From Squalus acanthias (lineage: Eukaryota): a DNA stretch of 64,000 bases. This document shows positions 1 through 64,000 of the stretch, piece by piece; positions within the stretch are counted from its first letter, which is position 1, and every line of letters begins with the position of its first letter. The notes beneath the pieces are model-generated. The model was not told the DNA's origin and ran no database searches. It was given only the letters and a program-made list of their open reading frames with translations. The translations under genes and the position numbers were made by a program. The DNA is taken from positions 125,490,001-125,554,000 of the forward strand of contig CM059431.1 in the NCBI GenBank assembly GCA_030390025.1, written 5' to 3'.

Positions 1-409
1 GGAACCACTGTATATGGGACCCTACAACATTGTAGACAAGGCGAGTCCCATGGTATACGCCGTAAAAGTACCTCGGCGCACTAAGTGGTTCCACGTAAAC
101 CAATGCAAACTGTACAAGCCAGGTGCGCAAGGGAAAACTACAGGGGTAAATCCCGCCAGTGGGAAAGCACAGCCCCAGGTAGGACCACAAGGCACACAGG
201 CAGGCAAAGCAGCTTGCATCAGGGGAGGGGACATCCTGGAAGATCATGAAGCGTTTTTCTGGAATTGGGAGTTAGATGAGGGAGAATTCAGGGAACTCGA
301 GTCAGATGAGGATAGTGATGACGACGAGTGGTTTTGGAGGAACGGTCCCGTTTTCGATATGGGGAGAATACGGGCTGCAGATAGAGATCCACACAGGGTG
401 GACACACAA
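1..409 (+). pseudogene. pol: Truncated second copy of the endogenous retrovirus pol (integrase C-terminal GPY region and tail)
   Basis: Translation MGPYNIVDKASPMVYAVKVPRRTKWFHVNQCKLY... aligns with the Pol C-terminus at 59052->58641 on the minus strand. Similarity stops abruptly after GGACACACAA at 409. Confidence 0.93.
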
Positions 410-1121
410 TTCACTTAATTTATTATTGATAAAACATTAACATTGTGATCGGGCTGTTGGTAGTATGGAGGAGGGTACCTTTTAATGATACAGGCTCAGC
501 ATCCAACACTGCAGCCACATGGCGAGCCGCTCGGCCCTAATTCTTGCAGGGTTTGTATTGTTTGTCTAAAGCTACTCTTCAGGTCATCCCCCTCTAATTC
601 TACCTCACCCAGATTATTCTGCTTAAACACCTTGGGGAAAAAATTTGGTTGCTTAGAGCCTCCCGTTAGCACATTCGGGGGGCGCTAACGGGGCGTTAGG
701 AAGTTAGCGCCCGAGCGCGGTGATGTTCGTGCCGCTAGCGAAATCGACCAGACATTTTGCAGCGGCGCTAAACACTACCACCACGACCTCTTGCGCCCGC
801 AGATCATGACGTCAGTTGAGCGTGCAACGCCCCGGTAGCGCCCCGGACTGGATATTGAGTCGCGCCACCTGCCTTTCCACCTGCCGCTATAAACAACAGG
901 TAGAGGGGAACGTTTTGCAGTCGGGAAGGGGCTGGGGGAGCGCTATTTAAAGGTGGCCACTTCATGCCTTTTTTTGTTGGTGAAATTTTTGCACCACGCA
1001 TTCTGAGAGGGAGAGAGATGTCTGGAGAGATTCAACGCTGTGTGAAGGAGTTTTGGGTCCTGAGCAGCACTTTGCAGTTTCATTTTGATTTGACCTTACT
1101 TGCATTGATTTAGAAGAGACT

Positions 1122-2250
1122 GTGGGGGCTGCACTGATTCGGGGCGTCGTCCTGCACCTGCAGAATCGGAGGAAGCAGAGACGCAGAGAGAGAGTGGCAA
1201 ACATGGCCAGAGGGAGGAGGGCCAACAGGCCTCTGCACAGGAAACCTTACCCTCCCAGGGTATTCAGGGAACAGTTTTCATACCTTCATTTGTCTGAGGA
1301 GCAGTGTTTGCGCAGGCTGCGCTTCAGCAAGGAGGTGATCATTTGAGCTATGCCATCTGCTGCAACCAGATCTGCAGCCTCAACTCAGGACCAGGACGTC
1401 TCTGTCGGTGGCAGTGAAGGTGACAGTGGCTCTGAATTTTTATGCCAGCGGCTCCTTTCAAGCTTCTACTGGGGACATCGCCAATATATCCCAGTTCGCT
1501 GTCCATTGCTGTATCCAGGAGGTGACAAATGCCCTGTATAAAAGGAGACGCCAGTACATCTCTTTCCCGGGCCAAACAGCATGAACACGCATGTGGCTTT
1601 GCTCGGATAGCGGGCTTCCCCATGGTGCAGGGCACCATTCCCTCCATGAATGTGGCATTATGGGCACTGCATGAAAAGGCAAAGGTATTCCGAAACCGCA
1701 AGGGCTACCACTCCTTAAACATCCAGTTGGTCTGTGACCACACACAGCTCATACTCGCCGTCAATGCTCGCTATCCTGGCAGCAGCCACAATGCTTTCAT
1801 CCTGCGCCAGACCTTTTCCAGGCACCGCATCACCCAAGTGGATGGCTCCTCGGGGACAAGGGTTATCCACTCTGCACGTGGCTGATGACACCGCTCCGTA
1901 ACATGAACACCCCTGCCAAGCTGCGGTATAATGAGAGCCATATCGCCATCAGGAATATAACTGAGCAGACGATCGGCATGCTCAAGCAACGGTTCCGCTG
2001 GCTGGACCACTCAGGAGGAGCCCTGCAGTACTCTCCTGAGCGAGTCTCCCTCTTCATAGTTGTGTGCTGCATGCATCACAACCTGGCAATCCTGAGGACC
2101 CAGCCAATGACACCAGGGATTGGTGCACCACCTGAGGAGGAGGAGGAGGAGGAGGAGGATGATCAGCAGCAGCACCAAGGTGGGAGGGAGGCCCACAATG
2201 TTGCCACTGCAAGGGCCGTCCATGAATGGCTGATAACAAGACTCTTCTAG
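1122..2250 (+). pseudogene. Harbinger (HARBI1-like) DDE transposase, frameshifted
   Basis: ORF pieces [35 protein letters not shown]...[16 protein letters not shown] and [27 protein letters not shown]...CCMHHNL, plus an acidic tail. Confidence 0.9.
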
Positions 2251-2562
2251 GCCCCTACTCAGAAGATGGCTTCTGGCATGGAGAACAACATCATGAAAAG
2301 CAACCTGCACCCTCTATTGCCAGCCAAAGCTGGAATGATTCCAAAGACCAAAAATGTAAATTTTGAATACAACATTTTTTTTATTTAACCAACTCTCTGT
2401 GTGTCATTTATTCAGGACAAACAATTGGAAACAAACACAACAAATTATGAACTAACAGAACTCGTTCTCACAAGATGGAGATAAACAGAAAAATAGTAAA
2501 CAAATGTAATCACACGAACCTCGACCTTCACCACAAACATTCCCACCATTTATTTAGACCTC

Positions 2563-4445
2563 CTACTTTTTGCCCTTCGAGGGTGATCTCCATCCCTTGC
2601 GCACTTCCCCCCTTCCCACCCTACTGCTCCTCCATAATGTGGCCCCAGTGGCTGCAGCAAGGCTGGTGGAAGGCTGCTGAATGTCAGATGCAGAGACTGC
2701 AGATGCCCATGAAGGACGCCCTCGACCAGCTTTGGGCCTGGAGGGCCCGGCTGCAGACTGCAACAACTCTGCATGGGCGGCAGCAGTCTGGGCTGGCTGT
2801 GTTGCAGGTGGTGGCAAATGCAATGGGGAAGTGCCAGTGGTGGGAGCAGGAATGCTGTCATCCTGAGAGAGGACAGCACCTTCCTGCTCGACCGACACAC
2901 TGGCACTCCCACGGGGCAGTACCTCAGCATCCGGAGCAATCTGTTCGAGCACAGATTGCTGGCCTGCAGCGGCAACATGAGAGCTCCGGGGCAATGTGGC
3001 TGACCCAGCGAGGATGGCAGCAGTCAGTGCTTGCGTGACATCAATCTGAGAGTGCATGAGAGCAGTCTGAGACTGGATGGCACCAGCCAATGACTCAATT
3101 GCAGCACTAAGCCATTGCGTTACGTCGGCCTGTGCTGCAGCGGACTGCTCCACACTCCTAGCCAGTCCATCCATGCTTTCAGGCACCCTTTCCATTGCAC
3201 CCATGCGCTCAGTGTGCATGTTCAAGGCCTGACTATTCATGGCCGCGATGGCGCGGTCCTCATCCTAGTCCTGTGCAGCAGGACTCGCTTGCCTATTTTC
3301 CCTCCGGGGAGCTGGCCCCCAAGCTTCCCTACCCCCATGGAATTGCTGCAGCCCGCTGGGTCCCGGAGCTTCGCCCTCATCAGACCCTACTCCCTGCTCC
3401 CCTCCAGGGAAGGCGTGGTCCCAGTGTCTGAATGGGCTCCCTCGGGAGACGCAGGCGGTGAGGCTCCGGCTTCCTCTTCCTCCTCGTCTGGAGCGTCGCT
3501 GCCACTGGTAGTTTGAGGGACAGGCTGGTCAGCTGGTGGTTCACTATCTGAAAGCAGGAAGGTACAAGAGTGGCTTTAGCGTGAGGACAGGGGAGCAGTA
3601 AGGGAGCACGGACTGGAGACAGTTAGTAAGTTGGATTGAAAGTGTAAAACAGGCTGGTCTTGTGAGGGGTAAGTGGAATAAGAGAGGAGAGAAAGCTGAT
3701 GAACATACCATTGCTGTCCCCAAGGGGGTCGACCTCTCCAGAGGCCACGGCACCTATGACCTGGCTGGCAACGATCCTGTGCACGCACGCCTCCAAATCG
3801 GTGAGGGTGTGTGTAGGTCAGCCGGTCCTCCTTCCGTGCGTTGCTGCTCCCACCTGTTATGAGAGCTTGGCCTGCAAGAAAAAGGACGCGTCTGAGTGAA
3901 TATGCAGCCATGTGCTTGCCTGATGTGCCTCGCATAGTTGAATAGCCCTTAATGTTTGCAGCCATGTGCTTGCCTGATGTGCCTGCCGTAGTTGAATAGC
4001 CCTTAATGTATGCAGCCATGTGCTTGCCTGATGTGCCTCCCATAGTTGAATAGCCCTTAATGTTTGCAAGGTGTGGAATATGCGTGTGTGTTTTATGAGA
4101 TGGCCATAGGTCTTGGATGAGTGTTGGGCATTGGGGTTTTTAAAACCTCTGGGCACAGAGTGAAGTTGAGATGGAGGGATGTAGAGGCATTGAACAGCAG
4201 CCACTCACCCTGACCACCCGAGTGAGGTCGTTGAACTTCTTCCGACATTGGGTGTGGGTCCTGGGCACCAGGCTCCTGGAGGAGACGTGCTGAGCAAGCT
4301 CCCTCCAGACTCTTCTTTATTCACGGGGCAATGGCCTCCTGCCACTCTGTGGGTAGAGCAGTGCCAGTTGCCGCTCCACAGCGCCAACCAGAGCCACCAA
4401 GGCCTGGTCGCTGAAGCGCTGAGCTCTTTCCCTGGGCCTATCCAT
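2563..4445 (-). pseudogene. Harbinger Myb/SANT-like DNA-binding gene, intron-containing, with premature stops
   Basis: Exon 1 at 4445-4209 (MDRPRERAQRFSDQAL...W...RTHTQCRKKFNDL) ends at GTGAGT. Acceptors near 3872 and 3548. The last exon carries the 225-aa Ala/Gln-rich ORF. Confidence 0.8.
3903..4068. repeat. 3 x 54-bp tandem repeat in the Myb-like gene intron
   Basis: TGCAGCCATGTGCTTGCCTGATGTGCCT...AATAGCCCTTAATGT starts at 3903, 3957 and 4011. Confidence 0.95.
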
Positions 4446-5106
4446 TAGTGGTTCCAGTACAATTGCTTTAGAGGTCTCTCCAGGCCGAGATTCAAGGCTG
4501 CAATGAGCCGCCTCCATCCCGTCCCCAGTATCAAAATCCAGCCCATAGTTGATAAAGAAACATTTTAAAGAATAGAAGCACAGTGGAATGGAACTAAGCA
4601 GATTGGTCTTTCAGAGAGCTGGCACAGGTGTGATGGGTTGAATGGCCTCCTTCTGTGCTGTAAATTCTAAAATCTCTGGAATGATTTAAGAAACAGTTGG
4701 ATGATATGATGAATGGATTCTGTTTTTTTCTGAATCAATGAGCTAGGACTGAATGGAATTATTATCTGTATCTAGCTTGTGATCTTTGATACCCACAGTA
4801 AGGTGGGAGGAGAGAAACAATCGTGGAAAAGAGGTTGGACAGATCATACCAAATTCTCTTTCACTTTAGTCAATGGGACAAATTAGATGACTTGCATCAC
4901 ATCCATGTTCTATTTAAAATATGCTATTTTTTTCTAACCAGCCACTTGTCTGCTAGCGACACTGATAAAATTGGTGCCCATATATGTAACCAACTTTGCC
5001 AAATCACTGTGGACATTGGCAAGCACTGCCTTCTATAATTCCCTGAATATGAGCTAGTCTTACTTTGATCTCACTAATTGAATGCTGCCTGGCCTTAGAT
5101 ATTGAT

Positions 5107-5277
5107 TCAGTACCAGATAACACATCTATCAAAAAAGTTAGGCTCATTGCTTTGGCCTCCTACAGCTGCATTCTTAAGATTATTCACCTCAGCTTTAGTC
5201 TCCTCTCCCATGACAATTTGGGGCATCTGTTCCTCTCCAGAATTGTTGTCAATCTTGGCCACAGAATTTCTTCTTGC
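5107..5277 (-). CDS. Candidate late or terminal host exon (ARRNSVAK...FFDRCVIWY*)
   Basis: Acceptor TTACTTCCAG|GCA. Open frame in non-repeat AT-rich DNA. Phase-compatible with the candidate exon at 9045-9107. Product not recognised. Confidence 0.4.
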   Translation of the reverse strand, partial: ARRNSVAKIDNNSGEEQMPQIVMGEETKAEVNNLKNAAVGGQSNEPNFFDRCVIWY

Positions 5278-5413
5278 CTGGAAGTAATTATAGTTGTCAC
5301 TAGAATTGAGCTGCCCAGAGAAGTCAAATCTTAAGGTTGATAAATAACCTTTGAAAAGGTATAGGCAAATAACTTTAAATGTGGTCACATGACACAACGT
5401 CCAAAATATTTAT

Positions 5414-5537
5414 ACAATAGCAAAATACTGCGGATGCTGGAAATCTGAAACAACAACAGAAAATGCAGGAAATACTCAGCAGGCCAGGCAGCATCCGTGG
5501 AGAGTTAACTCTGTTTCTCTCTCCACAGATGCTGCCT
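5414..5537. mobile_element. Tiny Penelope-type terminal fragment with internal inversion and 15-bp TSD
   Basis: GTCCAAAATATTTAT at 5399-5413 and 5538-5552. The insert matches the terminal sequence seen at 10430-10500 and 52490-52580. Confidence 0.8.
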
Positions 5538-6689
5538 GTCCAAAATATTTATTTGTGTAGAGCCTAGGGAACACTCATTTTTATCATTAATGTAAGCACC
5601 AAGAATGCTGGAGTGTCTTTGATTTAATAACTGTGCAAAATAACTTTCAGCTGTGTGGAATTAATGTGCATGTTCAGTCAATCCACACCCTCTAACTACA
5701 CAACTACAAGAACAGTCAGTGAGATTAAACTCACCTTTGCAGTTCCTGTAGATACCCCACTTTCCCACCAGAAACACCATAATGAGCTTTTGTGAAGCGG
5801 GTAGGGTGTTGATGAGTGGTTGAGTATTGCGATAAGTGTCCAGTAACACATATTGGCCCCAAACATCATTGGGCTACAATCTCAGCTGTAATACCAGGAT
5901 TGTGCCTGCCAATGCCACTGGCCTCCAGCCCTGACTCCGCCAGAGCATGCAGGTACCTCATCTTTGAGGATTAAGGCCACTTCCCAGTATAGGTAGTCCC
6001 TGCCCCAGTCTCCACCCTCTTTGTGTCATTGCCTTGCAAGGAGTGGGCAGAAGCTTCATTCATTATAAGGCTGACTAGGTACTCTCAGCATAGGCCGGGA
6101 CTTGGCGTATCCGGCTCCAGGCATGTTGCCATATCGTTGAGCCAGAGTTAGGGCAGGAATCCATTGGAATGACCAGTTAAATTTGGCCTCACTTTTCTGT
6201 TGCCCAGTATCAAGTTCATCCAAACCCAGATGTATCCAAATCTGTTTCTATTGTTTGATAGGCAATTCATGATTTGCTCATGAATACATGAGTAAGCTTC
6301 TTCAAGATACTTTGTTAGCCTATTGCTAACTTAGACAACTTAGCCATTAAGAATCGTCTTTCACATTGTTCTTGAATTCCCTTTACGTTTCCTCTGGTTT
6401 CTTTCTTTTAAACAACATTCTCTTAGGACTTATTGCAATAATATTTAAGGCTCGGTTTACACAGCAACTCTAAATTGTTCTTTGTTCTTATAAAAGATTA
6501 TGCTTCTGAAGCAAATATCTGATGATACAAGACCACAAACTGTTATGAAAATAGAATGGCATAATCAAATCTAGTGTATTGGAAATTAATGTTGAATGAA
6601 TGCTAAATGAGATGGATTATTATAAGGATAAAGCATTTTCATGTTTAGCAGAATACAATGGTCTATGGGCTAGAATTTCTTCATCTTTC

Positions 6690-8330
6690 ATGTCTGTTTC
6701 TGGGGTTACAAGGCTAGTGGCATTGGCAAGCATGAATTTGGAGAAGAATGAGAGGCAATATAAATTAAATGGTACTATTTAAAGGTGGTGTACATATGCA
6801 AATCTTTGAAGGTGGCAGGATAAGTTAAGAAGGCTGTTAAAAAAGCATACAGGAACCATGGTTTTATAAATAGTGACAGAGTACTGAAGCAAGGAAATTA
6901 CGCTAAACCTTTATCAATCACTGGTTAGGCCCCAGCTGAAGTATTGGGCTGGATTTTACCAGCCCTGATGAGGCGGGTTTGGAGGCGGGACTGCTGGGAA
7001 AATCAAAAAGAATGGGTGCGGGTCCCGAACCCGCTCCCAATCCGCCCCCATACAATCTTCCCGGGAGTCAGGTCCCCGATTTGCACATCCTAGCGGCGGG
7101 ATGAGGATTATAGCCACTTAACTGCCTGTTAACAGGTAGTTAACAGGCAGTTAAGAGGCTTTTTCCCATTTTGAGACTTCTGCTGCGGGCTTCCCGACAT
7201 CGGGGAACTCCACCAGGGTAAGTGAGGTGTGCTGTGGGTCTGTTGTAATGTTTGTGTATAGATGACAGCTGCAGAAGTGGTGTGAAGGATCCATTGGGAC
7301 ATTGGTGAGTATCAGAGGTAAGGAGATGTTGGGAAAGTCATTTTTAATGTGTTTAGATTTTTCTGTAGGTGACAAGTTTTGAAGTGTTTGTGTGGCCTCA
7401 CCTTATTGGGGGAAGTGACAGATCGGTTCTGTACCCTCATCTGTAGCTGCCATCTGTTTTATCCTAAGGAGAGAGTTATTGGAGAGTCTGGGTACAAGGG
7501 CTTACCTTTGTACAGTGATTGTCAGTGTTTCACAGCACCTCAATGCTGTCAAACACTGTCAAAAATAAATGGTTCATGTCCCTTTAAGAAAGCTGGCAGA
7601 TGAAGTGTCATCAACCGATGTCATCTGACACCGGCTTTCCCTTAATTGGCCAGCAAGCCCGCAGGGTGGGCTTAACAAGGCCAATCAGGGGAAAATGGTG
7701 TCTGTGCATTGGACATCGCTGGGGGTGGAACTAGAACCTGGAAGGCAGCAGTCCTGCCCCCAACTCGTCTTGGTAAGTAAAATCCAGCCGCAAATGTCCA
7801 ATTCTAGGCACCACACTTTGCGAAGGATTTCAAGGCCTTAGAGAGGGTGCAGAGGAGATTTACTAGAAGGGTATCAGGGATGCAGGATATCAGTTACATC
7901 GAGAGACGAGAGAACTGGGGTTATTCTGCATAGAGCAGAGAAGTTAAGGGGAGATTTAATACAGGTGTTCAAAATCATGAAGGATTTTGATAGAGTAAAT
8001 GAGAAGAATTTGCTTCCAGTGGCAGAAGTATCAGTAACCAGAGGACACAAAATTATGGTAATTGGTAAAAGAGCCAGAGGCGAGATGAGGAGAATTTTTT
8101 TTACTCAGCGAGTGCTTATGATCTGTAATGCACTGCCTGAAAGGATGGTGGAAGCAGATTCAATAGTAACTTTCAAAAGGGAATTGGGTAACTACTTAAA
8201 GTGAAAACATTTTCATGGGTATGGAGAAAGAGTAGGGAGTGGACTAATTGGATAGCTCTTTCAACAAGTTGGCACAGGCACGATGGGCCAAATGGACTTC
8301 TTCTGTGCTGTATCATTCTATGATTTTATG
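6690..8330 (+). mobile_element. Decayed CR1 LINE 3' portion interrupted by a MITE
   Basis: CR1 ORF2 C-terminal remnants (FKIMKDFDRV...FFTQRV) and a 3' tail ending TTCTATGA. Confidence 0.85.
6946..7790. mobile_element. Harbinger-type MITE
   Basis: TIR GGGCTGGATTTTAC / GTAAAATCCAGCC. It splits the CR1 between GAAGTATT and TGTCCAATTC. Confidence 0.8.
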
Positions 8331-9044
8331 AATTGGGCAGGCTATGGCAGAAAATGAGATGGGGATGCATCCTGCTGCAGCTCCACCCATCAAAATGCAC
8401 TGCAGGAAGTGATGGCAGCAGCAGGAAGTATCTACCAAAAAATAGGTGGCCGAAAGCTAATCAGACATAAGTTGGACCCCAACATCAGACGCCATATTTT
8501 CAATGTTATCACCACTGATCCGTTCAATGCCATTCTGCATTGTTAGGTGGCAATGCTAAGGAAGAAGTTGGCTTACTGAACTGTCTTACATCAAGCAGTT
8601 CAGATTATCTTAACATTTACACTACCAATCTCCCACTAGGCTCTGCGCAAGCTATTGAGTGAACTAATTAACCCTTTCTTGCCAATTATCAAAGGAGTCA
8701 GACACCAAAGGCATGAAGTACCAATTATTTATTAATCTTGGAAACATAGTTAGCAGCACTTAAACTTGAACATTGAGTATGCAAATAATTAGTAGATAGG
8801 ATTCATTGAAAAAATAAACGAGTTTACAAAGGCAGTGCAGTTATGTCACAGTATTTCAGCATTAATTACTTGCTGATTATAAGTTTATAATTGAGATCAA
8901 TGTTTGAGGTTAATATAAATTGGTGAAATTAATTTAGGATTGGACTCCTCAGATAACTGACAAGTTAACAGCATTCGACAGCCAGTCTATTGAATAGATT
9001 GAAGTCTAGATGCATGTAGTTAGTTAGTACTTATACAGCCTCAC

Positions 9045-9107
9045 CTTTTGAGCTGCTGTGGATGAACTGTTTGCCTCGCCTTCCTTTGGGAGGGTGGTGT
9101 TAGCCTT
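9045..9107 (-). CDS. Candidate 63-nt host exon (KANTTLPKEGEANSSSTAAQK)
   Basis: Acceptor CTGACATCTTAG, donor AAG|GTGAGG, phase 0-0. Confidence 0.4.
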
Positions 9108-9914
9108 CTAAGATGTCAGAGTGATGAATGTTTGCCTGCAGAGGTTCTATCCCTTTCTCCTGGGTCCTCTGTTCCTGGGTAAATTCACAATCCATGCTGA
9201 TAGCTGTATCAGGATTAACTTGGGACAAAATCGCTTTGTTTCTCGGGCACAAAATGGTGGCAAAAAGGGCCAATTTCGTGGGGCTACAGCTCATATTGGC
9301 TTGGGTAATATTCAGGTATCCCTGGCGGCCACCTTAAAGAGGCATCAGGTACCTTGCATATGCTGATGAGGGGCCTAACACCTGTTCAAGGATCCTGCTC
9401 TGAAATTGGTAAAAAAATAGGCGGAGCTTGTACTGCGTTAGCACCAACTAGTTTTTCGGGCTCTACAGCGGTCTAGCCATCAGTCCTTAATGGGTCCACT
9501 GGAGGCCATTGAAGACAAGATAAGTAGGGGGAAAAATTTGGTACCTTAGTGCCTCCCATTAGTGCCAGCAGATGGCGCTAACGGGGTGATAGTGCATTAT
9601 CGCTGGGGCGAGGCGAATCCAGCGCCGCACGCCAAATCCTGCCCACCTACAGCGCCGTCAGTAACAGTTATCGTCGGGGGCCTCAACACCAGGTGGATCG
9701 TGATGTCATGAGTGTGCAATGTTCACTGACCACTCAATCTGCAAATTTGATTGTCGCCACCTGCCTTAGCGCCTGGAGTAAACAGCGACGGGGAGAGCTG
9801 CCGTGATGCACCAGGAAGCCGGCTCCAGGGACGTTATTTAAAGGGATCATCAGTAATGACTTGCAGCTGTCAGGTTAGTGGAGTTTCAATGGTTCAGTCC
9901 GTAAGGGGGACCCC

Positions 9915-10500
9915 GAGCTGCCGGTCGCTTGTCACTTTAATTCTTCACACCACTCCCACTCAGACCTCACCGTCCTCGGCCTCTTGCATTGTTCCACGGA
10001 AGCTCAGCGTAAGCTCGAGGAATAGCACCTCATCTTTCGATTAGGCACTTTACAGCCCTCTGGACTCAACATAGAGTTCAACAATTTCAGATCATAACCT
10101 CGGCCCCTATCATATATATATTTTTTATCCACACTTTTTGTTTGTGCCTTTTGTTCTTCACTCCCACATGGCAGCTGTCCTTCATTCTGCCAGCACAATT
10201 CACACTTCATCTAGAGCCATCCTTTGTTTCTTAACCTGTCCCATTACCATCTCCTTTTGCCTTGAATATCTCTTAACGTCTCTTTAATTCTCCTGCCTTT
10301 TATCCTATCACAGACCTTCGCATTTGTTCTTTCATCCCCTCCCCCATTTCCCAGCCCCTAAACTTGCTTTAAAATCTGTTCCATTTCCTGATTTTTTCCA
10401 GTTCTGACGAAAGGTCATCAACCTGAAACGTTAACTCTGTTTCTCTCTTCACAGATGCTGCCTGGCCTGCTGAGTGTCTCCAGCATTTTCTGTTTTTATA
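9915..10500 (+). mobile_element. Penelope-like element 3' fragment (GIY-YIG endonuclease C-terminus plus terminal repeat)
   Basis: Reads HFNSSHHSHSDLTVLGLLHC...RKLEE*HLIFRLGTLQPSGLNIEFNNF, followed by a pyrimidine-rich UTR and the terminal repeat. Confidence 0.85.
10400..10436 (+). ncRNA. Minimal type I hammerhead ribozyme motif
   Basis: AGTT-CTGACGA-A-AGGT(CATCA)ACCT-GAAA-CG-TT-AACT gives the core boxes, stem II, a palindromic stem III and stem I. Confidence 0.7.
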
Positions 10501-13500
10501 TTAGTATTCAATGGTTTCTTGTCAGCTTCACATAGTCCAACAGTTTCATTCAGTAATTTCAAGTTTCTTTTGTATCAGGCGTGTTGTGGCAACTCAGAAG
10601 TAGCTACATTTATTCTTCAAAGAATCAAACAGCTACACTTGGTTACATAAATGCGGGCTGTACTGGCAGTCAACCTCACCCTCCAGGATCTATGGCAGAG
10701 GGAGTGGAGGCAGTGAGAAAGACTGGAACATGTGCCCAGAGGGAGGAAGAGGGCCATCAGGCCTCTCAACAGGAGACCTTATCCTCCGAGGGTATGCCCA
10801 GAGCACTTCTCCGAACTTCAATTAAATGAGGAGCAGTGTATTAGAAGGCTCTGCTTCACCAAGGAGGTGATCACAGAACTCAGCCACCTCCTGCAACCAG
10901 ACCTCCAGCTACAGACCAGGGTGACCACGGCTCTCTCAGTGACAGTTAAGGTCACCGTCGCCCTCAATTTCTTCGCCAGCGGATCCTTCTAGTCTGCAAC
11001 AGGAGGCATAGCTAACATCTCGCAGTTCGACGTCCATCGCTGCATCCGAGAGGTCACAGAGGCTCTCTACAGTAGGAGAAGGGACTACATCTCCTTCGCA
11101 TCACCAGAGAACCAGGACGAGCATATATGTGGCTTTGCCAGGATAGCGGGATTCTCCATGGTGCATGTCGCCATTGACTGCACCCACGTGGCTTTGCAGG
11201 CACCACATAACAATCCTGTCATCTTCCGTAACCGCAAAGGCTACCACTCACTTACTGTGCAGTTGGTGTGCGACCACACACACTGTCAATGCCTGCTATC
11301 CTGACAGCAGCCACAATGCCTTCATCCTGCGCCAGACCAGTGTGCCAGCACTCTTCCAGCCACTACATCAAGCTCGCAGCTGGCTGCTTGGAGACAAGGG
11401 CTATCCACTCTCCAACTGGCTCTGCAACCCCAACACTGCTGCCCAGCACTCATATAATGAGAGCCATGCTGCCACCAGGAACATCGTCGAGCAGTCAATC
11501 GGCGTGCTGAAGCAATGGTTCCGCTGCCTTGACAGCTCGGGAGGAGCCCTCCAGTACTCGGCTGAGCGGGTGTCCCATTTCGTGGTGGTTTACTGCATGC
11601 TCCACAACTTGGTCATCATGAGGGCCCAGCCCTTGCCACCAGGGATTGTGGGACCACCGCAGGAGGAGGAAGAGGGAGAGGAGGAGGAGGAGGAGGATGA
11701 GGATGAAGAGGAATATGAGGAGGACGAGGAGGAGGAGGAATAGGAGCGAGGAAGGAGGCAGCCACTCACTTAATTGGCCTTCCGTAAGGTCGGTCCATTA
11801 TCACCTCATCAGACTGTGGTTCGAATGAATGAAACCCCAGATCCCCATTGCTCACCACATCCCCATCAATCCATGTTGCAGGCCATATCACAGCGCAAAG
11901 CTGAAATGAGACACACCACAAAAGAATCCAATCTGAATTAATAAATTTATCAAAAATCAGTGAACACATATGTACAACAAAAATATTAACTATTCACCCT
12001 TGTGCAATCCCTTAGTGCCTGTCGTTACTGTGCATTTGTCTACTCTAGTGTTCCTATGAAGTGCTGGCCCAATGGCTGCAGCACGGCTGGTGGAAGGCTG
12101 CTGAGTGTCCATTCGGGAGACTTCAGATGGCCTTGCACGACGCCCTTGACCAGCTCTGGCCCTAGAAGGCCCGGTTGTAGACTGCACCACCTCAGCATGT
12201 GGCGGCAGCAGTCTGGGATGGCTGGATGACAGGCAGCGGCACGGGCAATGGTGGAATGGCAGTGGTGGGAGCAGGAATGCTGTCATCCTGAGAGAGGACA
12301 GAAGGTTCCTGCTCCACTGACCCACTACCACTCTCCCGGGGCAAAACCTCAGCGTCCCTAGCAACCTGGCGGCGCAGATTGCTGGCCTGCTGCGACACCT
12401 GTGAAAGCCCCAGTCGATGGTGGTAGACCCAGCCACGATGGCAGCAGTCAGAGCTTGCGTTGCATCGAGCTGAGATTGCATGAGAGCAGTCTGAGATTGG
12501 ATGCCACCAAGCATAGACTGCATTACAGCACTAAGCCTGTGCTGCAATGGAAGCTGTGAGACCACCCATCACACGCGGCATCAGGTCTGGGTTGCCACGG
12601 TCTCTCTGGGAGTCTATCATCCTTTGCAGACTGGAAATGACGGGCTCCATGGTGTGCGCAGAGCCTTGTGCAATGTTAGAGGTGGACTCCTCCACACTCC
12701 TTACCATTGCCGAGAGGCTCTCGGGCACCCTTGTCATTGCACCTATCATCTCCGTGTGCATGCCCATCACCCTTCTTCTAAAGGCCTCCCCGTCGAGGTC
12801 CTCATCTGAGTCCTGTGCAGCAGAACTCGAGTGCAAACTCGTCCTCCAGGGAGCTACCCTTTCCCCCTGGCCTTGCTGCATCCCACTCGTCCCCGGTGCC
12901 TCACCCTGTGCAGATCCCGCCTCTAAAGAACGCGTAGTGCCAGTATCTGAGCTGGTGCCTGCGGTCTTCTTCCTCCTCCTCTTCTCCTGCCTCGCTCTCC
13001 ACTGTGCCCTCAGGAACAGGTTGCTCAGGTGCTTGCTCATTATCTGAAAGCATAAAGGCACAAGAGTTAGGTTAAGGGGAGGGGAGGGGGGGTGCAGGAA
13101 GGGAGAAATGCATGCATACAGCATTATTAGCTGGAAAGTGCGAAACGCTTGTGGGGTGAGGGGGAAGTGGCATGTGAGAAGAAGGAGTAGGGATGAACAT
13201 ACCGTTGTTGTTCCCACCTGGCACTTAATAATCTGCAGCACTCTATTCTCCAGTGCAGACAGTGGTTGGGTATCGGCTTATCCAACGCCTGTGCACTCCT
13301 GCACCCTCCTGTTGTGAGCCAACTTGGCCTGCAAGAGAAAGGAAAGTGTGTGAGTGAGTGTGGAGCAATGTTTGGGTGATGTGCCTGCCATAGTTGAATA
13401 GCTGTGATTTTGTGCAAAGTTTGAGATGTGGGTATAAATGTTGGTAGGTAGAGATTGTTGGTGGGTGAGTGCTAGGGGTGTGGTGCTTTTGGGCAGTGTG

Positions 13501-15169
13501 TGCAGACTGTGGTTCAGATGGTGGTATGTAGCATTTGTTGAAGCATTCACTCACCCTGACCACCCGAGTGAAGTCGTTAAATTTCTTCCTGCACTGTGTG
13601 TGGGTCCTGGGACCACAGTGCTGCCCGAGATATGCTGCGCTACCTCCCTCCACATGGTTCAGAAGACTTGCCGTGAGGACCTCCTGCCACTTGTCGGGTA
13701 GAGCACCACCCTCCGTCTCTCCACAGCGAACACCAACACCTCCAATGCTTGATCGCAGAATCTGTAGGCTCTCTGCCTCAGGCCTGGATCTGCCATGAGT
13801 ACAGCTGCTTCAGTCCTCCGGCTCCTTCTTCTTGTCCTGCTGCTGCTTGCTGAGGCAACTGCACAGCCAGCAATGATGAGAATGAGGTTTTGCATCATCA
13901 ATGAACCTCCCTTTTAAGTACTGAAAAAAGCCTGTGGCAATCATGACTTGCGATTAGACTACGCCTGATATTGGTCCACCCTTTGAATGTAATGCCAATG
14001 GGCTTGGGCTTTAAGACTTGGTCTTAGGACTCCAATCATTTTTTTGAGCAGTGAGCATGAATTTTGCGTGCAGTCTAAAGCATTAGCGCCTGGCGCTAAT
14101 TCTCCAACTTTTCTAATGGCACCGCCAATTCCTGGACTATAATGAATTTCGAATCTGTAGACATTTTTCCACTTGCCTTAATGTGGAACCAGGAGGAATA
14201 CTTCTCCTGGCTCCACAGAAATACTGCGGGCTGCTACCGGCCCACACTAGTCCCCCACCCGCTTGCCTTCCCCTCCCTTCTAAGACCTACCTGAAAGTCA
14301 CTGCCAGCACCACAGCTGACGCAAATTGGTCTGCAGCCAACCGGCAAGTTGCTTCTTGATGCTCAATTGGCATCTGCAGCTTCCAGGAATTAAGCAGGTG
14401 AGGCCTGAGGCCTAATTTCAGACAAGCCTTGTGCCTTTGGCTTCTGGTGTGCTTTCCGAGTGTGTCGACCATTTTGTACCTGGAAACGGGCCTAAATGAA
14501 TTTCTCCCCCATAATTTCATGGAAACTTAAACATCTAAGTAGCACACTAAAATCTACCTGTATCAGGCAGGTAAAGCTGTATAATCTTAAGCTCTGTAAG
14601 CTTTCTCTCTCTAATTCAGAGCTGCACTATCTAATTTTATGGAGACACCCATCTATATACACTAAACAAATAATTCCTACATCTTTGACTACAAAGACCA
14701 ATACAAGCACTACTGAAAGAAATAGAACTAAACTAATTACTAGGACTGACGACTTAATGGTCAAAGCACCATCTTATATATCTTTAATTTCTAAAGAAAT
14801 CTCATTAATTCTATTGACCAATATGAGTGACACATGGTAGAAGTGTTTAGGCCACAGCAGTGTTACTTCACACAGTTCTATTGATATCCCTACAGACCTC
14901 CAGATCAATGACGCACCAGCACCTAGACATGCCATGTTGCTTGCTTACTCCCTAGCTTGTCAGGTTCAGCTAAGTTAGGCCAACTTTCTTTCCCATAACG
15001 AGCCATCTCCGGGCCTGTGGCCTTGACGGCTTGTGTTCTGTCCCTGGTATGGAATTATTTGCTTGCATAAGCCTTCATGGTTTAATTAACATTAGCTCGC
15101 TCATTTTGAGGATACATTTAAGGCAATTCTTTGGGCATTTCTCCTGCACTACCTTTGTGAGAAAGAAGA

Positions 15170-17300
15170 AGAGAATGAAGAGGAAGAACACAGGGAAACC
15201 AGGATGATCAGGTTTCATAAGAAGTCGTTGGCACCTACCCCTAGTATCTACATAACTGAATGTACAGACCAAGGAGTACCTCCTTTTACCTGACACCTGG
15301 AGCAGTGCTTGTGGAGGGAATGTTGAACAAGAGAAACCATTGAGTCAGTTAAATCTTATGCTGGAAGGCAAACTACAGCACTGTCAGTGGCTGTAAATGT
15401 CACCACTACCCTGAATTTCTACTGCCTCTGGGAACATCTGCAACATTAGTAAATCACAACAACAACAACAAGAACTTGTATTTATATAGCGCCTTTAACG
15501 TAGTAAAGCATCCCAAGATGCTTCACAGGAGCGTTATCAAACAAAATTTGACATCAAGCTGTGTACGAAGATATTAGGGCAGATGACCAAAAGCTTGGTC
15601 AAAGAGGTAGGTTTTAAGGAACGTCTTAAAGGAGGAAAGAGAGGTAGAGGGACGGAGAGATTTAGGGAGGGAATTCCAGAACTTAGGGCCAAGGCAGATG
15701 AAGACACCACTGCCAATGGTGGAACAACTAAAATTGGGGATGCTCAATAGGCCAGAATTAGAGGAGCGCAGATATCTCGGAGGTTTGTAGGGCTGCAGGA
15801 GATTACAGAGATAGGGAGGGGCAAGACCATGGAGGGATTTGAAAACAAGGATGAGAATTTTAATATCTAGGCGTTGCTTAATTGTTCACAGATGATTCAG
15901 ACAAATTACAAATCCACTAATGTGAGAGCTAGCCAGTCCTTCATCTTCCTTATGATATCATTCCCAGAATTATAGGGCAGCAGACTTTTATAGAGTGGCA
16001 GAATTTCCCAAACTACAGGAAAGGATTCCATTCACTCAGAGTCCATCTTGTTGCTGACCAACAACACTGCACATTTATGCTCCCTTTCCTGGCAGTTTCC
16101 ACAGTGCATTTATTTTAAGGCAGTCCATCATTTCACCACTCTGCACCTGAAAGACAAGAGGCCAAGAGCAGGAAGAGGATGGCACTCAAGCGATGAGGAA
16201 GTTGGGCAGAGGAGCAGCAGCACTGCTGTCAGTTGCAAGAAACATTCAAGTCAATCTGATACAGGAAACCTTCCCTCTGACTCCAATTCTCCACACGATA
16301 GTAACATTTCTGACTACATATTACCCCTTTTCCACCAGAAAGATACATTCATACAGGAAGTAGTCAATCACAATCAACTCAATTGAGTACAATTAATTTC
16401 ACCTAAACAAAGACACTTGAATTTCTTTGCAAAACAAAATCAGAACAAAAAACTTAAGTGCAGCCAATTATTGCAATACTAACCCAATTTTTGTGCCTCC
16501 TTAATAATTAATTCCACCGTGGTTACCGGTGGTGCTGCTAATTTGATTGTCATTTCAAGGCTAGAAGCCTGTATCTCCAAATTGCACCCTCAGTGGCTGC
16601 TGTCTTCCTCTAGGAGAATCTGAGGATCAAGATAGCTCTTGCCTCAGGCAAGATGATTTCCACGAGGGCCCTGCTGCAGGTTATATCACTTGTGTTGTTA
16701 TAAGGGCAGCCTGGGTTGGCTGCTTCCTACCACAAATGCAGGCATCTTAATTACTGGTGAGAGGGTTCATAACAAGTTTGACTGTACTACTGATTACACA
16801 CTTTCCATGCCATTAGTAGTGGCCATTGGTTCTGGTTGTGTAGTGATCAATCGCAAAGCCATCTGAATACTGTTAATGCAATCACTGAAGCTCTAAAATA
16901 TATTGCACTGTATTCCACCCTAATCTTTTGGAAGCTGGGAGAGACAGCCCGCTCTATTCAGGCACCCAAGCCCTCTATGGCAGCAGTTGTAGCTTCCATA
17001 CTACGTGTTACAAAAGGCCTTATGGCCTCTGATGTGGGAGCCTGTGCTGCATATGTTCCTAAAGCAGCCAAATGCTACAGGATGGACTGCAGTGCTACAC
17101 AAACATCTATCATGATACAGCAGATGTGAGAGGTGAACTCTTCCAACTGAGCTTGTAGGACTTTCTCCTACTACTGTTCGGACCGTGAGAATTACAGGCG
17201 GGACTTCCTCTTTACCCTGTGTTCCCCCTTCCTGTCCATGTGGTCTTTCAAACAAAGGACCACAACTGACCTCCATTTTGAATCTGTCAATTATCATCTC
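15170..17300 (+). mobile_element. Highly decayed Harbinger remnant, interrupted by an L2-type 3' end (15456-15880, minus)
   Basis: CTGTCAGTGGCTGTAAATGTCACCACTACCCTGAATTTCT resembles the transposase N-terminus seen elsewhere. The (CAA)n tail and CTTGTATTTATATAGCGCCTTTAACG match the reverse of the tail at ~34730-34775. Confidence 0.55.
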
Positions 17301-17756
17301 ACAATTAATTCACAATTTTGATCTCAACACAGTAGCAGCGGTTTTATTACATGTATAGCAGCTTACAAGCTGTAATTTGCTGTATACTCTGACAGACCAT
17401 CTCCAATGGCTGAACATATGTTTTTTCCTACTCAAATCCTCTTTTGAAAGCTGAATCCCTGAGATCTTGGTTTGACGTTCCACCAAGGGCAGATGTCTCC
17501 TGACCGTCTAGCCAAAGGTATCACAGCAGTTCTGGGACTGCACTCGTAACACAGAGGAGTGAGTTCAATTCCCACCATGATAAGAAGTGAAACTGAATTC
17601 AATAAATCTAATTAAATTATGGGCTAGCAGCAGAAAATGACTAAGAAAGCTGCTGTATTGTTGTAAGAACTCAACTGGTTCAATAATGTCCTTCAGGGAA
17701 TGGAAACTGCCATTCCTACCTGTTCTGGCCAACATGTGACTCTAGTTCAACACTAT

Positions 17757-19410
17757 GGGGGAAACATTCGTGTTCGCCAGCAAAGTTGCCGGTCACCGAC
17801 AACTGCAGTAATTGGCCGTTGGAAATGGCTGCAACACTAACCGAGTGAAATTGGTCTGGGGGGCATGGAGATAGGTGGTGCAGCGCTCACCTTCCATGCA
17901 ATGCCATCCTGGTGGCGTTGCTGGAGGGATCCGGGATGAAGATCCTGTCCAAGTGCGGCGTTGCAACTTCCCACAGCCTCTGTGAGTGAAGCTGTGGAGC
18001 TCACAAGGAATTGTGGGCAATGAAGAGGTCTGAGATTAAAGGGGCCATGCACACTGAAGCAATACAAAATAAAATGCAGTGAATCAATAAATTTTTCAGC
18101 CCTTTCTGCCTTTTAAGAAATATTCAATATTTAAAAGAAGTTCCAAATATGAATATTCAGTTGTTAAAGCTGAATTACCTTCCTAACCTCAACAGGTGGG
18201 AAAACTGCCTCAGCACTAACACAAATAGCTCAGCAAGCCAGGGAAGGAGCACTGAGGATCTTACATGCAGCACTCCAGCTTTGTGCAGGGGGGTCAACAC
18301 TTCAAGAGCGGCCCTCTACCCACAGGGACTAGGAGGCCCTCCAGAAAGAACGATGTGGGAGTACATCACTAAGACCATCACTACCAGCAGTGTTGCCCTC
18401 CCACCACCTGGCTCCAGTGCCCAAAGAAGCTTCATGACCTCAGACCACTGGTCAAGGTCAGTGAATGCATCTTCAAAAGCCATCTCCTACCAACTGCACC
18501 ACTAGCCTCACACACTGCTCAATGCACAACCCTCAATCACTCATCTACCAACAAACTGCACCAATGACGAGACACATCTCCCATTCCTAGCCTCACCTCA
18601 CCCCCTTGGAGGAGACACTGCAGGCCATTCTTGGCAGGAACATGGTTGAGCCCTTGGCCAGCAACAGGGGTGAAAGGATACAAGATGCTGGTATCCTCAT
18701 ACGTTATCCTCCTTCTGGCATACACCTCTTGCTTTCCCGCCCTCCCGTCAGCACAACTCCACCCTTGTGCCTTCCTCATTTCATACACCCAAGAAATGCA
18801 GCCTGCCCAGCCAGTAGGTTAACAAGAAGAGGTCGCCTGCCCAGCCAGTGGAACCGCCGGCGGATGATTTCATCCTGGATATCACAGCCACAAAGGGACT
18901 GTCTAGGATGCATCTTTCCGTCTGATTCCTCCTCTTCGGCTTGCTCCTCTTTGCTGTCTTCCTCTTCCCTCTGCAAGCGGATGCTGTTAATTGAAATGAC
19001 AGCATAAAATACTGGAAATACTCAGTTGGTCAGGCAGCATGTTGACCTGATACATGAACTCTGTTTTTCTCTCCATGGATGTTGCGTGACCTGCTGAGTA
19101 TTCGCAACATGTTCTGCCTTCTCAAAGGCCTTCCGAGCCCTTGCAAGCATCCAGCATCCAGCAGCACTCCCTACACACATAAAACAAAATTCACATTTAT
19201 TGCAGCAAGCCACCACGTCAATAAAATCAAAAAAATCCCAGTCCAAACCCTTAAATTCAAACTTAACTGAATGATGTGTGTGACCCTTTAAGAGCTGTAT
19301 GCCAGGTTAAGGACCCACTGCTGAATTTAGCGCTAAGGTCGAGGTTCGCATTGGTGATGTTAAGTCACCATGCCGCCATTTTTTTTCCAGGGCACTGCCA
19401 GTTACCAGCA
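17757..19410 (+). mobile_element. Non-autonomous Harbinger derivative with Myb-like remnant; inverted copy of 30694-32474
   Basis: Long reverse-complement similarity, for example VNTSRAALYPQG...MWEYITKTI in both copies. The right end is cut by a CR1. Confidence 0.85.
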
Positions 19411-21105
19411 GCATAAATAAGGAAATAGCAGACTTGCTAAATAATGACTTAATATAGGCCTTCACGGTAGAAGAAGAGAATAAAGTACCAGAGATACAAA
19501 GAAAACTAAAAATAAATCAAGGGGAGTTACTTATTAGATTTAATATAAGTAAAGAAATGGTAATGGAGAAAATAATGAGACTGAAGATTGACAAATCTCC
19601 AGAATGATTCCACCCCAGCGAATTAAAATAAATAGGTGAGAAAATTGCAGAAGCTTTAGTCATGATCTTCAAAAGCTCTCTTGGTCAGGAATTGCCCCCT
19701 TGTATTGGAAAATTGTCAATCTCACTCCATTATTTAAGAAGGTGGGGGAGAAAAACTGGGAAATTATAAACCTATTAGTCTAACGTCTATTGTGAGGAAG
19801 TTGCTAGAATCTGTCATTCAGACAAATATGAACTGATCAGAGAGAGCCAGCATGGATTTGTAAAGGGTACGTCATCCCAAACTAACCTACTTGAATTTTT
19901 TGAGGAGGTAACTAATGTAGATAAAGGAGTGTCTATGGATGTAATTGATATGGACTTCCAGAAGGCATTCGATCAGGTGCCAAAAAAGAGATTGTTAGCA
20001 AAAATGAAAGCTTATGGAATTGGAGGCAACCCAGTGACATAGTTAGAGAATTGGTTATGAGGTAGGAGTAGGGATAATGGGTATGTTCATCAATTGGCAG
20101 GATGTGACTTGTGGTGTCCCCCATGGATCTATACTGGGGACTCAGCTTTTCACTATATTTATCAATTAACTGAAGGAATAGAATTAACTAACACTGTATA
20201 TCCAAGTTTGCTGATAACATTAAGTTTGGTGGCACAGTAAATAATATAGATGGGAGCAGAATGTTATAAAAAAATTAATAGATTAAGTGAGTGGGCAAAA
20301 CTGTAAAAGATTGAGTTCGGTGTGGGGAAGTGAAGTCATCCTCTTTGGACCTAAGAAAGATAGATCAGGGTATGTTCTAAATGGTGAGAAACGAGGAACT
20401 GTGGAGGAGCAGAGAGATTTAGGGGTCCAAGTACAGAAATCACTAAAAACTAGTGGACAGGTACAAAAAATAATCAAAATGGCTAATGGAATATTAGCCT
20501 TAATCTCAAGGGTGCTGGAATACAAAGGGTGGAAGTTATGCTGCAGTTTTATAAAGCTCTGGTTAAACCCCATCTGCAATACTGCATTCAGTTCTGGGCA
20601 TTGTATCTCAGAAAGAATATATTAGCCTTGGTGGAGGTGCAGTGCAGATTCACCAGAATGATACCAGGGCCAAAAGGGTTAAATTATGAGGACAGATTGC
20701 ATAGACTAGGCTTGTATTCTCTTGAGTATATAAGATTAAGGGGTGATCTAATTGAGATGTTTAAGATAATTAAAGGAATTGATAGGGTAGATAGAGATAA
20801 ACTATTTCATCTGGTTCTGAGTCCAGAGCAAGGGGACATAATCTTAAAATTAGAGCTAGGCCATTAAGGGGTGAAGTAAGGAAGCACTTCTTCACACAAA
20901 GGGTAATGGAAATCTGGAACTCGCCAAAAAGCTGTTGAGGCTAGGTCAATTGAAAATTTCAAAACTGAGATTGATACATTTTTGTTAGACAAGGATACGA
21001 AACCAAGGCAGGTAAATGGAGTTAAGATACAGATCAGCCATGATCTAATTGAATGACGGAACTGGTTTGAGGGGCTGAATGGCCTACTCCTGTTCCGATG
21101 TTCCT
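19410..21105 (+). mobile_element. Decayed CR1 LINE (RT through 3' tail)
   Basis: RT remnants, ORF pieces YKALVKPHLQYCIQFW and LYSLEYIRLRGDLI, and the CR1 3' UTR. Confidence 0.9.
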
Positions 21106-21797
21106 AAAAGATCTATAACTCTCTCCCTCTTTATTTCATTTTTCCCTCCTTCCCACCCCTCAAAGGTTATCATGCAGTGGCATGGATGCCAACCACCCTC
21201 CAGTACCTCACACAAGTGGCCATTCTTCATACGTGAATGTTAAGAGTGAGTGTCACTAGGTTAAATAATCATAAGTTATTTGCACAGTCAAACCAGAATC
21301 TGTGCATTAACCACACATCCATACTTCCAGCATAGGCCTCTGAACAGTGATCAGGAATAGAAATGACACCTATTTCTACCCTGGCTGAGATCAGCTAGTT
21401 CAGCATCAATATTTGAAGCTGGAGCTTCTGGATCCAATGGAAAATCTAACTCTTTTGGTCTATGCATACCAACCCATTAAAGAAGGAACACACTTGTGCA
21501 CAAAACTTTCAGCTTTGTTTGATTTGTATTTGATAGCAGTATGGGTTTGAGGATGGAAACTGGTGCTGGCAACTGGATAAATGAAATATGGGGAATAAGA
21601 CTTGGCTTTCACTTTTTGTTTTCATGCATTATTTGAATATGGTATGATTTGGAGACTGAAATGTGGGAAGAGAATTATGAATTATTCTTTAGCTATCTTC
21701 TGCGGATGTCCCAGGACAGGTTGGCAATGCTACACTGTTAAATGAAAGGAGGTGGTGTTTCAGTAGGCTGGAACTAGTTTACTAATTTCTGGCTCAC

Positions 21798-21837
21798 TGG
21801 CACTTCATACAGTGAAGCAGTGCTGAGCTCCACAACA
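21798..21837 (-). CDS. Candidate 40-nt host exon (VVELSTASLYEVP)
   Basis: Strong acceptor TTCATCTCTTTATAG, donor CCA|GTGAGC, ends in phase 0. Confidence 0.35.
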
Positions 21838-23065
21838 CTATAAAGAGATGAATGGTAAACAGATGTACTACTCAACTGTAAAATTCATTCTCAGTCCAGG
21901 GAATTCACAAATCTCAATATTTTAATGTTTAAATAAATCATTGCAAGCCCAAAGAAGAACTAGATATTAATTTAAGTATAAGTTTCAGTGCAATCTGGAG
22001 AAGCAGAAGATGCCCATTTTTTAAACTTGAATTGTCGATCAATCTTTTTATCTGATTTCAAAATTCAGTGATTGATCTTACACATAAGAGCCAACAGCCT
22101 GGTTCTAATGCCATGGGTCTACAGCTCAGCATTTCAAAATCTAGAAATGGCAATGGCGGACATGGAGCCCAGATTTTAACTCCAGGTGGATTTCCCACTC
22201 AGTGCTGAATTAAAATTTCAGTCGGGTCTCAATGATGTCATCAGGCCGCAAAATGCGTCTGTAAAGAAGGACCCTGTTGGCTCCGGGGCTCAGGCGAGCA
22301 GGTTAAAATTGCAGATGTGATTACAGGTAAAAGCCAGGGCGATTTTAACTGCCCAACCGCCAGGTTTCAGCTGAGTGAGTAGGGTTAAAACAGCCCTGTC
22401 CAAATTCATTGCTCAATTTCCGACAGTTTCCCTTTCTCCAGAACTGGCTTTTTCTTCACTTGACCAGATAATAGGCTGTTAAGCTGCTTGACAGGGACAG
22501 AATGAGCATTATTGCAGGATTCTACTGGTAAAGCAAACTAGAATCTACAGAACAAACTCCTCCAATGGAAAAGTGAACTAAGTAGTATTTCTATTCACCG
22601 CCTTTAATAGAAACAAAACACCAAGATTAACACCCTGGGTTCTAGAGGTGGCAAATTTAAAACCCCAATACATTTGAGGACATTGTCTGTCTGAATTGTA
22701 CTGATCTATTTTATCAAAGAAAATATTAAAAATGTTGTTGAGCTGAAGTAAGATATCAAATCATCTCTTTAAAATGCTATTTCTGGAAGCTAATTATATA
22801 CATATTATCTCTGGCTACTGTGGCTGCATTGTGCATAATTTGTACAGTAATTAATTATTTGCTCTGCTGTTGTCACGATGCTGTAATACTGTGTCTTATG
22901 CATGAACCATAAACGGATTGTGACATAGAGGATATTTGTTCCATTAATACTTGAAGGTAACCTGCAGGGCCACTTATCATCTTGCCAAGGCTGAGCAGCA
23001 AAAAACATTCTGGACCTAAAGTGATGAATGAAGTTTTTTAATTTTGTTTTTTAATTTTGTTTTTT

Positions 23066-25796
23066 ATTCATGGGATGTGGGCGTCGCTGGCAAGGCCAGC
23101 ATTTATTGCCCATCCCTAATTGCCCTTGAGAAGGTGGTGGTGAGTCGCTTTCTTGAACCACTGTAGTCCGTGTGGTGAAGGTACATCCTTAGTGCTGTTA
23201 GAGATAGAGGGGGAAAAATTCAGTATCGCCCCATTTGGGGCGCAATTATCGGCCGGGCGCAAATATTAGCGCCTGGCACTAATTATCGCCTCCGACTGCA
23301 AACTTAGCTTTTATCGCCCCTGGAGGTGATTGGAGCACTAAATCAGGCGCTTCACACCTGTCTTAAGGTGCAAAGGCCGAGGAGCGAGGCGCTACCTCAG
23401 AGCGCTGGCGAAGCTCATGTGATGTCAGTCAGCAATGGAACAGAGACACAATGGCGCCACCAGTTCTTAAAGGGGAGGGTTGATCTTGCTCTCCATCCAC
23501 ATCCTGCTCATTGCAGCCTTGAATCTCGGCCTGGAGAGACCTGTACATCAAATCTGCTGGAAAGAACAATGGAGAGAAACAGGGAAAGAGCTCAGAGTGC
23601 AGCCCCCACAGTCTCTTCTTAATAGATGCAAGGAAGGGCAAATCAAAATGAACCTGCAAAGTGCTGCTCAGTACCCAAAACTCCTTCACACAGCGTTGAA
23701 TCTCTCCAGAAGTCTCTCTCTTTCTCTCAGAATACGTGGTGCAAAAATGTCACCAACAAAAAAAGGCAGGAAGCGTTCGCCTTTAAATAGCGCTCCCCCA
23801 GTCCCTTCCTGACTGCAAAACGCTCCCCTCAAACTGTCGTTGCTAGCGGCAGGCGGTAAGGCAGGGGGCGCCACTCAATATCCACTCCGGGGCGCTACCG
23901 GGGCGTTGCGCACTTGACTGACGTCACAATCTGCCGGCGCAGGAGATCGTGGCGGTCGTGTTTCGCACCACCGTAAAATGTCTAGTTAATTTCGCGAGCG
24001 GCACAAACATCGCCGCGCCCGGGCGCTAGTTGCTTTGCGCCCCATTAGCGCCCTCTTAAGGCGCTAACGGGAGGCGCAACCAACTGAATTTTTCCCCCAG
24101 AGATCCTTGGTGACTTGGAGGGGAACTTGCAGGTGGTGGTGCTCCCATGCGCCTAATGTCCTTGTCCTTCTAGTTGGTAGAGGTCGTGGGTTTGGGAGGT
24201 GTTGTTGAAGAAGCCTTGGGGAGTTGCTGCAGTGCATCTTGTAGATGGTACACACTGCAGCCACGGTATGCCGGTGGTGGAGGAAGGGAATTTTTAAGGT
24301 GGTGGATGGGGTGATAATCAAGTGGGCTGCTTTGTCCTGGATGGTGTCAAGCTTCTTGAGTGTTATTCGAGCTGCACTCATCAAGGCAAGTGGAGAGTAT
24401 TCCATCACACTCCTGACTTGTGTCTTGTAGTCAGTGGAAAGGCTTTGGGGAGTCAGTCACTGCAGAATACCCAGCTTCTGACCTGTTCTTGTAGCCACAG
24501 TGTTTATGTGGCTGGTCCATTTAAATTTCTGGTGAATGGTGATCCCCTCACGATGTTGATGGTGGGGGATTAGACTCTCTCTTGTTGGAGATAGTCACTG
24601 CCTGGCAGTGTGTGGTGTGAAAGTTACTTGCTACTTATCATCCCAAGCCTGAATGTTGTCCAGGTCTTTCTGTGTGTGGGCATGGACTGCTTCATTATCT
24701 GAGAAATTGAGAATGGAACTGAACACTGTGAAATCATCAGCGAACATCCTCACTTCTGACCTTATGATGGAGGGAAGGTCATTGATGAAGCAGCTGAAGA
24801 TGATTGGGCCTGCAGCGATGTCCTGGGGCTGAGATGATTGACCTCCAACCATCTTCCTTTGTGCTAGGTATGACTCCAGCCAGTGGAGATTTTCCCCCTG
24901 ATTCCTGTTGACTTCAATTTTACTAGGGCTCCTTGATGCCACACTCAGTCAAATGCTGCCTTGCTGTCAAGGGCAGTTACTCTCAGCTCACCTCTGGAAT
25001 TCAGTTCTTTTGTCCCTGTTTGGACCAAGGCTATATTGAGGCCTAGAGCCGAATGGTGCTGGCGGAACCCAAACTGAGCATTGGTGAGCAGGTTATTGAT
25101 AAGTAAGTGCACCTTGATAGCACTGGCAATGCATGCTGCTTCTGCTGTTTAGTATGCATGCAGGCCTGTGTTGTAGCTTCACCAGGTTGGTACCTCATTT
25201 TATGTATGTCTGGTGCTGCTCCTAGCATGCTTTCCACACTCCTCATTGAACTGGGGTTGGTCCCCTGGCTTGATGGTAATGCTGGACCATAAGCTTACAG
25301 ATTGTGGTGCATTACAATGCTGCTGCTGCTGATGGCCCACAGCGCCTCATGGATGCCCAATTTTGAGCTGCTAGATCTGTTCTAAATCTATCCCATTTTG
25401 CACAGTGGTCGTGGCACACAACACGATGGAGGGTGTCCTCAGTGTGAAGATGGGACTTTGTCTCTACAAAGACTGTGCGGTGGTCACTCCTACCAATACT
25501 GTCATGGACAGATGCATCTGCGACAGGTAGATTGGTGAGGACGAGGTCAAGTAGGTTTTTCCCCGTGTTGGTTCTCTCATCACCTGCCACAAGCCCAGAC
25601 TGGCAGCTGTGTCCTTCAGGACTCGGCCAGATCGGTCAGTAGTGGTGCTACCGAGCCACTCTTGGTGATGGACATTGAAGTACCCCACCCAGAGTACATT
25701 CTGTGCCCTTTCTACCCTCAGTGCTTCTGCCAAGTGGTGTTCAACATTGAGGAGTACTGATTCATCAGCTGAGGGAGGGCGGTTGGTGGTAATCAT
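23066..25796 (-). mobile_element. Decayed non-LTR retrotransposon (APE endonuclease plus RT), a family distinct from the CR1 copies; clade uncertain
   Basis: LWVGYFNVHH, NLLDLVLTN...SDH, GPIIFSCFINDLP...MFADD and MEYSPLA...LDTIQDKAAHLI. T-rich reverse tail at ~23035-23066. Confidence 0.85.
23209..24098 (-). mobile_element. 890-bp Harbinger MITE, internal-deletion derivative of the 634-4544 family
   Basis: Perfect 16-bp TIR GGGGGAAAAATTCAGT and TSD AGA. Its two halves match the reverse complements of ~4420-4520 and 634-1135. Confidence 0.92.
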
Positions 25797-25990
25797 TTAA
25801 GTGATTTTAGTTTTATTGAAAAAAGTTCTTCAGAATTTGAGTTGCTTCTCCCTTGAGTTTCCTTTTAAGGCAACGCACAATGCCAAAATTAATCATACCC
25901 TATCATGACTGCGCACATACTGCTGGTATGGTGTGACAAGCAGCTGCAGTCTGTGCATACTTTTAATGATCTTGGGAGTCTACTGCCATC

Positions 25991-26107
25991 CAATGTTCCC
26001 TTTAATTTTTTTTGGGTGCGCGTCCCCTTTAAGGCATGCGCGATTTTTCTTATTTAAAATCCGGTGAGCCGGCTGCGCAGGAGCTGCAGAGCGCTGCGGC
26101 AATATTG
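25991..26107. mobile_element. 117-bp hAT-type MITE
   Basis: 8-bp TSD CTGCCATC. Imperfect TIR CAATGTTCCC / CAATATTGCC. Confidence 0.7.
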
Positions 26108-27538
26108 CTGCCATCCAATTTTTTTTAGTTTAGTTTAAGAGTTAGGTGAAAAATTCCAACTGGGATATTATCATAGAAATATATAACACGCTTACATCAA
26201 ATTTCTCTATCGACTGTTTCAACAGAAGGTGCTAACCTGTTCCATTAAAATGGCACAGAACATTCATATGATGGTATCACTCAGTAATTTGCAGGCTAAC
26301 ATCAATTTCCTTTAGGAAGGAGAGGTGTATGATTTGCTCCTAAGGTGTTGGCAGGCCTTAAGAGTATATTTCTTTAAATATACAGGTCCCTGACTGCAAT
26401 TTTAAATGGTAGCCTGAGCAGGGAAGCTGTTGTGACATTCTCACCAGGTGAATACAGCAGGAAGAGGATCTGGGTCCAGTAAAGTCCGAAAATAGGTTTA
26501 TTCTTTAAGTTTATTTCTTTCCTCGTTGAGCCAGAAGGAGCAGGAATGCTCCTCCGGGGCCCAGAAGGAAGAGTTAGGCCTCCACTGCCCAGGGCTCTCC
26601 ACTCCCGCAATCTCATCCGGGTGACTTACCTTGTTGGCGGTGAGCATTTGTCGTGTGTCGGCCGGCTGGTGGCCTCCAGCCACCTGAAACTCTGCTCCTG
26701 CCCACTGACCAGTTACCATTCCCCGCCTATTTCAGGAAGGTGGCTGACCAGAGACATGCAGATAAAGAGTTAAAACCAGGCGTTCTGAGCTTACTTCGCT
26801 TATAATCAGGGCTTGTGTGTGTGTGAGTATAAAAATAGCTGATTATAGTTACGATATAACCACCACCACCCACCTATGACAGGCAGGAGAGGGTCGGGGG
26901 TCGGGTGATTAAATATTTTAAAAGGGGGAACGCGCCTGCCACCATTTTTACATGGGGGGTTGCGTGTCGTGTAAGACGGGACACTTCATTAACGTATTTA
27001 CATCAGGCTCCCACAGTGCAATTAGAAGGCAGATTTAAATTTAACAGTTGCCGCGCGGGTTTGGGAAACATAACAGTAAAAGGAAAGTGGGAGCTGTCAA
27101 TTTGGCCAGCTGCTGGGCAGGAAATGGAAGAAAAAAATTGTAATGCGGTCCTGCTGTTACATTTGACAGCACCTCCGCGCCCCGGACTTTCCCAGTTTTC
27201 CCCGCATTACCGCGCTCCCCCACACCCTCCCCACCTCCTTGTCAATTTCGGGGCTTATACGTATGAATTATAGTAACACAAATGCATTTACAAGGAACAT
27301 TACATAAATCGTTCAACCACTCACTATCAACTTCAGGTTGCTGCAACTCAAAATTTGATGCAGATGCTTAGAGCTTTACTGCAAAGTGGCAATTCAGCCC
27401 ATCATGACTCTGCTAGCTCTTTACTAGAGGATTCAAAACTTATCTCACTGCTCTGCTCTTTCCATATAACCCTGTATCTTCCTCTGTTTCAAATTTAATC
27501 TTCCCTTAAAATATGCAATGGTCTATGCCTCAGTTATT

Positions 27539-28302
27539 GGCCCAGAAATTTGATCGGAGGCTTGCCGCGGGGGTAAGGATCGCGCGCGATATCACCTACC
27601 GCGTCTGCCGTCCTTGTTTGCCCCCGCAGGAACTTCGGGTCCTGGGCTTCTCCCTAGTGCCGGCGCGCAGTGTGTGCGTGTCCCAGGGGCGCAGTTAGTG
27701 CGATGCGACTCCTGGGATCATGTGGGCCATGGAGAGCCAATGGCAGCACACCATCTTTCATTCATAGATTTGACAGGAGACCTGTCAAATCTGTGAATTG
27801 AAAGAGGCCCCAAAAGAACAGCTAAACCTCAAATAAATTTTAAAAGACCCCCATCACATTAATAAAATAACTATAGTTAAATAAATTAACCACTTTAAAC
27901 AAAAATTTAAATTTTTGAAAAAATTAAAACATTTTTTAAAAGTTATAAAAATAAACTTACCTTTCTTTAAAGTCTCTAAAAAAGATAAACCTGTTGAAAA
28001 AAATTTAAAATTATACTTAATTAACTACTTACCTTGTTCAAAAGGGGTCTTACGCCTCCTTTTTACTTGTGTAGAATCTTCCATACTTACCCTCGCGTTG
28101 AAACCTGAAAAAAAACCTAAGTGTGCTGCGTGCGAGCAGCCTTTAGTGCGCATGCGGTTCACCTAGGAACCGCCCCCTTCGCCATACCGGAAGTGCCGGT
28201 TTCCCGCGCATGCGCAGTGCAGGGAGGAAACCGGCACTTCGGGAACGAATACGGGTGAGTACGCACTGAGTACTCACCCGTTCTCGGCCGAATTTTTGGG
28301 CC
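27539..28302. mobile_element. 764-bp hairpin-rich Harbinger-type MITE inserted in a minus-strand CR1 3' end (~27390-28700)
   Basis: TIR GGCCCAGAAATT / AATTTTTGGGCC and TSD ATT. Inverted copy at 42856-43618. Confidence 0.9.
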
Positions 28303-29651
28303 ATTATTAACTTTTGCGAAGCACTTCATGCTCTAACAAATCTATGGGGAGAATAAAATTCTGCTAACCTCTCCTCACTCAGTGACAATTTTAAATGACG
28401 ACCTCCTCATCACTAATGTCTTAACCAGAGGAAATAGTCTTTTTCTAATCATTGCAACAAAACTATTTATAATTTAAAAAAACACTTATTGAATCTTCTC
28501 ACTGGTCCAGTGGAAACAGTCCTAGTTCCTTAAGGCTCTCCTCTTAACTATAGTTTCTCATCCCTGGCACCATCCTGATGAATCTATGCTGTACGCTCTC
28601 TAAGGCTTTAATGACCTTACTATAATGGGGCACTCAAAACTACACAGAGCACTCTAACTGTGGCCAAATCAATATTTTGTGTAAATTCATCATTACGCTC
28701 GAGCTCTGTTTCTGGTGGGAGTTCTGATCGCCTAAATTAAGCTACACACAAAAATTGAGAGGACGGGCCTCCAGCAGTTAGTCAGTATGTCAATCCTCCA
28801 TGGGAGTTTGGTTCCACAGCCACCCCATTTTCAGGCGTAACGAGGGCAACAGTGAGACAAAAATTGTCCCTGGGATGTCCTGCACTTTGTTCCTGAAATT
28901 TGACCGTCGTCATCGTAAAACCTAGAAATTACTGTTGGTAATGTTAATGGATGAATGTTTAACTCATTTACATGAAGTTACTTTGCCTGCTATTTTCACA
29001 TAGGCATCGACCCTTTTATTTTAAATGGGTTAATACCACCACTAAAATAACAGACAAATGAGTATCATAAAAATATCTTGGTCATTTAGCCTCTTCATTA
29101 AATAGTAAATTCTGATTTTTTTCCCTTAAATAGCATTTTCAGTGGTATTTGGAATGGAATGGGAATTAAATGAATATGAGGCAAAATGTAATTTTTTAGA
29201 AAACCTTTGCTACACAAGGATAATTGGAAACTTTGTCACCCGTCCCATTCCATTTTAGTTTTTGAGGAGAGGCCCAGAATTAAGCACTACAACAGGCTGG
29301 ATTAATACATTGCTTTTAAGCCCTGGAGGGTAAGATCTTTCAATTAAGTGAGAACTTTTTAATTTTCTTTAACTCCAGTCATTTAGCAGCAGTACTTCTG
29401 TGACTTCAATATGTTCTATATAGTGCTCTATTAGTGTACCAATGTCACCTTTAAAAAAGGGAGAATCCAGGATATTAAATTTTAAAAGGTTAGCAAAATG
29501 ACATCAGTGGTGTACAGAGGAGGATACTTTGGGACAGTCTTGTATGCTGAGGTTACAGGAAATCTGAAGCATTGGAAGTAGTCACCCAAAAATGTATGCT
29601 TTTGAATCTTTATTAAATATAAATCTTTATTACAATCGCAGCTGAAGTATT

Positions 29652-30690
29652 GGCCTGGATTTTAGCCTGGAGGTGAGTTCTGTGCGGAGGGTGGGGGGGA
29701 GGCTGTTGTGAGGTCGGGAAACCCGGAAGAATGGGTTTCCTGAATGTCCTGTAGAATTTAACTGCATGGCGGCTTCAAGTGGAGTTCCCACCCACAGGCA
29801 TCCTGATTGACAGGCTGGAGGCCTTTCGGACGGGAAGCCTGCATCACAAGACTGAAGACTAGGAGAGCAGGTAGGTGTATTGGAGGAGGGAGGGAGAGAG
29901 AGCGTGGGGTGGGGGCGGGGGTCCGGATTGCAGCGGGGGAGGGGGGGTCTGGATCATGTGGTAAGGTGAATCTGGATCGCGGGGGGTCTGATGGTGGTCT
30001 GGGAATTACCGATTGCCGGGGGGTTCGATGGTGGCTTGGAATCCCGATTGCGGGGAGCGGTGTCCGCTGGTGGTCGGGGGAGCAGATGGTGGTCGGGGGG
30101 GCGGGTGTTGAATGGTGGTCGGGATGGGGGGGTGTCCGATGGTGGTTGGGGGGGGCAGATGGTGGTCAGGGGGGCAGATGGTGGTCGGGGGGGCAGATGG
30201 TGGTCGGGAGGGGGGTGTCGAATGGTGGTCGGGGTGGGGGGGGGTGTCCGATGGTGGTTGGGGGGTCCGATGGTGGTTGGGGGGGCAGAAGGCAGTCGGG
30301 GGGAACAGACAGATCACGGGGGTGGGAGGGGTGGGTGCTTTACTGAGGAGCTTTTTGGGCTGGTGGGAAGCACTCCTGCTCCTCCAGGGCCACAAGCAGT
30401 GCTGTGAAGGCACTTACCTCATGGATTCAGCGCTTCTCACCTCCTTTCAGCTGCCGACTTTCCCGAGGCCTCCTGTTGTTAAAAATAAGGCTGTTAAAAT
30501 GAAGGCAGGCAGCCTCATTATAATATTTAAATGACCAACCTGCTTCTCACGAGCGGATTGGTCGTCCACCCCTCAGCCCGCCTCCGTTAAAACTGCACGT
30601 GGGCGGGTTCAGTTCCTGTTCCAGATATTTTCCTTTTGAACCTCTGATACGACTCCAACCCGCCTGTTTTTGGGAGTAAAGTCTCAGCTT
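29652..30690. mobile_element. Harbinger-type MITE containing a G-rich minisatellite
   Basis: Starts GGCCTGGATTTT after ATT, and resembles the terminus of the 6946 element. Confidence 0.65.
29985..30330. repeat. G-rich imperfect tandem repeat (~18-22 bp unit GATGGTGGTCGGGGGGCA)
   Basis: More than ten visible ATGGTGGT-Gn units. Confidence 0.9.
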
Positions 30691-30693
30691 GTT

Positions 30694-32474
30694 GGGCGAG
30701 AAATTGATGTCCTTACCGCCACCTGGTACCGCCAGCAATGCATGGACAAAATGGTGGCCGCTGCTCTTACGCCAGCAGGGAGCGGTCCAGGCAGAGGACG
30801 CCATATTGGTCGCCCCCTTTGCGCCCTGAAAAAAAATGGCGTCGTTGTGATGTCAGTCAGCGTACAACGCTGACTTAACATCACCTACACGAACTTCGAC
30901 CCAAGCGCTCAAGTCAGCACTGTGTCCTAATCACCTGGCGTGCAAGCAGGCTGACAGATGCTGACAGGCGATATCTGTAGCTGTTAAAGGGACACACACA
31001 TCAATCAGGTAAGTTTGAATGGAAGGGTTTGGACTTGTTTTTTTAAAAATGTTATTGAAGTGGTGGCTTGCTGCAATAGATGTGAAAAGTATTTTAAGTG
31101 TTTTGGGAGAGCTGCTGGACGGTTGCAAGGGCTTGGATGGTAAGTGAACGCCTTTGAGAAGACAGAACATGCTGCGAATGCTCAGCAGGTTACACCACAT
31201 CCGTGGAGGTCACGTCTCAGGTTGATATACTGCCTGACCAGCTGAGTATTTGCAGCATTTTATGCTGTTATTTCACATTTACAGCATCTGCTTGCAGAGG
31301 GAAGAGGAAGACGCAGAAGAGGAGGAACCGAAGAGGAGCAATCAGCCGGAAGGATGCATCCCAGACAGCCCCTTTGTGGCCGGGATATCCTGGATGGAAT
31401 CATCCGCCTGTGGTCCCACTGGCTGAGCAGGATGCATTTCTTGGGTGTGTGAAATGAAAAAGGCACAAGGGTGGAGTTGTGCTGATGGGAGGCCGGGAAG
31501 CCGAGAGGTGCATGTCAGAAAGAGGATAACATATATTAGGATACCAGCATCTTGTATCCTTTCAGCCCCACCGCTGGCCAAGGGCTCAACCAGGCCCCTG
31601 CCAAGAAGGCCTGCACCGTCTCCTCCAAGGGGGTGAGGTGAGGCTAGGAATGGGAGATGTGCCTCATCACTGGTGCAGATTGTTGGTAGGTAAGTGATTG
31701 GGGGTCCTGCATTGAGCAGTGTGTAAGGCTAGTGGTTCAGTTGGTAGGTGACTTTTGAAGATGCATTCACTAACTTTGACCAGTGGTCTTAGGTCATGAA
31801 GCTTCTTTGGGCACTGGAGCCAGGTGGTGGGGGCGACACTGCTGACAGTGATGGTTTTAGTGATGTACTCCCACATTGTTTTTTCTGGAGAGCCTCCCGG
31901 CCCCTGTGGGTAGAGGGCCGCTCTTGAGGTGTTGACCTCCCTGCACAAAGCTGGAGTGCTGCGTGCAAGACCCTTAGTGCCCCTTCCCTGGCTTGCTGAG
32001 CCATTTGTGGTAGTGCTGAGGCAGTTTTCCCACCTGTTGAGTTTAGGAAGGTAATTCAGCTTTAAGTGCTGATTATTGACATGTGGAACTTCTTTTAAAT
32101 ATTGATTATTTGTTAAAAGACAGAAAGAGCTGAAAAATGTATTGAATCAGTGCATTTTATTTTGTCTTGCTTCAATGTGCATGGCCCCTTTAAATTTCAG
32201 AGCTCCTCACTGCCCACAATGCATTGTGAGCTTCACAGCCTCACACTCAGACGCTCGGGGAAGCAGCACCGCCGCACCAGCACAACAAATTGGGTCCGGA
32301 TCCCTCGTGCAACACCACTAGTACGGTGTTGCAACTAAAGTTAGCGCTGCGCCACCTACCACCTTGCCCCCCACACCAATCTACCTCGTTTGGCGTGGCG
32401 GCCATTTCGGGTGGCCGTTAACGGCAGTTGGCGAGGAAACCGACTGCTTTCCGGTTGAGAACAAATTTTTCCCC
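30694..32474 (-). mobile_element. Non-autonomous Harbinger derivative with Myb-like remnant
   Basis: Termini GGGCGAGAAATTG / CAAATTTTTCCCC. Reads MAQQAREGALR...TWLQCPKKLHDL. Embedded Penelope-tail fragment at ~31170-31270. Confidence 0.85.
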
Positions 32475-33018
32475 ATTGTGTCCAATTCTGGGCACCATAC
32501 TTTAGGAAGGATGTCAAGGAGATTTACCAGAATGGTACAAGGGATGAGGGGCTTGAGTTACGTGTAGAGATGAGAGAAGCTGGGATTGTTCTCCTTAGAG
32601 CAAAATAGGTTAACAGGAGATTTAATACAGATATTTAAAATTATGAAGGATTTTGATAGAGTACGTAGGGAGAAACTGTTTCTACTGGCAGGAGGGTCGA
32701 TAACCAGGGGACACCGATTTAATATAATTGGCAGAGGAACGAGGAAGGTTCTATGTAATTCTAAGAGGGAGATGAGGAGAATTATTTTTTTATGCAGCAA
32801 ATTGTTATGATCTAGAATGGACTACCTGAAAGGGCAGTGGAAGCAGATTCAATAGTAAACTTCAAAAGGGAATTGGATAAATACTTGAAAAGGAAAACTT
32901 TGCAGGGCTATGGGGAAAGAGCAGGGGAGTGGGACTGATTGGATAGCTGTTTCAAAGAGCCGGCTCAGGCACGATGGGCCTAATGGCCTCTTTCTGATCT
33001 ATGAATCTATGATTCTAT
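32475..33018 (+). mobile_element. CR1 3' fragment
   Basis: FSLEQNRLTGDLIQIFKIMKDFD, and a TCTATGA tail. Confidence 0.85.
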
Positions 33019-33149
33019 AAATAAAATATATTTGAAAAATAATTGTAGAATAATGGTCACAGAGAAAAATCTTGTTTCATTAGTTACCATGGTAGACAAG
33101 ACTGCTTGGCTCCAAATTAACTTGGGGCCTGCAGTGCACTGCTATCATA

Positions 33150-34104
33150 AATAATGAATATAGGGGGTATGATTAAGAAGTTTGCAGATGATACTAAAAT
33201 CGGCTGTGTGGTTAATACTGAAGAAGGAAGCTGTAGACTGCAGGAAGATATCAATAAATTGGTCAGGTGGGCAGAACAGTGGCAAATGGAATTCAATCCG
33301 GAAAAGTGTGAGGTAATGCATTTGGGGAGGGCTAACAAGGAAAGGGAATACACATTAAATGGTAGGACATTGAGTAGTGCAGTGGAACAAAGGGACCTTG
33401 GAGTGCATGTCCACAGATCCCTGAAGGTAGCAGGCCAGGTAGATAAGGTGGCTAAGAAGGCATACGGAATGATTGCCTTTATTAGCCGTGGCATAGAATA
33501 CAAGAGCAGGGGGGTTATGCTTCAACTGTATAAAACACTAGTTAGGCCTCAGCTAGAGTACTGCGTGCAGTTCTGGTCACCACATTACAGGAAAGATGTG
33601 ATTGCACTAGAGAGGGTACAGAGGAGATTTACAAGGATGTTGCCGGGAGTAGAGAATCTTAGCTATGAGGAAAGACTGGATAGGCTGGGTCTGTTTTCCT
33701 TGGAACAGAGGAGGCTCAGGGGAGACCTTATTGAGGTGTATACAATTATGAGGGGCATAGATAAAGTGGATAGAAAGGGCCTATTTCCCTTAGCAGAGGG
33801 GTCAAAAACCAGGGGGCATAGATTTAAAGTAATTGGTGGAAGGTTTAGAGGGGATTTGAGGGGAAATTTCTTCACCCAGAGGGTTGTGGGGGTCTGGAAC
33901 TCACTGCCTGAAAGGGTGGTAGAGGCAGGAACCCTAAACACATTTAAAAAGTACTTGGATGTGCACTTGGGATGCTCTAACCTGCAGGGCTACGGACCAA
34001 GAGCTGGGAAGTGGGATTAGGCTGGAGAGCTCTTTGTTGGCCTGCGCGGACACGATGGGTTGAAATGGTCTCCTTCCGTGCTGTAACTTTCTATGATTCT
34101 ATGA
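33150..34104 (+). mobile_element. Young 5'-truncated CR1 (uninterrupted 288-aa ORF2 C-terminus)
   Basis: KFADDTKIG...LEYCVQFWSP...RRLRGDLIEV, and tail TTCTATGATTCTATGA. Confidence 0.95.
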
Positions 34105-34449
34105 AATCAGCTGAGATTACATTTCAGCCACAGGGAAATTAGCTGGAACCTGGACATGCCGGGGTTTCTATCAGGGCCTGTTAGGGACAGAATCTCCTTT
34201 CGCCCCTAGCATGGGCCAATACATTGGAGGAGGCAGAGTCAGGGAGAGGAAATTAACATGGCCAAGCTACCTGAATGCCAGGATGATACTGACATATATG
34301 CCTGCTCAGTTGTGGAAGTGGAGCCTGCATGAGGATCCAGGTCTGGGTCTTGGCATTAATTCCCAATCAATCCTGAAATTAAAAAAAATTCTTCATTTGT
34401 CAGTGCTCAACTCTTCTACCCACCCCGGGCAGCACCCACGATGCACTCA

Positions 34450-34775
34450 TAGTCCCATTCACCCATCACTTATGTACTCGTTGATTTACAGTGTCTCCGC
34501 CTTGATTTAAAAATTCTTATCCTTGTTTTCAAAACCCTCCATGGCCTCGCTCCTCCCTATCTCTGTAATCTCCTCCAGCCCTACAACCCTCTAGATCTCT
34601 GCGATTCTCCAATTCTGGCCCAATGCGCATCCCCGATTTTAATCGCTCCGGCATTGGTGGCTGTGCTTTCAGCCTTATGTGGCTCAGTGCCAAATTTGGT
34701 TAATAACGCTCCTGCGAAGGACCTTGGGACATTTTACTACGTTAAAGATGCTATATAACTGCAAGTTGTTGTTGT
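34450..34775 (+). mobile_element. L2-type LINE 3' end
   Basis: FKILILVFKTLHGLAPPYL remnant and (GTT)n tail. Confidence 0.75.
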
Positions 34776-35773
34776 CATAGTGGCATAAGCGCCCGTCGCT
34801 GCTGTGTAATTTGTGTGACCCTGTCCTGACCCCAGCTATTAGCAGAGTTCATCAGCACCCACTCCACTGCATTTCTTCCAGCAGAGCAAGACTGATCAAT
34901 GCTCGTAGTAGTCAATGTTCCATACACCAGCAGTGCTTTTTAAAAATGTATTCATTCATGGGGCATTTATTGCCTAATTGCCCTCGAGAAGATGGTGGTG
35001 AGCCATATTAAACATATTTAAAATGCCAACCCGCCTCCTGGCAGCGGGTTGGCTGCTGCTCGCCCCCCGTCCCGCCTGAGTAAAAGGTGAAAGTGGGCGG
35101 GTTTGAGGCACGTTGGGGTCGGGTTTTAGATTTTTAAAAATTTCACTTCCCCCCCCCCACCGCCTCCAATCCATCCGTTTTTTCATGTGGAAATTCCCCC
35201 CAAAATATCTGCAGTTATGAATTTGGATTCACTTCTCCTTTAAGAAAATTCTCAAAATTCCATTAATCATTTTATACAAAGAGCATCAAAGAAACCATCA
35301 TTCTGTAATCATAGTTTATAAATGTGCAAATTAGGTCATTTATATGGAGATAAATGACCTCATTTCTAACCTGCTAATATAAAATGTAGATGAAACGGCA
35401 GTCATTCAGTTATTTTGTTTTTAAAAATTTGTAAATACAATAACATTGCCGGAAGTCCTGCCCTTCCATAGAGATTGTACATTATGCATTTAACTAATGA
35501 GCAGGAAGAGAAATAAATTAAATACCGAACAGCAATATAAGTTTATAAATCAGAACATTTGTGCTCAGGTTCTGTATGACTGATAGCTTAATATGTTTAA
35601 TTGCAAAGTAAAGCACAGCTATATAACTAGTGATAATTAGGGAATTAGTTGTAATGAAAAACTCCTACTTTCATTATCATCCTGTTTAAAAAAAGTGATT
35701 GAAATGGAATTTGGAGCAGGTTTTTTGTAAGTTGATTTAAAGTAGAACGCATAACAGTTTATGAAAAAAGTTT

Positions 35774-37300
35774 CATAAGTACATAAGAAATAGGAGCAAG
35801 AGTCGGCCATTTGGCCCTTCGAGCCTGCTCCGCCATTCAATAAGATCATGGCTGATCTTCTACCTCATCTCCATTTTCCTGCACTATCCCAATATCCCTT
35901 GATTCCCTTAATATCCAAAAATCTGACAATCTCTGTCTTGAATATACTCAACGACTGAGCCTCCACAGCCCTCTGGGGTAGAGAATTCCAAAGATTCACC
36001 ACCCTCTGAGTGAAGAAATTTCTCCTCATCTCAGTCCTAAATGACCGACCCCTTTTTCTGAGACTGTGACCCCTGGTTCTAGACTCCCAGCCAGGGGAAA
36101 CATCCTCCCTGCATCTAGCCTGTCAAGTCCTGTAAGAATTTTGTATGTTTCAATGAGATCGCCTCTCATTCTTCTAAACTCTAGAGAATATAGGCCCAGT
36201 CTACTCAATCTCTCCTCATAGGACAATCCCCCCAACCCAGGAACCAGTCTGGTGAACCTTCGTTGCACTCCCTCTATGGCAAGTATATCCTTCCTTAGGT
36301 AAGGAGACCGAAAGGGGAAAATTGGCTCACGCCCCCTTTGGGGCAATAACTTTGCCGGGGCGCTACCCCAAGCAGGAGGCGGAGCACTACTGGAAGCACT
36401 CCCCCTCCCTCTTGGGGCGCACCCATGGAATATCGCGGTGCTACGTGCAGCAGCGCCACTCACGCCGGCACGTAGCGCCGCGGTACGGCAGGTCTCTCTC
36501 CCCTGATTATTGTGGAGGGGTCTAGCACAGCGTGTACTGGGGCCCTGCTGGCCCACCAGAGAGTGGGGTGCTGGCAAAAGAGCCCGTCACTCGAGGGGAG
36601 TGCCGGGTTGACGAATCGCGGCCAGCACCCCACAGCAGGAGGCCACAGGGGGCAGGTGCTGGCAGGCAGCCCAAAAAAAAAGGCCGCCCAGCACCTGTCC
36701 TTTAATTATTGCCACCCCGGCCTCAAAAACGCCCCCCTGATCCCGTCGGACATAGCGTCTGGCAGTATGTCAGGGAGCGCGAGCCAAGTTTGCGGTCGGT
36801 GCGCGAGCGGGGCGCTGCACACGGCGATGACATCATTGGCGGATGCGCAGCGCCACCGGCGACTACTGCCGCTGGCGACTACCGCCGCCGCTAACCTCCC
36901 GCTGAATTTTGCTGGAGGCATTAGTGGCGCCGCACCCCATTAGCGCCCCCTCAGGGGGCTAACGGGAGGCGCAAAGCAACCAAATTTTCCCCCCCAAAAC
37001 TGTACAAAATACTCCAGGTGTGGTCTCACCAGGACCCTATATAATTGCAGTAAAACGTCTTTACTCTTACACTCAAATCCTCTTGTAATAAAGGCCAACA
37101 TTCCATTTGCTTTCCTAATTGCTTGCTGTACCTACATGTTAACTTTCAGTGATTCGTGTACAAGGACACCCAGGTCCCTCTGAACACCAACATTTCCCAG
37201 TCTCTCACCATTCAAAAAATACTCTGCTTTTCTATTTTTCCTACCAAAGTGGATAACTTCACATTTCTCCACATTATATTCCATTTGCCATGTTCTTGCC
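35774..37300 (-). mobile_element. CR1 3' portion interrupted by a MITE
   Basis: SPYLRKDILAIEGVQRRFTRLVPG...RRMRGDLIETY, and the 3' UTR at ~35774-35900. Confidence 0.9.
36314..36995 (-). mobile_element. GC-rich Harbinger MITE
   Basis: GGGGAAAATTGG / CCAAATTTTCCCC termini and TSD AAA. The right end matches the reverse complement of 634-695. Confidence 0.85.
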
Positions 37301-38279
37301 CTTCTTCATATTACAAACAAATTAAATTATTAAATATCCACCTTGTACAGTCACTAATAAAATAGACCGATATAATAAAAATATTTAACCTTTTGCACTT
37401 TTACATATTGTCAGTGACAGTTCATGGAAAGCCCCATTTCCAAAGAAGTTCGAACCATGCCAGCATATATTGGGGTTTATTTTGACTTTTCGGTGGCCAA
37501 CTGATGGAGCACGCTAGTCAGCCGCCCACCAGCGGTGAAGAGGTCCCCTCGATTTTGAGGCCCTGGTCTCATACAAATCTAGCTGGCAAGCTGCGGGCAG
37601 CTAAACAGGCATTCCAGTGCAGCTTGCCGGATTGAAGGCTCAAAATCTGGGTGGGGGGTCGCGATCATGGAGGGTGGTGGTCCCAGGGAGATAGCGGCCC
37701 AGATTATTCATGTGGGACCTGGAGGAGCGCTCCTCTTACTCTGGGACCTACAAAAAATAATTCAACACTTATCTTTGCCAGGCATCTTCGGTTCCATCAC
37801 CAATCAAAGTGTACACAATGCAGAATCTGACCAGTTCTAATGTAAAATGCCAATCGGGTTCTCTTTTATGTCATAGGACCCAGATTTCTAAATTAAAATA
37901 GGCCAATCACCTGAAACAGGCGGCCCCTTTGGACACCCGCAGGTAGGCCCCTTTAAAAATGGAGCCGGCCGCATCGCCGGTGTTAACAGGGCGGTAAAGC
38001 TACCAACCCTATTTTGAGGCCGTTACCACCCTGTTAACGCCAGACGAAGGCAATCAAAATCGACACAGTTTGTTGGTTCCATTTCTTCTCTTCACTGTTA
38101 AGCATGGAATAGATTTGAATTTTAAGTTCAAAATTAACTTGTGTATTTCATTGTTGAGGACAAATGTAAAATTAATTTTAAGATTTTTTTCAGTCCTGCT
38201 GTATTAAAATCATACTTTCATGTTTCCACGACTATCTGCTCCAAATTCCACTAACAAAGTGATGTTACATAGCTTTACA

Positions 38280-41200
38280 TAGAACCTACAGCCCAGAAAC
38301 AGGCCTTCACCCCAACTGGTATATGCCAATGTTTATACTCCACATGAGAATCTTCCCACTCCAATTACCTCTTCCCTCCTGCCACCATATCCCTCACTTC
38401 CCTTCACCCTCATTTATGCATCAAGCCTCCCCTTAAATGTGTCAATGTTAACTGCCTCAACCACACCATGTGGTAGCGAGTTCCACATTCTCACCACTCT
38501 CTATGTAAGGAAATTCCTCCTAAATGTTTATACCCCTTTGTTCTAGACTCACTCACAAGTGGAAACGGTTTTTCAACATCCACCCTGTCAAACCCCTTCA
38601 TAATTTTAAAGAGGTTGATCAAGTCTCCTCTCAGTCTTCTCTTTTCCAGCCTGCTCAATCTTTCCTGATGGTTGCATTCTTTCAATTCTGGTCACATTCT
38701 TGTAAATCTTTTCTTCACTTTCTCCAGTGCTTCAATATCCTTTTTTGTAGTACGAAGACCAGAATTGCGCAAAGTACTCCAAGTTTGGTCTAACCAAGAT
38801 TATATATTAATTTAGCATGCCCTCTCTGTATTCTATTCCTCAAGAAATGAACCCCAGTGCATCGTTTTTTACTCTTTACGGCCTTATCAACTTGTGTTGT
38901 TACTTTTAACGACTTATGGCCGGGAAATTCCTTACCTTGCCGCCGACTGTTAACGCCGTATTTCTTCCAAAAATGGCAGCCGTCTCGCTTCCGGTATGGG
39001 ACGTGGCCGCCGCCGTTCTGGAGAGGATGATAGCTCTGCCGTTGCCAGCACTGCCAGGAGGAAGCAGAAGAGGAAGAAGCAGAAGAGGAAGAAGGAGAAG
39101 AGGAAGAAGCGGAATGAAGGAGGCAACCCAGACAGTCCCTTTCTGGCCGGGATATCCAGGATCGAATCATCCGTCTGTGGTACCAGTGACCACAACCCCA
39201 ATTCCCCTTTCAACATTTGTCCCACACCTTACGTTCCCTCTGGAGCTGACCATTACAGTGTCCTCTTGGCCACAATGCTGAAATAAAAGCCACCACAAAG
39301 CAAACTTTCCAATCCAACTTTATCCATATATGCATCCAATATGACATCAAGAAATCAACTAATTACACTTATGCATTCTCTTAGTGACTGTCTTGTGTGT
39401 GCCTTTGCCTCTTCTACTGATGTCAAGTGCTACCCCAGTAGATGCAGCAAGGCTGGTGGAAGGCTGCTGACTTTCAGTTGGGGACACTGCAGATGGCCTT
39501 GCAGGTCGACCTCGAGGGGCTGGTGGCTGGGAGTGTCAAATCGAGTGACGGTGTTTCTTCTTCTTCCTCTTCTCCTCTCTCCCTCTCCCCCGCTTCCCCT
39601 CTGCTCCACACCACTGCACTGGCTGGGCAGGCTGGATTTCTTGGGTGTCTGAAATGAGAAAGGCATAAGGGTAGGGTTGTGGTGAGGGGAGGGCAGGAAA
39701 GCAAGAGCTGCATACACAGCTTGTACATCAGAAGATATTGTGGGAAGTGAGAAGGAGGATACCGTATGAGGATACCAGCATCTTGTATTCTTTCAGCCCC
39801 ACCGCTGGCCAAGGACTCAGTCATTCCCCTGCCAAGAATGGCCAGCACCGTCTCCTCCAAGGGAGTGAGGTGAAGTTTAGAATGTGAGGTATGCCCCATG
39901 TTTGGTAGAGATTGTTGGTAGGTGAGTGATGAGGGGTGGGGAGGGTGGGGGTGGGTCATGCATTCAGCAGTGTGTGAGGCTAGTTGTGCAGTTGATAGGA
40001 GATGGCTTTGGAAAATGCATTCACTGACCTTGACCACTGGTCTGAAGTCATGAATCTTCTTTGGGCACTGGAGCCTTGGTGATCTGGTCCCACATCCTTC
40101 TTCCTGGAGGGCTTCCTGGCCTCCTGTGGGTAGAGGACCTCTCTTCCACTTTTGACCCCCTGCACAAAGCTGGAATGCTGAATGTGAGACCCTGGGTGTC
40201 CCTTCCCTGGCCTGTTGAGCCATTTGTGTTAGTGCTGATGCACTTTTACCATGTTTTGCATGCAGAAGGCTGTTCAGCTTTAAGAGCTGAAGACTGCCTA
40301 TTTTGGAATGATTTTTAATTTTTTTGTCAGAAGGCAATTCTCCTTTAAGGGCTTGAGACTGCTTTCTAAAATGATAGCCTTGCTTTAAGAAAAGGCAGCT
40401 TAGTTCCAGGAACGCTACATTGGATCTCCTGCTGACTGCAAAGCCTGAAGCAGCACATTGGTTACTTGGCTGTGCGCTGAAATCATTCAAATCAGCAGAC
40501 AACACCAAAATAACAGTGCTGCCTGTGGTCTTTTTACGGGTGTGATCAAATCTCACCTCGCGGAGGCACCGCCCATTTTCGGGTCTTATCAGATTTCTAG
40601 GCCTATGTCTCAGTATTCCCTGATCAATTTGTTCCTCTTCCCCATTTAGTTTTCTTTTTACCTTACAAGGATTAAGTGCCTTTCTTATTCCTCCTACCAA
40701 AATGGACAACCTTACTCTTCACTATATTGAATTGCATTCGCCATTTATCTGCCCACTCAGCAACCCTGTTTACAGCTTCCTGTATTTTGGTGCCGATCTC
40801 CTCATTTTTAGCTCTACCCTCAAATTTGGTATTGTCTGCAAATTTCAACACCATACCTCCAATTTCTGAGTCCAAATTATTTTTGTGTATGGTGAACAAC
40901 AGTGATCCCAGCACGGATCCCTGTGGGACATCACTTCCCACTTTCTGCCAGTCTGAGAAACTTCCCTTAACTCCTACTCTGCTTTCAGTTTTGTAGCCGC
41001 CTTTCAATCCATTCTGCTACCTGACCCCTGACCCCACATGCCCTGACCTTTGTCTTGAGTCTCTTATATGGTAGCTTCTTGAAAATCTTCTGAAAATCTA
41101 TGCATATGACATCCACTGCATTGGCCTTGCCTACTCTTTTTGTTACTTCTTCAAAGAATTTAATAAGTTGTTTAATCATGATCCTCCTTTCAGAAATGCA

Positions 41201-41280
41201 TGCTGACTTTTTTTTATATTGTCCCTCTCTAGATGTTTTGTTAACTTTTAGTAAAGACTCTAGTATCTTTCCTACCACTG
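38280..41280 (-). mobile_element. Decayed CR1 split by a Harbinger derivative
   Basis: VPQGSVLGSLLF...KFADNTK at 40672-41007, and ORF2 C-terminal remnants at 38490-38900. Confidence 0.85.
38918..40603 (-). mobile_element. Non-autonomous Harbinger derivative related to 30694-32474
   Basis: TSD TAT. Termini GGCCGGGAAAT / ATTTCTAGGCC. Reads MAQQAREGTPR...LQCPKKIHDF. Confidence 0.85.
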
Positions 41281-42296
41281 AACTTAACTTCAAACCCTGT
41301 CCTGTCTTCAATCATGTTTCCATTATCCTTATTACGTCTATTTCCTCACTTCTAATTACTATCTCCAATGTCCCCCTTTTGTTGCTGATGCTCTGTACCT
41401 TGCTATACAGGCAATTTAATATGCTCTTATATTTCAATACACTTGTTTAATTTTTAGCAGGTTCTGTGGCATTGATTTCTGCTATTCCGACGTGACTCTC
41501 TACCTGGCATCATCTGTAGGGGATCTGTGGTATCCAGGAACAGTGAAGTCATCAAGCAGGCTGAGCAGCCAATAAGATTTAAGAATTCTCACAGACAGCA
41601 AACCTGGAAGTAAAAAGCACTGATTATCATTACTTTTTAATCATTTTGCAGAAAGTGAAATAAAGATTAGGATTACACGTGGGATTAAGGTAGAAACTTA
41701 AATATCATAAACAAACTTTAAAAAATAAAATAATTCATTTTTATTATTTAAAAAATTTAGGGAATTTTTATCATGGAATGGGGGAATGACACTCCACACT
41801 TATAAAATTAGATTTTCAGGGCCAGAGAAGGTGTTCAGCAGTAATTATGACATAGTACACTGTTAAAACACAGTTACACCTCATTCAACAAGGCTTAACT
41901 TTTTCAATATTTTTTACAGCGAGAATAGTCGTAAAAAGTTGAAGTTCACGTCAAATCACTGATTCTGTGTTGATTGCATCTACAAAGACTGCAACAGCTC
42001 ACTCTGTGGAGGAGCAGGGTATCACTGACATCAACTTCCGGATTTCCGTGTTTAGTTGTGCATGTGCAGACGCCAGAAGTTACTGTCGGTTTTGCACAGT
42101 AATGATGGCGAGCACTGACAGTTTCGCTGTCATTACAACTGCAAATTCTGGGCCATAAAGAATCAATGAAAAAAAACCAAGTGAGTTTAATGTGGGACGG
42201 GTTGAGCAACAAAGATAGAAAGCTTCATTCCAAGGAAGCATAAGTGAGTATATCTTGGGACATTTTATTACATAAAAGGTGCTATGTAAAGATATT

Positions 42297-43618
42297 GGGC
42301 CAAAAATTCGGCCCTTGCCAGGTGAGTACGCACTGTGTACTCACCCATAAGGCATCCTGAAGTGTTGGTTTCCTGCATGCACTGCTCATGTGCGGGAAAC
42401 TGGAACTTCCGGTCTCATGAAGGGAAAGTGCGAGGTTATCCACTTTGGCAGGAAAAATAAAAAAGCAAACTATTATTTAAATGGAGAGAGATTACAAAAT
42501 GCTACAGTTCAGAGGGACCTGGGGGTCCTTGCGCATGAAACACAAAAAGTTAGCATGCAGGTACAGCAAGTAATCAAAAAGGCAAATGGAATGTTGGCCT
42601 TTATTTCAAGGGGGTTGGAGTATAAAAGCAGGGAAGTCCTGCTACAACTGTACAGGGTATTGGTGAGACCACACCTTGAGTACTGCGTACAGTTTTGGTC
42701 TCCTTATTTAAGGAAGGATATACTTGCATTGGAGGCAGTTCAGAGAAGGTTGATTCCTGAGATGAAGGGGTTGTCTTATGAAGAAAGGTTGAGCAAGTTG
42801 GGCCTATACTCATTGGAATTTAGAAGAATGAGTGGTGAGCTTATTGAAGCATATAGGGCCAAAAATTTGGCCCTTGCTGGGTGAGTACGCACTGTGTACT
42901 CACCCGTAAGGCGTCCTGAAGTGCCGGTTTCCTGCATGCACTGCGCATGCGCAGGAAACTGGAACTTCCGGTCTCATGAAGGGAGCGGTTCATAGGTGAA
43001 CCGTGTGCGCGGTAGAGGCTGCGCGCACGCAGCAAACTTAGGTTTTTTTCAGGTTTCTACGGGAGGGTAAGTATTGAAGAACCTGCGCTTTTAAAAAGGA
43101 GGCGCAGGACCCGTTTTCAACAAGGTAAGTGGTTAATTAATTATAATTTAAACATTTTTTCAACAGGTTTATCTTTTTTAGATACTTTAAAGAAAGGTAA
43201 GTTTATTTTTAGCACTGTTAAAAAGTATTTTAATTTTTTCAAAAATTTTAATTTTTGTTTAAAGTAGTTAATTTATTTAACTTATAGTTATTTTATAAAT
43301 GTGATGGTTTTTAAAACATTTATTTTAAGTTTCGCTCTTCTTTTGGGGCCAATTTCAATTCATAGATTTGACAGGTCTTCCTGTCAAATCTATGAATGAA
43401 AGATGGTCTGCTGCCATTGGCTCTCCATGGCCCACGTGATCCCAGGGGACGCATCGCACTAACTGCACCCCGGGACACGCAAGCACTGCGCGCCGGCACT
43501 TGGAGCAGGCCCAGGAGCTGAAGTTCCCGTGGGCCCAGAGGTCAACGGCAGGTGCGGTAGGTAAGTGCGCGCACGATCCTTACCCCCGCGGCAAGCCAGA
43601 GAGGCGAATTTCAGGGCC
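42297..43618. mobile_element. Composite MITE: partial left end (42297-42425), CR1 fragment (~42422-42855) and complete MITE (42856-43618)
   Basis: 42297-42425 duplicates 42856-42985. ATT flanks both outer ends. The CR1 ORF2 peptide KCEVIHFGRKN...LEFRRM lies in between. Confidence 0.88.
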
Positions 43619-45189
43619 ATTGTCATGCAAGTAAAAAATTTTGGCTGTTAAAATGGAATAGAAGCAATGGACCATACAACAGAAAATGTACATGCTGCAA
43701 CCCATGTTGAACAGTGACCATACTTTGTTTCCTGCTATCAACAGTGTTCAAAAATATTAAATTCAGAAGGAACATATTTTAAGTAGCATTAAATTCATAG
43801 ATCATTTTTGTTTTGACAAACATCCTGTGCAGTTGATGAGGATCTACACAGAAGAGCACCATATGTTAGTAAGGCTGTTAATATTGTACAGGATTTGCAG
43901 AGACTTATGACTTAAGCTAAAATGGAAAAACAAAAAACCTTAATCATGATTATTCAATGCATGGTCATATATTGAAGAGTGTGGTCAAGAGAAAAGATCT
44001 GGGAGTAGTTATTGATCGGTTCTTGAAAACTTCCATAAGGTATATGACAGTGATCCACAAAATAGTGTTGAGATCCATCATTAAAAGCACTAAATACTAG
44101 TCAAAGGAAGTAGTATTGACTCTCTGTAACTCCTTGGTGAGATCTTGCTCAGAATATTATATCGCATTCTAGTCAGCTTACTTTAAAATGAACATTGATG
44201 AACTCAAGCGGTTAGAAAGCAAAGCCACAGGAGGATTTGAATGGTTTTATATTCTAAAGGTTGAGTGCTATTAGATATGATGCTAGTTATGATAGCATAA
44301 ATATTTCCCTAAAATCCATTTTCCTTTTTCCAGTAGTTTTAATACATCTAAATATGCTAATACTCACTGAATGGACTTTGTGCTGTAGTACCTAATTTAA
44401 CAGGCACTGCAAGAATTGTGATTTAAATGCAGTTTTCACTGTGTGGCAAGGTGATGATTTTGAGATATTGTATACTGTGTGTGAATAATTTCAAATTAAT
44501 TTCAGTCAGCAAAAAGTTAATCATGTAGACTGGGCTCCTATTCCACTGAAGTCCTAATCTACTACTTTATAAGTGATAACCAGGATATGATTAGCTTTAA
44601 CAAGTGTGTTAAGGCATTGCCACAGGCTTTTGGAGCCTAGACACCCTTCTAATTGCCAGCTTCAGATGGACACAGTTGAGTATGGGAAATATAATTCATT
44701 AAAATAGTAGCAGGTTAACTAAACAAACTTTTCTGTCAAATACTTTTCAACTGTTTCAAAGATTATAAAATCTATTCACAAACTATTAAATCTATTAGTC
44801 AATAAACTTGGCTTATTAGTAGCACATATGCCTCTGAGTTGGAAGGTCATGGCTTCAAGTCCCACTTCAGGACTTGAGTATATGTAGGTGATTTTCAGGT
44901 GTACGATTTTATCAAGCAAAAATTGGGCAGCACGAGCTCGCCGACTACTGATGGAATTGGTCTGAGGCCCGACCAATTTTCATGGTCACGTTTCATTTCC
45001 ATAATGACGGCAAGCTGCTCACACTTTTTGAGTAGCTCATAGATTGTAGAGGGATGAAATTCAGTGGCTACAGCATGAAACCCAACTGGTGTAAGTATGT
45101 TAAATATTGCCATCAGAGCTGAAGCACAAACAGAAGACTTCAGCGATGAGATGTGCTCTGATTCATCTTGTAGCATTCAATAAGGAATC

Positions 45190-48100
45190 CTTTGCGTGCA
45201 GGTCATCATCATCCATGTAATTCTGTCTTCAAAGCAGCTAGGACTGCCTCCCCAGCAATGTCCAAGTCCAGCCTTTTTGTATGGCCAACTTGTACAGGGC
45301 ACAGTAGACCACAACAATGCAGGACACACAAGCTGGAGCATACTGCAGAGCCCTCCCTGACCCATCTACATTGTGAGATGATCCTATTGATGACCACACT
45401 TGTAGAGCGCATGTGCTTCGTTGTAGCACTTAACTGCTGCTCGGAATACTCTTAGTGGGGCTATTATCCATGAGAGCTGGAGGTAGGTTTTGTCACCCAT
45501 AAACAATCCACTGACATGTTTTTCATCCCTGAAGAGGTCAGGGAGGGCTGAATATCAAAGTATGAATGTGTAGCAAAAATACATCTGATAAACGAAAGCT
45601 TGATATTAATTCGGCTCCAGCACGCTGCAGGAAAAGGACTCTTAAAATGGTTGAAGGACTGTTAAAAAGGATTGTTAATTGGCATGTCATAAAAGACCAC
45701 ATAGAAGAGGATAGTTCACCATAGCAACTTGACCATAGCAACAAGAACAGTTCCAGGATGGCCAGAGGTCATCTTAACTTGATTACATCATGGACACTGA
45801 GAGAAAACAAGTGAAGTGTCAATCAATCATGGGTTGTATTTCTAGGAACCTATTGTTGACAAGTCTTTTAAAAGCTGAGCAGAAGTTAAAGTGGGAGATA
45901 CGACTCCACCGCGACTGCTCCAACCTCACCTTTTTCCTCCTGGCAAAACCACCTCGCATAAAATCTTCATGATCAGTGTATAATAAATTACTGTTTTTTT
46001 ATAAAGCCATGGTTTTTGCCTGAACTTTCTTTAGGTGCCCATTAAGTTAAATATAAAATTAAACCATGTGGAGATAAAAAAGCATTTCCCCAAATTAAAG
46101 TGTAAAATCAGTCAGTTTTCACTCTATTGCTCCTACAAATACATTGTGACTACGTTCAGAATATCTAGTGTTGACATTTAGGGTCCTTTGCGTGTTTTCA
46201 CGCACAATCTGTACATTCATGGAGTGGAAGCTCTTCCTATTGAGGAAGTTGAGGAGAATTTCTGTAGGAGATCACGGAAGCGGCGGACCTGCGAGAGAGC
46301 AGCGACTGCGGGAGAAAACAAAGGTCGGTGATTTTCAGGCCCAGTCGAGCAGTGGGAGCGGAGGCAGAATTCGAGAGTGACGTCACAGTACAGAAAGTGA
46401 CGCCGGCACAGGGGAAGAAGCTGATTGGTGAGTGAGTACGTTTTTTTTCAATTTTAAGTTTATTTCTTTTAAGGTAGTTCATAGTTAAGGTAGTTCGGGA
46501 GAGCGAGAATCTGAGAGTTTAAATTTGAGGTAAGAGTTTTTTAATTAAAAGTATGGCAGGGGACCTCAGTCCCGTGCGTTGCACGGCCTGCAGCATGTGG
46601 GAATTCCTAGACGCTTCTTGCAGTCAGGATGACCACATGTGCAGTAAGTGCCAACGGTTTGGCCAACTTGAGATCCGGTTTTCGGAGCTCGAGCATCAGC
46701 TGGAGGCACTCTGGTGTATCCGTGAGGCTGAGAGTTACGTGGATAGCACGTTTTTAGACATGGTCACTCCGCAGCTTAAGAAAGTGCAGTCAGAGAGGGA
46801 ATGGGAGACCACCAGTCAGAAGAAGGGGGGCAGGCAGGTAGTCAGGAAAGCCCCAGAGTGCATCTCACTCAACAACCGTTTTTCTGTGTTGGAAAATGGT
46901 GAAAGTGACGGTTCCTCTGGGGAGTGCAGCCAGAGCCAAGTTCACGGCACTGTGGGTGGCTCAGCTGCACAAGGGGGGAGGAGCGAGAGTGGAAGGGCAA
47001 TAGCGGTAGGAGACACAATAGTGAGGGGTGCAGACAGGCGTTTCTGCGGCCGCAGACGTGACTCCAGGATGGTATGTTGCCTCCCTGGTGCCAGGGTCAA
47101 GGATGTCACTGAACGGCTGCAGGGCATTCTGAAGGGGGAGGGCGAACAGTCAGAGGTCATGGTTCACATCGGTAATAGGTAGTAGAAAGAGGGATGAGGT
47201 CCTGCAACAAGAATTTATGGAGCTAGGTAGCAGATTAAAAAGCAAGACCTCAAAGGTTGTAATCTCTGGATTACTCCCGGTGCCACGTGCTAGTGAGTAT
47301 AGGAATAGGAGGATAGAGCAGATGAAAGCGTGGCTAAAGAGTTGGTGCAGGAGGGAGGGCTTTAGTTTCCTGGATCACTGGGTCTGTTTCTGGGGAAGGT
47401 GGGACCTGTACAAGTCGGACGGGTTGCACCTGAACCAGAATGGGACCAATATCCTTGCGGGGAGGTTTGCTAGTGCTGTTGGGGGGGGTTTAAACTAACT
47501 TGGCAGGGGGATGGGGTTCGGAGTGGTGCTATAGTGTAGGGGGTGATGCATAGCCAAGTATAGAGGAAAAAACAAGTCAGTCTGAAAGGCAGAGCAAATA
47601 TGTAACGGCACAAGGGAGTACGGCAAGGCTGGATGGCATTTATTTTAATGCAAGGAGTCTTACGAGTAAGGCAGATGAATTGAAGGTGTTGATGAACACA
47701 TGGGAGTATGATATTGTTGCTATCACAGAGACATGGTTAAGGGAGGGGCAGGACTGTCAGCTCAATATTCCGGGGTATAGAGTCTTCAGGCGAGACAGAG
47801 GGGGGTGTAAAAGAGGAGGGGGTGTCACAATATTAATCAAGGAGTCAATTACTGCAGTAAGGAGGGATGATATCTTAGCAAGTTCCTCTAATGAGGCCAT
47901 ATGGGTAGAACTTAAAAACAAAAAGGGGGCAAGCACTTTGCTGGGAGAGTACTATAGGTCCCCAAACAGTCAGGGGCAGATAGAAGAACAGATATGTCAG
48001 CAAATCTCAGAGAAGTGTAGAAATAATAGGGTAATAATAGTAGGGGATTTCAACTTCCCTAATATTAACTGGGATAGTCAGAGTGTGAAAGGCTTAGAGG

Positions 48101-50900
48101 GTGCGGAATTCTTAAAGTGCATCCAGGAGAGCTTTTTGAGCCAGCATGTAGAAAGTCCTACAAGAGAGGGGGCGGTACTGGACCTAATTCTAGGAAATGT
48201 AGCTGGGCAAGTGATAGAAGTGTCAGTAGGAGAGCATTTTGGTGACAGTTACCATGATTCGGTGAGATTTAAAGTAGTCATGGAAAAGGACAAAGATGGA
48301 CCAGAAATAAAGTTTCTAAATTGGGGGAAGGCCGATTTTAATATGATAAGGCAGGATCTGGCCAAAGTGGACTGGGATCAGCTACTTGTAGGAAAATCCA
48401 CATCAGAGCAGTGGGAGTCATCAGAAAGGAAATAGAGAGAGTACAGCGCCAACATGTTCCCGTAAAGGTCAAGGGTGGGACCAACAAGTCCAGGGAACCC
48501 TGGATGTCAAGGGATATACAAGAATGGATTAGGAAAAAAAGGGAGGCTTTTGGCCGATACAAAGGACTAAAAACAGTGGAAGCCCTAGAGGAGCATAGAA
48601 AGTGCAAGGGGGTACTTAAAAAAGAAATTAAGAGAGCGAAGAGGGGGCATAAAAAAACACTGGTGGGCAAAATAAAGGAAAATCCCAAGGTGTTTTATAA
48701 GTATATTAAGGGCAAGAGGATATCCAGGGAAAGAGTGGGGCCCATTAGGGACCAAAGTGGCAATCTGTGTGTAGAGCTGGAAGATGTGGGTGAGGTTTTA
48801 AATGAATATTTTGCATCTGTGTTCACTATGGAGAAGGTTGATGTAGGCTTAGAAATCAGGCAGGGGGATTGTGATATACTTGTACAAATTAGCATTGAGA
48901 GGGAGGAGGTACTAGCGGTTTTAGCGGGCTTAAAAGTGGATAAATCCCCAGGCCCAGACGAGATGTATCCCAGGCTGCTGTGTGAGGCAAGGGAGGAGAT
49001 TGCAGGGGCTCTGACACAAATTTTCAGAACCTCTCTGGCCACAGGGGAGGTGCCAGAAGACTGGAGGACAGCTAATGTAGTACCATTATTCAAGAAGGGT
49101 AGTAGGGATAAACCAGGGAATTACAGGCCAGTGAGCCTAACATCAGTGGTAGGGAAATTATTCGAAAAAATTCTGAGGGACAGAATTAGTCTCCACTTGG
49201 AGAGGCAAGGATTAATCAAGGATAGTCAGCATGGCTTTGTCAGGGGGAGATCATGTCTAACCAATTTGATTGAATTATTCGAGGAGGTGACTAGGTGTGT
49301 GGATGAGGGTAGTGCAGTTGATGTAGTCTACATGGACTTCAGTAAGGCTTTTGACAAAGTCCCGCATGGGAGAATGGTCAAGAAGGTAAGAGCCCATGGG
49401 ATCCAGGGCAATTTGGCACATTGGATCAAAAATTGGCTTAGTGGCAGGAGGCAGAAGGTGATGATCGAAAGTTGTTTTTGTGACTGGAAGCCTGTGTCCA
49501 GTGGTGTATCGCAGGGATCGGTGCTGGGTCCCTTGCTGTTTGCAGTGTACATTAATGATTTAGATATGAATGTAGGAGGTATAATCAGTAAGTACGCAGA
49601 TGACACGAAAATTGGTGGAGTGGTAAATAGCGAGGAGGGAAGCCTCAGGCTACAGGACGATATAGACGGTTTGGTCAGATGGGCAGAACAGCGGCAAATG
49701 TAATTTAACCCTGAAAAGTGTGAGGTGATGCATTTTGGGAGGACTAACAAGGCAAGGGAATACACAATGAATGGAAGGACAGAGGATCAGAGGGACCTTG
49801 GTGTGCATGTACATAGATCCTTGAAGGCAGCAGGACAGGTAGATAAGGTGGTTAAAAAGTTATATGGGATACTTGCCTTCATTAGCCAAGGCATAGAATA
49901 TAAGAGCAGGGAGGTTATGATGGAGCTGTACAAAACGCTAGTTAGGCCACAGCTGGAATACTGTGTGCAGTTCTGGTCGCCACACTATAGGAAGGATGTG
50001 ATTGCATTGGAGAGGGTGCAGAGGAGATTCACCAGGATGTTACCTGGGCTGGAGCGTTTCAGCTATGAAGAGAGACTGGACAGGCTGCGGTTGTTTTCTT
50101 AGAGCAGAGAAGGCTGAGGGGGGACCTGATTGAGGTGTACAAAATTATGAGGGGCATAGATAGGGTAGATAGAAAGGAACTTTTCCCTTAGTAGAGGGGT
50201 CAATAACCAGGGGGCATAGTTTCAAGGTAAGGGGCAGGAGGTTTAGAGGAGATTTGAGGAAAAATGTTTTCACCCAGAGGGTGGTTGGAATCTGGAACTC
50301 ACTGCCTGAAAGGGTGGTAGAGGCAGGAACCCTCACAACATTCAAGAAGCATTTAGATGAGCTCTTGAAATGCCATAGCATACAAGGCTATGGACCAAGT
50401 GCTGGAAAATGGGATTAGAATAGACAGGGCTTGATGGCCGGCGCAGACACGATGGGCCGAAGGGCTTCTTTCTGTGCTGTATAACTCTATGACTCTATGA
50501 CAAAGCAATGTGGGTACCTTCGGTTGCATCCTAGACTTTAGAAAAGCTACCAACCCTGTAAAATATGATGGCCTATTTCACTGCTGCCCTGCTGTGATGC
50601 CAAAGGTGAGAAATTTGCCAGCTCTCCTGTCAACTGTGTCAGTCACCTGACTAATGCATGTCCACAGTGCAGCCTGGCTGGTATTATAGTGATCGCCATG
50701 GCTGTCTGAAATGACCTTGTGCCACAAAAGTTGAGTGTGGTCATCATCTTCATAGCCACAAAGTGATCAGTGTGGGCAGATGACCATGGCTGCAGGTCTT
50801 CGTGCAGTCGGTGGCAGATCTCCCCTATTGCCTTTTTGGTGAAGTGCAGTGTTCTCATATACATCTTCTTTCTAAGGTCCATATAGATCTTTGTTGCCTG
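45190..50900 (-). pseudogene. Old Harbinger transposase split by a CR1 and by another ~550-bp insert
   Basis: In order on the minus strand: LHFTKKAIGEIC...LNFCGTRSFQT (~50850-50700), DATEGTHIAL (~50530-50500), FLNRKSFHSMNVQIV (~46250-46200), MGDKTY (~45500) and GRALQYAP...CALYKLA (~45350-45280). Confidence 0.8.
46271..50499 (+). mobile_element. Near full-length CR1 LINE with disrupted ORF1 and ORF2
   Basis: ORF1 at 46553-47498 (CTAC...CSKC, leucine zipper, SGNH esterase-like GDTIVRG/VHIG/DGLHLN). ORF2 at ~47640-50418 (ITETW, GDFN, LDLIL, QGSVLGP, YADD). TCTATGA tail. A few stops and frameshifts. Confidence 0.96.
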
Positions 50901-52489
50901 TATATTCTATGCGAAGCATAAAACTGGTAAAGCCCATCCTCCTTAAAAGCTGCATGCCTCTTCTTTGATCCATCCAGCACTGCTGCTTCTCCTCCCTGAT
51001 AATGGCACACAAGGGCATGCCTGCAGGGTATGTCATACCTGCTCCTGAGAAGCCCTCACTGTGGGTGGGGGGTGCAAATCTCCTGGCCATAGGAATAGTT
51101 GGGATATAATAAGAAAGTAAAACAATACTACAGTTATCTTAAGTAATACATTTATATTTATCCCTTGTAATAGGAAATAATGATTTTAATAGTTCAGTCT
51201 GGCTCCAGGTTTGATAGAGCCACATGCTCTCACTGAATGTTAAGACTATGATACTTGAGTGTTTAGAAGATGGCTTTATCCTCTCGCTAGCACTCATTCT
51301 CTCACTCTGTCACAATTTCAGAGAATGACAGTCATTGATGGCTAACTGAGTTCTCTCGCTCTTTGTCACGAGTTAAAGAATGATAATATGAAGTTTCTTC
51401 CTCTGCTAATGGGATAACACTTCTCTCTTATTCTTTTCATTGTGTTAAATGAGCATAAATAGTCTGTCTCTGTCGCCAATCAAAAGGATGGTAACTTTTC
51501 ACTCTTTGTTTGCCTTAAGAGAATGAGGGTGTCCACTTGTTTAAAGGGAATGATAGATTCCTCCGTCTCACTCTGTTATGCATGGATGGAATCATTACAA
51601 ATGAGTTTGAACAGTTTGAATTCAGTTAACAGTGACAAGGATAGGTACAGAATACAAAATTGTTGTAAAATATAATAATCTGACAATATTTCTCCAATTC
51701 GTAAGGAAATGGTAGAATATTACAACGTTACAGTTGTGCAAAAAGGGGTGATCACCTGAGACTGGGGTGAAGGCACATTGTCAAAGCAACGTAAGGAATC
51801 TCTGCATTGAATCTGATATATGTCACACCTGTCATTCGACTACTTGATGCTGTCACTAGGTGTAAAGTGAAACTTAAAGATCAATTTTACCACTGTCACA
51901 CTTCAGTTTGATGAGCATGTATGCTTACAAAAGAAAGTAGTTCAGTAATTTTAGAAAACGTTACGACATGTGCCATTAAATCATTTACTTTGTCCTGATA
52001 TAATAGTTACATTAATATTTGAATTATACGTCAGATGCAATTAGGAAGTAAGGCCAAATTGCAGTTGGAAAATATGGATAAATGGTCTTTTGAGATTGGA
52101 GAAAGATATTGAAGATCATTCAGTTACCATATGTCAGCACATCATGAGGAGGAAGTGACTGTTTGCAGCATATGGTGCAGTGCTTCAATAAAGTGCGAGG
52201 ATCTAGAAAATTAACTAGTATTTGGCTGTCATTTCCCAGTTGGCTTGACACTCATTTGCTTTTTAGGAACATAAATTAACTTTGGTAGTAACAGATATAA
52301 TGTTGATGAAAATGTTTATGTATACTTTTATTGCATGCACTTTTGTTTCAATTGATTCATTAGTGCTGCTTTTTATTTCCTCAGTTTAATTTAATTATGT
52401 TAACCATTTTCAGTTATTCCAAGGGTGCAGCATAGCATAATGGTTGAAAAAACTAAAAGCTTCTTTACCAAAGAGGTTTGTACTGTATA

Positions 52490-52940
52490 CAAAAGCAAAA
52501 TACTGCAGATGCTGGAAATCTGAAATAAAAACAGAAACTGCTGGAAATACTCAGCAAGTCAGGCAGCATCAGTGGAGAGAGAGTGTAGCTACACATTGTT
52601 CTCTGTCTATATATGCTTTGCTGATTTGTATTCCTTCACTTTACCTGACGAAGGAGCAGCTCTCCGAAAGCTCGTGATTTCAAATAAAACTGTTGGACTA
52701 TAACCTGGTGTTGTGCGACTTCTCATTTTTGTCCACCCCAGTCCAACACCGGCATCTCCGCATCAGAGGAAAAAGAAGACATATCGGAAGAACTGGTGTG
52801 GAAAGTGGCATCATCAGAACAGATGCGATGGAGACGGAGAAACTGGGAGAATGGAATAGAGTCCTTACAGGATGTGGGATGGGAGGACGTGTAATCAAGG
52901 TAGCTGTGGGAGTCAGTGGGTTTATAGTAGATACTGTAGG
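52490..52940. mobile_element. Cluster of Penelope-like fragments (terminal repeats of two families plus an RT fragment on minus)
   Basis: Minus-strand IYYKPTDSHSYLDYTSSHPTSCKDSIPFSQFLRLHRICS, and terminal repeat sequences at 52490-52580 and ~52590-52760. Confidence 0.85.
52641..52677 (+). ncRNA. Minimal type I hammerhead ribozyme motif
   Basis: TTAC-CTGACGA-A-GGAG(CAGCT)CTCC-GAAA-GC-TC-GTGA. Confidence 0.75.
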
Positions 52941-53472
52941 TCTGTACTGTATGCTTATACCAGGAATTCAAGAGTGCTGCGGTTGCACATCAACTTTATG
53001 TATTGATCTAAAATCTCCATCCAGATGTCACTACTGAAAATTCAGACATTGCTTCACCTACCTGTGAAATTAGCTCCTGGGGCTTGGAATCCTGTATAAA
53101 AAAGTTAGCCAGCACTGAATTTGTATTCCACGCATTTATTGTATTATTAGCAACAATGGTGTAAGGCATCTGCCATTAGGCACTTTTAGATTTATTTTGC
53201 ACTCTGGGTCCAAGTCGTGGGATAGCAATCTACATGCATCATTTTCCTATGATTAAATAATTCAGTGGACCCATATTCTATACAGATCAGCCCCAGAACT
53301 GGAAACTCACTCAATTGCACGTGTGCAAGTGGACTTGTAAGGGATTCTCCTGACCCTGCGTGTCTCGTAGCCTGTGAGATTCACGCGGCTCTGTGCAGCC
53401 TGTATGTCAGTGCGGGTCTAGGCCTGGTTGCCTGTTCTGGTCTCCAGCCAGTCTGGGAACACTAGACACACC

Positions 53473-55256
53473 TGTGAGTGGTTCGAATCACTCTCCCTTA
53501 CGGTTCTAGACACTGGACTTAGATGCGAGAGCAGTAATGGAGATAAAACTCATGTAGACTTGGTTTGAATGGTACGAAATGGAAAATCTTTATTGCATGA
53601 TACTTAAAATTATGAAATACATGTCATACGCACAGATTAATGACAGTACAATCTTACAAACGGTTATAATCAATCTTAGGGAAACGAGGAACGAACGGCA
53701 CAACGTGAATAGGGCACACATTACAAATATCCTTAATCTTTACACCCTCCCCTATCAATATCTATCCTAAACTAGCTTCGTAGGATCTCGAGACTCATGC
53801 TCACCACTCGTAATAACTCGGAGAAATCCCGAATAGCTGATCGGATGTTTTTCACCGCAGCACCCACGTGTCGGTCAGGAGATCTCCTGGTCCCACTTGT
53901 TTACTGGCTTCTGCTGCTCGGGCTAGTAGGCTGGACCGTCTGCTGTAGTGAAGACCTCTGTTGGTTGACTTCACAGTTTAGTCGAGGAGCACCGTTGTCA
54001 ATATCACTGATACGATGTGTTTGCACAGTCCAGTTATCATTGATGCAATATGTTTTGTTAGAAGTTTAAAGAAGAAAACTTCCTGTCGAGAAGACTTGGC
54101 TGATCGACCTACAGGCGCGGTCGGGATTTACTGACCGTGGCGATGGATATGGTCTTCTTCTCTTCTCCTCTCATCTCATCTCATCTCATCTCATCTCGGG
54201 CCTTTGGTTCCGCTGCCAGTTACCAACATAGGTCTTCGTTACGCGACACGAGGTAGATCCGAACGGATCAGAAAGTTCAACAGTCTTTTCAGAAGAGGCA
54301 ACAGGCACGCAGAAGCCTAACTACGAGCACACAGGAGCAGCCACGAAGTTACGAATCGACCGGATAAAACACAGGAGCAGCCACGATGATAAAAGCAGCA
54401 AGCGAGCAAGAGCGGCAAGAGCAAGAGAGCGAATGGACGGTTTGGGGCCTGCAATTATAGTGCAAAAATCTTCCGTTTCCCGCCCAACTATAATGTCCAT
54501 TCTTTTGTTTAGGGTTTGGCGCCCAAATGTCTTGTATGGGTGATCTCCGTCCTTAATGGGTTTCGGGGCTACTCATGAATGTTTGAGTACCTGTTAATAT
54601 TTCTCCCATTGTTAAATCGGTCGGTGTTCTCCCTGGAGGGGTTTGGGGCTTCCAAGTGTCCTGTATAACTACCTGCTAACGGCTCTCTCATCGTAGAGCC
54701 GTTGGGAGTTTACATATTAATGTCCTTTGGATGGGCCCTTAAGTACTTGGTACAATGGCTTTCCTTTGCACCTGGGAGACCGATTCCAGTATCTATGTTT
54801 ATACTGCAAACCCATAATGTCTCGGGTATTATCTTCACTGTGCTGAATCGTTATCGATCTTGCAAAAATGTTTAATGGAACGCCATCTTGTCTGCCTGTT
54901 GAAAAGTCTAGAATGTTCTGTCACGAGGTGCGGCGGCCATTTTACAGGCTGCTTGTGTCCAATTTAAACCTGGCAGCATTCTGCTGAAATAAAAGCTGTT
55001 TGAACGAAACTTTGTGTTTTCTCCTTATTAATCAAATCGCGATAATTGCGAATTCTACAGTCCCTCCTGTTGATGCGAATAACTCCGCTTATCGTATCAA
55101 AAATCTCAGCGGTGAGCAATCTTATCTCGATTTCACTCCGAATCCAGTAAATTAATCCCATAAATTTTAACTTAACTAGGGTCTCTGTGTCGTCCTTATT
55201 TCCCAAGAAAATCACATTTTATATCACCGTAGGCATCATTTGCCCTTAAACTTACA
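53473..55256 (-). repeat. Putative 3' LTR (~1784 bp)
   Basis: Minus strand begins TGTAAGT directly after a purine tract and ends ACTCACA (6/7 terminal inverted repeat). AATAAA at 53594-53589 and TATAAT at 54459-54454. The 5' LTR is not in the window, so boundaries are inferred. Confidence 0.7.
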
Positions 55257-55274
55257 CCACTTGTTTTCCTTCCC
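55257..55274 (-). promoter_or_regulatory. Polypurine tract
   Basis: GGGAAGGAAAACAAGTGG abuts the LTR start. Confidence 0.7.
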
Positions 55275-55481
55275 GGCGTAACCAGGCCGATACCTCACGC
55301 ATCACCTGTATATTTGTCTTTTATTCAGGGAAAGGAAAAACAAAACCCAAAACCAAACAATCAACACCATCACCAAAATAAACAAATCCCAACTCTTAAA
55401 CATGTCGAGTTTCCAACGTATTTACAATGAGTACAAACTTCCGCGGCGCACGCGGCGAGCGGGAGTGACGCCATTTTCCGA

Positions 55482-57833
55482 TTACACGGTGCTCTCGTCG
55501 TGCACGCGCACGTAACGTTCTCGCCACTCTCCCGTGTTCTCATGCTTGGTGAGGCGCTTGTCTCTTTTACAATGTATGAACAATAGGTACACTACAATAA
55601 ACACTTGACAGACGACTAAAATGTGGGAGGCTATTCTGATCCATGAAGGCACTTCAATATTCGTGAACAGATTCCACCACGGTGGAACCACTATGTCCAA
55701 GATGTCTGTTCCTATCTCGACAGTTTTCTGCTCTAATGTATAAAAATGCTTCTGTGATACCGCGACGGCTTTCAGAAGTTTGGTTAAATGCTCAGGGAGA
55801 GGGGGAATGAGGTATCCAAAATGCGCGACAAATCGCTGCAAGTCGGTGAAATTCTCTTTTACTGTGAGATGAACAGTGGATGGTTCAGGGATTGGGATAA
55901 TTCGCTGTTGTGCTACTTGAACTTCAGCCCTGGGTTTAAAACAGAAACTGCTGTCACTCACCGGACACCGGCTACGGTTTCCATGCTGGTAGTGTTGCGC
56001 TGCAGTGGTAACACAATATGTTCCACCCCCGATGTATGCTACCTGCGGAGGCACATGATCTTGTGCCATTGCCTCCATGGTGCAATTCATGGACTTGGCG
56101 CCAGCCGTTCTGAACCCGCACTGTGGTGTTAAAAAGGCATTCAAGTGCTGGGGGCACAGTATTATGTGTGCTCCCCTGCCACGACAACCAGAGAGATCTG
56201 TACCTGTCATCGTTTGCTCCCAGCGGATGACGTAAGGTGGAACCGCTGCATAACGAATGTGGGCTCCCCCCTGAATGACACCAATGTTCTCTACCCGATA
56301 TACCGGGGCGGGCTTTGCTGTGTTGCCCAAAACCGGCATGCGTAATACTATTCCCATAATAGTATGGTTTGAACGTCCGCAGTCCACGGGGACTGGGTAA
56401 GCTTCTGAAGCTAGCCTGAGCTGGCACGGACTTAATGCGTTCTGAAAAGGGTGGAGCGCCCGCAGGTGTTTGTTACTTATCCAGGACGGAACCAAACCTT
56501 GTTTTAAATCCTCCAAATTACTGCGGCCCTCGCCCAGTAACCACGCCCCGTAAAGCACGCACACCTCGTTCTGCGCAGCCTGATCGGATGCATTCCGATC
56601 TTCCCTGATCAGGGCATTTACCGTACGCGCATGTTTCTCCAGCTCTGCTATGATTTCCTTTAAATGGAGAGTCATGGCTTGGTCCTCATGCAGACCCGAC
56701 CCTACCACTTTATTCTCATCTGTTAGAATGTCTTTTAACTGTGTTTTTAAACCATTAATCTGGGTCTGCAGCTCCACACTGTCTAGAGCGTTGACCACAG
56801 ATGTCCCTGTGTTAAAAGCAGTGAACGCATTGTTCACCAAACACCTTCTTTGCCTCCCTACTTGATCCAAAACTTCCTGCGGTGCGGTGTATAAACTTGC
56901 CTTATCAATTTCTGCAAAATCAAACTCGTAAAATTGTCTGAACATCTTGGTCAACAGGACCTGATACAACTGTTCCGTCTTTTTGGGGCACCACTCTGGT
57001 AACCGTACCTCAGTGAGATTTAAAATCACCGAGGCCACCGCGTAATGTACCCCCTGAAATAGTATCTGGTCTGTGGGGACCAGTACCAAACCGTTCCCGG
57101 GTCCCTTACTAGTTTTAGGGCACCCTTCTTCCTCAGTTAGAACCACCGGAATCGTGGGCGGGGCTTTGCGTGGGCGCGTAATGAGCTCAGTGGCATTTAC
57201 TGGGATCGGGGAGAATGGGGCTCCGCACCCCCTGGTGCTCGCATCCCACCTCATCCCCTGTCCGTTATCCTGCCACTGATTAATAAAGAATATGGAGATG
57301 CCTTTGGGGCAAACGTACTTTGACCCCCACATACAAACATAAATCCCCTCATCCGGTTCCCACCATTTGTCCCAACAGACTTTCACTTGTCCGTTTGTCC
57401 CCGTAATTGTCCGATGGGTATTATTACCCAGTCGTTCCCACTCGACCGAAGAGTTCCTCATAGTTTTGCTCAGCTTTCGCAGCCACCACCATCGGCTCAA
57501 TGGGACATCCCCACTACAGGTCAAACAAATCCGTTTGCCGACGGTGACGCTGATCCTGGGTGCGATGATCCGTACTTTGGGGCACATTAAAGAAGTCTCT
57601 TTGTAGGCAAACCCCGATGTGCTGGAATACTCCGTTGAGTTCGTTCCCAGCCATCCTGGCCACCTTCCCTTGTGGAAATAGGTGCTGGTCCCCTCTGCCT
57701 TCCGTCTTCCGGTCCCATCCACCGCGATGGGGGCCGTGTCCCCGGAACATCCAAACACCACGACATCCTTGGTGTGGCCTCGATAGGCCAATCCACATCC
57801 GATTGCCACGAGCAATACTAGAAGTCGTTCCAT
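55482..57833 (-). CDS. env: Envelope glycoprotein, 783 aa: signal peptide, Ig-like domain, F-like class I fusion ectodomain, TM anchor
   Basis: Hydrophobic N-terminus; VTVGKRICLTC...W...DEGIYVC; RQRR furin site at aa 327-330 followed by a fusion-peptide-like segment and heptad repeat; Cys-rich region; TM ILVVCQVFIVVYLLFI. Confidence 0.92.
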   Translation of the reverse strand: MERLLVLLVAIGCGLAYRGHTKDVVVFGCSGDTAPIAVDGTGRRKAEGTSTYFHKGRWPGWLGTNSTEYSSTSGFAYKETSLMCPKVRIIAPRISVTVGKRICLTCSGDVPLSRWWWLRKLSKTMRNSSVEWERLGNNTHRTITGTNGQVKVCWDKWWEPDEGIYVCMWGSKYVCPKGISIFFINQWQDNGQGMRWDASTRGCGAPFSPIPVNATELITRPRKAPPTIPVVLTEEEGCPKTSKGPGNGLVLVPTDQILFQGVHYAVASVILNLTEVRLPEWCPKKTEQLYQVLLTKMFRQFYEFDFAEIDKASLYTAPQEVLDQVGRQRRCLVNNAFTAFNTGTSVVNALDSVELQTQINGLKTQLKDILTDENKVVGSGLHEDQAMTLHLKEIIAELEKHARTVNALIREDRNASDQAAQNEVCVLYGAWLLGEGRSNLEDLKQGLVPSWISNKHLRALHPFQNALSPCQLRLASEAYPVPVDCGRSNHTIMGIVLRMPVLGNTAKPAPVYRVENIGVIQGGAHIRYAAVPPYVIRWEQTMTGTDLSGCRGRGAHIILCPQHLNAFLTPQCGFRTAGAKSMNCTMEAMAQDHVPPQVAYIGGGTYCVTTAAQHYQHGNRSRCPVSDSSFCFKPRAEVQVAQQRIIPIPEPSTVHLTVKENFTDLQRFVAHFGYLIPPLPEHLTKLLKAVAVSQKHFYTLEQKTVEIGTDILDIVVPPWWNLFTNIEVPSWIRIASHILVVCQVFIVVYLLFIHCKRDKRLTKHENTGEWRERYVRVHDESTV

Positions 57834-57846
57834 CCTTCCTTGGTTC

Positions 57847-57870
57847 CTGTGATCAGATAGAATGAGGTAG
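57847..57870 (-). promoter_or_regulatory. Putative env splice acceptor
   Basis: CTACCTCATTCTATCTGATCACAG|GAACCAAGGAAGGATG, 13 nt before the env ATG. Confidence 0.65.
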
Positions 57871-58124
57871 CCAGCCTCGCAAAAAGTCTCTGGCTTTGGT
57901 GAAGGGTGAGCGGGTCCCCTGACCTCGCCTCACGTAAACTTCAACGTTTGCTGAATAGACTTCCTCTAAAACCTAGCCTTAAAACTCCCACCATTTTATC
58001 GTTATCTGTTAAAACACTACAAACTTAACCTTGAACTAATAAACTTAAAACTTAACCTTGAACTATAAACTTAAAACCTTAAACTAATAACTTTACAGTG
58101 CCGCCCGTTCTCAGGGCGGCCCCT

Positions 58125-61100
58125 TTAAATTCTGAGAAGGCTGCTGCGAGCTCTTCCCGACGGTGGGAGGGCACTGACCCTTCCCTCTGATCTGCCGCAG
58201 CCTGTTACTGCTGCGATGTGGCCTGTCTCTACCCGGGTTATCTTAACCTGAATTTTACGCCTTGGGGCAGTCTGGGGACATGACCACATCCTCCTGGGCT
58301 GGGGTTCTCTACTTGACCTACGGGGAGTTGCTATGGGCGGGGGTTCCGTGACGGACGGACCGGGTTCCGAGACCTCCAACGGGACGACCTGGGGTTCCAT
58401 CACAGTCGCCGGCTCCGCCTCCGCTGACTCCGCCTCCCTAACCCCGGGGCTGGCAGTTCGTGGCTCCGCCCTGCTCGGCCCAGCAGGCGGCCCTTCACTC
58501 GTGATCTCTGCCTCCCCTGAGGACTGGACGTTCAAAGCGGGCGGCCACACCTCTGGGAACCACATTGGTACTCTCTGTGCTCCTATAGCGGCTGGCCCTG
58601 CCTCCTCTAGCTCCTCCCTCCTGTCCTCGGGACCTGCAGCTTGTGTGTCCACCCCGTGTGGATCTCTACCTATCGGCCCCAATCCTCCCAGACCGTTCCT
58701 CAGGAACCACCCGTCATCATCACTATGCTCATCTGCACTATCCTCATCTGACCAGGGAACCCTGGGTTCTTCGTCATCTAACCCCCAACTCCAGAAAAAC
58801 GCTGCATGATCGTCCGGGATGTCCCTTCCCCTGATGCAAGCTGCTACGCCTGCCTGTGTGCCTTGTGGTCCTACCTGGGGCTGTGTTTTCCCATTGGCGG
58901 GATTTACCCCTGTAGTTTTCCCCTGCGCACCCGGCTGGTACAGTTTACATTGGTTTATGTGGAACCACTTAGTGCGCCGAGGTACTTTTACGGCGTAAAC
59001 CATGGGACTCGCCTTGTCTACAATGTTGTAGGGTCCCATATACAGTGGTTCCAGACTCCCTACTCTGGCGTAGTTTCTGACCATGACCTGGTCTCCTACT
59101 TCCCATTCCCGCGTTTTGCAGGGTTCCAGCAACAAGCGATTGCCCTGATGCTGCCTTCCCATGTTCCCAGCCGCCTGCTCATAAACTTGCTTCAGGCGCT
59201 CCAAGAGAGTTTGGGCGAACTTGTCCCTGCTTATCTCTTGAAGCTGACCCTCAGTGAGCACCGGGGCTAGCACATGGGTGGGGGTTCGCATGAGCCTGCC
59301 GGTCATTACCTCGTGCGGGGAGTACCCCGTACTTTTTGACTGACTGGCCCGGACCCCCATGAGGACTAAAGGCAGAACTTCCGCCCATTTTTGGGGCGAG
59401 TTCCTAGTCTCTTTCCTCAATTTCTCCTTCAGGGTCCGGTTCATACGTTCGACAATCCCGGATGACTGGGGATTGTGTGCTACGTGCCACTTCCCTTCAA
59501 TGCCCAAAAGCATGAGGGTGTTCTGCATCACCTGGCCGGTGAAATGACTCCCTTGGTCTGACTCCACAAAACGGGGGAGTCCCCACCGCGAGAACACTTC
59601 CCGGACCAAGATTTTTGCTGTACCCAGTGCCGTAGCTGTTCGACAAGGGAAGGCTTCCACCCACTTGGAAAACACATCCACCAGGACGAGGCAGTACTTA
59701 TAACCTCCCTGGGTGGTGGGCAGGGGTCCTATATAGTCGATCTGTATCGACTGCCATGGTCCCTCTACCCTTCTTACGTGTCCCATGGGCACCTTCCTTT
59801 TCTGGGGGTCTGGGTTGTTTGCAGCGCACACAAGACAGTTTGCACAGAACTCGCGGACTTGTTCCCTGAGCCCTGGCCACCATCCCGCTTGCTCTACCCG
59901 TTGCCAGGTAACCTCGGGCCCGGGGTGCCCTGCCCCTGGTCCCTCGTGAGCCAACTGGAGGAATTCCCTCCTGTGCTGCTGCGGCACAACCCACTGCTCC
60001 CCGCGGAACAGCATGCCTTCCTTAACTGAGAGGGTTGCCGTACTGTACGGACCTTCTACCTGCCTCCCCTCAGCAATCGTTTTTAGGACTGCTTTTAGGG
60101 CGGGATCCTGGGCTTGGACGGTCTTAAGGTCTAGGGGCAATGCTACCCTGGTGTTCCCGGTATTCCCGTCCCCGCCTCGGACCGCTGCTATGGGTCCGGT
60201 CCTATAGGGGTTCCAGAAAGTGCCGTCGCGGGCACCCTCCCTGGCTAGCGCATCTGCCTGCCGGTTGCCCTCCCCACGGGGCTCTGCGGAGGAGTGAGCT
60301 TTCACCTTATGGATGAAAATCTCCCCTTCCTCCCCTACTGCTGCTGCTAAGATCTTTTCCAGCAAGGGCTTCACCGTTAAAGGTCGCCCGTCCGCGGAGG
60401 TGTATCCGCGGCGGGACCAAATGGCCAGGTATTCCGTACACGAATTGCAGGTGAACATACTGTCCGAGCAAATCGTGTATGGGGTTGGGAAAATGTCTGG
60501 GTGGGTCACCACGTACACCACGGCAGACAGCTCAGCCTGCTGCGCGCTCATGGTGCTAGGGAGCTTGATCGCCAGGGCAAGGTCTGCCGCAGGGTCATAA
60601 ACTCCACACCCTGTGAGTCGCTCGCCAGCAGACACTGTGCTAGACCCATCAACATAAATCTCGCGCCCAGTGGGATGTATCCCGGCCCGTAAACCTATGT
60701 TGACGTCCCACACCCCTTCCACCGAACACCGGTGGGCTGTACCGGGGTATACCAAATTGGCCGCAAGCCTGGGCTCGCAAAGACCTTTTACTCTAAGATC
60801 CAACTGGGAGAGAAGAAGGGTCCAACGCGCAATGCGTGCGCTGCTTACGGTCCCGTCTTTAATCCTCCCATCCAGAAGCATCTTAGTTGGTGTGTGATGT
60901 GTGAGGAGAGTGATGGGAGAGAGCCCTGTGAAGATCGCTGATCTTTTCACAGCCCAATGCGTGGCTAAAAGGTGCCTTTCGCAATTGGAAAAACTTCTCT
61001 CCACATCCGTTAATACCCTGGATGAATAGACAACCGGCCTCAGCTTGCCGTGACGCTCTTGGAGCAGCACGGCGCTTAAGCTGTCCCCGCTGGCAGCTAC

Positions 61101-62609
61101 CTCCAGGAAAAACTCCTTCCCCCCATCTATGGCCCCTAAGGCTGGCGCGGTCTGCAGATCCCTTTTTAACTTCTCGAAGGCTGCTTGGCAGCCCTCGTCC
61201 CAAAGCCACTCCACCCCCTTATGGAGGAGTCGGAGGAGCGGCGCCGCTGTGGCCGCATAATCTTCGATAAAATCCCTGCAGTAACCGGTCAGTCCCAAGA
61301 AGGACCTCACACCCCTTACGTTGTTGGGAATCGGTAATTCTTGCACCGACTCCCTCCTTGCTTTGTCTATGGCTCTTTCCCCAGCGCGTAGGGTCAGTCC
61401 CAGGAATTTTACTTCCTGCTGACCGATACGTGCTTTCTTTGGGTTTACTTTAAAACCCTTTCTCGCTAACAGCTCCAATAACTCGTCCAGTAGTGGTCCG
61501 TGCTCCTCCCTTGAGTCCGTAAATAGGAGCAAATCATCCACATACTGTACTATCTGATTGGGCTGACTAAACTCCTTTAAACTTCCTGCCATACACTGGT
61601 GAAAAATACTGGGGCTATTGTGGAAACCCTGTGGCAAACAGTTCCACGTGTACTGTTGCCCTTTAAACGTAAAGGCAAACTTGTACTGGTCCTCTCGCCG
61701 CAGCGGGATGGACCAAAAACCGTTCGAGATATCCAGCACCGTGAACGTGGTCGCCGACGCTGGGATGCTCCCTATTAGGTCAGCAACTGCTGCTACTGTA
61801 GGCGCGCAGGCGGGAATGTTACTGTTAAGGACTCTGTAGTCCACCGTGGCTCTCCACGAATTATCCGGCTTCCTAACCGGCCATAATGGGGAGTTCACGT
61901 GTGTGGCTATCGGCCTCAACACGCCCTGCTGCACCAAGGAAGACATTGCTGCCTCCATATCGGGTTCTGCTTCTTTGGGGAAGTTATACTGCTTTTGGGG
62001 TCGGGTCATGGGGTCCCCATCTACGCTGACCTCAAACCCGACCACCCTCCCACAATCGTGCTTGTGGGTTGCAAACGCGTGCATATTATCTGACACGTAC
62101 GTTTGCATGTCCGTTGGGACATCTGCGACCATAAGCCTGAGGTCGTAGCCTCCGGATGGCTGTACGGTACACAGGACCCCCGTTTCTTCCTCTCCTTGAA
62201 TTACCATTACCTCGCCTTTTTCACCTTTAGCCCCCCAGAGACAGTGATTTCTGAGGTCCACGAGGATCCCGTGTCCCGCTAGGAGATCGGACCCGAGAAT
62301 ACCTCTTCCACCCCCCTTTTGCCATGCCATCAGTATACACTTCCACTTAAGGCGAAGTGTTCCTAAACGAATGGATAGCGGGAGGGAAAACGTGCCAGCC
62401 TGTTCTTTCCCTGTGAACCCTGCTAGCGTGAATGGGACCTTGGTAGATAGCGGCGAGTCAAAAGGGTCATCTGTATGGATTATGGTGCAAGACGCTCCCG
62501 TGTCCAACAAATAACTGCCCTTCTGTTTCTCTACCTCCATCTCCACCACAGGTCGCCTCCACGCATCATAGCTGAGCGGACACAGGTAGACGGGCTGTGC
62601 TGGTTCTAG
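58125..62609 (-). CDS. pol: Pol polyprotein: protease, RT, degenerate RNase H tether, RNase H, integrase, C-terminal tail
   Basis: LLDTGAS; LDISNGF, LPQGFHNSP, YVDD; FFLEVAAS; YVDGS, QAEL, SDS, KAH, ADAL; H..H..CLVC; IDYIG, SDQG, ERMN; GPY. Open and in frame from the gag stop. Confidence 0.97.
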   Translation of the reverse strand, partial: LEPAQPVYLCPLSYDAWRRPVVEMEVEKQKGSYLLDTGASCTIIHTDDPFDSPLSTKVPFTLAGFTGKEQAGTFSLPLSIRLGTLRLKWKCILMAWQKGGGRGILGSDLLAGHGILVDLRNHCLWGAKGEKGEVMVIQGEEETGVLCTVQPSGGYDLRLMVADVPTDMQTYVSDNMHAFATHKHDCGRVVGFEVSVDGDPMTRPQKQYNFPKEAEPDMEAAMSSLVQQGVLRPIATHVNSPLWPVRKPDNSWRATVDYRVLNSNIPACAPTVAAVADLIGSIPASATTFTVLDISNGFWSIPLRREDQYKFAFTFKGQQYTWNCLPQGFHNSPSIFHQCMAGSLKEFSQPNQIVQYVDDLLLFTDSREEHGPLLDELLELLARKGFKVNPKKARIGQQEVKFLGLTLRAGERAIDKARRESVQELPIPNNVRGVRSFLGLTGYCRDFIEDYAATAAPLLRLLHKGVEWLWDEGCQAAFEKLKRDLQTAPALGAIDGGKEFFLEVAASGDSLSAVLLQERHGKLRPVVYSSRVLTDVERSFSNCERHLLATHWAVKRSAIFTGLSPITLLTHHTPTKMLLDGRIKDGTVSSARIARWTLLLSQLDLRVKGLCEPRLAANLVYPGTAHRCSVEGVWDVNIGLRAGIHPTGREIYVDGSSTVSAGERLTGCGVYDPAADLALAIKLPSTMSAQQAELSAVVYVVTHPDIFPTPYTICSDSMFTCNSCTEYLAIWSRRGYTSADGRPLTVKPLLEKILAAAVGEEGEIFIHKVKAHSSAEPRGEGNRQADALAREGARDGTFWNPYRTGPIAAVRGGDGNTGNTRVALPLDLKTVQAQDPALKAVLKTIAEGRQVEGPYSTATLSVKEGMLFRGEQWVVPQQHRREFLQLAHEGPGAGHPGPEVTWQRVEQAGWWPGLREQVREFCANCLVCAANNPDPQKRKVPMGHVRRVEGPWQSIQIDYIGPLPTTQGGYKYCLVLVDVFSKWVEAFPCRTATALGTAKILVREVFSRWGLPRFVESDQGSHFTGQVMQNTLMLLGIEGKWHVAHNPQSSGIVERMNRTLKEKLRKETRNSPQKWAEVLPLVLMGVRASQSKSTGYSPHEVMTGRLMRTPTHVLAPVLTEGQLQEISRDKFAQTLLERLKQVYEQAAGNMGRQHQGNRLLLEPCKTREWEVGDQVMVRNYARVGSLEPLYMGPYNIVDKASPMVYAVKVPRRTKWFHINQCKLYQPGAQGKTTGVNPANGKTQPQVGPQGTQAGVAACIRGRDIPDDHAAFFWSWGLDDEEPRVPWSDEDSADEHSDDDGWFLRNGLGGLGPIGRDPHGVDTQAAGPEDRREELEEAGPAAIGAQRVPMWFPEVWPPALNVQSSGEAEITSEGPPAGPSRAEPRTASPGVREAESAEAEPATVMEPQVVPLEVSEPGPSVTEPPPIATPRRSSREPQPRRMWSCPQTAPRRKIQVKITRVETGHIAAVTGCGRSEGRVSALPPSGRARSSLLRI

Positions 62610-64000
62610 TCATGGGGCACTATTAGACGGTCCTGCGGCACCTACGGGGCCGGTTGCGACCGCCACCTGTCCACGCGCATTCAAAACCATCTTGCGCATG
62701 GCTCCTAACACTGCTTCGAGGTCGTCGGGGGAGGTGGGTGCCTTTGCTTCCTTAGGCGGGACAGGCGCCTGGGCTCGGACCGCGGGATTTTTATCCTTGG
62801 AATCCTTCCAAGGGTTCCTGCAGTGCTTGCGCCAGTGCCCTGTCTTCCCACACCCGTAACAGGCATTACTTGCCTGTGGGGCGCGATTACCCTCCTGATG
62901 CCACTCTCTTTGAGCTGGGGCTGCGGGTCGTACCTCATGTACTCTTCCCTTAAAGGGACGTGTCGTCATACCCCTTATGTTACGGTAACCTAACGTGAGT
63001 CGATTCAAGACCGACTCTTCCGTAAGGTTGAGGTCATTGGGATCGAACCAGGCCTTTGCCTGCTCTCTAACGGCTGGTAAACTGTTGGCTATTATGCACC
63101 TAAGCCAATGAATTAAAGCGGCGCCTTCCACATCTTCGCGCTCGGGCGCACCTAGACAGCTGCGCTCATATACTGGCCACAGCCTGTCGGCAAAAACCTT
63201 CGGGGGTTCTCCCTCCATCTGCACTGTCTGTCCCACTCTAGCAAACGGACCTCCGTCGTTCGCTCCCACTACTTCTAGGACCTCATTTTTCAATTCCTCA
63301 TAACTTTTATTTTCCCTCTTGCTCTCGCCTGAGAGACACTGAAGGACCGAGCTGTCTAACGAGAACAGCAGCATTTTTGCTGTCTCCCCATCATCGCAGC
63401 CGTTGATGGCTGCGGCTTGCTCAACTTCCCTGAAATGGACGGAAGGGTCGTCTACCTCGGTCAGCTTCCTTACGTGGTTTATCATGGCTCTCAGCTGATG
63501 TGAACTGTGAGGCAACACCAGCTGTCCGAGGAGATCCCCCGGTTCTTCCCCACCGTTTCTGCTTGGGCCCCTTTTAACCCCCGTTACTGGATACAACGAT
63601 CCCTTTTCTACTTCCTTTTCAACGGGCTCTTTTGTTTCTTCCGTTGCTTCCTCCCTAACCCAGGTTTCTGAATAGCTGGGTGGCGCGGAGGGCGCAGTGG
63701 CTACTACTTCTTCTGCTTTACTTGGTGGGGAATTTCTAAATCTCTCATTTACTAGCGGCTGGCGCGCCGACGGATTGATAAGGCACACCATGCCGTTCGC
63801 ATTATTCACGGCCTTTTTGAGGCTCTCTATCTCTTTTTGGCAGGCGCTATGGTCGGCTCCCTGAAACTTATCCTCAAGGGCCAACTTATACGCCGACCTA
63901 ACCCCCATTAAGCTCTCTTCCTGAGTTCTTATCTGGGCAGCTTGGCGGTTACATCTTTCCTTCATCCTACTCTCGTTCAATTTTGCTTCAGTGATCTGGC
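62610..64000 (-). CDS. gag: Gag (5'-incomplete; frame open to the window edge)
   Basis: Coiled-coil-like N-terminal part, PSAPPSY, helical capsid-like region, and zinc knuckle CYGCGKTGHWRKHC. Confidence 0.93.
   Translation of the reverse strand, partial: QITEAKLNESRMKERCNRQAAQIRTQEESLMGVRSAYKLALEDKFQGADHSACQKEIESLKKAVNNANGMVCLINPSARQPLVNERFRNSPPSKAEEVVATAPSAPPSYSETWVREEATEETKEPVEKEVEKGSLYPVTGVKRGPSRNGGEEPGDLLGQLVLPHSSHQLRAMINHVRKLTEVDDPSVHFREVEQAAAINGCDDGETAKMLLFSLDSSVLQCLSGESKRENKSYEELKNEVLEVVGANDGGPFARVGQTVQMEGEPPKVFADRLWPVYERSCLGAPEREDVEGAALIHWLRCIIANSLPAVREQAKAWFDPNDLNLTEESVLNRLTLGYRNIRGMTTRPFKGRVHEVRPAAPAQREWHQEGNRAPQASNACYGCGKTGHWRKHCRNPWKDSKDKNPAVRAQAPVPPKEAKAPTSPDDLEAVLGAMRKMVLNARGQVAVATGPVGAAGPSNSAP

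Follow-up and report, generated by a model that had tools for sequence, protein, structure and literature searches.

Provirus and layout of Env

The 64-kb stretch of the Squalus acanthias genome that we analysed (the window) carries a provirus with the order gag, in-frame TGA, pol and env, all on the minus strand (Table 1). The pol product gave Pfam matches to RVT_1, RT_RNaseH_2, RNase_H, Integrase_H2C2 and rve, and the integrase is followed by a C-terminal tail of about 260 aa with no family match in Pfam. Among solved chains, the RT–RNase H part was nearest to gammaretroviral RT (E 8e-69), followed by foamy virus (2e-57) and Ty3 (1e-40). The env reading frame was intact over aa 1-783 in all 57 same-genome copies that were scored, with protein identities of 99–100%. 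The provirus family is young, with LTRs that are 99.88% identical, and very abundant, with at least hundreds of copies.

Table 1. Features of the provirus and segments of its Env, with positions in the window
Feature	Position	Strand	Description and basis
5' LTR	window-equivalent 64426-66150, past window end	minus	1725 bp; blastn of flanks
gag	62610..64000, continues past window end	minus	one CCHC knuckle; TGA end, in frame with pol
pol	58125..62549	minus	protease, RT, tether-type RNase H-like domain, RNase H, integrase (Pfam)
env ORF	55482..57833	minus	783 aa plus stop; ORF list and translation
Env aa 1-16, hydrophobic N-terminus	57786..57833	minus	probable signal peptide, MERLLVLLVAIGCGLA; predicted from sequence
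Env aa 17-84, conserved N-terminal segment	57582..57785	minus	invariant alignment columns; GCSG ... RWPGWLGSNST-YSS-F-Y; Cys29, Cys84
Env aa 85-172, Ig-like V/I-type core, strands A' to F	57318..57581	minus	Cys106, Trp117, D-E-G-I-Y-V-Cys167; motifs, profiles, models
Env aa 173-204, post-Ig segment	57222..57317	minus	conserved Cys175, Cys203 (alignment); probable G strand ISIFF
Env aa 205-245, Pro-rich linker	57099..57221	minus	9 Pro in 41 aa; ends at conserved Cys-Pro junction (Cys238)
Env aa 246-330, F2-like part	56844..57098	minus	strands 249-272 and helix 284-305, pLDDT 86-94; RQRR end
Env aa 331-783, F1-like part	55485..56843	minus	AlphaFold model, structure matches, motif scan
3' LTR	53336..55060	minus	1725 bp; blastn of flanks, 99.884% identity to 5' LTR

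Compared with paramyxo- and pneumovirus F proteins, Env has about 220 additional residues, which follow the signal peptide and precede the F2-like part. The single precursor would begin with the signal peptide, followed by this N-terminal module, in which a conserved 68-aa segment precedes the Ig-like domain and a segment with cysteines leads to the Pro-rich linker. The F2-like part would come next, and the F1-like part, which bears the transmembrane anchor, after the RQRR site. A furin-type protease would cut at RQRR (aa 327-330, window 56844-56855); both this cleavage and the signal peptide are predicted from the sequence. In the printed relatives, R-x-K/R-R or a near variant was found at the corresponding place. 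The Pro-rich linker proposed in the original prediction for aa ~205-245 was readily recognised, with proline at 9 of its 41 residues. The Cys-Pro junction motif was visible in all printed relatives, and sequence homology to distant relatives starts in this linker.

A retroviral env related to the F gene of paramyxo- and pneumoviruses is known from lokiretroviruses (Wang & Han, Mol Biol Evol 2021, PMC7947760). The provirus shares with them the gag-pol-env order, a tether-type RNase H-like domain together with a second RNase H, an H2C2 integrase and an F-like Env, a likeness that concerns gene layout and Env and not RT phylogeny. Lokiretroviruses were reported in Xenopus tropicalis (PMC7947760), and relatives of the S. 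acanthias Env are present in frogs, including this species. The published scheme of the lokiretrovirus Env shows sp, RXKR, fp, cc and tm, and no N-terminal domain is drawn (PMC7947760); the words 'Immunoglobulin' and 'Ig-like' do not occur in the main text or in the part of the supplement that was covered.

The F-like fusion body

That the body of Env is F-like had been taken as a premise, and it was borne out by structure, not by Pfam. The AlphaFold model of the body had a pLDDT of 80–95 over most of aa 240-310 and 420-650, with a few 10-residue blocks at 68-70. When the body (aa ~240-650) was compared with the PDB using Foldseek, the best match was hPIV3 F (1ztm; E 2.4e-10, probability 1.00); there were 227 matches at E<=0.001, and all the matches listed were F proteins of paramyxo- or pneumoviruses. 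As modelled, the Env body has the paramyxo/pneumovirus F fold. PF00523 (Fusion_gly) gave no match at E<=1 in Env or in 15 relatives, whereas the lokiretrovirus Env matched it at 2.2e-7 (PMC7947760). Because the likeness is structural alone, we call the body F-like and not a member of PF00523.

In the F1-like part, long heptad helices span aa 349-444 and beta domains aa 477-645, besides a stretch that resembles a fusion peptide. A further helix close to the membrane covers aa 681-711; the transmembrane segment lies at aa ~730-756 (window 55566-55646), and the tail is short. The features of a class I fusion protein, namely RQRR, the hydrophobic stretch, the heptad helices and the transmembrane anchor, are all predicted from sequence and model. 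With the F proteins of hPIV3, RSV and Nipah virus, Env shares the ectodomain fold, a furin-type site before a hydrophobic stretch, heptad helices and a C-terminal anchor; it differs from them in the low identity (8–15%), in the lack of a Pfam match, and in being retroviral, with no separate attachment gene. It also differs from gamma-type retroviral Envs, since its fusion machinery is F-type. Their CXXC/CX6CC pairing was not found in it: CxxC (Cys103-Leu-Thr-Cys106) sits in the Ig B strand, the membrane subunit has no CX6CC, and no adjacent cysteines occur anywhere in aa 331-783.

Among the predicted viral structures of BFVD, the glycoprotein of Sanxia water strider virus 4 matched best, at E 2.8e-15, while a number of baculovirus F/Ld130 proteins lay near 1e-10; the best predicted-structure matches thus come from arthropod mononegaviruses (arli/lispivirus) and baculoviruses, which are not retroviral. 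The Envs of walleye epidermal hyperplasia virus and walleye dermal sarcoma virus appeared at ranks 6 and 17, with TM-scores of 0.09–0.24 and rmsd above 40 Å. As coronavirus, torovirus and filovirus spikes were listed alongside with similar scores, we read these as matches of generic class I helices and rejected a link to epsilonretroviruses.

The Ig-like domain

The Ig-like core lies exactly where it had been placed: 57318-57581 of the minus strand translate in frame into Env aa 85-172 (codon 85 begins at 57581 and codon 172 finishes at 57318). V/I-set domains were searched for as L-x-C, Trp some 11–14 residues further on, and D-x-G-x-Y-x-C about 55–75 residues after the first Cys. These hallmarks were present in the predicted order and spacing, with Leu104-Thr-Cys106 in the B strand, Trp117 in the C strand and Asp161-Glu-Gly-Ile-Tyr-Val-Cys167 in the F strand, and the corresponding strings RISVTVGKRICLTC (Cys103, Cys106), RWWWLRK (Trp117) and EPDEGIYVC (Cys167) stand in the translation. 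The hallmark residues were kept in relatives, Trp117 without exception. Cys106 and Cys167, the predicted disulfide pair between strands B and F, are likewise conserved. The pattern C-x(8-16)-W-x(30-65)-D-x-G-x-Y-x-C did not occur a second time in the six frames of the window, and composition-preserving shuffling of Env gave the hallmark motif in 6 of 20,000 cases (39 of 20,000 for a relaxed form).

In Pfam, Ig_3 was the sole family match over aa 88-167 (E 0.56 with the whole Env, 0.099 with the N-terminus alone), and in the relative P0010 it reached E 0.0085. The curated thresholds were not attained (Ig_3, 11–17 bits against a cut-off of 30; V-set in the relative P0035, 14.4 bits against 26), so we use the name Ig-like and claim no Pfam family membership. 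The best two phmmer matches in the PDB were a JAM Ig domain and an antibody VL. A seven-sequence profile, built from a trimmed alignment without the zinc-finger part of the chimeric gene model P0004, matched the IgV domain of CRTAM first (E 0.0064 and 0.012, profile positions 13-103), and 7 of the 10 matches listed were Ig-superfamily proteins, as judged from the molecule names. The untrimmed N-terminal profile had matched only zinc fingers, which stem from P0004, and was set aside. The nearest neighbours of the domain in a protein language model were also Ig families, at 0.87–0.89, which is below 0.9 and in the range that the tool treats as leads only.

The AlphaFold model of the N-terminal region showed the strand order A'-B-C-C'-D-E-F, at a pLDDT of 47–72 in the Ig region and a mean of 44; in the full-length model the Ig region had 40–64, and in the models aa 17-84 were mostly below 50. 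A probable G strand was located at aa ~178-184, beyond the coordinates 57318-57581, and the full-length model has a strand at 180-184. Foldseek comparison of the low-confidence N-terminal model with the PDB returned V domains of antibodies, nanobodies, IgNAR, TCR and CD79b (best E 3.5e-3); the compact Ig matches had an rmsd of 2–4 Å over 71–88 columns, and none was at E<=0.001. In a VIA scan of 48,161 chains, the best 50 rows consisted entirely of V- and I-set domains, with a highest Z of 7.1 (rmsd 2.4 Å over 85 residues); none reached Z>=8, and according to the tool values below 8 may reflect merely a common arrangement. With regard to the two-sheet Greek-key beta-sandwich of Ig domains, the model offers a resemblance at low pLDDT.

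The best profile and fold matches of the domain are cellular V/I-set domains, and it shares with them (CRTAM V, IgNAR V, CD79b, CD8, titin/NCAM I-set) the Cys...Trp...D-x-G-x-Y-x-Cys spacing, the A' pattern and, in the low-confidence model, the strand order. It differs from them in its sub-threshold Pfam scores, in the extra conserved Cys103, Cys153 and Cys175 and in conserved flanks that are specific to the viral proteins. The sub-threshold profile and structure scores, together with the low model confidence and the lack of significant hhalign similarity to the N-terminal modules of distant relatives, would also suit a chance pattern in some other beta-rich viral domain. We consider this rather unlikely, as five different methods gave Ig V/I domains and nothing else coherent, the motif is so rare among the shuffles, and the invariant residues are exactly the Ig core residues. 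The tests are individually weak and none is decisive, but all of them agree, and from sequence and models the N-terminal segment of Env is probably an immunoglobulin V/I-type domain.

Paramyxovirus F itself contains a beta-sandwich, the Ig-like domain II, and a duplicate of such a domain within an F-type protein would require no acquisition from outside. Comparison of the Ig-region profile with Env aa 247-783 by hhalign gave only a 15-column match (P 0.12), and the Cys...Trp...DxGxYxC hallmarks belong to cellular V/I-set domains, which makes an internal origin most improbable.

Close relatives with the Ig-like domain were found in several sharks and a skate (6–7 sequences at 49–72% identity), so that the domain is not peculiar to this element; one of them had been automatically named 'Ig-like domain-containing protein' in UniRef. 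Cys103, Leu104, Cys106, Trp117 and Trp132 are invariant in all seven sequences, and (D/E/Q)-G-(I/M)-Y-x-C is found in all six that reach that position. The N-terminal region and the body are conserved about equally, and in the skate relative the identity is 74% for aa 9-399 and 70% for aa 653-781. In 29 other genomic copies, which were ranked by protein score and therefore give a biased count, we counted the distinct variant codons: 87 were synonymous and 20 non-synonymous, with 10 against 1 in the Ig region. In contigs from four public runs, for which protein similarity was no criterion of choice, synonymous changes made up 34 of the 40 variants listed, as against a neutral expectation of 23–31%. 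No joints or splice ends were seen in the contigs, an outcome that carries no information on expression. The Ig-like domain evolves under purifying selection. The youth of the family, its high copy number with intact reading frames and the strong synonymous excess suggest a recent or still-running infectious spread of the provirus family.

Heads of related Envs and the role of the domain

Distant relatives from sharks and frogs share the F-like body, beginning at aa ~225, and could be aligned in the HMMER scan only from aa 221-237 of the query onwards. When the N-termini of four such Envs were compared with the PDB, three appeared to have, at this junction, an IgV-looking module unlike that of the S. 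acanthias Env: P0013 and P0019 matched antibody VH/IgV domains (best E 0.0039 in each), and the matches of P0035 were mostly IgV (best E 0.17). One frog head retains the W-G-x-G strand resembling that of an antibody J segment. The fourth module, from the P0012 group (Mustelus/Pristiophorus), gave no Ig signal against the PDB; FIV protease came up best, at a noise-level E of 0.3. This type of Env can therefore do without an Ig head. No homology between the N-terminal modules of the Env groups was shown by hmmsearch (best E 0.11, 65-sequence set) or hhalign (P 0.016–0.36).

The original prediction also held that the Ig domain had been captured from the host. A HMMER scan of 1.84 billion representatives gave 48 matches and a profile search among longer proteins gave 5, all of them Env relatives, and neither revealed a cellular donor or close cellular homologue. 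Of the predicted arrangement, the Ig-like domain ahead of an F-type body in a single reading frame was upheld; a recent capture is unsupported, as no host donor was found. Among the relatives, body and Cys-Pro junction are retained but the heads are mutually unalignable, and the head is best read as a replaceable module. Such heads in different lineages may point to Ig V modules having been captured or exchanged repeatedly, with host genes as their ultimate origin. We put forward only tentatively the wider idea that swappable V-type heads of the IgSF, seated on a constant Cys-Pro junction, would make the F-type proteins of these shark, skate and frog retroviruses self-sufficient for entry, the heads being host-derived in the end and acquired by repeated capture or exchange.

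An IgV-like receptor-binding domain, RBD-C, forms the N-terminus of gamma-type retroviral Envs, and an alpha-like Env is described whose RBD was captured from the IgV domain of host SIRP (Hotzel, bioRxiv 10.1101/2024.03.17.585361, in the part covered here). As far as that part describes them, these Envs carry, and the S. acanthias Env probably carries as well, an Ig-type head that folds independently, makes up the N-terminal part of the surface subunit and can be exchanged between Env lineages; for the S. acanthias domain, unlike these RBDs, no donor gene was found. A further likeness to gamma-type Envs is the Pro-rich region after the head. Such a region also follows the head in MLV SU. The RBD chains of MLV and FeLV were not among the matches listed from the profile search of the PDB, Foldseek or VIA.

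By position and analogy, receptor binding is the most plausible function of the Ig-like head, which is most readily interpreted as an exchangeable unit for receptor binding, in analogy to the IgV-like domains of gamma-type Envs. In paramyxoviruses, attachment is delegated to a separate HN/H/G protein. Here the head would grip a molecule on the surface of the host cell, and the F-like body would then perform class I fusion. We think it reasonably likely that the domain is a V/I-type beta-sandwich, membrane-distal on the surface subunit of an F-type retroviral Env, that binds the host cell for attachment.

The module carries four N-glycosylation sequons (NxS/T at aa 65, 127, 137 and 213), and it could act instead as a cap or regulator that shields or clamps the prefusion body, bears glycans and controls triggering, with attachment located elsewhere on the body. 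Pneumovirus F can attach on its own, and the related Env group with a non-Ig module may indicate that the body is self-sufficient; the N-terminal modules also vary greatly among relatives, as shield regions often do. Purifying selection and the conserved core residues point to a functional, folded domain more than to a loose shield, and V-type Ig heads in this position bind receptors in gamma-type Envs (bioRxiv 10.1101/2024.03.17.585361, in the part covered), so that a purely regulatory role appears unlikely.

In the profile search, the immune adhesion receptor CRTAM matched best through its V domain, although E 0.006 denotes the type of domain and not orthology. An IgSF look-alike displayed on virions and infected cells might accordingly engage a host immune receptor or ligand as a decoy or immune modulator. 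Viral decoys are usually secreted or separate proteins, whereas this module is linked covalently within the surface subunit of a fusion protein, and the searches gave no host donor or close cellular homologue; we regard such a role as quite improbable.

Receptor binding by the Ig-like head would mean that a fold that normally needs a separate attachment protein in paramyxovirus-type viruses has here a probable receptor-binding head of its own. We found no description of a retroviral F-like Env with an Ig-like domain in the literature searched, which comprised papers available without subscription. F-type retroviral Envs were first reported in 2021 and are headless in the published scheme, and in the covered parts of the sources IgV-type heads are known solely on gamma-type and alpha-like Envs; the idea of swappable Env heads would thereby be extended to a second, unrelated fusion machinery. 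If the wider idea of interchangeable heads is true, the same solution was reached independently in gamma-type Envs, and the family would be a tractable natural system for how a fusion protein gains a receptor-binding domain, since it is young, intact and under purifying selection. The provirus also documents a retrovirus family with an F-type Env in cartilaginous fishes, a host class that was negative in the survey defining lokiretroviruses (0 of 6 chondrichthyan genomes; PMC7947760, supplementary Fig. S1, in the part covered). Its suggested recent or ongoing infectious spread is relevant to the genome biology of sharks and skates.

Provirus and F-like Env body

The minus strand of the window carries three collinear frames for gag, pol and env, whose positions are collected in the table together with those of the Env features. 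Pfam identified a protease, RVT_1, a tether-type RT_RNaseH_2, a second RNase_H, Integrase_H2C2 and rve in pol, and the Pro/Glu/Ser/Ala-rich tail behind the integrase matched no Pfam family. About 290 bp lie between the stop codon of pol and the ATG of env. Because a single TGA closes gag and pol follows in the same frame (protease motif LLDTGAS), the sequence implies that Gag-Pol would be expressed by stop-codon read-through rather than by frameshifting, an arrangement known from gamma- and epsilonretroviruses. The provirus is about 12.8 kb long and young, since it is flanked by 1725-bp repeats that are 99.884% identical. The plus-strand ORF has no connection with the provirus; by eye, it resembles the C-terminal portion of a reverse transcriptase from a non-LTR retrotransposon.

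Positions of the proviral genes and of features in their products
Feature	Window position	Strand	Residues	Basis or remark
gag	62610 to window end	minus		ORF list
TGA closing gag	62610-62612	minus		
pol	58125-62549	minus		ORF list and Pfam
pol tail after integrase	58125-58900	minus	pol aa ~1215-1474	~260 residues
env	55482-57833	minus	783 aa	ORF list and translation
LTR repeat	53336-55060			second copy just past window end
Predicted Ig-like domain	57318-57581	minus	Env aa 85-172	
C-x-x-C	57516-57527	minus	Env aa 103-106	in Ig B strand
Pro-rich linker			Env aa 205-245	
Furin-type RQRR			Env aa 327-330	sequence
Long helices			Env aa 349-444, 681-711	
Transmembrane segment			Env aa ~730-756	
ORF	49725-50102	plus		125 aa

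No Pfam fusion-protein family was matched by Env at E ≤ 1. An AlphaFold model of Env, built from a 40-sequence alignment, reached a pLDDT of mostly 80-95, with some blocks at 68-70, in the greater part of aa 240-310 and 420-650; there it is confident, and elsewhere it is poor (overall mean pLDDT 61). Foldseek returned 227 PDB matches to this model at E ≤ 0.001, and those listed were all paramyxovirus or pneumovirus F, among them hPIV3 1ztm (E 2.4e-10) and the RSV, Langya, PIV5 and Nipah proteins. The best matches among predicted viral structures were arthropod mononegavirus glycoproteins (E 2.8e-15), baculovirus F proteins and paramyxovirus F0. The premise of an F-like body was thus borne out by the modelled fold rather than by sequence family.

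F-like Envs are found among retroviruses in the lokiretroviruses (PMC7947760); the available part of that paper draws their Env without a head, does not mention Ig and reports the group in none of six chondrichthyan genomes. The pol architecture of the present element fits the lokiretroviruses. Among solved chains, gammaretroviral RT comes nearest to its RT-RNase H (E 8e-69; Ty3, E 1e-40). Unlike gamma-type Envs, which have CX6CC in the membrane subunit, the present Env lacks this motif and is therefore not gamma-type; judged by cysteine positions, the membrane subunit contains no CX6CC partner for the Env C-x-x-C.

The probable N-terminal Ig-like domain

The original prediction had placed an Ig-like domain in front of this body. 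Its nucleotide and residue positions correspond exactly, the motifs quoted for it (RISVTVGKRICLTC, RWWWLRK and EPDEGIYVC) are all present in the Env translation, and the linker behind it is indeed Pro-rich, with 9 prolines among 41 residues. The ordered Cys, Trp and D-x-G-x-Y-x-Cys occur together only once when the window is read in all six frames, and the same pattern arose in 6 of 20,000 shuffles of Env. Ig_3 was the sole Pfam family reported for Env (11.2 bits, E 0.56; Env aa 88-167, aligned to positions 5-74 of the 78-position profile). Its score rose to 13.6 bits when the N-terminus was searched by itself, and the relative P0010 gave 17 bits (E 0.0085); the scores of Env and P0010, 11.2-17 bits, lie under the Pfam cut-off of 30. 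When Env was compared with the PDB by phmmer, an Ig domain from a junction adhesion molecule led the matches together with an antibody VL, at E ~1.

An initial N-terminal profile was dropped as it was contaminated by chimeric gene models, and a trimmed alignment of seven sequences (Env aa 78-205) was used instead. The contaminating type is seen in P0003, P0004 and P0037, public gene models from Pristiophorus and Heterodontus in which Env-family fragments are fused to Niban-like, zinc-finger and FBXO15 proteins; these are either annotation chimeras or exonised ERV pieces. The trimmed profile matched the CRTAM IgV domain best in the PDB (E 0.0064 and 0.012), with an alignment spanning nearly the whole V domain in which the L-x-C, Trp and DEGxYxC positions coincide, and seven of its ten matches up to E 10 were Ig-superfamily by molecule name. 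The protein-language-model neighbours of the same region were Ig families at 0.87-0.89, under the 0.9 above which such a value is more than a lead.

AlphaFold was also run on aa 17-246 by itself, from 8 sequences; the resulting model has a mean pLDDT of 44, with 47-72 across the Ig region, and strands at the expected A', B, C, C', D, E and F places, at low pLDDT. Foldseek found no match to this model at E ≤ 0.001 (best 3.5e-3); it listed V domains of antibodies, nanobodies, IgNAR, TCR and CD79b, and where the alignment is compact the rmsd is 2-4 Å over 71-88 columns. VIA-align against 48,161 representative chains reached at best Z 7.1 (rmsd 2.4 Å, 85 residues) and no chain at Z ≥ 8, a Z under 8 being possible from a mere common arrangement. 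Among its best 50, every chain named by title was V- or I-set (IgNAR V, CD79b, CD8, TCR, titin, obscurin, NCAM, Dscam) and the other rows were chains of antibody complexes.

Cys103, Leu104, Cys106, Trp117 and Trp132 are invariant in all seven sequences, and the F-strand motif is kept in the six that extend that far. Taken singly, each of these Ig tests is weak, as a chance resemblance would have it. That explanation is nevertheless unlikely: five methods agree, the invariant residues are exactly those of the Ig core and the shuffle frequency is low. We therefore consider an Ig-like fold of aa 85-172 probable, claiming no Pfam family membership. Additional disulfides are suggested by other conserved cysteines, at aa 29, 153, 175 and 203 and for the most part also at aa 84; the C-x-x-C is CLTC, CLVC or CLSC in relatives, and Cys103 may form an additional surface disulfide with Cys153 in the neighbouring E strand.

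Relatives, origin and possible exchange of heads

Of 1.84 billion representatives scanned with HMMER, 48 matched at E ≤ 0.001, and the 19 named ones among them came from sharks, a skate and frogs (Xenopus, Pelodytes, Mantella); eight of the 48 covered the N-terminal module. The closest relatives of Env are from a skate and sharks, with modules 71-74% identical in Rhinoraja, 53% in Pristiophorus, partial in Rhincodon and 50-53% in two further records. Six long, more distant relatives (P0012, P0013, P0019, P0023, P0035 and P0047) aligned only from query aa 221-237 onward, at the end of the linker, where a Cys-Pro motif stands in all sequences printed. Their N-terminal 140-180 residues showed no significant alignment with the Env Ig domain or with each other by hmmsearch and hhalign.

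Against the PDB, the module of P0013 (Chiloscyllium; UniRef name 'Ig-like domain-containing protein') gave 75 matches, nearly all antibody VH or butyrophilin V, and that of P0019 (Pelodytes) 36, nearly all VH, each with a best E of 0.0039. P0035 matched mostly IgV receptors at E ≥ 0.17 (Pfam V-set, E 0.045). The Ig signal was absent from the PDB search with P0012 (Mustelus). Three of the four other head types thus look IgV-like in sequence. As the distant relatives share the body only, the heads are the fast-changing or exchangeable part of Env and the F-like body the constant one. The head of P0019 (Pelodytes ibericus) ends in W-G-E-G-I-L-I-E-I, aligned with the antibody J-region strand W-G-x-G-T-x-V-T-V of its best PDB match. 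The N-terminal ~140 aa of P0012 and P0023 (Mustelus, Pristiophorus) form a third kind of head on the same F-like body; they are Cys-rich and contain a ...LYVCF... strand as well as a CFTC/CVQC motif.

The host capture that had been proposed found no backing in the protein searches: neither the HMMER scan nor a profile search of longer proteins detected a cellular donor. Since elements from several orders of elasmobranchs share the domain, its recent capture by the present element is not supported. It carries the hallmarks of cellular V/I-set domains, which makes it plausible that it came from a host in the first place. Profile comparison likewise gave no support to a duplication within Env of the sandwich domain in the body, and this origin is very improbable.

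Copy number, selection and proposed role

In the 3.7-Gb genome of Squalus acanthias, all 57 env copies scored in a protein search (from 12,893 first-look candidates) were full-length, stop-free and 99-100% identical, and all 40 scored with the 738 bases for Env aa 1-246 (from 2,327 candidates) were 99-100% identical. The family is very large and very recent, both counts being lower bounds. Among the coded sequencing runs X1-X14, runs under six different organism codes each contained about half of the sampled 31-base words of env; this corresponds to about 98% identity, and so to a near-identical env in more than one labelled organism.

Comparison of 29 other genomic copies with the window copy gave 87 synonymous and 20 non-synonymous distinct variant codons; within the Ig region the counts were 10 and 1, and within aa 17-246 they were 16 and 7. 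Ranking these copies by protein score removes non-synonymous change, and it cannot generate the 9-25 synonymous differences per copy. Four public runs supplied an independent sample without this bias: among the 40 variants with the best support in their contigs (of 90), 34 were synonymous, where neutral change in env would make 23-31% synonymous. Purifying selection has therefore acted on Env, including the head, as the family diversified. This fits a spread that depends on Env, by infection or reinfection, rather than passive copying.

The original prediction is thus confirmed as an observation and partly supported as an interpretation: an F-like Env with an Ig-like head is upheld, and the function of the head we infer. 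Env would be synthesised as a single precursor, with a surface subunit (aa 17-330) of N-terminal module, linker and F2-like strands and an F1-like membrane subunit (aa 331-783). We lean towards the head being the attachment domain, replacing the separate HN/H/G protein of paramyxoviruses, because it occupies the receptor-binder position of class I fusion proteins, shows both conservation and selection, and has a flexible Pro-rich linker behind it. That the head would instead be a cap or trigger regulator seems unlikely, if a shade less so than chance resemblance, and an immune-modulating module is less likely than either.

Gamma-type and alpha-like Envs have IgV-like N-terminal receptor-binding domains, with head transfer between Env lineages and one SIRP capture (bioRxiv 10.1101/2024.03.17.585361, in the part available). 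The accessible portions of PMC9040795, 10.1101/2023.10.26.564294, PMC13709493, PMC11521997, PMC12440569, 10.1101/2021.11.05.467493, PMC6001957 and 10.64898/2026.05.06.723177 do not mention an Ig domain on an F-like Env. The F-type retroviral Env and the modular IgV-type head are both known, and the present Env would combine the two. Its main significance is that the family is young, intact, abundant and selected.

Follow-up and report, generated by a model that had tools for sequence, protein, structure and literature searches.

The closest described systems are the SnRV-related class III retroviruses (clade Huo, PMC6001957; CmiERV lineage I, PMC4422223), which share with the element analysed here a gag-stop-pol layout in one frame, with the stop 32-44 codons before the protease Asp. 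In-frame UGA codons at the gag-pol junction have been reported for SSSV, ZFERV and RMEV, in the contexts UGAAGA, UGACGA and UGAAGU, respectively (PMC13517186, section 4.1.2), and for XtERV-S (PMC8278194). The same August 2026 review gives the retroviral contexts as UAG-G plus three non-CUA UGA contexts, and calls the cis-elements outside gammaretroviruses unknown (PMC13517186). In three human genes, the context studied here, CUAG, came first among 256 contexts, and 764 of 765 variants scored lower (bioRxiv 10.64898/2026.07.14.738498, section 7).

The preliminary description of this locus had named UAG readthrough and spliced pol RNA as the retroviral modes of Pol expression. That background was incomplete, in-frame UGA having already been published for the four viruses above, whereas the CUAG context is seemingly unreported: we did not find UGA-CUAG in a retrovirus in print. 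Thus, only the CUAG context, and not the in-frame UGA at gag-pol, appears to be new here.

The provirus and its gag-pol junction

The window, a stretch of 64,000 nucleotides, holds on its minus strand an intact endogenous retrovirus, probably of class III, whose frames are uninterrupted and whose Env is unusual. Its features are as follows.

62610..63998, minus strand: gag ORF with its 5' part beyond the window; coiled coil, capsid-like region, one CCHC zinc knuckle and TGA end (ORF; relatives)
62820..62861, minus strand: Gag CCHC zinc knuckle (sequence; Pfam zf-CCHC E 0.066)
62613..62615, minus strand: CCA (Pro) codon at -1 of the stop (sequence), unfavourable for readthrough in human reporters
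62610..62612, minus strand: UGA, the sole stop separating gag from pol (sequence, ORF frames)
62606..62609, minus strand: CUAG, type II readthrough context (sequence; motif definition PMC13517186, PMC3542737)
62543..62603, minus strand: predicted 61-nt hairpin beginning 6 nt after the stop (+10), dG -27.3 kcal/mol; possible stimulator
58125..62609, minus strand: pol frame with protease (Asp codon 62504-62502), RT (YVDD), tether, RNase H, integrase, SH3-like domain and an acidic Pro-rich tail of ~270 residues (ORF, Pfam)
55482..57929, minus strand: env frame, likely ATG 57833, likely splice acceptor 57848-57847 (ORF, motifs)
within 55482..57929, minus strand: env signal peptide, Ig-like stretch, RQRR cleavage motif, heptad region and C-terminal membrane segment (sequence)
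55068-55060, minus strand: probable polypurine tract (from motifs)
53473..55059, minus strand: putative 3' LTR, TG 55059 to CA 53473, AATAAA 53594 (from motifs; the window holds no second LTR to confirm the ends)

The element follows the order gag-pro-pol-env-LTR, with tether and RNase H; its 5' LTR and primer-binding site fall beyond the window end. Across gag, pol and env, the ORF frames of the 64-kb window contain no other stop and no frameshift. Pfam matched the RT, tether, RNase H and integrase of Pol, the protease falling below the cut-off, and the zinc knuckle weakly matched in the element's Gag scored E 3e-6 in the Gag relative P0171. The Gag is 46-50% identical to skate Gag-like proteins and Logan proteins, and the Env is 74% identical to a skate protein and 59% to a sawshark protein; the nearest named relatives of the element are in a skate and a sawshark. 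Near-identical sequence was found in sequencing runs of at least nine organisms. Searches of Env against Pfam and PDB sequences gave no identifying match (Ig_3 on the Ig-like stretch, E 0.029, was below the cut-off), and single-sequence fold prediction reached a pLDDT of 32.7; Atlas features Baculo_F and Fusion_gly, both at 0.91, offer an F-type fusion protein as a lead.

Re-reading the minus strand confirmed the junction GCC CCA TGA CTA GAA CCA GCA given in the preliminary description, together with the open frame from the stop into the protease: the pol translation starts with LEPAQPVYLCPLSYDAWRRPVVEMEV and reaches LLDTGAS, the Asp being codon 36. The gag frame (63998..62610, 462 codons, open at the window end) directly abuts the pol frame (62609..58125, 1494 codons) in identical phase. 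No slippery heptamer was found near the gag stop, and none is needed, since gag and pol share a frame. The stop shows two features of type II readthrough, namely UGA followed by CUA or CGG and an open, conserved coding frame past the stop without another start. The UAG-G of the type III signature of gamma- and epsilonretroviruses, where it goes with a pseudoknot or stem-loop, is absent, the stop here being UGA-C.

The TGACTAG heptamer is not rare by itself (6 matches in the window versus 7.4 expected), and what is unusual is its position rather than its mere presence. Because the motif was chosen after the fact, the corresponding rarity figures are indicative only: in gag and pol of the element, 10 of 1955 in-frame codon pairs (0.5%) consist of CTA and a codon starting with G, the type II triplets CUA and CGG together account for 30 of 1956 codons (1.5%), and of the 137 TGA trinucleotides that the coding strand of the element contains (53401-64000), the gag stop alone is followed by CTAG.

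Relatives and the position of the gag stop

Sequence comparison suggests that the element belongs to the SnRV-related class III ('clade Huo') endogenous retroviruses, with a cartilaginous fish, probably a shark or ray, as its most likely host. In a tree of RT sequences, for which the group labels of unnamed rows are our reading of their sequences, the element fell within the retrovirus clade (support 100/97, 18 rows), apart from gamma- and epsilon-like rows, and its supported sister group (95/92) comprised frog and coelacanth 'NYNRIN-like' elements. The contig L001, which we take as the snakehead retrovirus since its RT matches the published fragment, had no supported placement relative to the element in this tree, which contained no foamy or ERV-L rows. 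L001 was also the sole relative returned by a scan of viral contigs with the RT, and metagenome scans with the protease and with P0004 found no relative.

A lokiretrovirus, our first guess at the identity of the element, was rejected: its RT lies outside the Loki clade (100/99; rows P0059, P0061, P0062 and P0063, assigned by likeness to published proteins), at 33-38% identity. P0102, a suspected Loki sequence, grouped with Ty3/gypsy rows and was rejected as such. In Spumaretrovirinae, Gag is not known to carry a CCHC knuckle, and pol, in another frame, is translated from a separate AUG on a spliced RNA. The element, by comparison, has pol in the gag frame, no full-length AUG and a CCHC knuckle, and was therefore not assigned to that subfamily.

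The four full-length Gag relatives (P0171, P0172, P0175 and P0176; ~50% identity) all terminate in the same column of the alignment, one residue later than the element, and end in Pro-Gln where the element has CCA (Pro) before the stop; P0173 and P0174, truncated or frameshifted earlier, were left out of this count. L001 reads gag-TAG-GGC-pol without a change of frame, its protease Asp coming 32 codons after the stop compared to 36 in the element; CCA likewise precedes the stop of this infectious snakehead virus, but the stop is UAG-G. Scaffold 2 of the elephant-shark CmiERV, an old, mutated copy judged by eye, reads gag-TGA-CAT-G in frame to the protease, with the Asp 44 codons on. The preliminary description had named a sense codon in other copies as the sign of a private nonsense mutation; in the four full-length Gag relatives and in SnRV, a stop stands there instead. 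With the position conserved at the protein level, a mutation private to this copy is, on sequence evidence, largely ruled out.

The gag stop is not universal, since the coelacanth gene model P0053, from the same RT clade, is one unbroken Gag-Pol in which Gln takes the very position of the stop, and 10 of 24 lokiretrovirus consensus sequences are annotated as fused gag-pol. These fused forms, together with the fused Loki P0059, would suit a TGA that arose as a nonsense mutation in a once-fused Gag-Pol, leaving a copy that makes no Pol. This history is nevertheless very improbable given the common stop column of the Gag relatives at ~50% identity, the absence of stops and frameshifts from the rest of gag, pol and env, and the prediction of P0050, whose Pol is 84% identical, from an internal Met and not as a fusion.

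Of the 24 lokiretrovirus consensus sequences that have been published, four (Ofa, Cne, Pyo and Sau) have TGA CTA GG at the end of gag, in frame with the annotated pol (frames by eye) and with differing -1 codons. The supplements of PMC10435555, in files other than 13 and 14, hold no TGACTAG. In viral contigs, TGACTAG ahead of a DTGA motif occurred at 120 loci, which we regard as chance matches because none had a tblastn match to the Pol of the element or of Loki. A read overlay, consisting of contigs (presence only) from 4 of 24 runs, two of them merely guessed to be RNA, showed no change at 62606-62612 among the 40 of 546 variant sites listed (9 indel rows also lie outside these) and no GT-AG joint in pol; both results were counted neither way. 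Loose ends at 62578 and 62580 (X18 and X12) and a joint to 62578 (X15) indicate that diverged relatives match again just 3' of the stop, which hints weakly at a conserved island.

Probable expression of Pol by readthrough and the possible role of the CUAG context

Pol lacks a usable AUG start. Its first AUG is codon 24, 12 codons before the catalytic Asp, and a start there would remove the PL..D..GRP.V strand conserved in relatives. Because a private nonsense mutation is largely excluded and no AUG would yield a whole protease, UGA readthrough, as first proposed in the preliminary description, is the likeliest route to Pol, and we consider it probable that Pol is made in this way.

In the model that we infer, one unspliced genomic RNA would be translated from the gag start, and most ribosomes would terminate at the UGA, setting Gag free. 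At most a few percent would insert an amino acid via a near-cognate tRNA and continue into protease-RT-RNase H-integrase; the level of readthrough would fix the ratio of Gag to Gag-Pol. CUAG 3' of the stop would lower termination efficiency, and the hairpin from +10 may add to this effect. Trp, Cys or Arg is the amino acid expected at a read-through UGA.

Alternatively, Pol could be translated from a spliced RNA, either from its own AUG in the foamy style or after removal of the stop with an intron. Class III includes the foamy viruses, with their separate pol start (PMC8278194), and the junction offers one weak acceptor at 62572 (12 of 17 pyrimidines) as well as the TAG within TGACTAG, which reads as YAG. 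However, the AUGs directly 3' of the 62572 acceptor are out of frame, and the remaining acceptors upstream of Met24 have 7-9 of 17 pyrimidines. Met24 lies in a favourable Kozak context, P0050 keeps it, and some relatives have a Met close to the protease start, but a protease begun at Met24 would miss conserved N-terminal strands, the snakehead retrovirus has no Met ahead of its protease Asp, and the gag/pol phase, unnecessary under splicing, is kept across relatives. We therefore regard a spliced origin of Pol as improbable. In the more distant relatives P0011, P0013, P0020, P0023, P0026 and P0049, a Met is predicted 27-36 codons ahead of the protease Asp, as would fit lineages in which pol has a start apart from gag, though alternative starts may be written as M. 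The search of sequencing runs listed no RNA run with the element and has no bearing on expression.

Selenocysteine insertion and A-to-I editing are known ways round a UGA. Either recoding, the latter yielding a Trp codon, seems most improbable here: an Rfam search of 53000-64000 with an E limit of 1 found no SECIS or other relevant family, its three weak matches being unrelated, the UGA is unpaired in the predicted fold and thus a poor editing substrate, and L001 has UAG at the same site.

How much readthrough owes to CUAG is a separate matter. In human-reporter data, each of the four Pro codons at -1 cut UGA-CUAG readthrough to the level of the negative control, and the Pro codon before the element's stop therefore predicts weak basal readthrough. 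The preliminary description had raised a stimulatory structure in the downstream sequence; a hairpin is indeed predicted, but it is statistically unexceptional (z -1.94 in a 70-nt window, 6 of 200 shuffles), the other six window lengths gave z between -1.95 and +0.66, and among 80-nt windows along gag-pol (mean z -0.59, sd 1.24, lowest -4.9) many fold better. The 3' stem that accompanies type II signals, ~8 nt after the stop, is frequent and not required for CUA.

Readthrough might thus be real with CUAG incidental or minor and driven by downstream structure or another context, a sub-case that we judge unlikely and that takes a minor share of the probability given to readthrough as a whole. 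Consistent with it are the varied contexts of relatives (UAG-GGC in L001, UGA-CAU-G in CmiERV, and those of SSSV, ZFERV and RMEV), the review's conclusion that retroviral readthrough is not bound to a single context (PMC13517186), the weakening Pro at -1 and the precedent of UAG-G plus structure in gamma- and snakehead retroviruses; the chance expectation of 0.5% for CTA-G at that codon, the recurrence of the motif at four Loki junctions and the weakness of the hairpin argue for a contribution of CUAG to readthrough. It is a tentative but nearly even proposition that two deep lineages of retroviruses, an SnRV-related, intact family with F-type Env that is spread through cartilaginous fishes and one Loki branch, both set their Gag:Pol ratio by UGA-CUAG.

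Comparison with known systems

If true, retroviruses would have their first case of type II (UGA-CUA) readthrough, whose signal has up to now been described in alphaviruses, a dicistrovirus and vertebrate genes. UGA-CUAG would then have arisen twice, or suppression of an in-frame stop would be an ancient way of making Pol that dates from near the base of Retroviridae plus Loki. How Pol is expressed serves as a character in retrovirus classification. The Loki TGA CTA GG likewise suggests a route of Pol expression for one Loki branch, which the describing paper did not address (PMC7947760): its main text has no mention of readthrough, stop codon or frameshift.

With SnRV and the SnRV-related class III elements, the element has in common a coiled-coil Gag with one CCHC knuckle, a YVDD RT and a tether plus RNase H; its Pol is 32% identical to that of L001 over 800 aa, and its RT 42%. 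The stop contexts differ, UAG-GGC in SnRV being type III-like and UGA-CUAG in the element type II. Between the element's Env and the available part of SnRV Env there is no significant match (best E 0.28), and the Env of CmiERV-I looks gamma-type by eye, whereas that of the element looks F-type, as a lead. Lokiretroviruses (PMC7947760) share with the element an F-like Env with an R-x-x-R site, the F-likeness of the element's Env being a lead, and a dual RNase H, but the element is without the Loki-type long insert between protease and RT. No cartilaginous fish is listed among Loki hosts in PMC7947760, and in its supplement the row for Orectolobiformes gives 3 genomes and 0 positive.

SSSV, ZFERV and RMEV, which are epsilon-related, and XtERV-S, described as ERV-L-related in gag, have like the element an in-frame UGA that is presumed to be suppressed. 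The UGA-CUA(G) context is identical to that of the alphavirus nsP3-nsP4 junction (SINV, ONNV) and of human AQP4, OPRK1, MAPK10, OPRL1 and MDH1, and the possible stem of the element starts at +10 to +14 compared to +12 to +16 in the viral table. Those type II genomes are unrelated to the element, whose extension is a retroviral Pol and which has Pro at -1. A retroviral UGA-CUAG would be a short, testable signal, a leaky context that serves alphaviruses, host genes and retroviruses alike, and its biology extends textbook gag-pol readthrough with no new mechanism.

Organization of the gag-pol joint

The endogenous retrovirus on the minus strand of the window contains three long open frames, with a lone stop codon between gag and pol:

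63998..62610, minus strand: gag, a long open frame cut by the window end
62612-62610, minus strand: gag/pol stop TGA, the sole separator of gag and pol, with CTAG next
62609..58125, minus strand: pol, a long open frame in phase with gag
57929..55482, minus strand: env, a long open frame

The single in-frame UGA-CUAG that the preliminary description placed between Gag and Pol is real, and the frame indeed continues past it, uninterrupted, through a pol that holds the protease. TGACTAG heptamers are common in the window (6 observed vs. 7.4 expected), but CTA-G accounts for only 10 of the 1955 in-frame codon pairs in the element's gag-pol, and of the 137 TGA trinucleotides that the strand of the element contains, the gag/pol stop alone is followed by CTAG. 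Judged from sequence, the gag/pol UGA is very likely a programmed leaky stop, with CUAG as its probable, if less certain, working signal.

Stop position in relatives and the route to Pol

The possibility that the TGA is a nonsense mutation private to this copy, raised in the preliminary description, appears unlikely, because stops in related sequences coincide with it. All four full-length Gag relatives (~50% identity) end, in Pro-Gln, at the same alignment column as the element's Gag, one residue further; two additional Gag relatives are truncated earlier. In-frame stops also precede the protease in L001, a viral contig matching snakehead retrovirus (SnRV), where TAG-GGC lies 32 codons ahead of the catalytic Asp (36 in the element), and in elephant shark CmiERV scaffold 2, where TGA-CAT-G lies 44 codons ahead (read by eye in the available part of the PMC4422223 supplement). 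The exception, which may be either genomic or an effect of gene modelling, is the coelacanth gene model P0053, an unbroken Gag-Pol with Gln exactly 36 codons ahead of the Asp. The stop position is conserved among the full-length Gag relatives; the stop context differs in L001 and CmiERV. The Gln-Gly of P0053 sits exactly at the site of the element's stop and of the SnRV UAG-GGC; this model has no CCHC knuckle.

Readthrough of the conserved stop remains as the probable route to Pol. A separate pol start appears unlikely because the first AUG, at codon 24, would lose a strand conserved in relatives. For a spliced pol RNA, candidate acceptors near the joint are weak, and the strongest of them is followed by out-of-frame AUGs. 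The Rfam search of the element returned no SECIS, and the predicted RNA fold leaves the stop unpaired.

The main objection to readthrough is the CCA (Pro) codon directly ahead of the stop, since Pro codons there bring readthrough down to background in human reporters, for which CUAG is about the best four-base context (available text of bioRxiv 10.64898/2026.07.14.738498). The SnRV stop is likewise preceded by CCA; a replicating virus can thus tolerate this arrangement, probably with help from structure. Type II readthrough is the class defined by UGA-CUA, in which a stem frequently lies ~8 nt downstream (PMC3542737 and PMC13517186, in the portions available). The element has one candidate:

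62603-62543, minus strand: predicted hairpin, well placed downstream of the stop, of modest stability

The downstream structure sought in the preliminary description is well positioned, but its stability is modest (best z -1.94), and many other gag-pol windows fold more strongly. The most stable local folds of gag-pol (61360-61440, minus strand; z -4.9 and -3.6) belong to the RT region, away from the stop.

Affinities and other features of the element

Pol comprises protease, RT, tether, RNase H, integrase, and SH3-like domains; its closest relatives are one protein with 84% identity, followed by "NYNRIN-like" models from frog and coelacanth (45-46%). The only viral contig found, L001, matches the published SnRV RT. 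An RT tree was built from 33 rows (the window plus 32 segments of 31 chosen proteins, with no foamy or ERV-L rows). In it, the element falls within the retroviruses proper, grouped with frog and coelacanth elements (95/92) and apart from the lokiretrovirus clade (100/99); its link to SnRV comes out without resolution in this tree. According to the available text, the SnRV-related group is clade Huo, which takes in class III ERVs (Xu et al., PMC6001957), and most cartilaginous-fish ERV RTs belong to clade III in Gifford's screen (PMC11089739). Downstream of env come a polypurine tract and a putative LTR. Of the 24 runs listed, 20 (13 studies, 9 coded organisms) contain half or more of the words sampled from the gag-protease stretch.

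The 3' end of the element's pol recurs at 1-409 (plus strand; 84% identical to 58641-59052) as a second copy, oppositely oriented and still open in one frame. The frog P0005 cluster has 24 members at 90% identity, many of them full-length Pol annotated "NYNRIN-like"; the 15 listed all come from two frog species, and the cluster probably represents a young ERV family within the element's sister clade. Inserts with two HxT/S motifs (HCTL, HVSL), which we take to resemble 2H phosphoesterase, occur at residues ~830-910 of L001 Pol and ahead of the RT of the protein relative P0151. Beyond the integrase SH3-like domain, the pol tail (58128-58937, minus strand) adds ~270 acidic and Pro-rich residues; in other copies it carries a 39-nt duplication (4/4 runs) and a 21-nt deletion (3/4 runs), both frame-keeping, which hints that the tail may be translated.

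Env has a signal peptide and an RQRR site. A weak Ig-like match (E 0.029) in its N-terminal stretch and a language-model likeness of 0.91 to F-type fusion proteins are combined here with a non-Loki RT backbone; an F-type Env is a lead from the model. The title of PMC11468914 ties foamy Env to F proteins. Named relatives of Env and Gag were found in skate and sawshark only, which makes a cartilaginous fish the most likely host; the sawshark Env model is fused to a Niban-like gene.

Elsewhere in the window, ~1200-2250 (plus strand) and 4100-4500 (minus strand) appear by eye as decayed transposase-like sequence with a partner gene, presumably Harbinger/PIF with its Myb-like partner. Fragments at ~52600-52950 (minus strand) presumably represent Penelope-type repeats, which are common in sharks.

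Comparison with lokiretroviruses and known readthrough systems

Recoding in LTR retrotransposons was reportedly surveyed in 2003. In the lokiretrovirus supplement (PMC7947760), 4 of the 17 TGACTAG matches listed (at least 17, as line breaks may hide some) lie at the gag end, in the consensus elements Loki-Ofa, Loki-Cne, Loki-Pyo, and Loki-Sau. In each, a check by eye places TGA CTA GG in the frame of the annotated pol start, and the preceding codon differs (TTA, GCA, ACG, and CAA). These four probably form one sub-branch and thus count as one independent event. All four entries labeled "Gag protein" (Bsp, Ofa, Pyo, and Sau) end in TGA. The 24 consensus elements include 10 annotated with a single gag-pol frame and 14 with a separate pol, of which four junctions were read. 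Word searches of the main text of PMC7947760 and of the follow-up PMC9040795 returned no mention of readthrough, stop codons, or frameshifts.

A gag-pol UGA is in print for SSSV (UGAAGA), ZFERV (UGACGA), and RMEV (UGAAGU) (PMC13517186), as well as for XtERV-S (PMC8278194); the available portions of these papers state no experimental verification of the suppression. No retroviral UGA-CUAG was found in the literature searched, which consisted mostly of titles and listings and largely excluded subscription journals and Repbase reports. The lokiretrovirus parallel and the intact, widespread carrier element add to the interest of the putative leaky stop. Its UGA-CUAG would work in like manner to alphavirus-type readthrough, and it occupies the site of the UAG of gamma-, epsilon-, and snakehead retroviruses.
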